A stretch of DNA of 64,000 nucleotides from Piromyces finnis finn (taxonomy: Eukaryota; Fungi; Neocallimastigomycota): positions 326,967 through 390,966 of the forward strand of contig MCFH01000053.1 in the NCBI GenBank assembly GCA_002104945.1, read 5' to 3'. The position numbers and the translations under genes are program-made. Of this stretch, positions 1 through 64,000 are shown one piece after another (positions within the stretch are counted from its first letter, which is position 1; every line of letters begins with the position of its first letter). The notes below the pieces were generated by a model that saw nothing but the letters and a program-made list of their open reading frames with translations, was not told the DNA's origin and did no database searches.

Positions 1-326
1 TTATACACATTGTCTTTTGTTCTTCCTGAACATATTGAATCTAATGAAGTCTTATGATTAACAGCATAATTATTTGGCATTAAATGATGATTAACAATTT
101 TTTCTAGAATATCGGAAGCATAAATGTATTCAATGGCAGGTCTTGGAGTTAAAAGACCGCAACTTAAGTCTTTCTCTGAAAGTGTTAAAAGAGAGGTTGA
201 ATTTGCTTGATTAATTGGATTTAAAGAACCGTCATCTAATGAATTTCTTTTATATTGATTGATAGATGGTAAAGAATCAAAAATTGTTGTAGATGAGAAA
301 TTAAGTGAACTATCTATACTATTCAT
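1..326 (-). CDS. 5' portion of an unknown protein that runs off the left edge of the window
   Basis: The ATG at 326 opens a stop-free frame to position 1 (MNSIDSSLNFSSTTIFDSLPSINQYKRNSLDDGSLNPINQANSTSLLTLSEKDLSCGLLTPRPAIEYIYASDILEKIVNHHLMPNNY...). GC is elevated relative to the flank. No family recognised. Confidence 0.6.
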   Translation of the reverse strand, partial: MNSIDSSLNFSSTTIFDSLPSINQYKRNSLDDGSLNPINQANSTSLLTLSEKDLSCGLLTPRPAIEYIYASDILEKIVNHHLMPNNYAVNHKTSLDSICSGRTKDNVY

Positions 327-901
327 TTTTCTATTACTTTTTTCATATTAATATTAAATGATGGAAAAATGTTACTAAATTAAATATATTAGTGTTAAAT
401 TGTTTTTTTTTTTAAATTTTGTGATTTAATATGATTTAATTAATAAATGAAAAAGATAAAAGCTTAAAAAAAAGTATATGAATATAAAGAATTATTGTTT
501 TATTGTTTATGTCTTTTATGTATACAAAAACTTAATAAAATTTTACTATATAATTTGATGATAATATAGAAACTTTAATTTGTATTATTTTATCTAATTC
601 TAAAAAATTATAATAATAATTAAACTTTTTAAAATTAGAAAATAAAAACAAAACATAATAAAAATTTTTGTGTAGTATTATTGTTGATTTATTTTATTAA
701 TTTATTTTTTTTTTTTTTTATTATTTGATTTTGAATATTGTCAATTAATACACATTATTTTAATAGAAAGATATTCATCAAAAACTATTATATCTATATA
801 TTTAATAATAGTAGAAAAAAGAAAAGAATTATATATTTTATTTATTCAGGAAATATTATAATAGCACTGTTCGTTAATAATTCGTGTTAAAATTTAACAG
901 A

Positions 902-3900
902 ATGGGAATATCTGTTAGACGTGCTTCTGCGGATGATGTAGAAGAAATATATAGATTGATTAAAGTGGATGATTATTCATTAAATAAGTTAAAATTAAAA
1001 TACGGAACTTCTAATATATCTTATTTAATGTAATAATTTCTTTTATTAGGTTTTATATATATATTAAAATTTACAATATATAAATATATTCTAATATGCA
1101 TATATTATTTTTTAAAAAATTCATAAAATAAAAGTGATACTTCTGCGATAAGTATTGTTGGTATTAATAATGATGATCATCAAATAATTGGATTTATAAG
1201 TGTATCGTTATCACCTTATAAAAATTACTTAAGAAATAAAGACTGGACAAAAGAACTTCCAGTTTCTTTTGAAATAAAAGACTGTCATGTATGTTTATAT
1301 AGTTAAAATAATATAATTATTGTAATTATATATTTTCTTAAATTATATATACATTAAGTGAAAGAAAATGGTGATAAAAATAAAAATATAATTAATTAGT
1401 TTAACTAATACATTTTTATATAAATAACTATACATATATAAAAGGCTCATAATACAATGTTTTTATCATGCTGTGCTTATAATTCAAAATTTACTGTCGA
1501 TTTCTTATTTTATTCATTAAAACAAATATTCCTTAGTATACCAAACTTAAAGTACATTGGTTATTTACTACCAAAAAGTCAATCAATTGATGAAGCTTTA
1601 TGTAATAATGTTCCACCAAGATCATATAATGGAAGTAATTATTATAATAACCAAAATATATATAAAAATGAAAATACTGAAAGTTTTTCAGCTATTCAAG
1701 CAATGTCAGCAACGAAACAACGATTTTTCTTTAACAAATGTAGAATCGCAGGAAATGAAGAAGATATTACAGAAACAGTTTGCCCAAATAATTTGTGGGT
1801 ATGTTTCCGTAAAGATTTAGTATACATTATGAAAATTAGAAAAGCAAGAGTTGAGGATTGTGATGATTTAATTCCAATGTTTAAACAAAAAAAAGTAATA
1901 ATTGCTATTTTTTTTAAAAAATAAAGAAGTTATATATAAAGGTTATAAGAATACTTGTATTAATATTAATAATCTTAAATATTATTATATTCATTTATTA
2001 ATAGCTTATAGATGATCCTGATAGTATTTATTATTTTTCTGAATTATTAGAAAATAAAGATGAAAATGTTAATACTATTGTAGCAGAGGTAAGAAATAAT
2101 AATAATAATAAACATAATAATAATAACCATAATAAACATAATAATAATAATAAACATAATAATAATAAACATAATAATAATAAACATAATAATAATAATA
2201 ATAATAATAATAAACATAATAATAATAATAATAATATTTTTAATTACTTTTTATAAAATATATTATATAATTTATAATTAAAAAAAAAGATAAATAATAA
2301 AATTGTTGGATTTATGTCAATGAGAAGTAATATTGAATATTCCGAAATTCTTGATCAATTTGATTTAGATATTTACGAGACATTATTAAATGGTATAAAT
2401 AGATATAAAATATATTATTTAATATTTAAATATTATATCATTGTATTATCAATTGAAGTCTTAGTTATTTAATTATTAATAAAAAGATATTATAATTGTG
2501 GATGTTGATGATGATGTCATAAGTGATTTCAGTTCAGCAAACATTAGTAATAAATCAAAAAAGGATTCAAAATCAAATATAGCCAAAAGTGTGGATACAA
2601 ATTCTTTAGAAAACAAGAATGTAGAAAAAAAAGAAACGGAAAAAGTTGGAGGAAAGAAAGCAACTATTGATCAAATAACAAAAGATCAATCAAATTCTCA
2701 AAATTTAAATATTTCTTCTAAAGTAAAAAGTTCTAATAACAGTTTTAGTAAACCAGAAAAAAATGATATTCAATATGCTAATAATGAAAGTCAGAAAAGT
2801 ATTGAAAATATATGCTTATCTACAGAAAATTTTACTGAATCAGAACCTACTAAAGTAACAGAAATTGAGGAAAATGATAATATTTCGGAAAGTAATGAAA
2901 GTATTAATGACTTTAAAAAAATTGCATATTTAAATAATGCTGTTTGCATTAATTTGTTTTTTATTGATGACTACTATGCTTCATATTCTAATGCATTTTT
3001 AAAGGTATAAATTAAGATCATAAAAATTAAATTTAATTATTTGATAAATAAATATTAAATCTCACTTTTTATTTTATATTTATTACTTTTTTTTTTTCAA
3101 TATATTATTTATTATAAAAATTTAATAATACACAATATTTCATTTCTTTTCAAGGCTGCATTTAATATTTATCCAGATAAAGAATATTGTTTAATTAGTT
3201 TACCTACTATGGAATTATCTATTCCATTATTAGAATATATGACAAGAGTTGATTATAGAGAAGATTCTAATATAAGGCATTCTCTCTATTTAAGTCATCG
3301 TGAAAGTACTTTGAATGATATATCAGTTCGTAAAGGAGTAGATGGAGATGTTTCACAAATAGAAAAATTAATTGAAAATATACCAGAATATGTAACAATT
3401 ATACATAATGTAAAAATGGCAATTCTTTCAATGGAAAATGAAACAGAAATTAATGAAAAAAGTGGTAAATAATATTAAAAAAATTAAATAATTTATTTTT
3501 TTTTAATATTTATTTTCATTTTATTATAATTATATATTAATAAATAATAATAATTTGGTTATTAATGATATTTTTATTAACTTACCCACTAACTCTTATA
3601 TATATTTTATAAAAAAAAGTTTTATATGTTGCTGAATGTTTAGGAATGATTGTAGGATTCGCAATATTAAAAACATATGATTCATCAAATGTATTAATTG
3701 AACAATTTAATATTGAAAAATATTGTACTAAAGAAAATCATCGTTTTGATAAGAATGATGAATTTATTTTATCATTTATTGTAATGAATCCATTATATGA
3801 GAATAAAGCGAGATATTTCCTTGAGGTAATAATAGTAATATAATTTCAAATAATATAACGACAACACTTAAATATATTTTTAAAAACAATGATATATATT

Positions 3901-6900
3901 TATATTTACTAAATATATTAATTGTTATGAATAGGAAATTATGAGACAAACTGAAATATCATGCTTAATTCATACATTTAATGATGTTATTGATTTTTCT
4001 TCTCATAAAATTATTTCCAAGGAATTTGTACCAATAAAAAGAAGAAGACAGTAATTATATTTTTTTTTTTGTATTAATTACAATAATAATATGAAATATT
4101 ACAAACTAGCTATCATGAAAAACTTGTTTATAATAAATATTTATATTTATATTATATTATAATAAATATATAGAATTCAATTTGTTGATAATAAACGTGA
4201 TAAATATGAAGTTGCTGGACATTTAGATTACAATATTTCTTTAATTACGACAAATCTATTATATGAACCAAAGGTATGTCTATCAAACAATTAAAAGATA
4301 ATGAAAATTAAAAATGAATTAATAAATATATATATTATATAATAATTTAATTTATTAGATTACTATAAACACTAGAATTGTGGTTATTGGAGCATCAGAT
4401 ACAGGAATTTCATTTTTGGAGACATTAATTTATGTAAATATAATATTTATTATATCATATTATTAAAAATTCAAAACTATTTATTAATCTATTTAATATC
4501 AAAAATATTAGAAATCCCATTATTTATTCAATAATTTGGTTTTAATATCGGATAAAGAAGTTTTTGGAAGCAAGGAATGTCCATATGCTGTTGACCAAAT
4601 GAATTATTCTGTTCATGAGTAAATAATAATATAAAAAATATGTTTTATGTTAATAAAGATACATATTTATTAATTTCTCTTTTTTATAATTTATTTGCAA
4701 TTAAAAAAAAAAAAAGTCTTGAAAAGATGAACATCGAAAACTATATTCAATTTATTAACAATGTTGTTAATGTTATTAATCGTGAAGATAAAAATGTTGT
4801 TATTGATACAGGAGAAGTGATAGAGTAATTGACAATTTATGTATACATATATCTTACCGTTATTAAATATATTAATATTTTAAATGTTATATTTAAAGAT
4901 ATGATTATCTTATTATTGCTACTGGAATGCAATTTCATCCAGAAATTCTTGGCAAAAAATTTGCTGAGCTTAAAGGAATTTACTCAGGAACAGAAATTGA
5001 AACCTGCATTGAATATATAGGTAACATAGATATTAATGACATTAGCAGAGACCAATTATTTATAGTGTATGTATTTGGTAAAAAAAATGTTTTTATGAAA
5101 TATATTAAAAAAAAAGTTAAACTAAACTTATATAAATATATAGTTATGGTAATGATATTCAAGCATTCCCAATTATAAGAGGTATGTAATTTATCAATAA
5201 TTTAATTAGTATTATGATATTATAAAAATATAAATAATATTTATTTAATATATATAATATATAATATATTTATAATTAATAAAAAAAAGCACTTCTTGAA
5301 AATGTTCCACCTGATCAAATCTTCTTTATTGTTCCAAATTTTGATAAAAAAATTCGTCATTGGTTTGATAATAGAACTTTAGAAAAAAAAGTAATCTCTA
5401 TAATAAGATAAAAAAAAGATAACTATTTTAATTATTGTAATTTATAAGAAATTCATTAACCAATTAATATTTTTCTTTTCATTTTAGGTATTAACACTTC
5501 TTAGCAGTTTAGGTGTTAATATATTATTAAATTATCAAATTGTATCATTTGACAGTCAAGCTTTTAAATTAACTGATATTTCATTAAGAGTAAAATATTT
5601 TTATACTTTAACATAATAATTCATTTTTTGATATTAATATAATATAAACATATATATTGTTATATAAAACATGAAATATAATTTTCTCAATATGATCATA
5701 GAGCACTAAAGATGAAATTTCTGAAGACATTAATTTACATAATGTTGACTCATTCTTTTATGTTGATAAAAAATCAGCTGATAGTAATATTTTTAATGCT
5801 ATTAATAATTCATTTTTAGTCTTTGATGGAAACTTAATTATTGACAGCCATTTTCAAACTAATGATGATTTTATGTAAATAAATATATTTATGAAAAATA
5901 TCTATTTTTTTTAATATATCCTTTAGAATAATATTAATATAAGTCTAATTTTTATATAAAATCATATATAATAGTTTCTCAGCCGGTTCATTAACAAGAT
6001 ATACAAGTAAATATGAAACTTTATGGAATCATAGTTATTATAATTCAAAAGAATGTGGAAAGAAGGTAATATATTAATAATTTTATATATTATTAAAATT
6101 TAATGAAATGCAATTTTATTTCAATAATTATTAAATTATTTCTTTTAAATAATTTAATTTTTTTTTTCACTATAGTTGGCAAATACTTTATTACCAATTT
6201 TTGAAGGTAATAAAGATGCAATTAAAAACATTAAAAAAGAAAATGAAGCTTTAATCAGTTTTAATGATTTAGTAGCTTCTCGTTGTCTTTTACCAGAAAA
6301 TATGATGTATTTCCATTTTGATAGACCTTATATCTATAATCAAACTAAATCATTTAGAAAGACAGATAAAGAAAATTATGTAAGAATTTCTTTTTAAAAT
6401 GTATTTTATAAAGTATAAACTTTATTTATTAAATATTATAAAAATATTCAATATTAAAAAAATATATTTACTAAAAGGGAAGGGATCTGGTTATCAATAA
6501 CTTTAAAGATATAAGAAAGAAGGATAAAGAAATCGAATATTTCCATATTCATATTGATCCTTATGGTTTCATTCAAGCATTGACTTATGTAGGTAAAGAA
6601 GATATATTTTGTGAAAATATGATTTGTCTTTATGGTATGCATGAAAAGTATTTGAACCGTTTAATATCCAGATTCGATGAAGGAATTATACCCGACTTTA
6701 ATAAGTAAATATAATATATATATAATCTTAATCGGTGGAATAACCTTTTATTACTAATATAAAGAAAATGAATATTAATACTAATTATTTTTACTAATTT
6801 ATTAATATATTAATAACAGATTCCTTAATGAACCATGGGCTCAACCATTATTCTATGATCGTTTCCGTTCTTACATGAAACGGTTACGTGATGATTTAAT

Positions 6901-7314
6901 GAACCCTTCACCATCTTCAGTACCTCTTCTTCCAATAGGACAAAATGATGAAGAAAATGAAAATGCAGATGAAAAACCAATGGAGATGAAAGAAATTCTT
7001 GATAGATTATACCAATATGTTGCTAAAAATGAAATTGTAATGTTTTTTATTTTATTTTCGTTTGAAAAATCAAAAAAAAAAAAAAAAAGCATAAATATTT
7101 TTATCTTTTAATATTAAAACATTAAAATATTAATATTTATAAATTTTATTGGCAATGAATATTTTTTATGTATATATATATATTAACAAATTAGGTTCCA
7201 GAAGAGGAAAGAGTTAAATTATATAGTTCCTTTGATAGATCCTTTGATCGTAAGAAGATAGATTACACTATCTATAGATATTTAGTAGAATCCGGTTTCT
7301 ATAACTTTCCATAA
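902..7314 (+). CDS. CFAP61: Cilia- and flagella-associated protein 61 (CFAP61/C20orf26 family), multi-exon
   Basis: Spliced exons give MGISVRRASADDVEEI..., IRKARVEDCDDLIPMF (CFAP61 N-terminal region), a Rossmann-like TRIVVIGASDTGISFLETL, YDYLIIATGMQF, and a C-terminal LITYVGKEDIFCENMICLYGMHEKYLNRLISRFDEGIIPDF..FLNEPWAQPLFYDRF. Introns are GT-AG; stop TAA at 7312-7314. Confidence 0.85.
2097..2235. repeat. Compound microsatellite (AAT)n interrupted by AAACAT, in a CFAP61 intron
   Basis: Directly visible aataataataataaacat units. Confidence 0.9.
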
Positions 7315-8194
7315 AATAAAGAAAGCTAATACAAAATTATTTAAATAATTCAAAAATAAAAATTAACTTTTTTTTTTTTTTTTGGATATATATATATAAG
7401 CTATATTATTAATATACATTAAGTGATCATATAATACATAAATTTATTAACAACATATATTACATTAGATAAATAGGTTATTAAAAAAAAGAAACAAAAA
7501 ATATTTGTTATAATTTAATAGTTTAGTTCTCTATATACCAGTAGAAATGTTAATAGTTTCTTTTTAAAAAATTTTGTTGTGTATATGGGAAAAAGTTTGA
7601 AACATCCACACTTGTAAAAACAAAAAATAAAAAATAATAAAAAAAAAATCTATTAAATTTAAATGATATATATATATATATAAAGATTAAGAAAAAGGGT
7701 ATATTTATTTAGCCATAATATTATTTAAAAATATTTATATATCAAATCAATTGTTATATTAATAATATATATTTAAGAGAAAAGTGAATTTATAATGATC
7801 AAGAAAATGCAATAGCAATTTTCATATTTTAATATCTATTATAAATTATTTATTACACTTTTTTTTTTTTTTTTTCAATATGCAATTTTTTAATGTGAAT
7901 TAATAGATAGAATTAATATTTATTCAAAATAATAAAATAATAATATAATAAATCAATAATATATGCTACAGATCATCTATTTTTAAATATATATATAATT
8001 TAAAATCAAAAACAAAAACAGTAATATATGAATGTTCTCTATAAAACGATACTTGATATACTAATATACTAGAGTATTAAATTAAAATATATAATTTATT
8101 TATATTAAAAAAAAATTAGAAAAAAAAATTCTTTTTTTTTTGATTACTTTTCATTAATATATCATGATTTTTTTTTTTTGATTATTTGAAGATA

Positions 8195-11100
8195 TTAATG
8201 AAAATGGAATATATTAAATTTATTTAAAAGGCTATGATGTCCTTCTGTGGATATCTCTTTTTTTTCTTCTTTTATTCCCTTTTTCGATTCTTCTTGACTG
8301 TGATGAAGGTGAAAGTGAGGAGTATGTGGTATATTAAAGAAATGATGGTGGGATTTATGATTATTAGAATTTTCAGATGATGAATTATTAGATTTTTGAC
8401 TATTTTCTCTTTTTATCTTTGATAAATCAATTTTTAAATGCTCTTTTGATTTTGTAAATATTCTTGATATTCTAATAGTCTCACGGAAAGAATTATGGTG
8501 TTGTTCAATATTAGAAGATGATGCTTGTTCTTTTTTTACTTCCTTTGATTCTGAAATCATTTCATTAGCCTTTTTTATTTTTTCAATTTCCTTGTTTTCT
8601 ATATTATTTGGATTATTTGTTTTTTCTGTGGTATTCAAAAAATGTTGTTTACCTTCTTTTTCTTCAGGAAATACTAGCTTGTTCTTTTCTTCTTTTGTTT
8701 CATTCTTTTCATCCTTTATTTCAAACAATTTTTGCTTTTTTTCATTGTTAACTTTATTTTCAATACCATTTTCTACATTTAATATATTACTAAATGTATT
8801 ATCCATATTTTGTTTTTCAGTTATATTTTGTTCTTCTTTACTCTTATTATTTGATTTTGGGAATTCAAATGAGTCTGTTGATTTGAAATCTTTATTTGGT
8901 AATGAAGTGAAAGTTAATGAATGAGGCAAATTAAATTTATGTAGCTGATTGTGATGTTCATGTTTTTGATTATGTTTTTGATTATGTTTTTGATCACTAT
9001 TTTGATGATGGTGATGGTGATGATGGTGATGATGGTGAGAATGATGATGACCAAGACTAATACTGTGGTGCTTATGTAAACGTCCATGATGATATTGACA
9101 ACTTTTAACAACAGATTTAGGTTTGGAATAGTGTCGTTCATTATTGTGTCCGTAATCATGATGCTCTTCTCTTTTTTCAAACGTTTCAAAGATATTTGCT
9201 GTTTGTGGACATACATACGATTTTTCACTTTCTGTATCACTTAATCCTTTAATATGATGAAGTCTAAAAGCATCTTCATCAGCCAAACTGTCATGAAATT
9301 GTTCAACAATATTAACAGAAGATTTTGAGCGTTGCTTTAGACTTGAGTTATCTTTATTTAAAGTACTATCTAAATTTAATGGTGTTAAAGGCTTTATGGA
9401 ATTATGAAGAATGCCACTATGACTATGACGACGAATGATTTTTCTAGGAGTAATTGAAGTATCATTTTCTTTATTAATCGAGTTTGTTTCCTTATCCTGT
9501 TTTATTTTATTATTGATGGCATTTTTGTAATGAGAATAAGCCCTCATACGATCAGATGAGGTAATTTGACTCTTATCAAATCCAGAAAATTTTTGTGATG
9601 ATTGCAAGTGTGCTTTTATGTTATGCTTATCAAAACTAGCAACAGAAGAAACGGAAGAATCTTGACTCATAACATCGAAGTTATTACTACTGCATTCTTC
9701 ACTTGTAATACTAGCAATAGAACTTGGAGCTTGGAGGATAAAATGACTATTGATTTGGTTTGGACGATGATGATTGATATTTTTATTATTGTAACTGATC
9801 TTTGAGGATGGACAGTAACTACTACAACTGTAACAACAAGTACTACAATAAGTGCTACTACCACATTCTTCTGACAATGCAGAACTATATGAAGAACAGG
9901 AACTGTAAACACTTTCATTACCAATATATTCCATAATTCTCATATTTTGATTAAGATGGACATGCTCTCCAGAATATTGTGAAGAATTACTACTAAATGT
10001 GGATATAGAATTTACATAAGGTGAATTTGGTTCAGATTTTGTAATCATCATTGATTTAATTAAATCCGAATTTAATTTAGCAATAAATTGCATCTCCCTC
10101 TCACTTATGGTATTATTACCTTGTGGATGTTGGTGAAGATCATCATTTACTAAAGTATCTTTACTTAAATCTTCTGAACTAAGATTACTAGATTTTTGAT
10201 GTCTTAAATTATTTAAAGTACCATCACTTTCAAAACCCGATGATTTACTATAATTTTCCTCTTTATTGGCTTCATTTATTTTTCGGTTTAATTCTTCTAT
10301 ATGAATATTATGATTATGATTTGTAATTTTTTCGATTTGTTCAGATGAACACTGACATTCATGAGATACTAACGAAGAATTTGATAGTTTTTGTGGTATA
10401 ATCTTTTCTTCATCCTTTATTGAATGATCTTCAGAAATATCTTCAGATTTCTTTTCCTCATCTTTTACTTTTATTAAACAATTTTCTGAGTCATCTTCAG
10501 ATTTTTCTTCTGTAAATGTTTCACCTTTCTTTACATTTTTATGAGTATCTGACATAGATTTACTATAGTGATGATGATTTTTTTTCATGTGATGGTGATT
10601 CCACAAAGATGAAGCCATATTTATAAGCTTAATATTAAGAGAACGACTTGAACGACCACTTACATTACTAATATTGTCATCAAACAATTCACTACTAGAA
10701 TAATCTGATTCATCTTCATGTACTTTCTCATATTTACTAAATTCGTCTATTTCTTGTTGATTACCATGGCAATTGTTCTCACTCTCATGATGAGGTTTAT
10801 TTTGTTTTTCTTCTTGAATGACTTCATTTATTTCCTCTTGTGTAAAATGTTTCAATGCCGACTTAGCATCTGGAACACCTTCAAAATTAGCCTTTAAATA
10901 CCATTTGATAGCTTCTTTTGGATTCTTTTCTAATATATTTTCTAAACCTTCTTCAAAGAGCCAACCTAAAATATATTGAGCTTTGGCCTTTGAGAATCTT
11001 TGAGTACTATTATTAACATAGGTTGAATTTGAAGCTCTACGAATCCAATATAATGCTTCAGAATCATCTTGTGGAATATCCGGTGGTGAACCAGCTAGAT

Positions 11101-12879
11101 ATAAATGACAAAGAGAAATTTTTGCTTCAATGCAATGGCCATTAGCAGCTTGGGTAAACCAATATACAGCTTTTTTCATATTACGTGGATAAGTCAGATG
11201 TCCATGTTGATAACAATAACCCAAATAATCTTGAGCATCGACACAATACTTTTCTGCAGCCATTCTAAGATATGATGCAGCAGATTTTTGATCTTTTTCT
11301 TTATCAGTAGTCATTCCTTTTTCATAAAACTTAGAAAGTTGGTACATAGCTTCACCGACAACAATTTGTTCTTTAGAATCAATACTCCATGTACAACGAT
11401 GAAGCCAACGAATAGATTCTTTTTTAGATTTTTTACAGTCAATTTCACCATGAAGATAAGCCATACTTAAACGATACATTGCTTTACAATAACTATTTAA
11501 TGCAGCATGTCTATAATACTTTTGGGCAATTTTATTATCTTTTGGAATAGATGGTAATATTCCTGATTCATAATATCTAGCTAATTGAAAGGTTGCTGCT
11601 GGATAATGAAATTCATGAGCTTCTTTGAAGATATCATATGCCTTTTGATAATCTTTTTCGTATACATAATGTAACCCAATTTGATATAGTTGTGTAACAT
11701 GACTTTTATCAAAGTGATAATCCTATTTATATAGAAAAGTTATTAGTCATATATTTATATTAGTATTATATATTTTTATTTAAATACATATATATAACAA
11801 AATAAAGCTAAAATATAATATTTATTTAATTTTTAATATTCATTTTTATAAATCATTTTAATAAAAACTTAAATTATTTTAGAGTTACTATGTTTAATTA
11901 TATAATTATAACATTTATATTAAATATTTATATACTTTTAATATTTCAACAGCTTCTTTACGTAATGATATACATTCTAAATCATCTTCTTTAAAATGAT
12001 CTGCATCACTCAATAACTTCAAAGCATAATTTATTTTGGAATTTGATGAACATCCATTATTTCTTCGACAATTATTTGAATTCGAAGAAGAAAATATATT
12101 ATTTTGATGTTTAGTCACGGGGTCTGAATCAAGTTTATTCTTTTTAATATTTTCTTTATTTTGGATTAAAGTATTACTAGTATTAATATCATTATTATCT
12201 GAAATTTCATTAATTTCATCATTTTCATTTAAAGGAGTGTTAATTTTTGGGGAATCTTTTGGTTTAGAAGATTGGGAAGGACTTTGGATGTGAAGTGAGG
12301 AAGTATTTGATAAAGATAAAGATTTTAAGGCAGGATTATTATTTTTTAAAGCGGAGCTAATATTATTACCATAACCAGTTGCTGCAGCTGCAACAATATT
12401 TACTGCATTATTTTTATCAATAAGAGATTTTGTATTATTTGTATTGTGACGATTGTATGCAGCATAAGCTGCTGCTGTAGCTACTGCTGTAGTAGAAGTT
12501 GATACATTAGTACTTGAGGAGGGATATGAACGATATGAAGATTGGACTAATCTATGACGTCTTGGTGGTGGAGGAAGTGTATTTTTTTTAATTTTTGAAT
12601 TTGAATTTCTTTTTTGTAAATGCTTATTTATTGGTTTTGCTGCATTGATATTTGTTGTTTTGTTATCAGTATAAGCATGTATTTTTCCTTTTTTTTTTAT
12701 TATTATTAAAAAAAAAAAACATTTAATTTTAATAATATATTAAATTATTAATTATTTATAGATATCCATTAATAAACATATAAACATATAATACATATAA
12801 TTTTATAAATTTTATATTAATAATTTCTATATTTTTTTTTGAGATTTATATTAATTTATATAATACCTGTTGATTTCAT
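8195..12879 (-). CDS. Sel1-like repeat protein resembling the chitin synthase activator Chs4/Skt5, with a long low-complexity His/Ser/Cys-rich C-terminal extension (about 1430 aa)
   Basis: Exons 12867-12879 (ATGAAATCAACAG), 11936-12687 and 8195-11722 join in frame. Sel1 repeats: AATFQLARYYESG, AMYRLSMAYLHGE..KKESIRWLHRC, AQDYLGYCYQHG..KAVYWFTQAA, AKISLCHLYLAG..QDDSEALYWIRRAS, KAQYILGWLFEEG..KEAIKWYLKA. The order and wording resemble recalled Skt5/Chs4 repeats. Confidence 0.75.
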
Positions 12880-15800
12880 AGTAATAAAGTAGGATATTTT
12901 TTTTTATTCTTTTTGAAATTTAATAAATTATTTATGTATAAAAAAGAAATCTTTTGATAAAATGCACTACATTTAATGATAAAATTATATCAATTATAAT
13001 ATTTTATTATTATAAATGATATAACTTATAGTTGATGCTGATATTAAAACATATATTTAGTTAATTCTTTTTTTTATCTTTAATTATTCTTTCTTTATAT
13101 TATAAATAATATACTTTGAATAGGCGTCTTATTTCAATATATTTTATTATTCTGGATTTGAAAAATTATTCATTCATGTATACATATAAATAATAATAGT
13201 ACAGGTACGAAAAACGAATATTATAAATTTTTATAATATACAGTAGTTTTTTAGAGAAAATTACTTTGAAATTCCACGAATAATATAGTGATTTATTATG
13301 TTATTAAAATATGATAATAGTATTAAATAATAAATGTAATTATTTTATTATAATATCTAATAATTGATAATTTCTACTTTGTTTTGTTATAATTTTTCAT
13401 TTTTATTTTAAAATTTTATTTATTATTTATTTTGTAATATAAATAATAAATTGAAAAGTAATTACTGTAAATGAAAACTTTTTTAATAGTCGTCCTTTGT
13501 ATTATAATTAAAAAAAAAAAGTTATATATAAATTTTTTAAATATAATTTAAAAAAATTTTTTTTGAATTTCTGATGAAAAAAATAAACTGTGATTTATAT
13601 TAAATAATATATTTTGTATATATTGTAATGTATTTCAAACAATATTAGAACCAATACATGAAATGAAAATTTTTTTAAATAAAAATTATATCATTACAAT
13701 ATATTATAGTATATTACAATATATAATATATTTTAATTTATCAAGGTAATGTAATTTAAAATTAAATTTACTATATATTAAAATATAATGTATTATATAC
13801 TAACATTAACTAATTGTTTTTAAACTTTTTGTTATTAATATATCCAGTGATAAACTTTATGAAAAATCTCAATTTATTATATATATTACTATTCAAATTT
13901 TTATCCGTATATATTATATAAATTGTTTATTGATATATTGATTTATATTGGTTATATATAAACAGAAAAGTACCATACTCTATTAAAGTTTAGCAAATCT
14001 AATTGATTATGCTTTAATGCTTATTTTTATTTAAAATTAAAGTTATGGTTTAATATAAAATTAAATGTTTATTTATTTTAATATATGCAGATAATATATT
14101 ATAGAAAACTTATAAATAAATTAATTATCATCTATCTATTGATTATAATCACAAAAATTGAAAAGGATATTATAAACTTTAATTTATAATTTTTGAATGT
14201 AAGATGGATAATGAATAAACTAAGTAAAAGCTATTTTAGGAAATAAAGGATCAATCAAAAACTTTAAATATTATATAATTTCCATATATTAAAACGAAAT
14301 ATTATTTTATAAAATTTTACATTTTTAATTGATATATTTTTTTTGAGTATTTAATACATGTTTTGTACAACTTTAATGTAATTTATTTATTTTCCTACTG
14401 TTACAAAACATTATATATGAAATCTAAAATACATCAAAAATAAGGATTATCAAAGAGTTTATTTAATAAAACATTATATAATTTATATTAATATTATAAT
14501 GAAAAAATAAATTTCAACATAGCAAATATTTATTAAAAGTCTTTACACCTATTTTATTATTATTTTTTCCATTATTTATGGTAGTACAACAAGTTTTAGT
14601 GATCATTAAAGATAGGCACAAAAATTTTAATTTATTTGTATTTTTTAAAAAAAATACAGAAAATCATATTAATTAAATTTTAAACATTTAAAGTTATTAT
14701 AAGAGTTATTATTTTTACTTTTTAAATTATTATTTGAAAACTACTGGAATATTTATTTTCTCTTTTATCAATTTTCTTATTATAATACAGTATTTAAAGT
14801 AAATAGTTAGTATAATGATTGAAATATCATTAAGTATTGAAATCATTAATTATTAATTATAAAATAATGTCTAGTTTTTTTTTTATTTTTAGTTTTTATT
14901 TTTATATTTTAATTAATTACTATTTTTTATTTTAATTATAAATTAAAGTTTATTTTAGATTTTTTTTAATATTTATCTAAAGTAATTTTATTGGCTAAGG
15001 TATTAATTATTCCATTATAAATAAATTTTAAAAATTAAAAAGTTAAACCCTTTTTTTTTTTTATTTAAAAAATTAAAATTTCTGTAAAATTTAAAATTTT
15101 ATTTTCTGTAATATATTCTCAAATATAACTTTATTATCAATTTTTTAAATTGTGTCAATATATCATTTTTTTAGATAAGTCATAAGACTTTCCTATAAGT
15201 CCATGATGAATTCGTTCATTTAATTAATAACACTGGACTCTGTGTATAGAATTATGGAACATTTAGAATGTTCCTTAATCAAATTGGCAAGATATAGTAT
15301 AAGAAGAAATGTATTCCCTTCTTTGTCTATAAAAAAATACCAAACTTGTAACGATTTGTTTTAGAGATACTATAATACTACAGAAATCAAAAAGCATGAC
15401 TGAAAAATAATATTCTAAATAATGAAAGAAAATTTCTCATATATTAACAATAATTAATTCTATATATTCATATTAGCAATACTATGAGACTTCTTGATAG
15501 ATTTAGTATTTAGTAAAACTCATTCCATAATCAAAAGCGCCTTATATATAATGTAAATTTTATAAACTACGTATTGATAATTTTTTTTGTAATGAGCAAA
15601 ATTTTTTAGTCAAAAAAATAAGACACTTAATATATAAAAGAAAAGATTTCTTTTCTTTTATATATTAAGTAGTTTTTTAGCTTTAGTATATTGTTTATTT
15701 TATGGCCTTCAAAAATAAGTGACTTTCTACAAAGACTAATATATTTATATTTTTAAAGTAAAATAATTATTCATAGTTTTTTTATACGTATAAATTCGTG

Positions 15801-16161
15801 TTATTTATAGGTATAATCACACAATTAAATAATAAAATATTAAAGGAAAATAATCATTAATCCATTAAATTGGATAAATATCTTTTTGTTTTTTAAAGTT
15901 TAGTAATATATTATTCCAAAAAGTTAAAATTTTAACCATTATATATTTATTGAGAAAATATAATTATTTATTTATTATTATATAAAATTTTTTGCTATAT
16001 ATAACAATATAGTATTTATTATTATATAAGCAAATACATTATTTCATTTTTATATAATATATAATTATAATTAATTATATTAATAAAATAAAAAAATATT
16101 TTATATACTAGATAAACTCTAAATAGTAACAATTAATTTTATAAATTTCACTATATTTAAT

Positions 16162-18759
16162 TTAGGATGGAATAAACTTTTTCTTCTTATTTAGATCATT
16201 TTTAGAATTATTTTTTGATTTATTTGTTACAGTTACAGCGTTTGATTCCATACAAGCTTTTTCAGAATATTGATAAATCTTTTCATTCAAAATAGCATTA
16301 ATCTTATCATTTTGAGCAATTTGGGATTTGTATATATAATTTTGTTCTTTAGATTTCTTTAATTCTTTAATAAGACGTTTAACATAATTTTCAACTTTAT
16401 TATAGGTATCAGCCAAGTTACTATCACTACTAAGTTTATATATTTTTTCTTGTATGTTGGATATACTGTTAAGTTCATCATTTGATACACAATTTTCTTT
16501 TTCTTTTTCTTTATCATCATCATCATTAGAAGAAGTGGCTTCTTTTTCATTTTCTTCATTTTCATTATCGGATTTATTACTAAGTTCATCAACACTACCA
16601 TATTTATCAATGTTATCAATTTTAACCATATCTTTTTTCATCATAGTTTCAATAAAATGTAATTGTTCAGTTACATCATTCTTGAAGGATTTAAATGCTT
16701 CGTTTTGCTTAGAATATTTTTCTTGAAGATTTTTAATATTTTCATTATTTTCTTCTATTTCTTTCGTCATTTCATTGATTTTTGTAGTTTTTTCTTCTAT
16801 TGTATTATTTTTTTGCTCAACATCATTATTACGTTCAGTAAGAGTTGTTTGTAATTCATCGTTTTGCTTAGAAATCTCTTCAATATGTTGATTCATTTGT
16901 TCAATTTGTGTATTCTTTTCGTTTAATTGCTTTTGCAATTCTTCAATCATTTTATCACGTTTTTCAATTTCACTCATTTCTTTAAGAACAGCTTCTTCTT
17001 TTGGTTTATCAAAACTATCATCTAATGCATATTCATTTAACCATCCAATGGTATTAAGACGGTCTGCATATAAACGATAGAATTCACTATCAATATATCC
17101 ATTCTTTGAAAGAATTCCTTTAATATATTCAATTTCTTGATCTAATGGTAAGTAATGTTCTTTATCTTTTAATTTCATACGACGAATTAATTCTCTAACA
17201 TATGCCATGGATTCCTTTAATTTTTAATTAATTTAGTAATGAAGTTATATATATTATATAAATAAAAAAGAAAAATTAATGTATAAATAAATTTTTTATA
17301 TATAAATATCTATTTATTAAGTTAATTATTTACTTCATTTGTAAGATTAACATTAGAATATTTGTTAAATATTGTAGCAACAAAACTAAGATTTAATCTT
17401 GCATGTCCATTAACAATTCTCTATATAATTATAAAACCATCATTATTAATACATTATTGATTATTAACATTTTTTTTTTTTTTGTTTATAAATTATGTTA
17501 TATTCAAATAAATTATTTTTATTTCTTAAGGTTTATTATTATCATTATTAAATTATTATAATAATATATTACATACGTTAATATTAATGAAACGTTTACA
17601 ATCCATAATTTGTGAAATTCTAAGTACACATTCAGCTCTTTTTTCCTTTTCATCAGTTGAATATGATCTACCTTCATTAATGATTTTCATAACTTCATCA
17701 TTTCCACCCTTGATCATATTAAGACGTTCAAAAAGTGTAAAGTAAGCTTCTGAATCACTGATATCTTTTGAGAAATTTGAAATTGGTTTTTGATCATTAT
17801 GCTTTAAATGGAAATTAAACCAACGTAATAACAATTGCTCATTAGAAAGTTGACCTGCCATTTCAACAGTTTCATCTGGATTTAATAATAAAATAAGTTC
17901 AGGGTGACTGTCAACGTTAATTTCTTTCAAAAGAATACATCTAATCTATTTTTTTTTACCAAATTAATATAAATAATTAAATATAATTAATAAATGAATT
18001 TTTGTTGATGTTATTGATTGATACTATTAATTAATATTTTATATCAATGAATATTAGTTATTTTAAATTTTACCATTTGCCATAATAAACCAAGTACTAA
18101 ACCGGCATTCTTATGTAAAATATCCTATATTGTATAGGTAAAATAAAAGAGTAATTTAAAATTAATATTTAATTTTTTTTTTTTGTTTTTGCATTAATAA
18201 TAAAAAAAAGCAATTATAATAATTTTAAATAATATTAAATTAAAAAAAGTCATCTCAATTTTTAATTTTTAAAAATAAAATAAAAATTTATAATCATATC
18301 TTTTTATTATTATATTAATATTAGTTAATAATTAATAATATATAAACATACTTCTGAACCAATATTGACAACAACAATACCACATTTTTTAGCACTTTCT
18401 AAAATAATGTTATGATTTGCAGTAACCTTGAAAACAACCTTTGCATTGTCTGTTGAAACTGCAACTGTTTTTTTATTATCAAATCCAGAAAGATTAATAT
18501 CTCTATTTAATTTATCTAAATTAATATTGTTTGGATTAATTTGATGAAGAATATAACCAAAGAGAATACCATCTCTAAGAGAATCTAATAAATCATTAAC
18601 CTTTTCATTTTGTTTATTTTCTATGTCTGATTGACTTACTGGTAAGTATTTTGGGGTAAGTTCTGTAATATGACCTAATAAATTATCAATATATTCAGAA
18701 TAGGCCAAAATTTCTTGGTTAATATCATTACTTTTCTTTTGTTTATCAGATATATCCAT
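16162..18759 (-). CDS. Fimbrin/plastin-type actin-binding domain (CH1-CH2, ABD1 only) fused to a long coiled coil
   Basis: Approximate exons: 18352-18759, 18074-18126, 17574-17930, 17333-17420, 16162-17214. Fimbrin ABD1 motifs: SLRDGILFGYILHQINP, NHNIILESAKKCGIVVVNIGSE-DILHKNAGLVLGLLWQ, LSNEQLLLRWFNFHLK, ISNFSKDISDSEAYFTL, RIVNGHARLNLSFVATIFNKY. The last exon is E/K/Q/N-rich with heptad character. Confidence 0.8.
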
Positions 18760-19840
18760 TTTATTTAAAATGATTTTTTATTGTTAACTAAAAAACTATA
18801 TATTTTGATATTAAAAGATAGATTCGTTATTTATTTTATTGACAGAATATCGATTGATAATATTATTTTAAATTTAGTAATAAAGCATAAAATTTATATA
18901 TATATATTAGAATTTTTTTTAAAAAATATATTAAATCGAATTGTTATTACTATAATAAGAATTTTTTTTAAACTTCAAATACCTTTCAATCTTTTTTTAA
19001 AATATGTATCAAAATTGAAGAAATTTATATAAAGGAAAAAAGAAAAACGAAATAAAGGTATAATTAAAATATAAAAAATATAAAACTTAATTGTATAATA
19101 TTATAATAATATAAGAAAATGTGATAATAATTATGATATTCCTATCTTTTTAAAAAAATCATTTTATTAAAATAGTAATGAATAAAATTTACTATATATA
19201 AAATTAAAACTAATATTACTAAAAATAATTTATAATTAAAATTTATACAAAACAGGAACAAAAAAATAATTACACCTTTAAGAATATTAGTAATTGTTGG
19301 ATGACAAATGGATTTTTAATAATAATAGGGTTTTAATTTATAAAATGTGTCTATTTTAAAATAAATCATTTAATCATTTATTATCACTTTTTTTTTAATT
19401 AGAAATTAAGAAAATAATCAACTTTATTTTTTTATTATAAAAATTTTTTAGAGGATTAATAATTTTCTTATTTTTTTTTTGATGAAAGTTTTACTAATTA
19501 TTTTTTTAATATGTGTAATAAAAATAAAAGTTTAAAATATATATAATAAATAGAAATAGAGATATTTTAGTGAAAATAAATTATTAAAAATATTCAATAA
19601 ATCAATTAATAGAATAATCATATTATAATAACATTAATATTATATTAATAACACTGTTTTTATGTTATTAATTTTTTATTTATTGCTCGTTTTAATAATT
19701 TTTATTCATGTATTACGTATTGCATTGAATAATAATGTATATATATATAAATATAAATGTTTATATTAATATGTGTTTTATTTTATTATTATATAGACTT
19801 TTAAATATTTTTGAAAAGGTACTATTTTGTTATTAAAAAG

Positions 19841-20011
19841 TTAACTTGTTTGTTGATTTTCTTCTAAATCATTTAATGAGAATAAAATATACCTATAATA
19901 TATAATAGTATATAAATATGAAATCTTTTATAGTAATCATTAATATTATATATTCTTAATACTTACAAGCATCTTAAAATTGACTTTGCATCACCCTTAA
20001 CAATATCTTTA

Positions 20012-20053
<42 letters not shown>

Positions 20054-22361
20054 TTGATGAGTTAGTAATTAGTTTTATATTGGTTAATATTATAATATGT
20101 GTATTTATTAAAATTATGTATTATACCAGAAGGTTTAATTTTTGAACAATTTATACCCAAGTTATTTAATAAGTAAATACTAAAATTTACATTTTCAAGC
20201 TATTATCATTTTAAATTATAATGAAGAAATAAATGTAGAAAAATAATTATTACAATGTGAATAAGCATATTTTTATCTAATGTATAGAAATGTGTTTTAT
20301 TTAATTGATTTTTTCACCTTTTCTGAATAAGATGATGGATTTTCTTTATAGTTATAAGATGGTATAAATATATTTTTAATTAATCCAATGAGCCATAAAA
20401 TATATACACCATTACTAAAATCTTCGAGTTCGTTAATTTGTACATTCATTAATGCAAGATAATTATTACAGAAATTAACTAATAACTAAAAGTATTGTAT
20501 TGAATAGATATAGGATAGTACAAATTAATATAAATATTATTATATATGATTATAATATATATTATAATTTATCTTTATTTTTTTAATATTATTTTTATTA
20601 ATTTTTTATGTACTTCTTTAATTTCAGCAATCTTATCTTGGTTTTCTTGCATCTTATCAAATACATCTTCATCTTCATTAGTATCCTCTTTTCCACTATC
20701 AACTTTTTAAAATTTAATAAATTTATATTTGAATAATATCATTACATAAATTAAATAAATGGGATATAAATTATATATATTTATTTAGGTATATTAGTAG
20801 GTTAAATTTTATTTATTTGAATATTTTTATGATAATTTATACATACGGTAATTTATATCTACAGCACTTTTTATATATGAAGGGAAATATTTTTTAATTA
20901 TATACATTATAAATTAGAAAGTTTTTTTTTAAATAATTAATTTTTATTTAATATTTTAAACTACAATAAAATAATTTACCCAGCTTTATCATTGTATTGA
21001 GTTTCATCTCCTGATATAGAATGTAAGGTAGTTTTATTTTTAACACCGCCGGAACCAATTTTCTTTATAATTACAAAAAATTAATAAAAAATATATAAGT
21101 TATATTTTCATATATATATATTAATTAATTTATTTTCATACATCTTGGTGTGTAATTGCAATAGTAACATTAGATGGAATTGCTAACGGACATGGTGCAT
21201 CTTTTAATAATAATTTATGAGCGTTATTTATTATTAATATTTTAATATTTTTATATTATTTTAAAAATAAAGTAATATATTGTATGATATATTATATTTT
21301 ACAATGTGATAAATCTACTAAGAATGCCAGTATAGAAGAAATATCTCTCTTAACAATTCCTATTTAAAAATAAAATTGATAAATGTTATATTATTGGGTA
21401 TATAAAATTATATAAATTATATATATGTGAAAAATTAAAAAAAAAAAAAAAACCTTCAGCTGTCCAACGTTGTGGATCACGTTCTAATCCTAATTTATCA
21501 ACAGCAAACTGAATACATTTATTAATATTTGAAATTTTATTTTTCTCTGTAGAGCCTGGTAAAATATCATCAAGATTTTCATATGTTAAAGTTTCTTTAA
21601 AATAATGTAACAATAATAAATATTTAAAAAAAGAGTTTTCATAAGTTATATAATTCATAAAATTACATATTATTTTTCTATTAACAAAATATTATATGAA
21701 ATAATCCAAGTAAAAATATTTAACATAATATTTTTTTTAAATATATACCGATGAATGCTGCTAAAATTTGACCATCTGATAAATCATAAACAATATCACG
21801 TACAATTAAATGCTGTTTTTGAAGGGTTTGATTAATCCATGCTGTTAGTGACTTTTTATATAAAAATATTGCAGTTATGTTAAATATTATATGCATATGT
21901 AATTATCAATATATTAGTATATAAACTATTTATAATTAAATAAAAAAGTTTGACATGCAATAAATACCCTCATTAATGTTTTAACATTAAAGTCATTCTT
22001 TATGATGATAATTATGTAATATAAAGGAAAATTGTAGTTTATTTTAAAAAAAAAGTAAAATTAATTAAGATTTTTCGTTCTTTCATTTTTAATTAGTAAT
22101 AACTTTGTTTTAGTTACTTTTGATGAAGCGTGTAATTGGTATTCTTTATTATTATTTTGTTGTTGTTAATTCATTTATTAAAAATATATTATTAATAAGC
22201 ATGAATAATTAATAAAATTATTAAAATTATATTTATATAAAAAGAAAAAAATTATTCAAAAAGTTAATGAAAGATATTTTAACATATTTTTTTTTTAACA
22301 AATTATAACATAATAACATAATACCTTTATTTACTGTTGTTTTTTTAACACCTAAATCCAT
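19841..22361 (-). CDS. PARV: Parvin (two atypical CH domains; ILK-PINCH-parvin complex component)
   Basis: CH1: SLTAWINQTLQKQHLIVRDIVYDLSDGQILAAF...RWTAEGIVKRDISSILAFLVDLS...PLAIPSNVTIAI. CH2: EDVFDKMQENQDKIAEIK..VNFCNNYLALMNVQINELEDFSNGVYILWLIGLIKNIFIP..PSSYSEKLENVNFSIYLL..KPSDIVKGDAKSILRCLYILF. Both are collinear with recalled alpha-parvin (VLIDWINDVL..IVKDLAEDLYDGQVL; FADGVYLVLLMGLL..FVP; RPEDIVNCDLKSTLRVLYNLF). The start ATG at 22361 is tentative; stop TAA at 19841-19843. Confidence 0.85.
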
Positions 22362-23334
22362 TGGGAAAAGTTTTTATTTTTCTAAATAATTATTTTCTTG
22401 AATTCAAACTTTCTTAAATATATAATAAAAAATGAAGAAAATTCCTCGGGAATATTTATAATTTTTTTTTTTTAATATTTTTTTTTCCTTTAAAATGTGT
22501 TAATTATTTTTTAAAGAATTATTTAATGATTATTATATATATATATTTATATATATTTTAATATTATTCAAAAATTGGTAAAAGTTTTTCTTTCTTATTA
22601 TGTTATTATTTTATTTTATAAAAATTTCACAGTTTTTATTACTGAGAATTATTTTTTTTTTACAAGTTTAAAACTAAAAACTTTAAATTATTTACAATTT
22701 ATATATAAAATAAGTTTTACTTTTATTTTGCATATTTATCCTATTTACAACAGTAATAACAATAAATAAATTTAAGGGAATAATTAATTTGAAAAAAAAA
22801 AAATTATTAAATAAAAAGAAATAAGATGCAAATAATTAAATAAATTAAAAAAATGTAGTAATATTGAATAGATTATTATTACTATCTTTATATTAAATTC
22901 AATTATAGCATTTTTATTTACTTTATAATGCTTTTACTAATTATGAAAAATTATAAAAAATTGGTTAATTAACTTTATATTTTCCTTCTTTATATAGAAG
23001 AATGTTTAAATAATAAAATAAAGGTAATTTTATTATTATTTTTTTAAATTTTTTTTATTAATATTTGGATGTATTTTCCTTTTATTTTATATATATAGAT
23101 ATATATATATTTTAAAGAGTTCTATTAAAATGCAATTTTCTATAACATCGAAAAAAAAAAGAAAAAAAAAGAAAAAAAAAAAAGATAATTTTAAATACAA
23201 ATTATTAAATAAAAATATAAATATGAAAAAAAAAATTAATTTTTTTTTTTCAATTTTAAAATAAAAAAAGTGAATCAATGAATATGATTTTTTTTTAAAG
23301 ATTGAGTAATTTAAATTTTAGTATTTTATGATGA

Positions 23335-24865
23335 TTATATAAGAATTTCAAAGTTATTTGGAGGATTTATTGATTCTTTAAATTCATTTGCTGAAGGTAA
23401 ATCATGCTTATAAAGAGTGATAATCTTTTTTATTATTGCAAACATTTGATGTTGATTTTTAGAATCATATTCAAATGGTGGTATCGATGAATAAGAAAAC
23501 ATATTTAATTGGTATAATCTATTCACTTGTTTTTCAGATGTTTTTGTAACTTTATTAGGCTTGAAGTTAATACAACGTAATTCTGAAAGTCCATAAAGCC
23601 ATTTCAAATGATTTCTAAGTAATTGTAATAATCCTGATATATAAGCAGTTTTTGTATGTTCATCTAATTTTTTAAGTTCTATATATAAATGTATATATAA
23701 TATTATATTTAATTTTTGTTGTATATATTCAAATTAAAAATAAAAATAGCACTATTTATTTGATTCCTTTTGTAATTAATTAATAAAAATATTAATGAAA
23801 TAAATATTAATTGACAAAAAAGAATGGGTGAATAAAAAATAGAATACCTTTATCTTGCATTTTGGTGTAACCATAATTCTTTTCTTTATAATAATCAACA
23901 TATTCTAATAATGATTGACCTTGTTCGGCTAAGATAGGTTGTATACGATATATTACAAGTAAAATTTCTTCCTGTGTTTTATATTCGAGGGTAGCTAGGT
24001 TTTCGATAATGTAACGGCTATAATATCTATTGAACTTTAATTTATAATAATTATAATAAATCAATTATTATTATCAATAATAAAATAAATCCATTATATA
24101 TATTTTTTATTTATTTACTGATTTTTCACGTTGGTCACAAGCTTTTACTAAATTTGTTAAAAATTCATTTCGTTTATTTCTTTTATCACGGATAATATTG
24201 AACATTGGGGTGAGTAGAGCTTCTATATATTCATTAGAATAAACTCTATAACCTATTATATTTAATAATCATATTTTTGAAATTACAATATTTATGAAAT
24301 ATAATATTTTAATCAAAGTTATTAATAATTTTTGATATATATATATATATATATATATATTACTAAAAGCATTATAAAAGAAAAAGAAAATATAATTATG
24401 ACAATAAAACTAAAGTATTTACCTCTAATTTTCTTCTCATCATTGTTAAAAAGCATAAGTTGATATTCATACGTCTTATAGACACAAATACTATTTTTAC
24501 TATGAATAAAAGAAGCATGTTTTTCAGTTAAACTTTTATGTAATTTAATAGCTCTATCCCTTAAACTCTTTTCTGAACAAGTTTCAAATGCTACTACATA
24601 CGGAACACACTTTAATAATTTATATTTATATTAGTCATTGTATTATTATTATTATTATTATTATTATATAGTATTTTATTTCTTTAGTTATAACTGCATT
24701 TACCTTTAATGGATGAACTAAACCTTGTTCTAAAATAACATATAATACATCAAAAGATGCTGTTTTAAGACTAATTTCATTTGTGAATAAGCATTCTAAG
24801 ATTTCCGAAAGAAATTGCTGCATTAAAGCACTACTTATACTATTATATAGATATGAAGTTATTTA

Positions 24866-24909
<44 letters not shown>

Positions 24910-27900
24910 GTAATTATATATATATATATACTATTTTACTTTACAATATCAAAAAACTTACCCCATATCAATAATTTCATCTGTTATTCCAACCAATAAT
25001 TTAACATCAATATCTTTCTTTTCTTCTTTTTTAGGTGTTTCTGTTATTATTAAAAATTATGTAAAATAAAGTATTATAAATAATTTTTAGTATTAATTCA
25101 AGAGGAGTATTACTATAAATTTTTATAAAATTAAATTTTTTTTAATTTATTATTAAGAACCTTTTTCTTCTCTTTCCTCATCTTTGTGATCAAGTTTTAA
25201 ATAGTTATAATAGATATTTAATAAATTAACTTTCAGTGCAGTATCGTTATTTTTAAATATTTCATTCATAAGTTTTACTGAAGTTGTATTTAGCATTAGA
25301 CGAGGATGTACAATAAATATATGTCCTATTATTCAAAATATAATAATTTTTGGTATAAAAATATTATTTAGGGTATATCTAATATATTATTTATATATAT
25401 TGAATATATACCAATATTTTCTAACGCACATCTCCTTATAATTGGAGAAAATTGTTCATTCAGATAATTTATTAATATCTGATATATTGTTTGAATATAA
25501 TCCTATAATAATTAAAAATTAAATAAAAATGAAAATATGTATTAATAATATAATTTCATATCAAAAAATAAATAATGTTTTATTTTTTTTTTACCTTTTC
25601 AATTAAGTATTTATATTGTGGTAAAATATTTTCTATTTATATATAGAAATGATATTAATTAGTATTGAAATATGCTTTATATTCATTTCATTATTTTATT
25701 ATTATTTTTTATTTTTAATTACTCTTTTTCTTTTCTGGAATTTTCTCAAAATTTGATTCACGAATAACTAATCCAGAAACAATAAAACATCGAATATATC
25801 CAGCTACACTTGTGATTTTAAAATTTTTAATTTTTATCATATTATCATACTTTTCTTTTAAGAAATCTATAATTTTTTTTAATACCAATTATTTAAAAAT
25901 TAATAAAAATTAAATATATAAATATTTAATATCTTAATTTAACTTTTTATGTTTATATACCTAGACAGCATTTTAATAGGTTTAATGTTCTATTATAATT
26001 AAAAGTTATATTTTCAATTATTGTACATAAACATGGAATTGCAGCTTGTACAATTGCAGTTCCTTGACGATGAATCATTAACTCTAAATCTTGTTCTACC
26101 TGTTTCAATACATTTGGATCATAATTCTTCGCATACTTTAGTGAATTTTTATATATCATAATAATAGATCTTAAAATATTTTTATCCATCGCAGTTTGAT
26201 TCTATTTTTTTTAACCAAGATAGTTATATATACATTAAAATATAATAAATAATTTAATGTCATATTTTATCTTGAATAAATAATAATAATTTATTAATAA
26301 TAATAATAATAACAATAATATAATCAACATACTGAACTAGGATGGAAGTATGGTTGTAAAGTTACAATATGATTTGCTAATAATTCTGGTTTAGCTCTGC
26401 TAAATTGGTATAATAAATTTAAGCAACTATTGATTTTTTCATTCTATAAATTTTAATAGGTAATTAAATAATTAATTATTATTTTATTATGTTTGTTTTT
26501 TATATATATATATATATTTATTTAATATAAATACATTACATTAGTTTTTATATTTTTTTTAGAGTCTCCTTCTTCTATAGTATCGACACCTTCTAAATCA
26601 ATTAATTGATCAACTAAACATTCTATAACTAAATTACTAATACCATACACTAAAAGAGTGGGTATTGGGAATTTAATTTTATTTTCATTTATGACTGCTT
26701 GTTTAGCTGCTACATTTGAGTTTTCAGTATTATTTTTGTTTTTGATATTCGTTATTGGTATTAACTTTTCCTCATCTGAAACTCCTATATTCAAATTGTA
26801 TTTACTAGAGATACATTTATTTATGGTATTACCAGTGATATCTGAATCAGCTAAAACGGATAACATTTCAACTCTTAGCTTAACTTCATTTTTAGTCTGT
26901 GTAGTTAAAGAAGTGTAAGAAGGAATCATATCTTTTATTTTTTCTTCTTTGTCATCTAGGGTTTCTTTGGTAAAACCATTAGTCCCATCAATTATGGAAT
27001 TGATATGGATCATGGCTGAATTAGAATTGGAAGAGGACAATGTAGAAAGAGAGGAAAGATTATTTCTTAAATTTTCAATAGAAATTAATTCTGGTGAAAA
27101 AAAAGAATTGAACCATATTTCTTGAATAGATTTTAATGCCAGTTCCTTTACACTCTTTTCTTCATCAGTTGTTCTTTTCAAAATCTTTTTACAAATATCC
27201 TTTAACATTTCCTTATTATTTAAGTAATCCTCATATTTTGTATTGATATATATATCTTTTAATAATTTAATAACTCTCTTTCTAACATTAATACCAATAT
27301 CTAAAATACGATCTGTAACAACTTTATAATATTGTTTAGTAACTTCCGAGAAGTTTAAGGATGATTCTGAGTTGATTAAATATTTCCCAATTAATTCAAT
27401 AGACGCATCTCTTACAACAGCACTAGAATCTTGAATACAATGAATTACAGTTGAAGCAATTTGAGGTTGCATTAATACCTCACAATCAACATTGACAATT
27501 ATCTGAATACTTCTTAAAACCTTTGAACGTACACTAACATGAACAGAATCTAATAATAATACGATACGCTGGAATAAGACATCATACATTTGAAAAATGG
27601 ATTCATTTGATGATAATATAATAGATATGGGTATGAGATTTAATGGTGAATTAAATTGTTTCTTTATAATATTCTTTATAACTTGGATATTATTATATTT
27701 TGTTGATGTTTCCACATTATCTTTTATTATATCTTCAATAATATTGTTTGAAATATCTTTATCTTCATTATCGACATGTTCAAATATATCAATAACTGGT
27801 ATGGAAGATGGTCTATATAAAAAATTAATTTTTATTTTTTTTTATTTTTTTTTTATTTTCCAATATAAATATGGATATATATAAATATATGAATAAATAA

Positions 27901-30900
27901 ATAAATACAAATATATAAATAAATATAAATAAATAAATAAACTTATTTTCTAAAAGAGAAAAAAAAAATATTACTTTTCTGCTGATGTTAAATATTTGCA
28001 ATATTCTAATAATATTTTTCGACATAATCTTATGATTTCTGAATAATTAAAATTTGATTTTCCTTCATTTAAAAATGAAATTAACTGTGGTATAAGTGAA
28101 TTACACCAATTCATAATATTAAAAAATTTCGAATGCTAAAACATATTTGAGGGGAAATTAATAATTAATATAAATAAAAAATTCTAAACATGGAATAAAT
28201 TTATATAAAATTATTTTATTATGAGGATACATGGTGATACATACAATGCAAAGCTTATCCTCTGAAATTCGTTCATTCAGCCATTCCAGTGTTAAAAGTT
28301 GTGAATTCCAGTAACATAATAGGGATTGCTTTATAACAGTATCATTATTTTTGATAATTGTTTTAAAGTTTTTAATACTTTTAACTACTGCTTTATTAGG
28401 ATAATTATTAAGAATTGATATTCTTTTACGTAATTTTCCTAATATTTGACCATAATAGGATATAATAGTGGTTTTAACATCTACAACATTTTTCTTTTCT
28501 TCTACTTGAATAATCTTTTATTTATTTAATATTGATATATGAATAATAAAAAAAATTTTATTATTAAAAAAAAAAAAAAAAGGTAAATTAAAAGTTTATT
28601 TAAATAAATATATATTAATATTTATTATATTTTTTGTAATTCCTTCAAGTATTTACCAATTTACAAAAAGTAACAATAATTATAGATGCTGATGGCCATT
28701 CCGGTCTATCTAATACTTCTAAAACATCATTAATAAAATTACTTAAAAAGTTACGATACTCTATTTCGTTAGAAGAATCTAATTTCGATAGACGTCTTTT
28801 TGATGGTGATGACGTATTGTTGATAGTTTCTGTATAAAAAGACCGATTAATTAAATAACCTAATATTTGTTGAACATACTTATTAATTTGATCATTGATT
28901 TCTTTTGTTTTATTATTCAACTATTTTATATAAATATTAAAAATAAAAAAAAATGGTTATAAGTTATTTTAAATATTAATAATAAAAAAGTTATTGTTTT
29001 ATAGTGGAATTGGAAAACATTAATAATATATATATATTAAATATTTAAAATTTTTATAATTGTTTGCAAATTTAATTATTATAAAAAAAAAATACCTCTT
29101 CAAAAATAGTAATAAATCCACTGATAAATTTATCATTGATGGAATTATTCTTTTTTTTTCCCGAATCACTCTGTTGAATATCATCAATTCTTTTTTGTTT
29201 TTTATATATTTTTCCTAATTTAGTAAATTTATGAATGGCTTCTTCTGCTAGGGTCATTAATTCATCATTCTGACTACAACTTTGTATTAATTGCATAAGT
29301 AACGCAGATATCATTTGAATAGATTCACCATTTTCAATCTTAAAGAGATTATTTGATTTTCCTGATTTTAGTTTTGTTTTTAAAATATTCGATAGACATT
29401 CATTTAAAATTAAACTTCTATTTCTAGGAAATTTTATAAACATGGTGATTAATAAATTCATGCTTTCCATTTGGATTGTTTTAAGTCCGAAAGTAATATC
29501 TGTATTTGCTAAAGAATCAACAAAGAATGGTCCTAAACTGGTATAACAAATAGTGATTAAAACCATATCATTCAAACTCTCTGTTGTAATTAATTTATTC
29601 ATACTATTCATAAGATTGGAAATTTTTGTTGATATATAAATAATATTTTTCTTTATAGATGGTTTTAACACTTCTTTTTTCAATAATTTTAATCTTTGAC
29701 TTGTATTAAGAGTTTCATTTGAAATGGAAAAAAGTTCAATAGTTGGGTATAAAAGTTCAGATAGAGCAAATTTTATTAAATTAAATGTTGCACTTATAAA
29801 TTCTTCTGAATAATACTTTATATGGAAAGAAAAAAAAATATATATATATTTATGTATAAATGTATATATTAATATTCCGTAGAAGAAAAACTAAGATATC
29901 TAAAGTAAAAACAAACATACAAAGAAAACCTATATTACCTTTTTAGATAATTTTTCGAAACCTTTTCCCATTGCATCTTCTGAAACGCCACCACACATAA
30001 TAGAAAATCCAAAAATACAGGCATCAAAACTACAAAGCAAACGTCCAAAAATATAATTAAATTCTTTATTAATATTTTGAACATCTATATTATCATTTTC
30101 AACCACCACTGATTTCTTCTCTGTTTTTTGTTTTTTATTTGATTTTTCTTCATGCGAATTAGAGAAAAGTTTAGGGAAGAGATCAATTTTCATAGTTTCA
30201 CAATCATTAATTCTATTTTCACATATTTTTAACATTGAACTTAATAAGTCGGTATCGTCTAATGCTTCTATTAATAAACCTAAATAATGATTTTCATTTA
30301 CTTTTTGAATATAATAATTAATCTTATTAAGAGTTGACTCTGAAATTAAATTATCTGAGTCAAAATAAATTAATGTTTGCGAGTATTCTTCTCCTTTTGT
30401 AATTGTATTATATTCATTAACAATTTTTTGAAATAATTTATAACATGTTTTTACGGATTCTATATAATGAGATTACGATATATATACAATTAATTTAATA
30501 GTTTTTTTTTTTTTTAAAAAAAAAAACAGATATATATAATTTTTATTATTATTATTTAAATTACCTGGTGTATCTTCTCTAAATGCAAATTCTTGACTTT
30601 TTGATGATGATACTTGGGTGGACAAGTCTCTTTTACTGTTAACTGAGTTTTCGTTTGTTAAAGGAGAAATAACTTTTTTTTAAATATTCAAAAAAAAAAA
30701 AAATTGAAAAGATGATATAAAGATATTTATATTGAATATATTATTAATAGCAATATAAAAAAAGTAACAATAAATATAGAAAGAATAAAAAAAAATTAAC
30801 ATTATTATTATTATTTAAATTCAAAATATGATCTTATATATATTATATATAATATATTTAGTATTTACTTGATCCTTGTGATTGATTTGAATTTAAGGTA

Positions 30901-31814
30901 TATTGTTGATTAAATTTATTTTTCATTATTTTAGAAGTTTCATCCTTTTTTATCTTTATTTTTACAGTCGTTTCAGTATTTTTTATAGTTTGTGGTTTTA
31001 TAGTTTCTGAATTTATAGTTAATGGATTAGGAATTTTTGATAGTGATGTCTTTAGGTTTTCTATATAATTTGTTGGATTAATATCTAATTCAGTAGACAA
31101 TGGCTTTGGTTTATTATTTATAGTATTAGCAACATGATTAACTAATGTATGAGGTATAGAATTTGATGGCATTGGTGGAGGTGGATGTTCATTTTTTGTT
31201 TTTTGAACATATTGTTTAACATTTCTGTCAAAATATTAATCGAATAATATGCATTATATAATAGATATTACAAATAATATAGTAATAAAGATAATTTATT
31301 TATATTCAATTAGTATATATATATTTAATATATAAAAATCATCTTTTTTTTTTTATGTTTATAAAAGAATATTGAATGATTACACAAAATCAACATCGAT
31401 AGGATTTATCATATCTGCTATAGTACTTAATAATGCATTTCCAGGTTCAGTGTAAAAACCTAAACCAGCACAAAATTCTGACGCATTTTTAAATGGAAAA
31501 ACTTTTTTTTCTTCTTCTTCTATCAAACTAAAATGTGAATTTCTAGGTTTAAAGTTTTTTATTTTGCTTATATCTGTTATAAAAATTTTATATTGTTTTA
31601 TGTTATAAATTAAAATAATACATAGGAATTTCATAATGATAAAAAAAAAAAAAAAAGGAAAAATTAATTCAAATGAAAATCATTCTATTATATTTACATA
31701 TATATATATGTATATTTTTTTTTTTTTTTTTTTTTTGAAATTTTATAGTAGTTTTAATAAAGAATGAAACAAATTATTTAAAACCATCTCCTAATAATAA
31801 ATATATGTATATAT

Positions 31815-31848
<34 letters not shown>

Positions 31849-32010
31849 CGAAAAATCCACATTTTAATAATTACCATAAGAATTAATTGAATTAATTGAA
31901 CAGATAGGTTGAATTTCGAATACTTTTGAAAGATCGATTGGTAAATTTACATTTTTTATATTATCTATTGTTGGATTATTTGAATTTTCTCCATTATTAT
32001 TAGAATCCAT
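23335..32010 (-). CDS. SCC2: Cohesin loader Scc2/Nipped-B/NIPBL, multi-exon
   Basis: Motifs VLEVLDRPEWPSASIIIVTF, LLLDSVHVSVRSKVLRSI..IQDSSAVVRDASIELIGKY..RILDIGINVRKRVIKLLKDI (cohesin HEAT region), QQFLSEILE..ILEQGLVHPLK and LEYKTQEEILLVIYRI (Nipped-B C-terminal region), and KWLYGLSELRC. The start at 32010 (MDSNNNGENS) is inferred from GT-AG linkage. Confidence 0.9.
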
Positions 32011-33669
32011 GTTTTCACGATTAGTCAAAGAATTTTATATTAATGTAGGCTTCATTTAGACGAAATATATATAAATATATGAAAATATATATTAATTTAC
32101 AATTATTAATTTCCCCAATATATTTATGAAAATTATATATATATATAAAAAGCAAGATAATTTAGAATTGGTATATAAAAATTATGTATATTACATAGAA
32201 TATTTATTAATGATAATAAAAAACTATTCAATTGCTAATTAATTAAAGATTTTATATATACTATGTATTAATTGAAATTTCTAATTTTAACTATATAACA
32301 AAAAGGCAATAATAATGTTCATTCTTTGAAGGTTTCATTAAAAAAATATGTTTATTTCTTTCTCTCTCTCTTTTTTTTTTTTATGTGTGTGTGGGTTTTT
32401 TGGTTTTCATTCTTACTTTAAAAAATAAATGTTATCGTTTTTCCTTTTTAAAAGTTTATATTACATCAAACAGCTATATGTAATAAAATATTTCTTTTTT
32501 CTTAATAATAATTTAAAACTTTTAATTATAAATTTCATTTACAATTATAAAAAAGGTATTTTTGTTTTTCTTTATAATTTATGTTTGTAATTTTTATAAT
32601 TTGAATTGTTTTTTTTTTTTAAAAAAAAATATATATATATATATTAATTAAATGTAATAAAATTTGCTTAACAAAATATGTTTCTCTTAATAAATTTTAT
32701 ATTAATATAACTTTTTATTAATACTAAAATAGTAATATATGTGTTTAAAGGATTTATTTTGAATTTGTTGTATTTTTCCATATTAATATTAAATAATATT
32801 GTATAAATATATATATTATTTATATTTTATATTTTAATATATAATATTATTTTTAATAACAATTTAATTTTTTTTATTACCTATATTTTATACTTTGAAT
32901 AAAATTTAATTTGACTGATGCAAAAGCTGATGTTTTTTTTTTACTTTTTTTTTTATTATTATTATGATAATAAATTTCTTATTTTAAAAATTTTAATAAT
33001 TAATACATAATAGATAAAAAAGAAAATAAAAAAAAAGAAAGAATCTTTTTCTTATATACATATTTTTTGTTATTATTAAATGCTATTCAATAATGGAATA
33101 AAAAATTTCATTTCATAAAAAATTCGTCATCAATTACTTTTTAGAGTTAATTAAAAATTTATTTATATTATTAATTTATTTTTATATATAATATAAATAA
33201 ATAAAGGATGAAATAAAAAAATATTTCAAATTTCGATGGAGTATTATAAATTATATAATAATATTAATATTAATGATAAGAAAAAGGTTTAGAAAAATTG
33301 TTTTTTTTTTAAAATAACTATACTCATTTACAAGAGTGTAATTACATGAAAAATAATAGCAACAATAATAAAATATTTTTATAAAATATGCTTTTCTATA
33401 GGTATAAAATGAATATTTTTGAAATGATAATATATGTTATATATATATTATTTATATAATAATTTATTCATAAATATTATGAATTACAAAAAAAACAATG
33501 GCAATAATTAAGAACTTAGAAGTTTAATTTGATGATAATTCTTTTAATATTTTTACAATTAATGGATTTTTAAATTATTGAAGAGCTATTGAATTATTAA
33601 AATAAATTTAAATACATTAATATTATGTACATTTAATATATTTTGTTTTAATATTAATATATTTTTTTT

Positions 33670-35812
<2,143 letters not shown>

Positions 35813-35951
35813 TATGACAAAGTTAAATTATTTATCAATATTGGAAAAAAAAAAAAAAGCAAAAGTATAATGTAATTTTAAAAATTAAATTTGTTTATTG
35901 CTTTACTACTATTACTATTACTACTACTATTACTACTACTACTACTACTAC

Positions 35952-35983
<32 letters not shown>

Positions 35984-37026
35984 TGAATATGAATATGAAT
36001 AATATTATATAAATTAAATATATATATTTTATTTATTGAAGATATTAATATTAGAATTAATAAAAAAAAAAAAAAAAAAGAATTGTAAATGCGGTTTATT
36101 TGTTAGCACTTTTCAAAATAATACAAAAAAGCGACCTCTATTATTAAATATCACGTGAGCGTTTTTTAATTTCATAATAAATTCATTAAAATATTTTTCG
36201 TGTTACAACTATGAACATTGTATCACCTAAATTTTTAATAATAACAATAAAAAAAAGTAAATAAAATATATATAAATTTTAAAATTTCTTTTATAAAAAC
36301 GGAAAAAGTGTATCTTTAGGTAGATAATGTCTACCCAAACTTTTCTATAAGCTTTTAGGAATTTCATTTATATTTTTTATTTCTAATAAAACAAAACAAA
36401 AAAAATAACAGTAAAACTTTCAATAATCCAAATTATTATAAATGTTTTGTAAGTTCTTTTCAAAATTTAATTAAATATTTTATTATTTCCAAGTAATTAT
36501 ATTTTAATATCTTTTAATTATATTTATATATACATAGTTTTTTTTTTTTTTTTACTATTATTCTACAATCTAATATTAATAATATTAATAATATTATATA
36601 TTTATATATTTAATATTTATATATGATAATAATAGTTATATTATTTCTTTCTTTTAAAGAAAGTTGAATCTTTAATAAATATAATATTAAAAATAATTTC
36701 ATTTCTTATATTTTGAAATAATTTTTCTTTTTAATTGAATTGTTAACTTTAAATTGCTGTAAAATAAATAACATATTAATGTTATATAGAGTGATCAATT
36801 TTTTTTTATATATTTTATATTTATTTATTTATATATATATAAAAATGAAAAATTCTATAACTTAAATATTTATTTATTTAATGATTAAACTTCTTTTTTT
36901 TTTTTTTCCCTAATAATATAAAAAAAAAACTCTTATATTTAAAAAATAATATTATATAAATTAAAATATATTTATAATAATTGATAATAATATGAATGTA
37001 AGGAATAAAATATTTTATGTTGTTAT

Positions 37027-39551
37027 TTAACAAAGAGTTTCCTTGACATATTTTTCATTATTCTTTAAAAGAATTGGATAAATAGAGGTATACATTAATT
37101 CAACTACTTCTTCCTTAGCATTATCGAAAATACCAATTGTTGGAAGTGGCATTTCACTAGCAATTTGTCTGATAGTTTGGCTAGAGATGTTAACAGTAGC
37201 AATACCATTATCATCAATAAAGCTATTATGATTTTTAAAATAAAATTATAAAGATTATTAGTTTTTTATTTATTAAGAAAAAAACTATTTAATTTTTATG
37301 ATGATATTGTTGTTTGATTTATTAATAAAATAAAAAAAAAAAAACTTACTTTTTGAAGAATCTTTCATAGTATGGAAGAAGTCCCTTTGGAACTTGGGCA
37401 TTTGGATTGTAAGAGTAATTGTCCATTGCTGATGTAGTGTATGCTGCTTGAATTTGTTCTTGGTCTAAACCTTCAAAGTCATAATCATCAATAAGTCTAA
37501 TATCACCTGATTCTTCAGCCTTTTTATATTCACAATAGTAACGGTAGTTTAATTTTTGTAAAACTTGGTAGTTTTCCCAGAATAATACATTTTCAGCAGA
37601 AAATTCTTTAACACTGATGTTTCTTAATTCATTAATTAAAACTGGAGTGTTTAAGACCTTGTTAAATAATTCCTTAGAATATAATTCCTATTGATTAAAA
37701 AAAAAATAATAAAAATATTAATTTTTTTTTCTCCTTACTATAAAAATATTATTAAAAAATGTTTTAAAATATTTACAGCCTTATTGAATTTTCTGTTGGT
37801 CTTTCTGGATTTGTAATAATGGATAAGTGGTAATGTAATAGAAGTGAATAACATGTAGATTGAAACGAAGGTAAATAAAATCTTTCCACCTTTAGTAGAT
37901 TCGAAGAGATCTAAGTACATTCTACGATGGTTATTAGTGTTAACATCATAATCAATACTGGCATTAACTTGGAGAATAACATTAATAACATTGGCAATGA
38001 AAATTAAGATACAAGTACTAAGACATTCGAACTAAATAAATATGAAAAAGTTAAAACTTTTATACTTTTCATTATTAAAAGTTCATATATATATTATATC
38101 TACCTTAACACCAAAAACATTAGCATCTTTTACAAAGGTAAGTAATATTGTCATAACAAAACTAAGGAATGTATAAATACCACCAAAAATTTGAACAATA
38201 ATGAATAATGGTCTTCCTTCATTTTTCTTTAAAGAAAGCATAGCATCTCCACTTTTAGTGAAACTAGAATTAAATAATAAATAATAAGATTTATATATTT
38301 ATTAAACCTTATCCCTTTTCATTTAAAGATATAAATTATTTACCTGCAAGAGTCTGAATCACTCATTTTAACGTGAATAATAATACTTAAAATGAAAGAT
38401 ATTAACTATTTTTTTTATTATTATAATAATAATATTTTCATTAGCAAGTGACTTTAAAAACTCTTTTAATTACATATATTTTTATTTATATTTACAGTTG
38501 GGATTAAAATAACACAAGCAATGATATAGTTGATTTTCTTCATTACTTTTTTAAGATAATTACTTGGTTCAGGTACGACTTCATTATCCTTTAACTTATG
38601 ATTTAAAAGTCTTTTATTTTTGAATGCTGATACTATAATTATATATAATATAGTGTTAATTTTTTTTCTTTTGTTTTTTTCCCTAAAATTTTGTTTAATT
38701 ACCTTTGAAAATATTGAAGCGGTAGGATAAAAATACACGAAGACTTCTGCTGAAGAAACTATTTTTATTATCAATTATAATTAAAAAAAAATATTTAATA
38801 CAAAATATATATTTAATTTACTAAAAAAAAAAATATAAAAATATTCCTACATTAAGTTAACAAGAACATTTAAAATGTTGGCATTGTATGCAGATACTAT
38901 ATAAAATATATATTATTATATTAATATATGGATATTATTTATTTATTGACATTATTATTGTTATATTTACAGGCACATGGAACTTTCATCATTTGTGGGA
39001 ACTATTTACATTTAATAATATTAGATTAAATTTATTCATTATATATTTTAAATTTAATATTATTACTTACAAAGCCAAAGAATACATTTAAGAAAGTAAT
39101 TACACCACCAATAAATGACAATGTGAATCCTCTTTGACGAATAATATAAGATCTACGGTAATTGTAAAATCTTTATAAAATATTAAGAAATGAAAAGAAT
39201 AAAAAAAAGAAATGTTAATTATATTTTATAATATTTTTTAATAATATTTTTTTAAAATACTTACAAAAATAAGCAATAACCGAAGAAAATTACAAAAACA
39301 ATAAAGGCAATTTTATAGAAAACCTTTTCAAAAGTATGACCTTTTTCAGTGATAAAACCTCTTGTCTTGTATGCTTCAAATTCAGCATCGTTTACAACGG
39401 TTGTATTGAATATACTTCTCTATTAAATATTAAGGATTAATTAAATGTTATTATTTCACCTCATATATTTATTATTTATGCTCTTCTTTTATTACTATTA
39501 CTATACTATTTAATTTTTATTATATTTATTAAAACCTACTTTTTCAATCAT
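37027..39551 (-). CDS. 7TM-RGS receptor (GprK/AtRGS1-like), array copy 2
   Basis: MIEK micro-exon, IIRQRGFTLSFIGG, seven hydrophobic segments, then RGS motifs LINELRNISVKEFSAENVLFWENY...FIDDNGIATVNIS...IFDNAKEEVVELMYTSIYPILL. Stop TAA at 37027. Confidence 0.85.
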
Positions 39552-41579
39552 TTTCGTTTGAAATATTAAATTTACTTTTATTTATACAAGTATTTGTTAT
39601 GAATATAAATAATTATAAATAATTGCTTTAAATATTATTTTTCGATTTTATATTTATATTTTTTTGTTTTTATGTATTTAAATATGTTTTTTGTTTAAAA
39701 TATTTTGAAAATATGTGCGAAATTTATTCTTTTTTCTAAAAAAAAAAAATAAATAAATTAATGTTTGTTTTTTATAAACAAATGCGATAAACAAATGCGA
39801 TAGTATTTTATTGTTTATATTTAAAAAAAAAAACTAGTATATATTATTATTTAAATAGATTAATTAAAGTAAAATATTTAAATTTCTTTCAATTTTATTT
39901 TACTTTATGGAATTATTATTACTAATCTATTTATATAATAATGGTGATATTAAGATAATGAATCCTCTATTTTTTTAACCGTTTTATTATGAATAAAAAG
40001 ACAAAGAGAAAAAAATTTTTTTTATTTTATCAATTATATATTATAGAAATATTTTTTAATATAAAGGTAAATTTTGATAGAAACTTTTTTAAATTAAAAA
40101 ATAAAACCTTATTTGTTATTAAAATTGCTTTTCTATCATTAGTTATTAAAAATATAACCGTTATGAAAGATAATATTTTTAACTATAATAGAGTTTTCTC
40201 TTTTTAATTGAAAATAAAGTTCATTTGTTTAATTATATTTTTAACCATTCTCTCTTTTTTTACCATTACCACTTCTCTACCTATGTAAATACATCAATTA
40301 TTAATAAAAAGACTTTACAAATAATAATTATTTGAAATATTAATAATTATCAAATAAAATTTACTTTATTGAAACAATAAAAATAATATATTTATTAAAT
40401 AGATAATTAATTTATTTAATATAAAATTACTATTAAAAATTTTTTTCTAGATTTTTAAGAATTTAGTGCCAAAAAAAAAATTTTTTTTTTCTTATATAAT
40501 TTAATATTTATAAATAATTATTATATAATTTATATTATATATTTGACAACATATACATAATTATGTTTCTATTTGCTTTTTCTATATATAAACACAAAAG
40601 TTATATAAAGCATACTTAAAAAGTAGTATAATATAAAAATGAATTTATAATACTTTTTTTTATAATTCAAAAGTATTAAACTATTACAAATATTAAAAAA
40701 AAAAAATCAATTTTATATGCTTTTTTTTTTTACAAACCGAATTATATTTAAAAGTAACACAAAAAATGATATTTTATATTAAAAAATCTTTCCTATTAAA
40801 AATTCAATAATTAAACTTTTTTCTCTTTTTTTTAAAAAAAAACATTGACACAAAAATTAATTAAATTTTTACAAAATAAATAAATGAAATAAATTAAATA
40901 ATATATTTAATATTCTTATATTATTATATATTGTTTTTTTGTTTACCAATAGGCCAATAGGCAAAAAATTAAATCCACAATTTCACTTTAAAATCTTTAT
41001 ATACATAAAAAATAGTACACTATCAATAATTTTATTTGAAAAAAATATTCATAATCCTTATTATTAATTATAACAACAATAATGGTAATTAATAATCAAT
41101 ACTTGCTTTATTGATTACTAAATCATATGTTTTTTTTTTTAAAAAAAAAATAAGAGTATATTTTTTTAATATATTATATTTTTTTATTATATAACTTAAT
41201 ACATATTAATTTTATATATTATTATATTTAAACAGTGTATTTGTTTTTATAATATTTAATTAAAAAAATGGAATAATTATTTGGTTTCAAGATAGATTCT
41301 AATTTTAAAACACTAATTATAAAACTTTAGATTCATAAATTTATTATAGTAAAAGATATTTAACAAATAAAAAAAATTATGTATTTAAACCTTAAAAATT
41401 TTATTAAAAGGGTTTTTTTATTAACCTTATTTATTATTATATCTAATTAAATGTTAAAAATTATTATTTTAAAATTAAAAATAAAAAATACTTAATAAAA
41501 ATGCCTCCAAATTTGGTATAATTAATTCATTCTTTAAAACAATTATATAAATATATTTTTTTTAAATAATGATGACTTA

Positions 41580-44368
<2,789 letters not shown>

Positions 44369-44394
44369 TTTTAATTTTCTTATTTTTATTTAAT

Positions 44395-44398
44395 ATAT

Positions 44399-44477
<79 letters not shown>
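44395..44477. repeat. (ATTT)n microsatellite just upstream of copy 3
   Basis: Directly visible atttattt run with rare ATTTT interruptions. Confidence 0.85.
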
Positions 44478-46195
44478 CAATTTTAATGTCTGTTACTAAT
44501 ATAGTTTACTAAAAGCTTTCTATAATACAAATGCATTAAAGTATATTATAAAAAAATATAAAAAAAATTATTATTATGTTAATTTATTATGTTTAAATTA
44601 CTTTATATATATATAATAACCTTTTTTTTATAAGAATTATAACTTTTACAATTGTTAAAAATAAAGAAAGTAAAGAATAAAAATAAATAAAAGAAAAAAA
44701 AAAAAAAAAGATATTTTTTTAAAAGTCTTTTTTGTATTTTTTTTTTTTTAATTGTTTACACAAAATTTAATAAAGTTTTTTCTGTGTAAAAATATATTAT
44801 AATCAATTGAAAAATAAAATATATAAATAATACAAATTTTAAATTATTAATTTCCAATTTGACAAATCATATAAAATATTTTTTTTAAAATAAATTTTAA
44901 TAATAAAAGTTTTGACATAAAAGTTTAATATTTAATAATAGATGTTATTTTCCTTTAAAAGAATATTAATTATATATTAACAAGGATGATGATTCTATAT
45001 TTCAAAATTTAAAAAAAAAAGCATTTATTACCCTCTTTTATTATCTTTTTACTGCTACTGTTACTTCTACCTATATACTATTTTTCATTTTGAAATTTTT
45101 TTCCTTTAAAATTTTTTAATTTTATGGATAATATATAAAAAACTATTAATTTTAATTCATTTTAAATTAATAATATATGATTGCTTATAATTACAATAAT
45201 ATAATCTATTGGAATTTTTTATTAAAGCTAGTGTTACACTAAATAATAAAAATTAAATCGAAATAAATAATATATTTTATATATATTAAAATTTATTATT
45301 AATGGTTATATATAAATTAATATGTTTTAATGTTAATGTTTTAATTTTTTAAGGAGAAAAGTTTAAAAAATAATAAAACAAAAATTAAAGATTTGATCTA
45401 TAAAAATTTTAAATTTTCATATATTGGATTATATTATTAATATATTATTATTTAATTTTGATAATGGGTAAATTTTAAAATGGAGAATTCTGTATTTTGA
45501 TTTGGATAAATAACAACTAGAAAAGAAGAAAACCTTTATACAACTACGACGATGGTTATTATTATATCATTATAGATTTAAACTAAAATGATAATAAAAA
45601 AAAAGAATATCATGAATAAAGATATATCATTACATTTACTATTTGTAATTATTAATAAAACATTAAAGTAAAAAAAATAAAATAATAAAATCTAATAATT
45701 TTATTTAAAAGATTAATAATAAAAATCACAAAACAGTAGAATTGTAGATAAAAAATTCACTCCCATAAAGAAATTTAAATTATTGTTTATTCTCTTTTTT
45801 TTTTTTTTTTTTTGATTTTATTAATACTCATAACATGATACACACTGTTTATGAAAAAACAATTATATATATTATTTTTGATATTTGATATTTTATCTAT
45901 TTTATTAATCTATTTTACAGTAATTTTTATTACAAATAATTATATTTTAAATTATTAATTATTTATCATAAAAAATTATATCTATTAAATTGTGGGATAA
46001 TGATAGTAAAAAAAAAAAAAAAATAATAGTTTATTTTTTTTTTTTTTTTTAATTATATATATTTAATGTAGATTTGGATAGAAAACTTTAAATATAGTTT
46101 GTTTATTTTAAACATTTTCTTTTCCTTTTTCTTTCGAGATATGCAAAATTTTTTTATTTTTATTTTATTTTATTTTTTTTTTTTATTAATTAAAA

Positions 46196-48953
46196 CTAAT
46201 TGTCCTTTTCATATGCTTTTTATTCTTTCTTAAAAGAATTGGATAAATTGAAGAAAACATTAATTCAACAATTTCATTTTTAGCTTCATCAAATACACCA
46301 ACAGTAGGGAAAGAACACATTTCTTTGAAAATACGTTTACTTGTATCATTTGTAAGATTAACAGCTGCTGAGCCATTAATATCTATAAATCTATAGATGA
46401 TATTAATAAATAAAATACATATATATTTTTTATGAATACATTTAAATATAAATTATTAATGTTGATATAATGAAATAATTTTAATTTTATTACAAAAAAT
46501 AAAAAAAATAAAAAAAAAATTACAATAAAAATAAAAATTAATCATTTAATAGTCTTACATTTCATAGAATGAGGTATAATATGGTAGAATTTCATTTGGA
46601 ACTGGCATATTTGGTTCATAGGAATAACTATCCATTGATGAAATAGAAAAAGATTGAACTTGTTTTTGATAAAAACCTTCAAAGTCATATTGACTTACTA
46701 ATTTTTCATTACCCATTTCTTTTGCTTTTGCTAATTCCATTTGATAACGATAAACCATAGTTTGCAAAATTTGATAATTTTCCCAAAATAATACATTCTC
46801 AACTGAAAATTCCTTAATAGCAATATCTCTTAATTCATCAACTAAAGAAGGGGTATTTAAAACTTTGTAAAAATATTGTATTGAACTTTCAGCCTTTTAT
46901 TGTAAATATATTTATATATATAATAATAGATGGATTAATTAGTTAATTATATAATAAATTATAAAAATAAAATATATATAAATATAAATATTTAAAAAAA
47001 AAAAAAATTACATCTTGAAAATATTCATTTTTTTCACTTCTTGCTTTATAGTATTGAATAACAGGCAATGTTATGGAAGCAAAAAACATATATGCTGATA
47101 CAAATGTAAATAACATCTTACCACCTTTTGTCTTATCAAAAAGAAATAGGTAGATTCTTAAATGTTGTCCTTTATTCGATTTAAATACACTTCCTTCACT
47201 TGCTCCTTTTTGAAGAAGAATATTTAATATATTGCTTATAATAATCATTATAGATACTGTCAAACATTCAAACTTTAAAACATTATAATTAAAAAAGACA
47301 ATACAAATATATTTATTAAATTTATATTATTAATATGATGAAATCGTCATCATCATAATAAAGAATTATAATAAGTATATTTACCTTAACACCATATTTA
47401 TTAATATCTTTTACATAAAATAACCCTATTGAGATAATAATACAGAGTATCATATAGAGTCCACTATAAGCCATGACAATATAAAATAATTCTTTTCCAG
47501 CATTATTTTTTAATTTTAATAATCCATCTTCAAATTCTTTATACCTTTATAAAAAAAAAATATTTTTTTTTTGTTTAATATTACTATTACTATTATTATT
47601 ATAATTTCATTTTTTCTTTTACTTACGAGCACTGTAGTCTTTCAGGTCCCATAACACTATAGACAATTACCGAATATAAAAAGCCAATCAACTATAATTA
47701 TTTTAAAAATAATACAAATAGTTAACTTTTACCCATTTATAAAAATTATTAATATAATAGTATTTGTATTTTTCTATATTTACTGAAGGAATAGTGATAA
47801 AAAGAATAATAATCCATTTAATTTTTTTATAAATTCTTGGTAAATAGTAATTTGGCTCAATTCCATCATTTAGTTTCTTTTTCTTAACAGATGAAACTTT
47901 TTTTTTTTTTAAGTTTTATTAGTATTATTATTTTAAAATTATTAATTATTATAATCATATCATATTATTATAATATATATGATATGATTCAAGGTAATAC
48001 CTTTGAAAATATTGTAACGATATAATAAAATTACACGAAAACTTCTTGAAATAAAGCTATATATAAAATAAAAAAGTAAAAAAATAATTAATATAGATTA
48101 TTATATTACACTGTATAATTACTCTAATTATTCATATATTACTTACATTAAATTAACAATGGTATTTAAAACATTTGCTTGAAAAACAGTGACTATATAA
48201 TAAAGTTGAAATTTTTATCAATATTTTAATATGGTTTTATTTAAAATTTTAATATTAAAATAAATATATCATACTCATGCAGTTAGTTTTAAATAGTTGA
48301 GATGCCTATATTATTTATACATTCATACATATATATAAATATATTTATTAGTTATTATTTTTTTTTCTTGTTGAAATTAATTTATTACCACCAATTATAT
48401 ATAGTATCAAAAAAAAAAATGAAAACAAATTCTTAATTATTTACAAAACCATGGACTACATTTAAGAATGCTGCTAAACCTCCAATAAATGTTAAAACGA
48501 AATTTCTTTGACGAATAAAATAGACTTTATATAATTTGTGAAATCTTTAAAATGGTTTATATCGTTTAATTATTATCCATTTTAATATAATGTTACATTA
48601 TTAAAAATAGTAATATTAATTAGATATATATAAATTATATATTTACAAGACCAATGATACGAGAGCCAATATTATAAAAAGGTAAAATAAAATATTATAT
48701 ATTGTTTTTTCAATGAAAAATTTATTCTTTTCCTGAACAAAACCAATGGTTAAATATTCTTGATATTCAGTTTCATTAGCATAACCCCATATGGAATTCT
48801 ATATTTTTTTTAAAAGTATAGATGTTAATTTGAATTTCTTTTTAGAACGCTATGTACTTAATTTACTTATTTTTAACTATACATTATTTTAAAATATATT
48901 TGAATAATAATGGTTTTTCTTTTTTTTTTTACCTTAAATGTTGAATTTGACAT
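46196..48953 (-). CDS. 7TM-RGS receptor, array copy 4
   Basis: First exon MSNSTFK, then FIRQRNF, TKGGKMLFTFV, KEFSVENVLFWENY, AAVNLT, VFDEAKNEIVELMFSSIYPILL. Stop TAG at 46196. Confidence 0.85.
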
Positions 48954-49504
48954 TTATAATTTTATTTCTTTTAATAAAAGGTATTTATATGTGTAGGAAT
49001 AATATTTTATTTTATCTTTATAGTTATTACTATTTTCTTTCTTAAATATTTATAATTTTCTTTTTATTTTCCTTTTTTTTTCTTTATCATTAAAAAAATT
49101 GAAATTTTTTTATATACTTTTAAAATTTATTATTAATTATGGGTATATAATATTTAATAAAAATATATTTTTATATATCTTTATTTAAAATTAAATATAA
49201 AAACTATTTTTTTTTAAATAGTATAACCGTTTATTAAATAATATCTATCTATCTATATTTTTTTTTCAAATGGTTTATTTTTGTTTTTTTTCCTCTATTA
49301 AATCTAGATTCATTATCAAAATGATAAGGAAAAATTAGTTTCTTACGTAGGACAAAATGAGAAATTTCTCTTTTTTTTTTTTTTTCTTCTTTAAAAAAAT
49401 TTATATGATTAATAAATATATATATATATAATATTTTAAAATTTTATAATTAATAATTTTCCAATTATTAAAATTAAAAAAAATTTTTTTTTTTGGGTTC
49501 AACT

Positions 49505-49721
49505 TGTTAGAATATGTGAAACGTTATGTCACATGTATTCAAATGTATTGAAATGTATTAAAACGTATTTGTATATATTGTATTTGATTATATGTTTAAG
49601 CCACAATGTAAATGTATAAATACATGTAGTTTGAGAAGAATGTAACGCAAGTAGTTCTTTATCATAAAATATATTAATAAAGTTGACATAATTATAAACC
49701 TAAATTAAACAACTCTTAATA
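49505..49721 (+). repeat. 5' LTR
   Basis: TGTTAGAATATG...CAACTCTTAATA, 217 bp. Confidence 0.95.
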
Positions 49722-50688
49722 GATTAAGAGTCTCAAGACTCTCAAGAGAGAATCTCATTAATTCTCAAATGATTCTCTGAAAGATGAATCAAACCGCCGG
49801 ATATGACATTTTGTCATAGGAGAAAACTGTAGGAAATTCTAACTATCAGAACTAAATTATTTAATCTGAAATTTTCTATGTTTGATAAAATTATCTTGAG
49901 ATCTAAAATTTATTTGTCAAAGAACTCACTTCTGACAAGAAAATAGTTAAAATATAATTTAGGAAGATATAAAGTTTATTATATAGCATGAAGATTATTC
50001 AACTTGATATTGATCTACTCATTATGTCAATTTACATACAATAACATTAAATATCCATATATCCAGTTATTAAAATATCCATTCACAAATATTCATGAAC
50101 ACATAATTACATATATTTACCAATATTTCATCTTATTTTCAAAAGAACTAGTTTTATTAACATTCATAAAATAGCATTATTGTTATTGAAAGTATAGCAT
50201 ACATATTTATTTCAAGTAAATAAATTGTTTGTGAAATATTCAAATACTTTAACTACTACTATTTTAATGAGAAAATATTCTTTCCGCCATAGAGGAAAGA
50301 TAGAACATAAAGAAAATACATAAAATTTATACAATTAGAAACATGAATTAGAATAATTAAACATTATTTGATAAGTTTGTATAAAATATCCTATTGTAAT
50401 GAAATTATGCAATGAACATTGAAACTATCCTTGTGAAAATGTCAATCAATTTCTTTATGATAATTTCACTCAAATCAGTATTATATAATTTAATCCAGTA
50501 TACTATTCTTTGAATTAAATCATTATAACAATACTTTAAGATAATATTTAGCCTCAAAAGCATTATTTAAATTATTGCTACCTATAAAGCAAATATATTA
50601 CTGGTCAAATGCTCATCCCGTAGGCTGTTATTGCTAATATACATAGCAAATATTTCAAATGAGGTAATTTATTAAAGTTAGAAATGCT

Positions 50689-50812
50689 TAGCGTGAAATG
50701 AGCATATTCTACATATATATATACTTTGAATAACCTAGCGTGAAATGGGTATATTCAATAATATTTTAACAACTTATCATGATTTAACTTAGCGTGAAAT
50801 GAGTTATATTCA
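50689..50812 (+). repeat. Three spaced copies of TAGCGTGAAATG(A/G)G..ATATTC inside the LTR element
   Basis: Copies start at 50689, 50736 and 50790. Confidence 0.85.
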
Positions 50813-51904
50813 TAGATAATTATTAATGATGGTTTTAGACCTATATATATTTAATTTGGTCCCATCAATAACAATGTAGTACCTTCATAGTAAGGGCTCC
50901 TTAGATTTAGATGACATTGATTCATCATATTTATTTATTACCAACATTCAAGAATGTTGTGACGCCGTTTTAAAATATAATTTACGGTGATTTAGTAACC
51001 TCATATATAAATCGCCACTTTCAACGTAGTGAGTGATCGCCGACCAATTAGCTGACATTCTAATTAACCGAGCCGACTTCGATATAATTTAGAAGAACTT
51101 TATTCTCTTCAACAATCGATATTTTAAATGTCATTATCTTACAATATTAACTTGTTATAATTTTACTGGTATATCTACTTATTTTAATTTGAAGTAAAGA
51201 AATACATAATTGAGGAATATTTTATTCATTAGTTTGATATTCTATGATTATCACTACATTAAAATATATTATCATGAAAATATTATTTCACTATATTTTA
51301 AAGGATAAGCAATTGAGAAAAATGAATGAAAACATTAGAATATGTTATTTATTATTTATATAGGTATTAATACTTATCGTATATGTTATGGAAAATTATT
51401 CATTATTATGAAAATTTGATGCAAAATGAATGAAATTTTATGAAATTTAAATTTCTCTTTTTCAAATCTAAGTATTTATTACTAAACATCTAGATTTGAG
51501 GGGGAAGTAGTGAATATACGAAATTTAAAATTCAAGATAATAATTTTTGTTTCTAGTTAAACATTGGAAATAACTAAAACATTGCATAGAAACTAAGGCT
51601 TAATAAATAGAATGAATTGAAATTCAAATTGTAAAAATTTATAAGATTCAATATGTAAAAATGAAAAGAACAAAATTTCAAATATAAAGTAAAATATTCT
51701 TAAATATTATAAGAATAATTAATCAATACAAAAGGCATAAAAGGAAGGAAAAACACCTAAAAGAAAATGTTAAAATTCAATATACATAAACTAAATAACT
51801 ATTAAGAATTTAATTAAAATTTTACCATTATTAATTAGTATTTACAAATAGATTGAAATACAATTATGCTAATATTCTAAAGAAAATTGTAATTATAAGG
51901 ACAT

Positions 51905-52110
51905 AAAACCAGTTATCCATAGGTTGTCCGAAGAACGTAAAACCAAGAAGATTAACCATAGGTTGTTAAGAGAACGTAAAACCAAAAAGAGTTATCCATA
52001 TGTGTTGTCCGAAGGACGTAAAATCAAAGAGATAAACCATGTGTTGTCTATAATTCTGTGTAAATCTCAGAGAGATTACCAATATAGTTTATAGGATAAT
52101 GTAAAACCGG
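51905..52110 (+). repeat. Degenerate tandem repeat (34-42 bp units, about 5 copies) in the 3' interior of the LTR element
   Basis: Units of the form AAAACC...T(T/A)A(T/A)CCATA..GTTGTCCGAAG(A/G)ACGT, diverging rightwards. Confidence 0.8.
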
Positions 52111-52419
52111 AAGGGTTTTCAATCCTTAATGGATGGTATAACAATTTATGAATATCCAATCCAAATTTTAAACTTTAATACTACCAAATTATACAAAGGT
52201 TTTCAGTTTATCCATAAAAACGAAGTTATAGGGTAATATTTAAATTCTTTAAAGCAATTAGTGAATAATATATGTGAAATATTTTAAATTCCAGTTAATG
52301 AAATATAAAAATTTTAAACATTGGATTTAGTTTATAGTTAATAGTTTAGAAATAATAAAATGCACATATTCACCAGCAAACCAAATTTTACTTAGTAGAA
52401 AATTAGGTTTGAGGGGGAA

Positions 52420-52636
52420 TGTTAGAATATGTGAAACGTTATGTCACATGTATTCAAATGTATTGAAATGTATTAAAACGTATTTGTATATATTGTATTT
52501 GATTATATATTTAAGCCACAATGTAAATGTATAAATACATGTAGTTTGAGAAGAATGTAACGCAAGTAGTTCTTTATCATAAAATATATTAATAAAGTTG
52601 ACATAATTATAAACCTAAATTAAACAACTCTTAATA
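52420..52636 (+). repeat. 3' LTR
   Basis: Identical to the 5' LTR except GATTATATGTTT versus GATTATATATTT; preceded by the PPT. Confidence 0.95.
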
Positions 52637-53367
52637 CAACTATTACAATTCTTTAAAAATATTAATTTATTATAATTTGATAATAATTAATAAAAATGGT
52701 AAAGTTTATAAACTTTATTTTATAATATTTAATATTTTTTTTTAAAATTTTGAATGTTAAAGAATTAGAAAAAATAAGATTAACACTATAATATTTTCAA
52801 CTATTTCATAATAATATTAATGAAAGATGTAAAATGGTGTTAAATATTATATTTTATTAAAAATGAAACTATTATTTTATAAATCATAATACTTCTCTTT
52901 GTCAAAAAAAAAAAAAATATATATTGAACTTTTTTTTTACACCATTTATTATAAATTAAGATTACAAAAATAGTAATAATTTAAATTGTTTTAGATTTTT
53001 ATTCATTTTAATTTCCACTGTTACACAATATACTCTTTTTTAAATTAAAAAATAGATGAATAGAAAAAGAAAAGAAAATAAATTAACATAATAAATAACA
53101 ATATTAATAAAAAAAGAAATTAATTTTTTTTCCTATTATTAATATATTTTACATATTTTACAATGTTTATTTTAAATATTTAATAAAATATACATTTATC
53201 TTCATGTTAATAAAAACAATTAATCTATATTTTTTTTAAAACTTCATTAAAATATATATATATAAATAAAATAAATAAAAAAAAAAAAGTGACATTTAGT
53301 GTAGAGAAAATAAATGAAAATAAATAAATAAATGAAAAAAAAAAAAAAGCTATTTTACTTTTTTTTT

Positions 53368-56260
53368 TTAATTAATAGTATTGGCGATATGCTTTTCATT
53401 TTGTTTTAATAGAATTGGATAAAGAGAATAGTACATTAATTCAACTACTTCATCAACTGCACTATCATAAATTCCAACAGTTGGGAAAGTACATATTTCA
53501 TTAAAAATATTTTTTATTGTTCTATTGGTAATATTTACTACTGCAGGGCCGTTATAATCAATAAACCTAATTAATAATAATAAATAAAATTAAATTAATA
53601 ATTTATACATTTTTGAATATATTCTAAAAAGTTGATATATATATAAAAAAAAAAAAAAAAAATAGTATAATTTACATATGATAAAATGAAGTATAATATG
53701 GCATAATTTCTTTAGGAACTGGCATATTTGCATCATAGGAGAAATCATCAATAGAAGGTATAGAATAGCCTTGAATTTGTTGATAATATCCTTCAAAATC
53801 ATATTCAGATATCAAATCTTCATTTCCCAAATCCTTTGCTTTTTTAGATTCCATCTGATAACGATATACCATTTTTTTTAATATTTGATAATTTTCCCAA
53901 AATAAAACATTTTCAACAGAAAATTCTTTAATAGCAATATCTCTTAATTCATTAACCAAAGAAGGGGTACTTAATACTTTATAAAAGTATTGAATAGAAT
54001 TCATTGGCTGTAAATAATTTATAACAATTGGTAAAAATTAAAAGGAAAATATGGAGTTATATAAAATAATAATGAGAAGTTATTACTTTTTTTTTTTTAA
54101 CATATTATATATATATACATACATCTTGGAAGTACTTATTCCTTAAAGTTTTTGCTTTATAATAAACGATAACTGGTAGAGAAATGGATACAAAAAACAT
54201 ATAAACTGTAATAATGGTAAAAACCATTTTTCCACCTTTAGTTATTTCAAATATATTTAAGAAAAATTTTGTAGGTCCTTCAATATCATTTGTTTTTTTT
54301 GTCTTTATTTGAAGAATAATATTAAAAATACTACATAAAAAGATAATAATTGATACACTTAAACATTCAAACTTTATTGGTTTAAAAAAAAAAAAAAAAA
54401 AAAAAAAAGCAAATTATAAAAAGGATTATTAGTATAGGAAGACTATTGAATTATTTTACATTTATATATTTAAATAAAATATTGTAATTTTTTTTTTTTT
54501 TGTATTATCGATTTTATTTGAAAATTTATTAATTTACCTTTAATCCATATTTATTAGTATCTTTAACAAAAATAAGAGCAATAGATGCTACAAAATTTGA
54601 GACCATAAATATTCCTCCAAATATTATAACTACATTATATATTCTTTCTGCTTTATTTTCTTTTAAGCTCTTTAACGAATCTTCTGCTTTAAATAATCTA
54701 ATATATATAGAATAGAATATTGAAAATTATATTTAATAAGATTCTTTATATATATATTTTAATAATATACTTAAAATTTATTTACGGGCATTTTTCACTC
54801 ATATTTTCATAATCAGTAACATAAAGGACAACAGTAAGAATGACTGCTATTAACTATTCATCATTTAATCAGCAATAATTAAATTATATTTTTATTAATT
54901 TAAAAATTTTTAACAAAGAATATTTAATAAATAATAAATATTATCATTATATATACAATTAAATATATAGAATAATAAGAATTTATAATTTTTAATAAGA
55001 ATTTTATATATTAATAAAATGCTTATTAAAAAAGAAAAAATTATTATCATGGAATTAAAACTTTTATACTTACAGTTGGTATAGCAATTAATGAAATAAT
55101 AATATAATTTATTCGCTTTGACATCTTTAATAAATAGTAATTTGGTTCATTAATATTGTCATGATATTTATTATTTTTCTTTTTCTTTTTATTAATTGCT
55201 GATACTATTTTATAATTATATGAAAAAATAAAAGTTAAAAATTGAAGATAATTATATATATATAAAGGATAAAGGATTAAGGAAATATTACCTTTAAATA
55301 AATTTAAATGGTAGTATAATATGACACGAAGACTGCGCATTAAAAAACTGCATTTAGATATATAAAGATATTTATTGCTTATTATTTAATATTTTTTTTT
55401 TATTTAATTATTTTATATAAATTCTAATTACACTTACATTGAATTAACAAAGGTATTAAGAATATTTGCTGAAAAAGCCGTTACTATAATAATTATAATA
55501 ATAAATAAATATTTTAATTTAAATAATAGATTATAATATTAAATGTATTTTTGGTTTTCTTTCTATCTTACAGGAACATGTTACAGGAATTAATTGAGGA
55601 AGCTATTTACAATAATTAAATTATACTATATATTAGAATCTAATGTATTATTATTTTTTCTACAATTCACATATCAACCATTTAATATACATACAAAACC
55701 GATAATAATATTAATATAAGAGGCAATACCACCAATAAAGGTTAACATGAAATGTCTTTGACGAATGTTATATGAATTTCTCAATTTATAAAATCTAATT
55801 TAATTTCAATTTTTTTTTTTTTTTTTTAATATATGAAAAATATAGTAGAAAATTAATAAAAATAAAAATATTATAGATGTATAAACTTTAAAATATTTAC
55901 AAATATAACGAAGCTATTCCATAAAATATAAATATCCATAATAAAATTTTATATAGTGTTCTTTCAAATCGGTGGTCCTCGTTATCGAGAAATCCTCTTT
56001 CTAAATATTGATTATATTCTTCAGACGTTGCCTGATTAAAATCAAAAAATTCTCTCTATATATTATCGTCATTTAATTTGATATTAAAGGTAATAAACAA
56101 TTAATATGAAAATGTATGTATATATTAATTATTTATTTATTTCTTATCATTACTCTATTTATTATTATTACTATAAATTTTTATAACTATAAAAAAAAAA
56201 ATACATATTTTTATTATAAAACTTTATCATTATAAAAAAAATACAAACTTTTTCTATCAT
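53368..56260 (-). CDS. 7TM-RGS receptor, array copy 5
   Basis: MIEK micro-exon (56249-56260), NIRQRHFMLTFIGG, TKGGKMVFTI, LRDIAIKEFSVENVLFWENY, AVVNLP, IYDSAVDEVVELMYYSLYPILL. Stop at 53368. Confidence 0.85.
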
Positions 56261-57164
56261 TATTATGGTGATGTTGTAATAATAAATAGTTGTTAAAGTT
56301 AATTTAGATATAAAGTAAATTTAGTGTGAAAAAGAAATATTTTAAAAAATAATTTTATTGTATATCTCTTATATTGTAAATGGTTTATTGTATATTATTA
56401 TTCATATTAATTATTTAAAAAAAATATTGTTCATTGTTCTTTTTTTGATTTTTCTTTTTTTTATAAAATCTTTTTTAAAGCAATGTTTATTGTAGAATGA
56501 ATAAAATAAAAAAAAAGATAATATTGAATAATAATAAATATTATTATTATTATTATTATTATTATTATGAATAAAAAACCATATATTTATTCTAATTAAA
56601 TTATTCTTTTTTTAAAAAAAAAAAACTTTAAATAATATTAAAATTAATTATATTTAATATATATTAAAATTTAATTATTATTCAAAAAAAAAATTCTTAA
56701 AAAAAATTTACTTTCTTTATCCTTTTTATATGATTTTTTTTTTTAATTTATTGATATTATTCTATTTGTATACAATTTAATGATATTATATATTAATTTT
56801 TTTTTTAATTTTTATTTTATTTGGTTGTGATTTAATATATTTTTGGTAACAAAAATATTGTATATAAGTATTAATAAATTATGGGAAATAATCCATAATA
56901 GCTATGATGATATTATTGTAAAAAAAAAAAAAAGAAAAATAAAAAAGAAAAACACAATAACTTTAACAAGAATAGTATTTAATCTTTAACAATTAATTAT
57001 TAATTAAAATAATAATAGAATAAAAATTCAAGGTATTTTTATCCTTTTTTTTTTTAATAAAACGTAAACACCACATGTTAAAGCAAAAATAGGTATTAAA
57101 ACTTTTTTTTCTAAAATTCTTTATAGTTTTTATGAAACAATCTACATTTTCTTTTTCTTTTTTT

Positions 57165-57196
<32 letters not shown>

Positions 57197-57373
57197 TAGT
57201 ATTAAATTATTATTGGAAATAAAATTTTAATAAATTTTTATTATTAATCAATAAAACAATCTGATGCAAATTTTAAATATAAAAAAAAAAAAAAGTAAAT
57301 AAATGTATACCAAAATAAATTTAATATAAAAAAAAATTATTTATCTCTAACAATATACAATATGCATTATATA

Positions 57374-57590
57374 TATTAAGAGTTGTTTAATTTAGGTTTA
57401 TAATTATGTCAACTTTATTAATATATTTTATGATAAAGAACTACTTGCGTTACATTCTTCTCAAACTACATGTATTTATACATTTACATTGTGGCTTAAA
57501 CATATAATTAAATACAATATATACAAATACGTTTTAATATATTTCAATACATTTGAATACATGTGACATAACGTTTCACATATTCTAACA
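57374..57590 (-). mobile_element. Solo LTR of the same family, in inverted orientation
   Basis: Reverse complement of the 217-bp LTR with 2 differences from the 5' LTR, flanked by a 5-bp direct repeat ATATA (57369-57373, 57591-57595). Confidence 0.92.
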
Positions 57591-58477
57591 ATATATAATA
57601 GTATATACATTATATATATAATTTAATAGATGATATAAAATAAATTAAAAAAAAAAAGGTAAATCCGCAAATCTTTTAAATTTTATTATCAATTAGAATT
57701 TTTAATTATCTTTTGTAAAACATTATTAATATAACGATTAAACATAATGATAAATTTTATATTCTATACACTAAAAATGTTTGATAAAAATTAAAAAAAT
57801 TTTTATTTTTCAGTTTAAATCTTATTATTTAAAGAATTTTGGTTATAGAATTCCTCTTTTTCTTTTCTTTTTTTTTTTTTTATTTATTATTTTATCACAT
57901 TTATTTTAAATAATATAAAAAAAAAAGGAAAATAAAATATATATATAATTAAATAGTTTATATTTATTTATTAAAAAAAGAAAAAGAGATAATAATTCTT
58001 TTTTAATATTTAATATGCGGATTTTTTGTTACACAAAGTATCATAAAAATAAATCCTTTTTAGGTGAATACCAATAATTTATTGTATATGTATCATTTCG
58101 ATTATAATAAAAAAATAATTATTTTAAAATGATTAAAGGTACTTTTTACTATTTTTTAATCTTTTTATTATTATTATTATTTTTCTTTTCTTTCTTTTTT
58201 TTTTTTTTTACATTATATTCATGGATATATTAATGAATATATAATAAAAAGAAATTAAATATTAAAAAATAATAATCTTTTCTTAATTTATTTATAATAA
58301 TAAATTTATCTAATTAAAGACTTCTATTAATTTTTAAAAAAAAAAAAAAAAAGATTTTTCATAATTAAAAAAAAATTTCTATTTTAGTTTGTAAATTTTA
58401 AATGATAAAATATGACTTTTGTATGTATATATATATTATGTAAATAAATGCGATAAACGAAATTTGAATAAATTATG

Positions 58478-61064
58478 TTAACCAAGGGTTTTAGTTAAAT
58501 GTTTACCATCTTTTCTTAAAAGAATTGGATAAATTGATGAATACATCATTTCAACAACTTCATTTTTAGCTGTATCATATATACCAATCGTAGGATAAGT
58601 ACAAATCTCATTAAATATACGTTCTACTGTAGATCCTGGAAGATTGACTACTGCAGGTCCATTAAAATCAATAAACCTGTAAACATATTTATAATTAATA
58701 AATTAAATAATGAGTCAATTAACAATATATTATGGTAATAAATTATATTATGTGAAACTTTACATATGATAGAATGCAGTATAATATGGCATAATTTCTA
58801 TCGGAACTGGCATATTTGGATCATAAGAATATTCGTTCATTGAGGAAGAGGAGGAAGAGTTTTGTTGCTGTATTTTTTGATAATATCCTTCGAAATCATA
58901 TTGAGCAACTAAATGTTCATCACCCATTTCCATAGCCTTTTTAAATTCAACTTGATAACGATATACCATTTTTTGTAATATTTGATAGTTTTCCCAAAAT
59001 AAAACATTTTCAACTGAAAATTCTTTAATGGCGATAGATTTTAAATCATTTACTAATGATGCTGTATTTAATACTTTATAGAAATATTGTATGGAACCAG
59101 AAGGCTATATTTAATTAATTTTGTTTTTTTAAAAAAAGGAAGATTAATAAAATACTATTATAAATAACAAATTAATATTAATTTATATTTTTCTTACATA
59201 TTCAATATTATTTTCATCTTGGAAATAGCTGTTTTTATTAAATCTAGCCTTATAATAATGGATGACTGGTAATGAGATTGATACAAATAACATATATACT
59301 TGAACGATCGTAAATAATATTTTTCCACCTTTAGTTTTTTCAAAAAAGGCTAAAAATGCTTTATATTTTTTTTCATTTTTTACTAAATTTCCTGCATCAC
59401 TTTCTGTGCTACCAAATATTTGTACAACAATATTAATTATATTGAATACGATAACCATAATAGATACACTCATGCACTCAAACTATTTATATATATTGTG
59501 TAAAATATGATTCCTATTAATATTTTTATTTATCTTTTAAATTTTATTCTGTATTTATTATTTACCTTTATTCCATATTTATTAGCATCTTTAACAAAAT
59601 ATAGTCCAATGGTATTAATAAAACTTAATACAAAAAATAAAATTCCGTAAAACACAACAACTCTAAATAATTCTTTTCCTGTGTTATGTTTTAAAGCAAG
59701 CATTGCATCACTTCTTTCATAATTTCCAAATAAACTTTTATATATATAATTTTAATATTTCATTACTTTTGCCATTATTATTTATTTACTATTATATTAC
59801 ATAAATTAAATTATTATACTTACGGGCAATCATTTTTTAATTTTTCATGATATTTAAAGTATATTACAAGTGTTGCAAATATGGCTATTAACTATTTTAT
59901 ATATAATTATTTTTAAAATTAACATTTGCCATTGAATATTTCTTTTTTTATATTAATAATTCTTAAATTATTTAAATTTACCACTGGGATTACAACAATC
60001 ATAAACAATAATTTATTTATTCTTCTGTTGATTTTTGGTAAATAACTATTTGGTTCTATTGATGCATCATATGTTCCTTTTATTTTCTTATTATTAATTG
60101 ATGATACTTCAAATTTATAAAAGTTAATAAATGGTACTTTTTTTTGTTTTTATCTTAATTTTATAAATATATATACCTTTATATATGTTGAAATGATAAT
60201 TGAATATTACACGGTAACTTCTTGTTAAAAATCTAATTATATTTATATAATAAATATTAAATTTTTAATATTAAAATATTTTTGTTTAATTTAAATATAA
60301 ATTTAATAACTTACATGAAATTAACAGCAACATTAATTACATTTGCTGAAAATAATGTAACTATATTATATAATAAATTAAAAAATTATTATTATTATTT
60401 AAACTCTAAATAATATTAAATGTTTTTTTTAATAATTTATTTTTTATTTTAGTCTTACATGCACAAGGAACTTCAGTTATTTGAGGTATCTATTTTTCGA
60501 TAAATAATAAATTGATTAATTACTATATTCCAAAAGTAATAAAATTAATTATATTTTTTATCGCTTACAAATCCAAATATAATGTTTATAAGAGTTAATA
60601 TACCACCAGAAAACGTTAATGAAAATCCCCTTTGACGAATGATATAAGATTCTCTTAATAAGTAAAAACTAATAAATTTAAAATAGTAACAAAGGAAAAA
60701 AAAAAAAAATTAATTTTTATTTCAGTATTCAATATCTTATATATTTATATATAAAAATAGATTTGAACTACATACAATGTTAAAGATGTTATACCATAAA
60801 TTAAAAATATAATAAATAGTATAATATATATAATTCTTTCTACATTATTTTCAGGAGTTAAAAATCCATCATTTAAATATGCGTTTAATTCATTTTCATC
60901 ATTAACTAATTCAAATTTAAAAATATCTGAAAAATTGTAATAACGCTTTTATATATATATATTATTATTAGTTTAGTTTAATATAAATAATTTTTAAATT
61001 TATTAATTGCTTTTTTAAAGTATTTAAAATTTATTAAATTACTTACATTATTTAAATGATTCAT
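58478..61064 (-). CDS. 7TM-RGS receptor, array copy 6
   Basis: First exon MNHLNN splices in frame to RYYNFSDIFK, then IIRQRGFSLTFSGG, TKGGKILFTIV, KEFSVENVLFWENY, AVVNLP, IYDTAKNEVVEMMYSSIYPILL. Stop at 58478. Confidence 0.85.
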
Positions 61065-61143
61065 TTTTTATATAAGTACTTTATATTTCTACCAATATCT
61101 TTATTTCCTTAATGAAGAATTTTTAATTATCTTTTTTATGATT

Positions 61144-61175
<32 letters not shown>

Positions 61176-63126
61176 TATTTTATTTTATTTTTTAATAATA
61201 TATATTGTTATATACTTTTTATATTATTAATTGAATTATCATATTCAATAATTTTTATTGTGTTGGTATAGAGTAACTATTTATAAATTACTTTCTTTTA
61301 TTACTAAAGTTTTTTTTTTTTTTCTTTTTTTTCTTTTCTTCCTATTGATGAATTAAAATGCTCTTATTCTTTGAACTTGATATTCATAATTTTCACCAAT
61401 ATCTTTTTTTTCTTCTTTATTTCAAAACAATTTCTAAAAAATAAAAAAATTAAAAAAAGAAAATAATAATAATAATAATAATAATAATATAAAATTATTT
61501 TAATCAACTTTATTTTCTATTGGAACTAATATATAATATTCCAAATAAAATTTCAGAATTTAAACCTTATTAAATATTAAAGAATTAAACTTCATTAAAA
61601 AAAGAGATTACTTTAATTTATTCGATATTGTTTTAATACATTTTATACATTTAGTTTCTTAACAATTAGAACAATTCTTAATATATAGTACAATAGTAAT
61701 AATGTATATTATTTAATATATGATATTACCTATTCTAACAATATTTAAATTATTCTTTTTGTTATGATGAATATATAATAATATAAAAAAAAAATGATTT
61801 AATATTATTATTGGAACGTTAATCATATTTGTGGGCTCAACATTTCACCTATAATATTATTTTATTTTTATAAAAGAAAAAAAAATTGAAAAAGAAAATA
61901 AATATTATAATTATACTATTAAACCAATTTTATTTCAATTACTATTATAAAAATTTGAATATTTAATAATTGATATATAGAAAAAAAAAAATATATATAT
62001 ATAATGATTTAATCAAAAAATAATATTTTATTAATTTCTTATTATATATCACTAGAGTAATAAAGTATTCAAATCTAATAAAAAAAAAAAAAAGATATAT
62101 ATACATAATAGGTATAATTATTTAAATTTCATTGTTCTATTATTTAAAAAATGATAGAATTCTTGTGTGACATTTGTGTAATTATTTTTATTAATAATAT
62201 ATTAAAGTTTGGTATTTTAATTTGTTTTGAATCTGTTCTTTGAAATTTTATATTAAATAAAATTACAAGTATTTCTTATTTCATTCTATATTTATTAAAT
62301 AATCATTGGACAAATAATATTAAAAAAGAAACTTTTATTATTATTCTAATAATTAGAATTGGAATTAATTAGTATTATTTTAAATTGAAATTTTCTCACC
62401 AAAAAGGATTTTTTGATATTTTTCTTTATAATTTCAATTAAAGTTTGTAATTTAAAAAAATTAGTATTTGAAATGGCTTTTCCTTTTTTTTTTTTTATTT
62501 TCATTTTTGGGTAATATTTATAATTTTTTATTAAAATATTTTAAATTTATAATAAAATTTTAAAAATTATCTATAATTTTTTTTTTAAAAAATAAAGAAA
62601 AATCAAAAGGCTTATATAAATAAAAGTATAATATGTATATTATTATTTCTATGTTATTTTAATAATGGAATTTTTTTTTTTAAAATGAAAATATATATAT
62701 CATATAAATTAAATTTTCCATTTTTGGAATTTATTTTCAAAAAAAAAATTCCATTATTTAATAAGAGAAACAGTAATAAAGAATTAAAATAAACCATGCT
62801 TTTTGATTTTTGAATTTTTTTTATATTATGTTTTATTTATGTTTATAATTAATATTTTTTAAATAAACAATTAAATTATTATTATTATTTATAAAATTAT
62901 ATAATTTATATGTATCAAAAATTAACTGTTTATTGATAAACCATATTGATTAATTTATATACTATTTATTTAGTTATTTTATAAAAAAAATTTAATATAT
63001 ATATTAATAAATATATTAAATAAATAATATATAGTTTGATATTGATTAATTGAATGCGAATGAATTATTTCAAAAGGTGAAAAAAAATAAAATGTATTGA
63101 ATAAAATAAATAATATTCTAACATTA

Positions 63127-64000
63127 TTAAACAGAAAGATCGAAATGCCTTTTATTATTCTTTAATAATATTGGGAAGATAGATGTATACATCATTTCTA
63201 CTACTTCATTTTTAGCATTATCAAATATACCAACAGCTGGGTAAATGCTTATATCACATTGAATTTGTGATATTGTATTTCCTGATAGGTTTACAGCAGC
63301 CGGTCCATCATAATGAATAAATCTATTTTATTTTAATAAACATAAATTCATAAAATATAAATATTTAATAAACATATTTTTATAAATATAATTTTTATTT
63401 ATTGATCATTAAAACATACGTGTAGTAAAATGATGTAAAGTATGGCATGATTTCTTTTGGAATGGCCATATTTGGATCATATGAATAACTATCCATTGAC
63501 TGCGTTGGTTGGGTAGACATCATTTGTTGTTGGTAATATCCTTCAAAATCATATTGTGTAATGTATCTTTCATCATTCATTTCTTTTGCTTTTTCATATT
63601 CTATTTGATAACGATAAACCATTTTTTGTAAAAGTTGATAATTATCCCAAAACAAAACATTTTCTACTGAAAATTCCTTAATAGCAATGTCTCTTAATTC
63701 ATTGACTAATGCTGGAGTATTTAATACTTTATAGAAATATTGAATTGAACTCATTGGCTATTAAAATAAATAATTATAAATATTAATGAAATACTTTTAA
63801 TTAAACAAAATTTTATTTATTAATTTAAATATTTACTTCTTGGAAATATTTGTTCTTTTCGGTTTTTGCTTTATAATAGTGAATAAGTGGTAAAACAATT
63901 GATGCAAATAATATATAAATTGCAACAATAATATATAAAAATTTTCCACCATTTGTTATATCAAATAACTGTAAAAATATTTTAATTCTTCCTCCCTTTC
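63127..64000 (-). CDS. 7TM-RGS receptor, array copy 7 (3' part only; the gene continues past the window edge)
   Basis: TNGGKFLYIIV..ILPLIHYYK, LRDIAIKEFSVENVLFWDNY, AAVNLS, IFDNAKNEVVEMMYTSIFPILL. Stop at 63127. Confidence 0.85.

Follow-up and report, generated by a model that had tools for sequence, protein, structure and literature searches.

A probable parvin of the gut fungus Piromyces finnis: gene structure, predicted ILK-docking loop and short N-terminus

Parvin is a cell-adhesion adaptor best known from animals. What an integrin-free partial adhesion machinery does in early-diverging fungi is a question already raised for basal fungi (e.g. PMC5042518), and the gene described here comes from a 64,000-nucleotide stretch of Piromyces finnis DNA (the window). 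That gut fungi without integrins have a parvin is already known: it was published in 2016 (PMC5042518), where Table B of Calkins & Youssef lists a Piromyces parvin transcript (g.1163), ILK (g.2454) and PINCH (g.16322) without integrin, FAK or Src. The parvin call in that study is a BLAST yes/no, and stage expression was measured for four scaffolding genes only. The parvins that it reports from Neocallimastigomycota belong to the same gene family and the same phylum as the protein analysed here, and the Neocallimastix lanati orthologue (P0007) already carries the JGI name 'parvin'. What the P. finnis gene adds to the BLAST listing is a gene structure and a residue analysis; its product has until now been labelled 'hypothetical protein' in GenBank and 'CH domain-containing' in UniRef.

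The gene lies on the minus strand at window positions 22361-19841, with its ATG at 22361 and its TAA ending at 19841, and its 14 exons join into a coding sequence of 978 nt that specifies 325 amino acids. Its 13 introns range from 74 to 181 nt, each with GT-AG borders, and three of the exons (2, 3 and 9) are microexons of 26, 30 and 20 nt. This model was set by comparison with L058, an orthologous, intronless, mRNA-like contig, and its translation is identical, letter for letter, to the deposited P. finnis protein BCR36DRAFT_406788 (hereafter P0004). A 13-exon, 316-aa model with acceptor 20695 was dropped, as it misses the 20-nt microexon at 20866-20847; L058 points to acceptor 20702. An earlier note on this DNA had given the end points exactly, and its description of the gene as intact and intron-rich holds for the open frame over 14 exons, the 13 GT-AG introns and the identity with P0004. 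The exons, in window coordinates, are as follows.

Exon 1, 22325..22361, minus strand: aa 1-13; start codon at 22361; short N-terminus, WH2-bearing extension absent
Exon 2, 22118..22143, minus strand: 26-nt microexon, aa 13-21; GT-AG, colinear with L058 ORF1
Exon 3, 21968..21997, minus strand: 30-nt microexon, aa 22-31; pre-CH1 helix, aligned with 'DPKLQELMK' of alpha-parvin
Exon 4, 21749..21851, minus strand: aa 32-66; CH1 helix A and 'DGQIL' motif; Pfam CH at 9e-5; top PDB match alpha-parvin, 0.0018
Exon 5, 21454..21594, minus strand: aa 66-113; middle of CH1; weak Pfam CH; gapless to 9uiu_A
Exon 6, 21303..21359, minus strand: aa 113-132; last helix of CH1
Exon 7, 21142..21200, minus strand: aa 132-151; parvin-type post-CH1 strand 'PCPLAIPSNVTIAITHQD', aligned to alpha-parvin 'RAPIRLPDHVSIQVVVVQ'
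Exon 8, 20980..21062, minus strand: aa 152-179; inter-CH linker, low pLDDT
Exon 9, 20847..20866, minus strand: 20-nt microexon, aa 179-186 'AVDINY'; found through 'AGAVDINYY' of L058 and required for identity with P0004
Exon 10, 20614..20702, minus strand: aa 186-215; N-linker helix (D198, F200, D201, M203) and start of CH2 helix A (K209), on the basis of 2vzc_A/4edl_A and PMC2572193
Exon 11, 20318..20485, minus strand: aa 216-271; CH2 core with predicted ILK-contact loop N253-I254-F255-I256-P257 and C/E-loop insertion; hot-spot residues from PMC8591738
Exon 12, 20127..20199, minus strand: aa 272-296; helix E of CH2
Exon 13, 19967..20006, minus strand: aa 296-309; start of CH2 helix G (K303, L306, R307)
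Exon 14, 19841..19892, minus strand: aa 309-325 and TAA stop; end of CH2 helix G (Y310, F313), acidic tail

The only folded domains in the AF2 model of P0004 are two helical CH bundles, at residues 26-130 and 199-314. The earlier note had aligned both with animal parvin, and PDB searches bear this out for each of them: the CH2 region (residues 196-314) finds beta/alpha-parvin first at 2.4e-22 and CH1 finds alpha-parvin first at 5e-13 to 1.1e-12, with the strongest non-parvin CH protein at 6e-7. Residues 22-152 align gaplessly to alpha-parvin 9uiu_A over 131 residues including the flanks of CH1. Single exons behave in the same way, exon 11 of CH2 matching beta-parvin at 3.8e-8 (next family alpha-actinin, 0.15) and exon 4 of CH1 placing alpha-parvin first; the linker exon, the CH1 middle exon and the helix E exon gave no PDB match when queried singly because they are too short. 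Language-model atlas neighbours are 'Beta-parvin-like' for exon 11 (0.92) and gamma-parvin clusters of 316-320 aa (0.95).

Beyond the fold, P0004 has features specific to parvins: a helix ahead of CH1, a strand in the linker, the N-linker helix and an insertion in the C/E loop. An N-linker helix before CH2, packed on helices A and G, is a parvin trait (Lorenz 2008, PMC2572193); in P0004 its residues D198, F200, D201 and M203 align to D248, F250, D251 and L253, K303 and R307 of helix G align to K355 and R359, and the AF2 model predicts a short helix at 199-202 as well as a beta-hairpin at 142-168, in the region of the post-CH1 strand. The C/E-loop insertion, which is 3-4 residues relative to type-1 CH domains, is gapless to alpha/beta-parvin through residues 305-323. 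Mapping the P0004-parvin alignments onto the residues named in PMC2572193 and PMC8591738 showed that D248, F250, D251, K260, V264 (as I), L268, K355, L358, R359, Y362, F365, F307, V308 (as I) and P309 are kept. Sequence, structure and language-model neighbours thus agree on the identification made in the earlier note, and they support the reading that the gene encodes a parvin in both of its predicted domains.

P0004 has the same two atypical CH domains (type 4 and type 5) in the same order as the animal parvins (PARVA/actopaxin, PARVB/affixin and PARVG), and it shares with them the pre-CH1 helix, the post-CH1 strand, the N-linker helix, the length of the C/E loop, the Phe-Val/Ile-Pro loop and most of the LD groove. 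It differs in length (325 aa versus 372 in alpha-parvin), in an inter-CH linker that is ~18 residues longer, in the absence of the WH2 stretch and in changes at V263, R369 and A257 of the LD site. The parvin-like proteins of chytrids (Synchytrium, Spizellomyces, Nowakowskiella, Fimicolochytrium and Thoreauomyces) are colinear with P0004 over 81-95% of its length in both domains, with longer N-termini (~30-60 residues before the conserved 'LH' motif) and CH2 motifs, 'PDAFDKLF' and 'FFVPLHHY', that are nearer to the animal ones than the gut-fungal motifs are.

Two surfaces of CH2 bear on possible partners. The human ILK-contact loop consists of G305-Y306-F307-V308 and P309 (PMC8591738), and the same loop in P0004 reads N253-I254-F255-I256-P257, so that F255-I256-P257 corresponds to human F307-V308-P309. 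No gut-fungal or chytrid sequence in the comparison departs from Phe (or Tyr), Ile/Val and Pro at these three positions, and the predicted ILK-docking loop is conserved. The paxillin LD-binding patch comprises A249, F250, L253, A257, V263, V264, L268, Y362 and F365, flanked by K260 and R369 (PMC2572193). P0004 keeps, or conservatively replaces, A249 (as V), F250, L253 (as M), V264 (as I), L268, Y362, F365 and K260; the departures are Glu at V263, Asp or a variable residue at R369, and the loss of A257. Most of the putative paxillin-LD groove is retained, as judged from these alignments.

The N-terminus supplies a small new detail. Gamma-parvin, too, has a short N-terminus. In P0004 only 21 residues precede the CH1 region, and the predicted gut-fungal parvin therefore lacks the N-terminal stretch that in alpha-parvin carries the WH2 actin-binding motif (L37, R39-K42; PMC6203859). 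With this stretch missing, any actin link would have to pass through partners such as PINCH, paxillin, vinculin and talin.

The earlier note had called for a search for the rest of the adhesome and implied that integrins are missing. Profile searches of the P. finnis genome found vinculin, talin-type (I/LWEQ) and multi-LIM loci, the last at three places (C113:761634-762779, C155:460006-461192 and C124:432590-433565). Integrin_beta, Integrin_A_Ig_1 and Focal_AT gave zero matches in six frames of the 56.5-Mb genome, a blank that is not proof of absence and that matches PMC5042518. The Pfam Paxillin (LD region) model likewise matched nothing in the genome, a blank that is uninformative, and no partner with an LD motif emerged; one paxillin-like gene lies at C178:41757-42461, with further exons upstream. 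ILK was sought by genome scans with PF07714 and Ank_2 and by matching ankyrin motifs, as regular expressions, in the surroundings of kinases; none of the 48 kinase loci (of 154 PF07714 matches) and 12 ankyrin loci that were read holds an ankyrin-plus-kinase gene. For ILK in Piromyces the source is the BLAST table of PMC5042518, which also reports PINCH. Talin-type, vinculin and multi-LIM loci alongside undetected integrin and FAK domains agree with the published picture (PMC5042518).

Taken together, P0004 is very probably the single-copy parvin of P. finnis, a true orthologue of the animal alpha-, beta- and gamma-parvins and of the chytrid parvins, which, like its animal counterparts, would join ILK and PINCH as third subunit of the IPP complex, here without integrin. 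The conserved loop F255-I256-P257 would be the site by which its CH2 domain binds the ILK pseudokinase, and coupling to actin would run through PINCH, paxillin, vinculin and talin. With no integrin detected, the complex would be recruited by a non-integrin membrane anchor or would have a role outside matrix adhesion. The part in zoospore crawling, encystment or rhizoid anchoring that the earlier note put forward is speculative. In one specific version, a minimal, WH2-less parvin with ILK, PINCH and RSU1 would be recruited by a lineage-specific membrane receptor to form an integrin-independent adhesome that attaches zoospores or rhizoids to plant fibre and leaves actin to PINCH, talin or vinculin; we consider this version unlikely as it stands.

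A somewhat better case, still tentative, can be made for a real parvin orthologue whose role is unrelated to substrate adhesion, such as tethering flagellar basal bodies to actin while zoospores form, or organising actin at the growing tip of rhizoid or hypha. Such sites were proposed for scaffolding proteins by Calkins & Youssef, who cite ciliary adhesion complexes at Xenopus basal bodies (PMC5042518), and the failure to detect integrin and FAK domains in the P. finnis genome fits them; against this, the 2016 stage data cover four scaffolding genes, and parvin is not among them. With respect to the protein's identity and binding partners, a non-adhesion role is compatible with the explanation given above, the cellular site alone being different.

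Considering that Pfam places the two domains of P0004, and of an orthologue, at the level of the general CH family, and that a Foldseek query with the whole two-domain model ranks alpha-actinin actin-binding domains (ABDs) first by E-value, P0004 might instead be a generic tandem-CH actin-binding protein, of the alpha-actinin, filamin or fimbrin type, that resembles parvin. However, those ABD matches have ~16 A rmsd and 14-18% identity, compared with TM 0.86-0.91, 1.3-2.3 A and 35-38% for parvin CH2 chains, and the latter alignments take in 117-130 columns of entire chains of 124-130 residues (TM up to 0.91). In forward searches of PDB sequences only, CH2 scored 82.8 bits with beta-parvin versus 32 with the best non-parvin, and CH1 52.5 bits with alpha-parvin versus 33.5 with Nav2, margins of 50 and 19 bits in favour of parvin. 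P0004 also has the N-linker helix, a linker strand of parvin type and a C/E loop in CH2 that aligns to parvin gaplessly; alpha-actinin alignments end ahead of that loop. The window also holds an internal control, a fimbrin/plastin-type CH gene at 16162-18759 that is encoded on the minus strand like the parvin gene, lies no more than 1.1 kb from it and shares the CH fold. This gene behaves otherwise in the same PDB test, its top matches being LCP1 and plastin-3 (1.6e-19) and not parvin. The generic reading is accordingly very improbable and close to refuted. The neighbour has no detectable similarity to P0004 and is therefore not its tandem duplicate, an origin that we rejected also on its plastin/fimbrin matches.

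The parvin orthologue reading is further strengthened by conservation. Genome searches found one parvin locus in P. finnis, and the gene is conserved in three or more genera of gut fungi (Piromyces, Anaeromyces and Neocallimastix) as well as in chytrids. Identities to P0004 are 66-87% for the orthologues of Anaeromyces, Neocallimastix and further gut fungi and 33-37% for those of chytrids; D198, D201, K209 and P257 do not vary across the gut-fungal and chytrid sequences. Word searches of sequence databases from P0004 found the chytrid relatives and did not reach animal parvins. With dN/dS of 0.12-0.26, the gene evolves under purifying selection. Four JGI samples and an SRA run contain orthologues as intronless contigs of 1-1.4 kb, with in-frame stops 24-27 nt 5' of the same ATG, and these mRNA-like contigs are evidence that the orthologues are transcribed. 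A search for contigs encoding P0004 itself, with records of its own genome excluded, returned none. The 31-mer share of the stretch in runs X1 and X2 was 0.30 and 0.22, where spliced mRNA is expected to give 0.21-0.31, and splicing in P. finnis itself is supported only by this share and by the mRNA contigs of orthologues. The undetected integrins (the canonical upstream partner) and the animal-gut habitat might suggest a pseudogene or relic in decay, or contamination of the assembly by DNA of the animal host; this is the least credible reading and close to refuted, given the frame open over 14 exons, the selective constraint, the fungal orthologues and their mRNA-like contigs, a composition that, judged from the gene alone, looks like that of the fungal genome (coding GC 0.28, GC3 0.14, short AT-rich introns) and an identity to human parvin CH2 of merely ~36%.

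As a discovery the P. finnis locus is ordinary, and it brings no new component to the question of the integrin-free adhesome. What is gained is a verified gene model with three microexons, evidence of constraint and of orthologue transcription, and a residue-level argument that the protein probably retains the loop for ILK docking together with most of the LD groove and lacks the WH2-bearing N-terminus. Together, the gene model and residue map make a direct test of CH2 partners and localisation cheap.

The gene lies in a stretch of 18.5% G+C at C182:326967-390966 of the P. finnis assembly (56.46 Mb in 232 contigs) and has the following structure:

Window 22361-19841, minus strand: spliced parvin gene with 14 exons and 13 introns

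The exons range from 20 to 168 nt and give a CDS of 978 nt encoding 325 aa, while all 13 introns are GT-AG and 74-181 nt long, bearing out the earlier note's description of the gene as intact and intron-rich. When the largest exon was used for a protein-pattern scan against JGI metagenome records, one intronless mRNA-like contig from a related fungus was obtained, L058 (Ga0138319_1547040, 1341 nt), and all exon junctions agreed with the 14-exon model when checked by alignment against its two ORFs. The contig reads DKAGAVDINYYENGKE, which exposed a microexon of 20 nt at 20866-20847 and placed an acceptor at 20702. This microexon, not visible by ORF-based reading, was detected solely via the orthologous mRNA contig; two further microexons are located at 22118-22143 (26 nt) and 21968-21997 (30 nt). 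The L058 ORF, used as query in a word search, retrieved the deposited P. finnis protein P0004 ("hypothetical protein BCR36DRAFT_406788 [Piromyces finnis]", 325 aa), to which our model was identical letter for letter, confirming the previously proposed end points 19841-22361. The reading frame of L058 is broken at positions 530-540, between its two ORFs in the first CH domain (CH1); the break is absent from other orthologues and probably reflects an indel introduced during sequencing or assembly. Intron 12 of the P. finnis gene carries a long (AAT)n microsatellite at about 20012-20068.

Pfam recognised only the generic CH family in P0004, an orthologue and the exons. Compared with all PDB sequences, residues 196-314 of P0004, covering the second CH domain (CH2), matched beta-parvin at 2.4e-22 (82.8 bits) as well as alpha-parvin CH2, and residues 22-152 matched the alpha-parvin CH1 entry 9uiu_A at 1.1e-12, so that both CH domains are parvin-like, as first noticed from the sequence. 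The top non-parvin matches, Nav2 and an alpha-actinin-like protein, reached 6-7e-7 (32 bits), and individual exons also gave parvin. The CH1 alignment to alpha-parvin runs over 131 residues without gaps and extends beyond the canonical domain into the pre-CH1 helix and the post-CH1 strand (PCPLAIPSNVTIAITHQDK in P0004, RAPIRLPDHVSIQVVVVQK in alpha-parvin), whereas non-parvin CH families cover only residues 30-99 or 30-133. ESM Atlas neighbours were beta-parvin and gamma-parvin clusters. An AlphaFold2 model built from six orthologues (mean pLDDT 65.8, CH bundles 70-88) superposed on parvin CH2 crystal chains with TM 0.86-0.91, rmsd 1.3-2.3 A and 35-38% identity, while the ABDs of alpha-actinin, filamin and dystrophin fitted it as loose domain pairs (rmsd about 16 A, identity 14-18%). 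Sequence matches and the predicted structure thus supported the assignment of this gene as parvin.

A neighbouring gene and an exon of another gene lie on either side of it:

Window 16162-18759, minus strand: second CH-domain gene immediately 3' of parvin, with two fimbrin/plastin-type CH exons followed by a 348-aa coiled-coil exon
Window 26522-27715, minus strand: 397-aa open exon upstream of parvin, with a Cohesin_HEAT repeat (1.8e-9)

The CH exons of the 3' neighbour scored 5e-9 and 3e-8 against Pfam CH, and their top PDB match was LCP1 (plastin/fimbrin, 1.6e-19); the PDB test therefore separates CH subfamilies within the P. finnis genome, serving as an internal control. Origin of this neighbour by tandem duplication of parvin was ruled out because no similarity to P0004 was found on comparison. 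The upstream exon, judged by its repeat, is probably part of a Scc2/Nipped-B-type cohesin loader gene.

Functional residues from the literature were transferred to P0004 by alignment, with 2vzc_A position 5 set as E246, a numbering that reproduces all residues named in PMC2572193. In the N-linker helix and its salt-bridge partners, as defined by Lorenz 2008 (PMC2572193), D248, F250, D251 and L253 correspond to D198, F200, D201 and M203 of P0004, and K355, L358 and R359 to K303, L306 and R307; these positions are kept. The C/E-loop insertion is present, since the alignment has no gap there. The paxillin-LD groove on CH2 is mostly kept (L268, Y362, F365 and K260 retained; A249 to V, V264 to I), with V263 changed to Glu, R369 to Asp or variable, and A257 deleted. 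P0007, the Neocallimastix lanati orthologue, has Asn at the position of P0004 F313 (human F365), which is Phe in all other orthologues. The ILK-contact hot spot G305-Y306-F307-V308, predicted computationally from the 3KMW structure (PMC8591738), aligns with N253-I254-F255-I256-P257, and its Phe/Tyr, Ile/Val and Pro are common to all gut-fungal and chytrid sequences compared. D198, D201, K209 and P257 are invariant from gut fungi through chytrids.

Actin binding by alpha-parvin depends on a WH2 motif within residues 1-91 (L37, R39-K42) and not on the CH domains (Vaynberg 2018, PMC6203859). P0004 has only 21 residues ahead of the segment that aligns with the beginning of the CH1 construct of alpha-parvin, and five orthologous mRNA contigs carry in-frame stops 24-27 nt 5' of the same ATG; therefore, no upstream coding exon is missing. 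At the sequence level, the gut-fungal form is a short parvin in which no WH2 can be recognised; the N-termini of chytrid parvin-like proteins are somewhat longer.

All genome matches of P0004 fall at this single locus. Orthologues from Anaeromyces robustus, Neocallimastix lanati and further JGI contigs are 66-87% identical (mean column identity 82%), and those of Synchytrium, Spizellomyces, Nowakowskiella and Fimicolochytrium 33-37%. Pairwise dN/dS against two orthologous cDNAs was 0.12 and 0.23. Four JGI samples and one SRA run yielded orthologues on intronless contigs of 1.0-1.4 kb that include UTRs. In runs X1 and X2 ("organism A"), 0.30 and 0.22 of sampled 31-mers from the 2.8-kb parvin stretch were present, against an expected 0.21-0.31 for mature mRNA and about 1.0 for genomic DNA, which is indirect evidence that P. 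finnis parvin yields a spliced transcript.

Profile searches of the P. finnis genome with Integrin_beta, Integrin_A_Ig_1 and Focal_AT gave no match. Vinculin is represented by two loci, each matching head and tail parts of the Pfam model; these and two ankyrin or kinase loci are:

G000:C112:1758650-1762540, minus strand: vinculin-family locus, Pfam head and tail
G000:C35:274113-277865, plus strand: vinculin-family locus, Pfam head and tail
G000:C90:169922-179077, minus strand: 3170-aa open frame full of ankyrin repeats (Ank_2)
G000:C154:28217-34623, plus strand: three ORFs in tandem, each about 320-330 aa long, with near-identical kinase scores (68.9-69.6 bits) and an identical profile range

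From their domain matches, the vinculin-family loci may be a paralogue pair, or vinculin and an alpha-catenin-like gene. Two I/LWEQ loci were detected, as well as 36 LIM matches; among these LIM matches are a single ORF with four LIM domains (paxillin-like) and, as possible candidates for PINCH, three multi-LIM loci with several exons. No ILK was found in the intersection of kinase and ankyrin matches and the 60 loci read. Ank_2 is hugely expanded genome-wide (1396 first-look candidates).

That Piromyces has parvin was known before this analysis. Calkins & Youssef (2016, PLoS One, PMC5042518) described the ILK-PINCH-parvin (IPP) proteins and the four scaffolding proteins as encoded in Orpinomyces C1A and in Anaeromyces, Piromyces and Neocallimastix transcriptomes, with integrin, FAK and Src not found in these gut fungi; for Piromyces, their Table B gives parvin as g.1163, ILK as g.2454 and PINCH as g.16322, and P. 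finnis is included in their Fig. 1. The N. lanati orthologue likewise carries the JGI name "parvin". Parvin was not found in Amoebozoa or Breviatea by Kang et al. (bioRxiv 2020.04.29.069435). Three readings were raised in PMC5042518: the proteins could be a remnant, could work with an unknown substitute for integrin, or could serve a purpose other than adhesion. There, hyphal-tip growth and flagellar assembly were favoured on the basis of scaffolding-gene expression. To this we add a verified 14-exon model including three microexons, the absence of a WH2-bearing N-terminus from gut-fungal parvin, the predicted residue-level state of its ILK and LD sites, and evidence for constraint and transcription.
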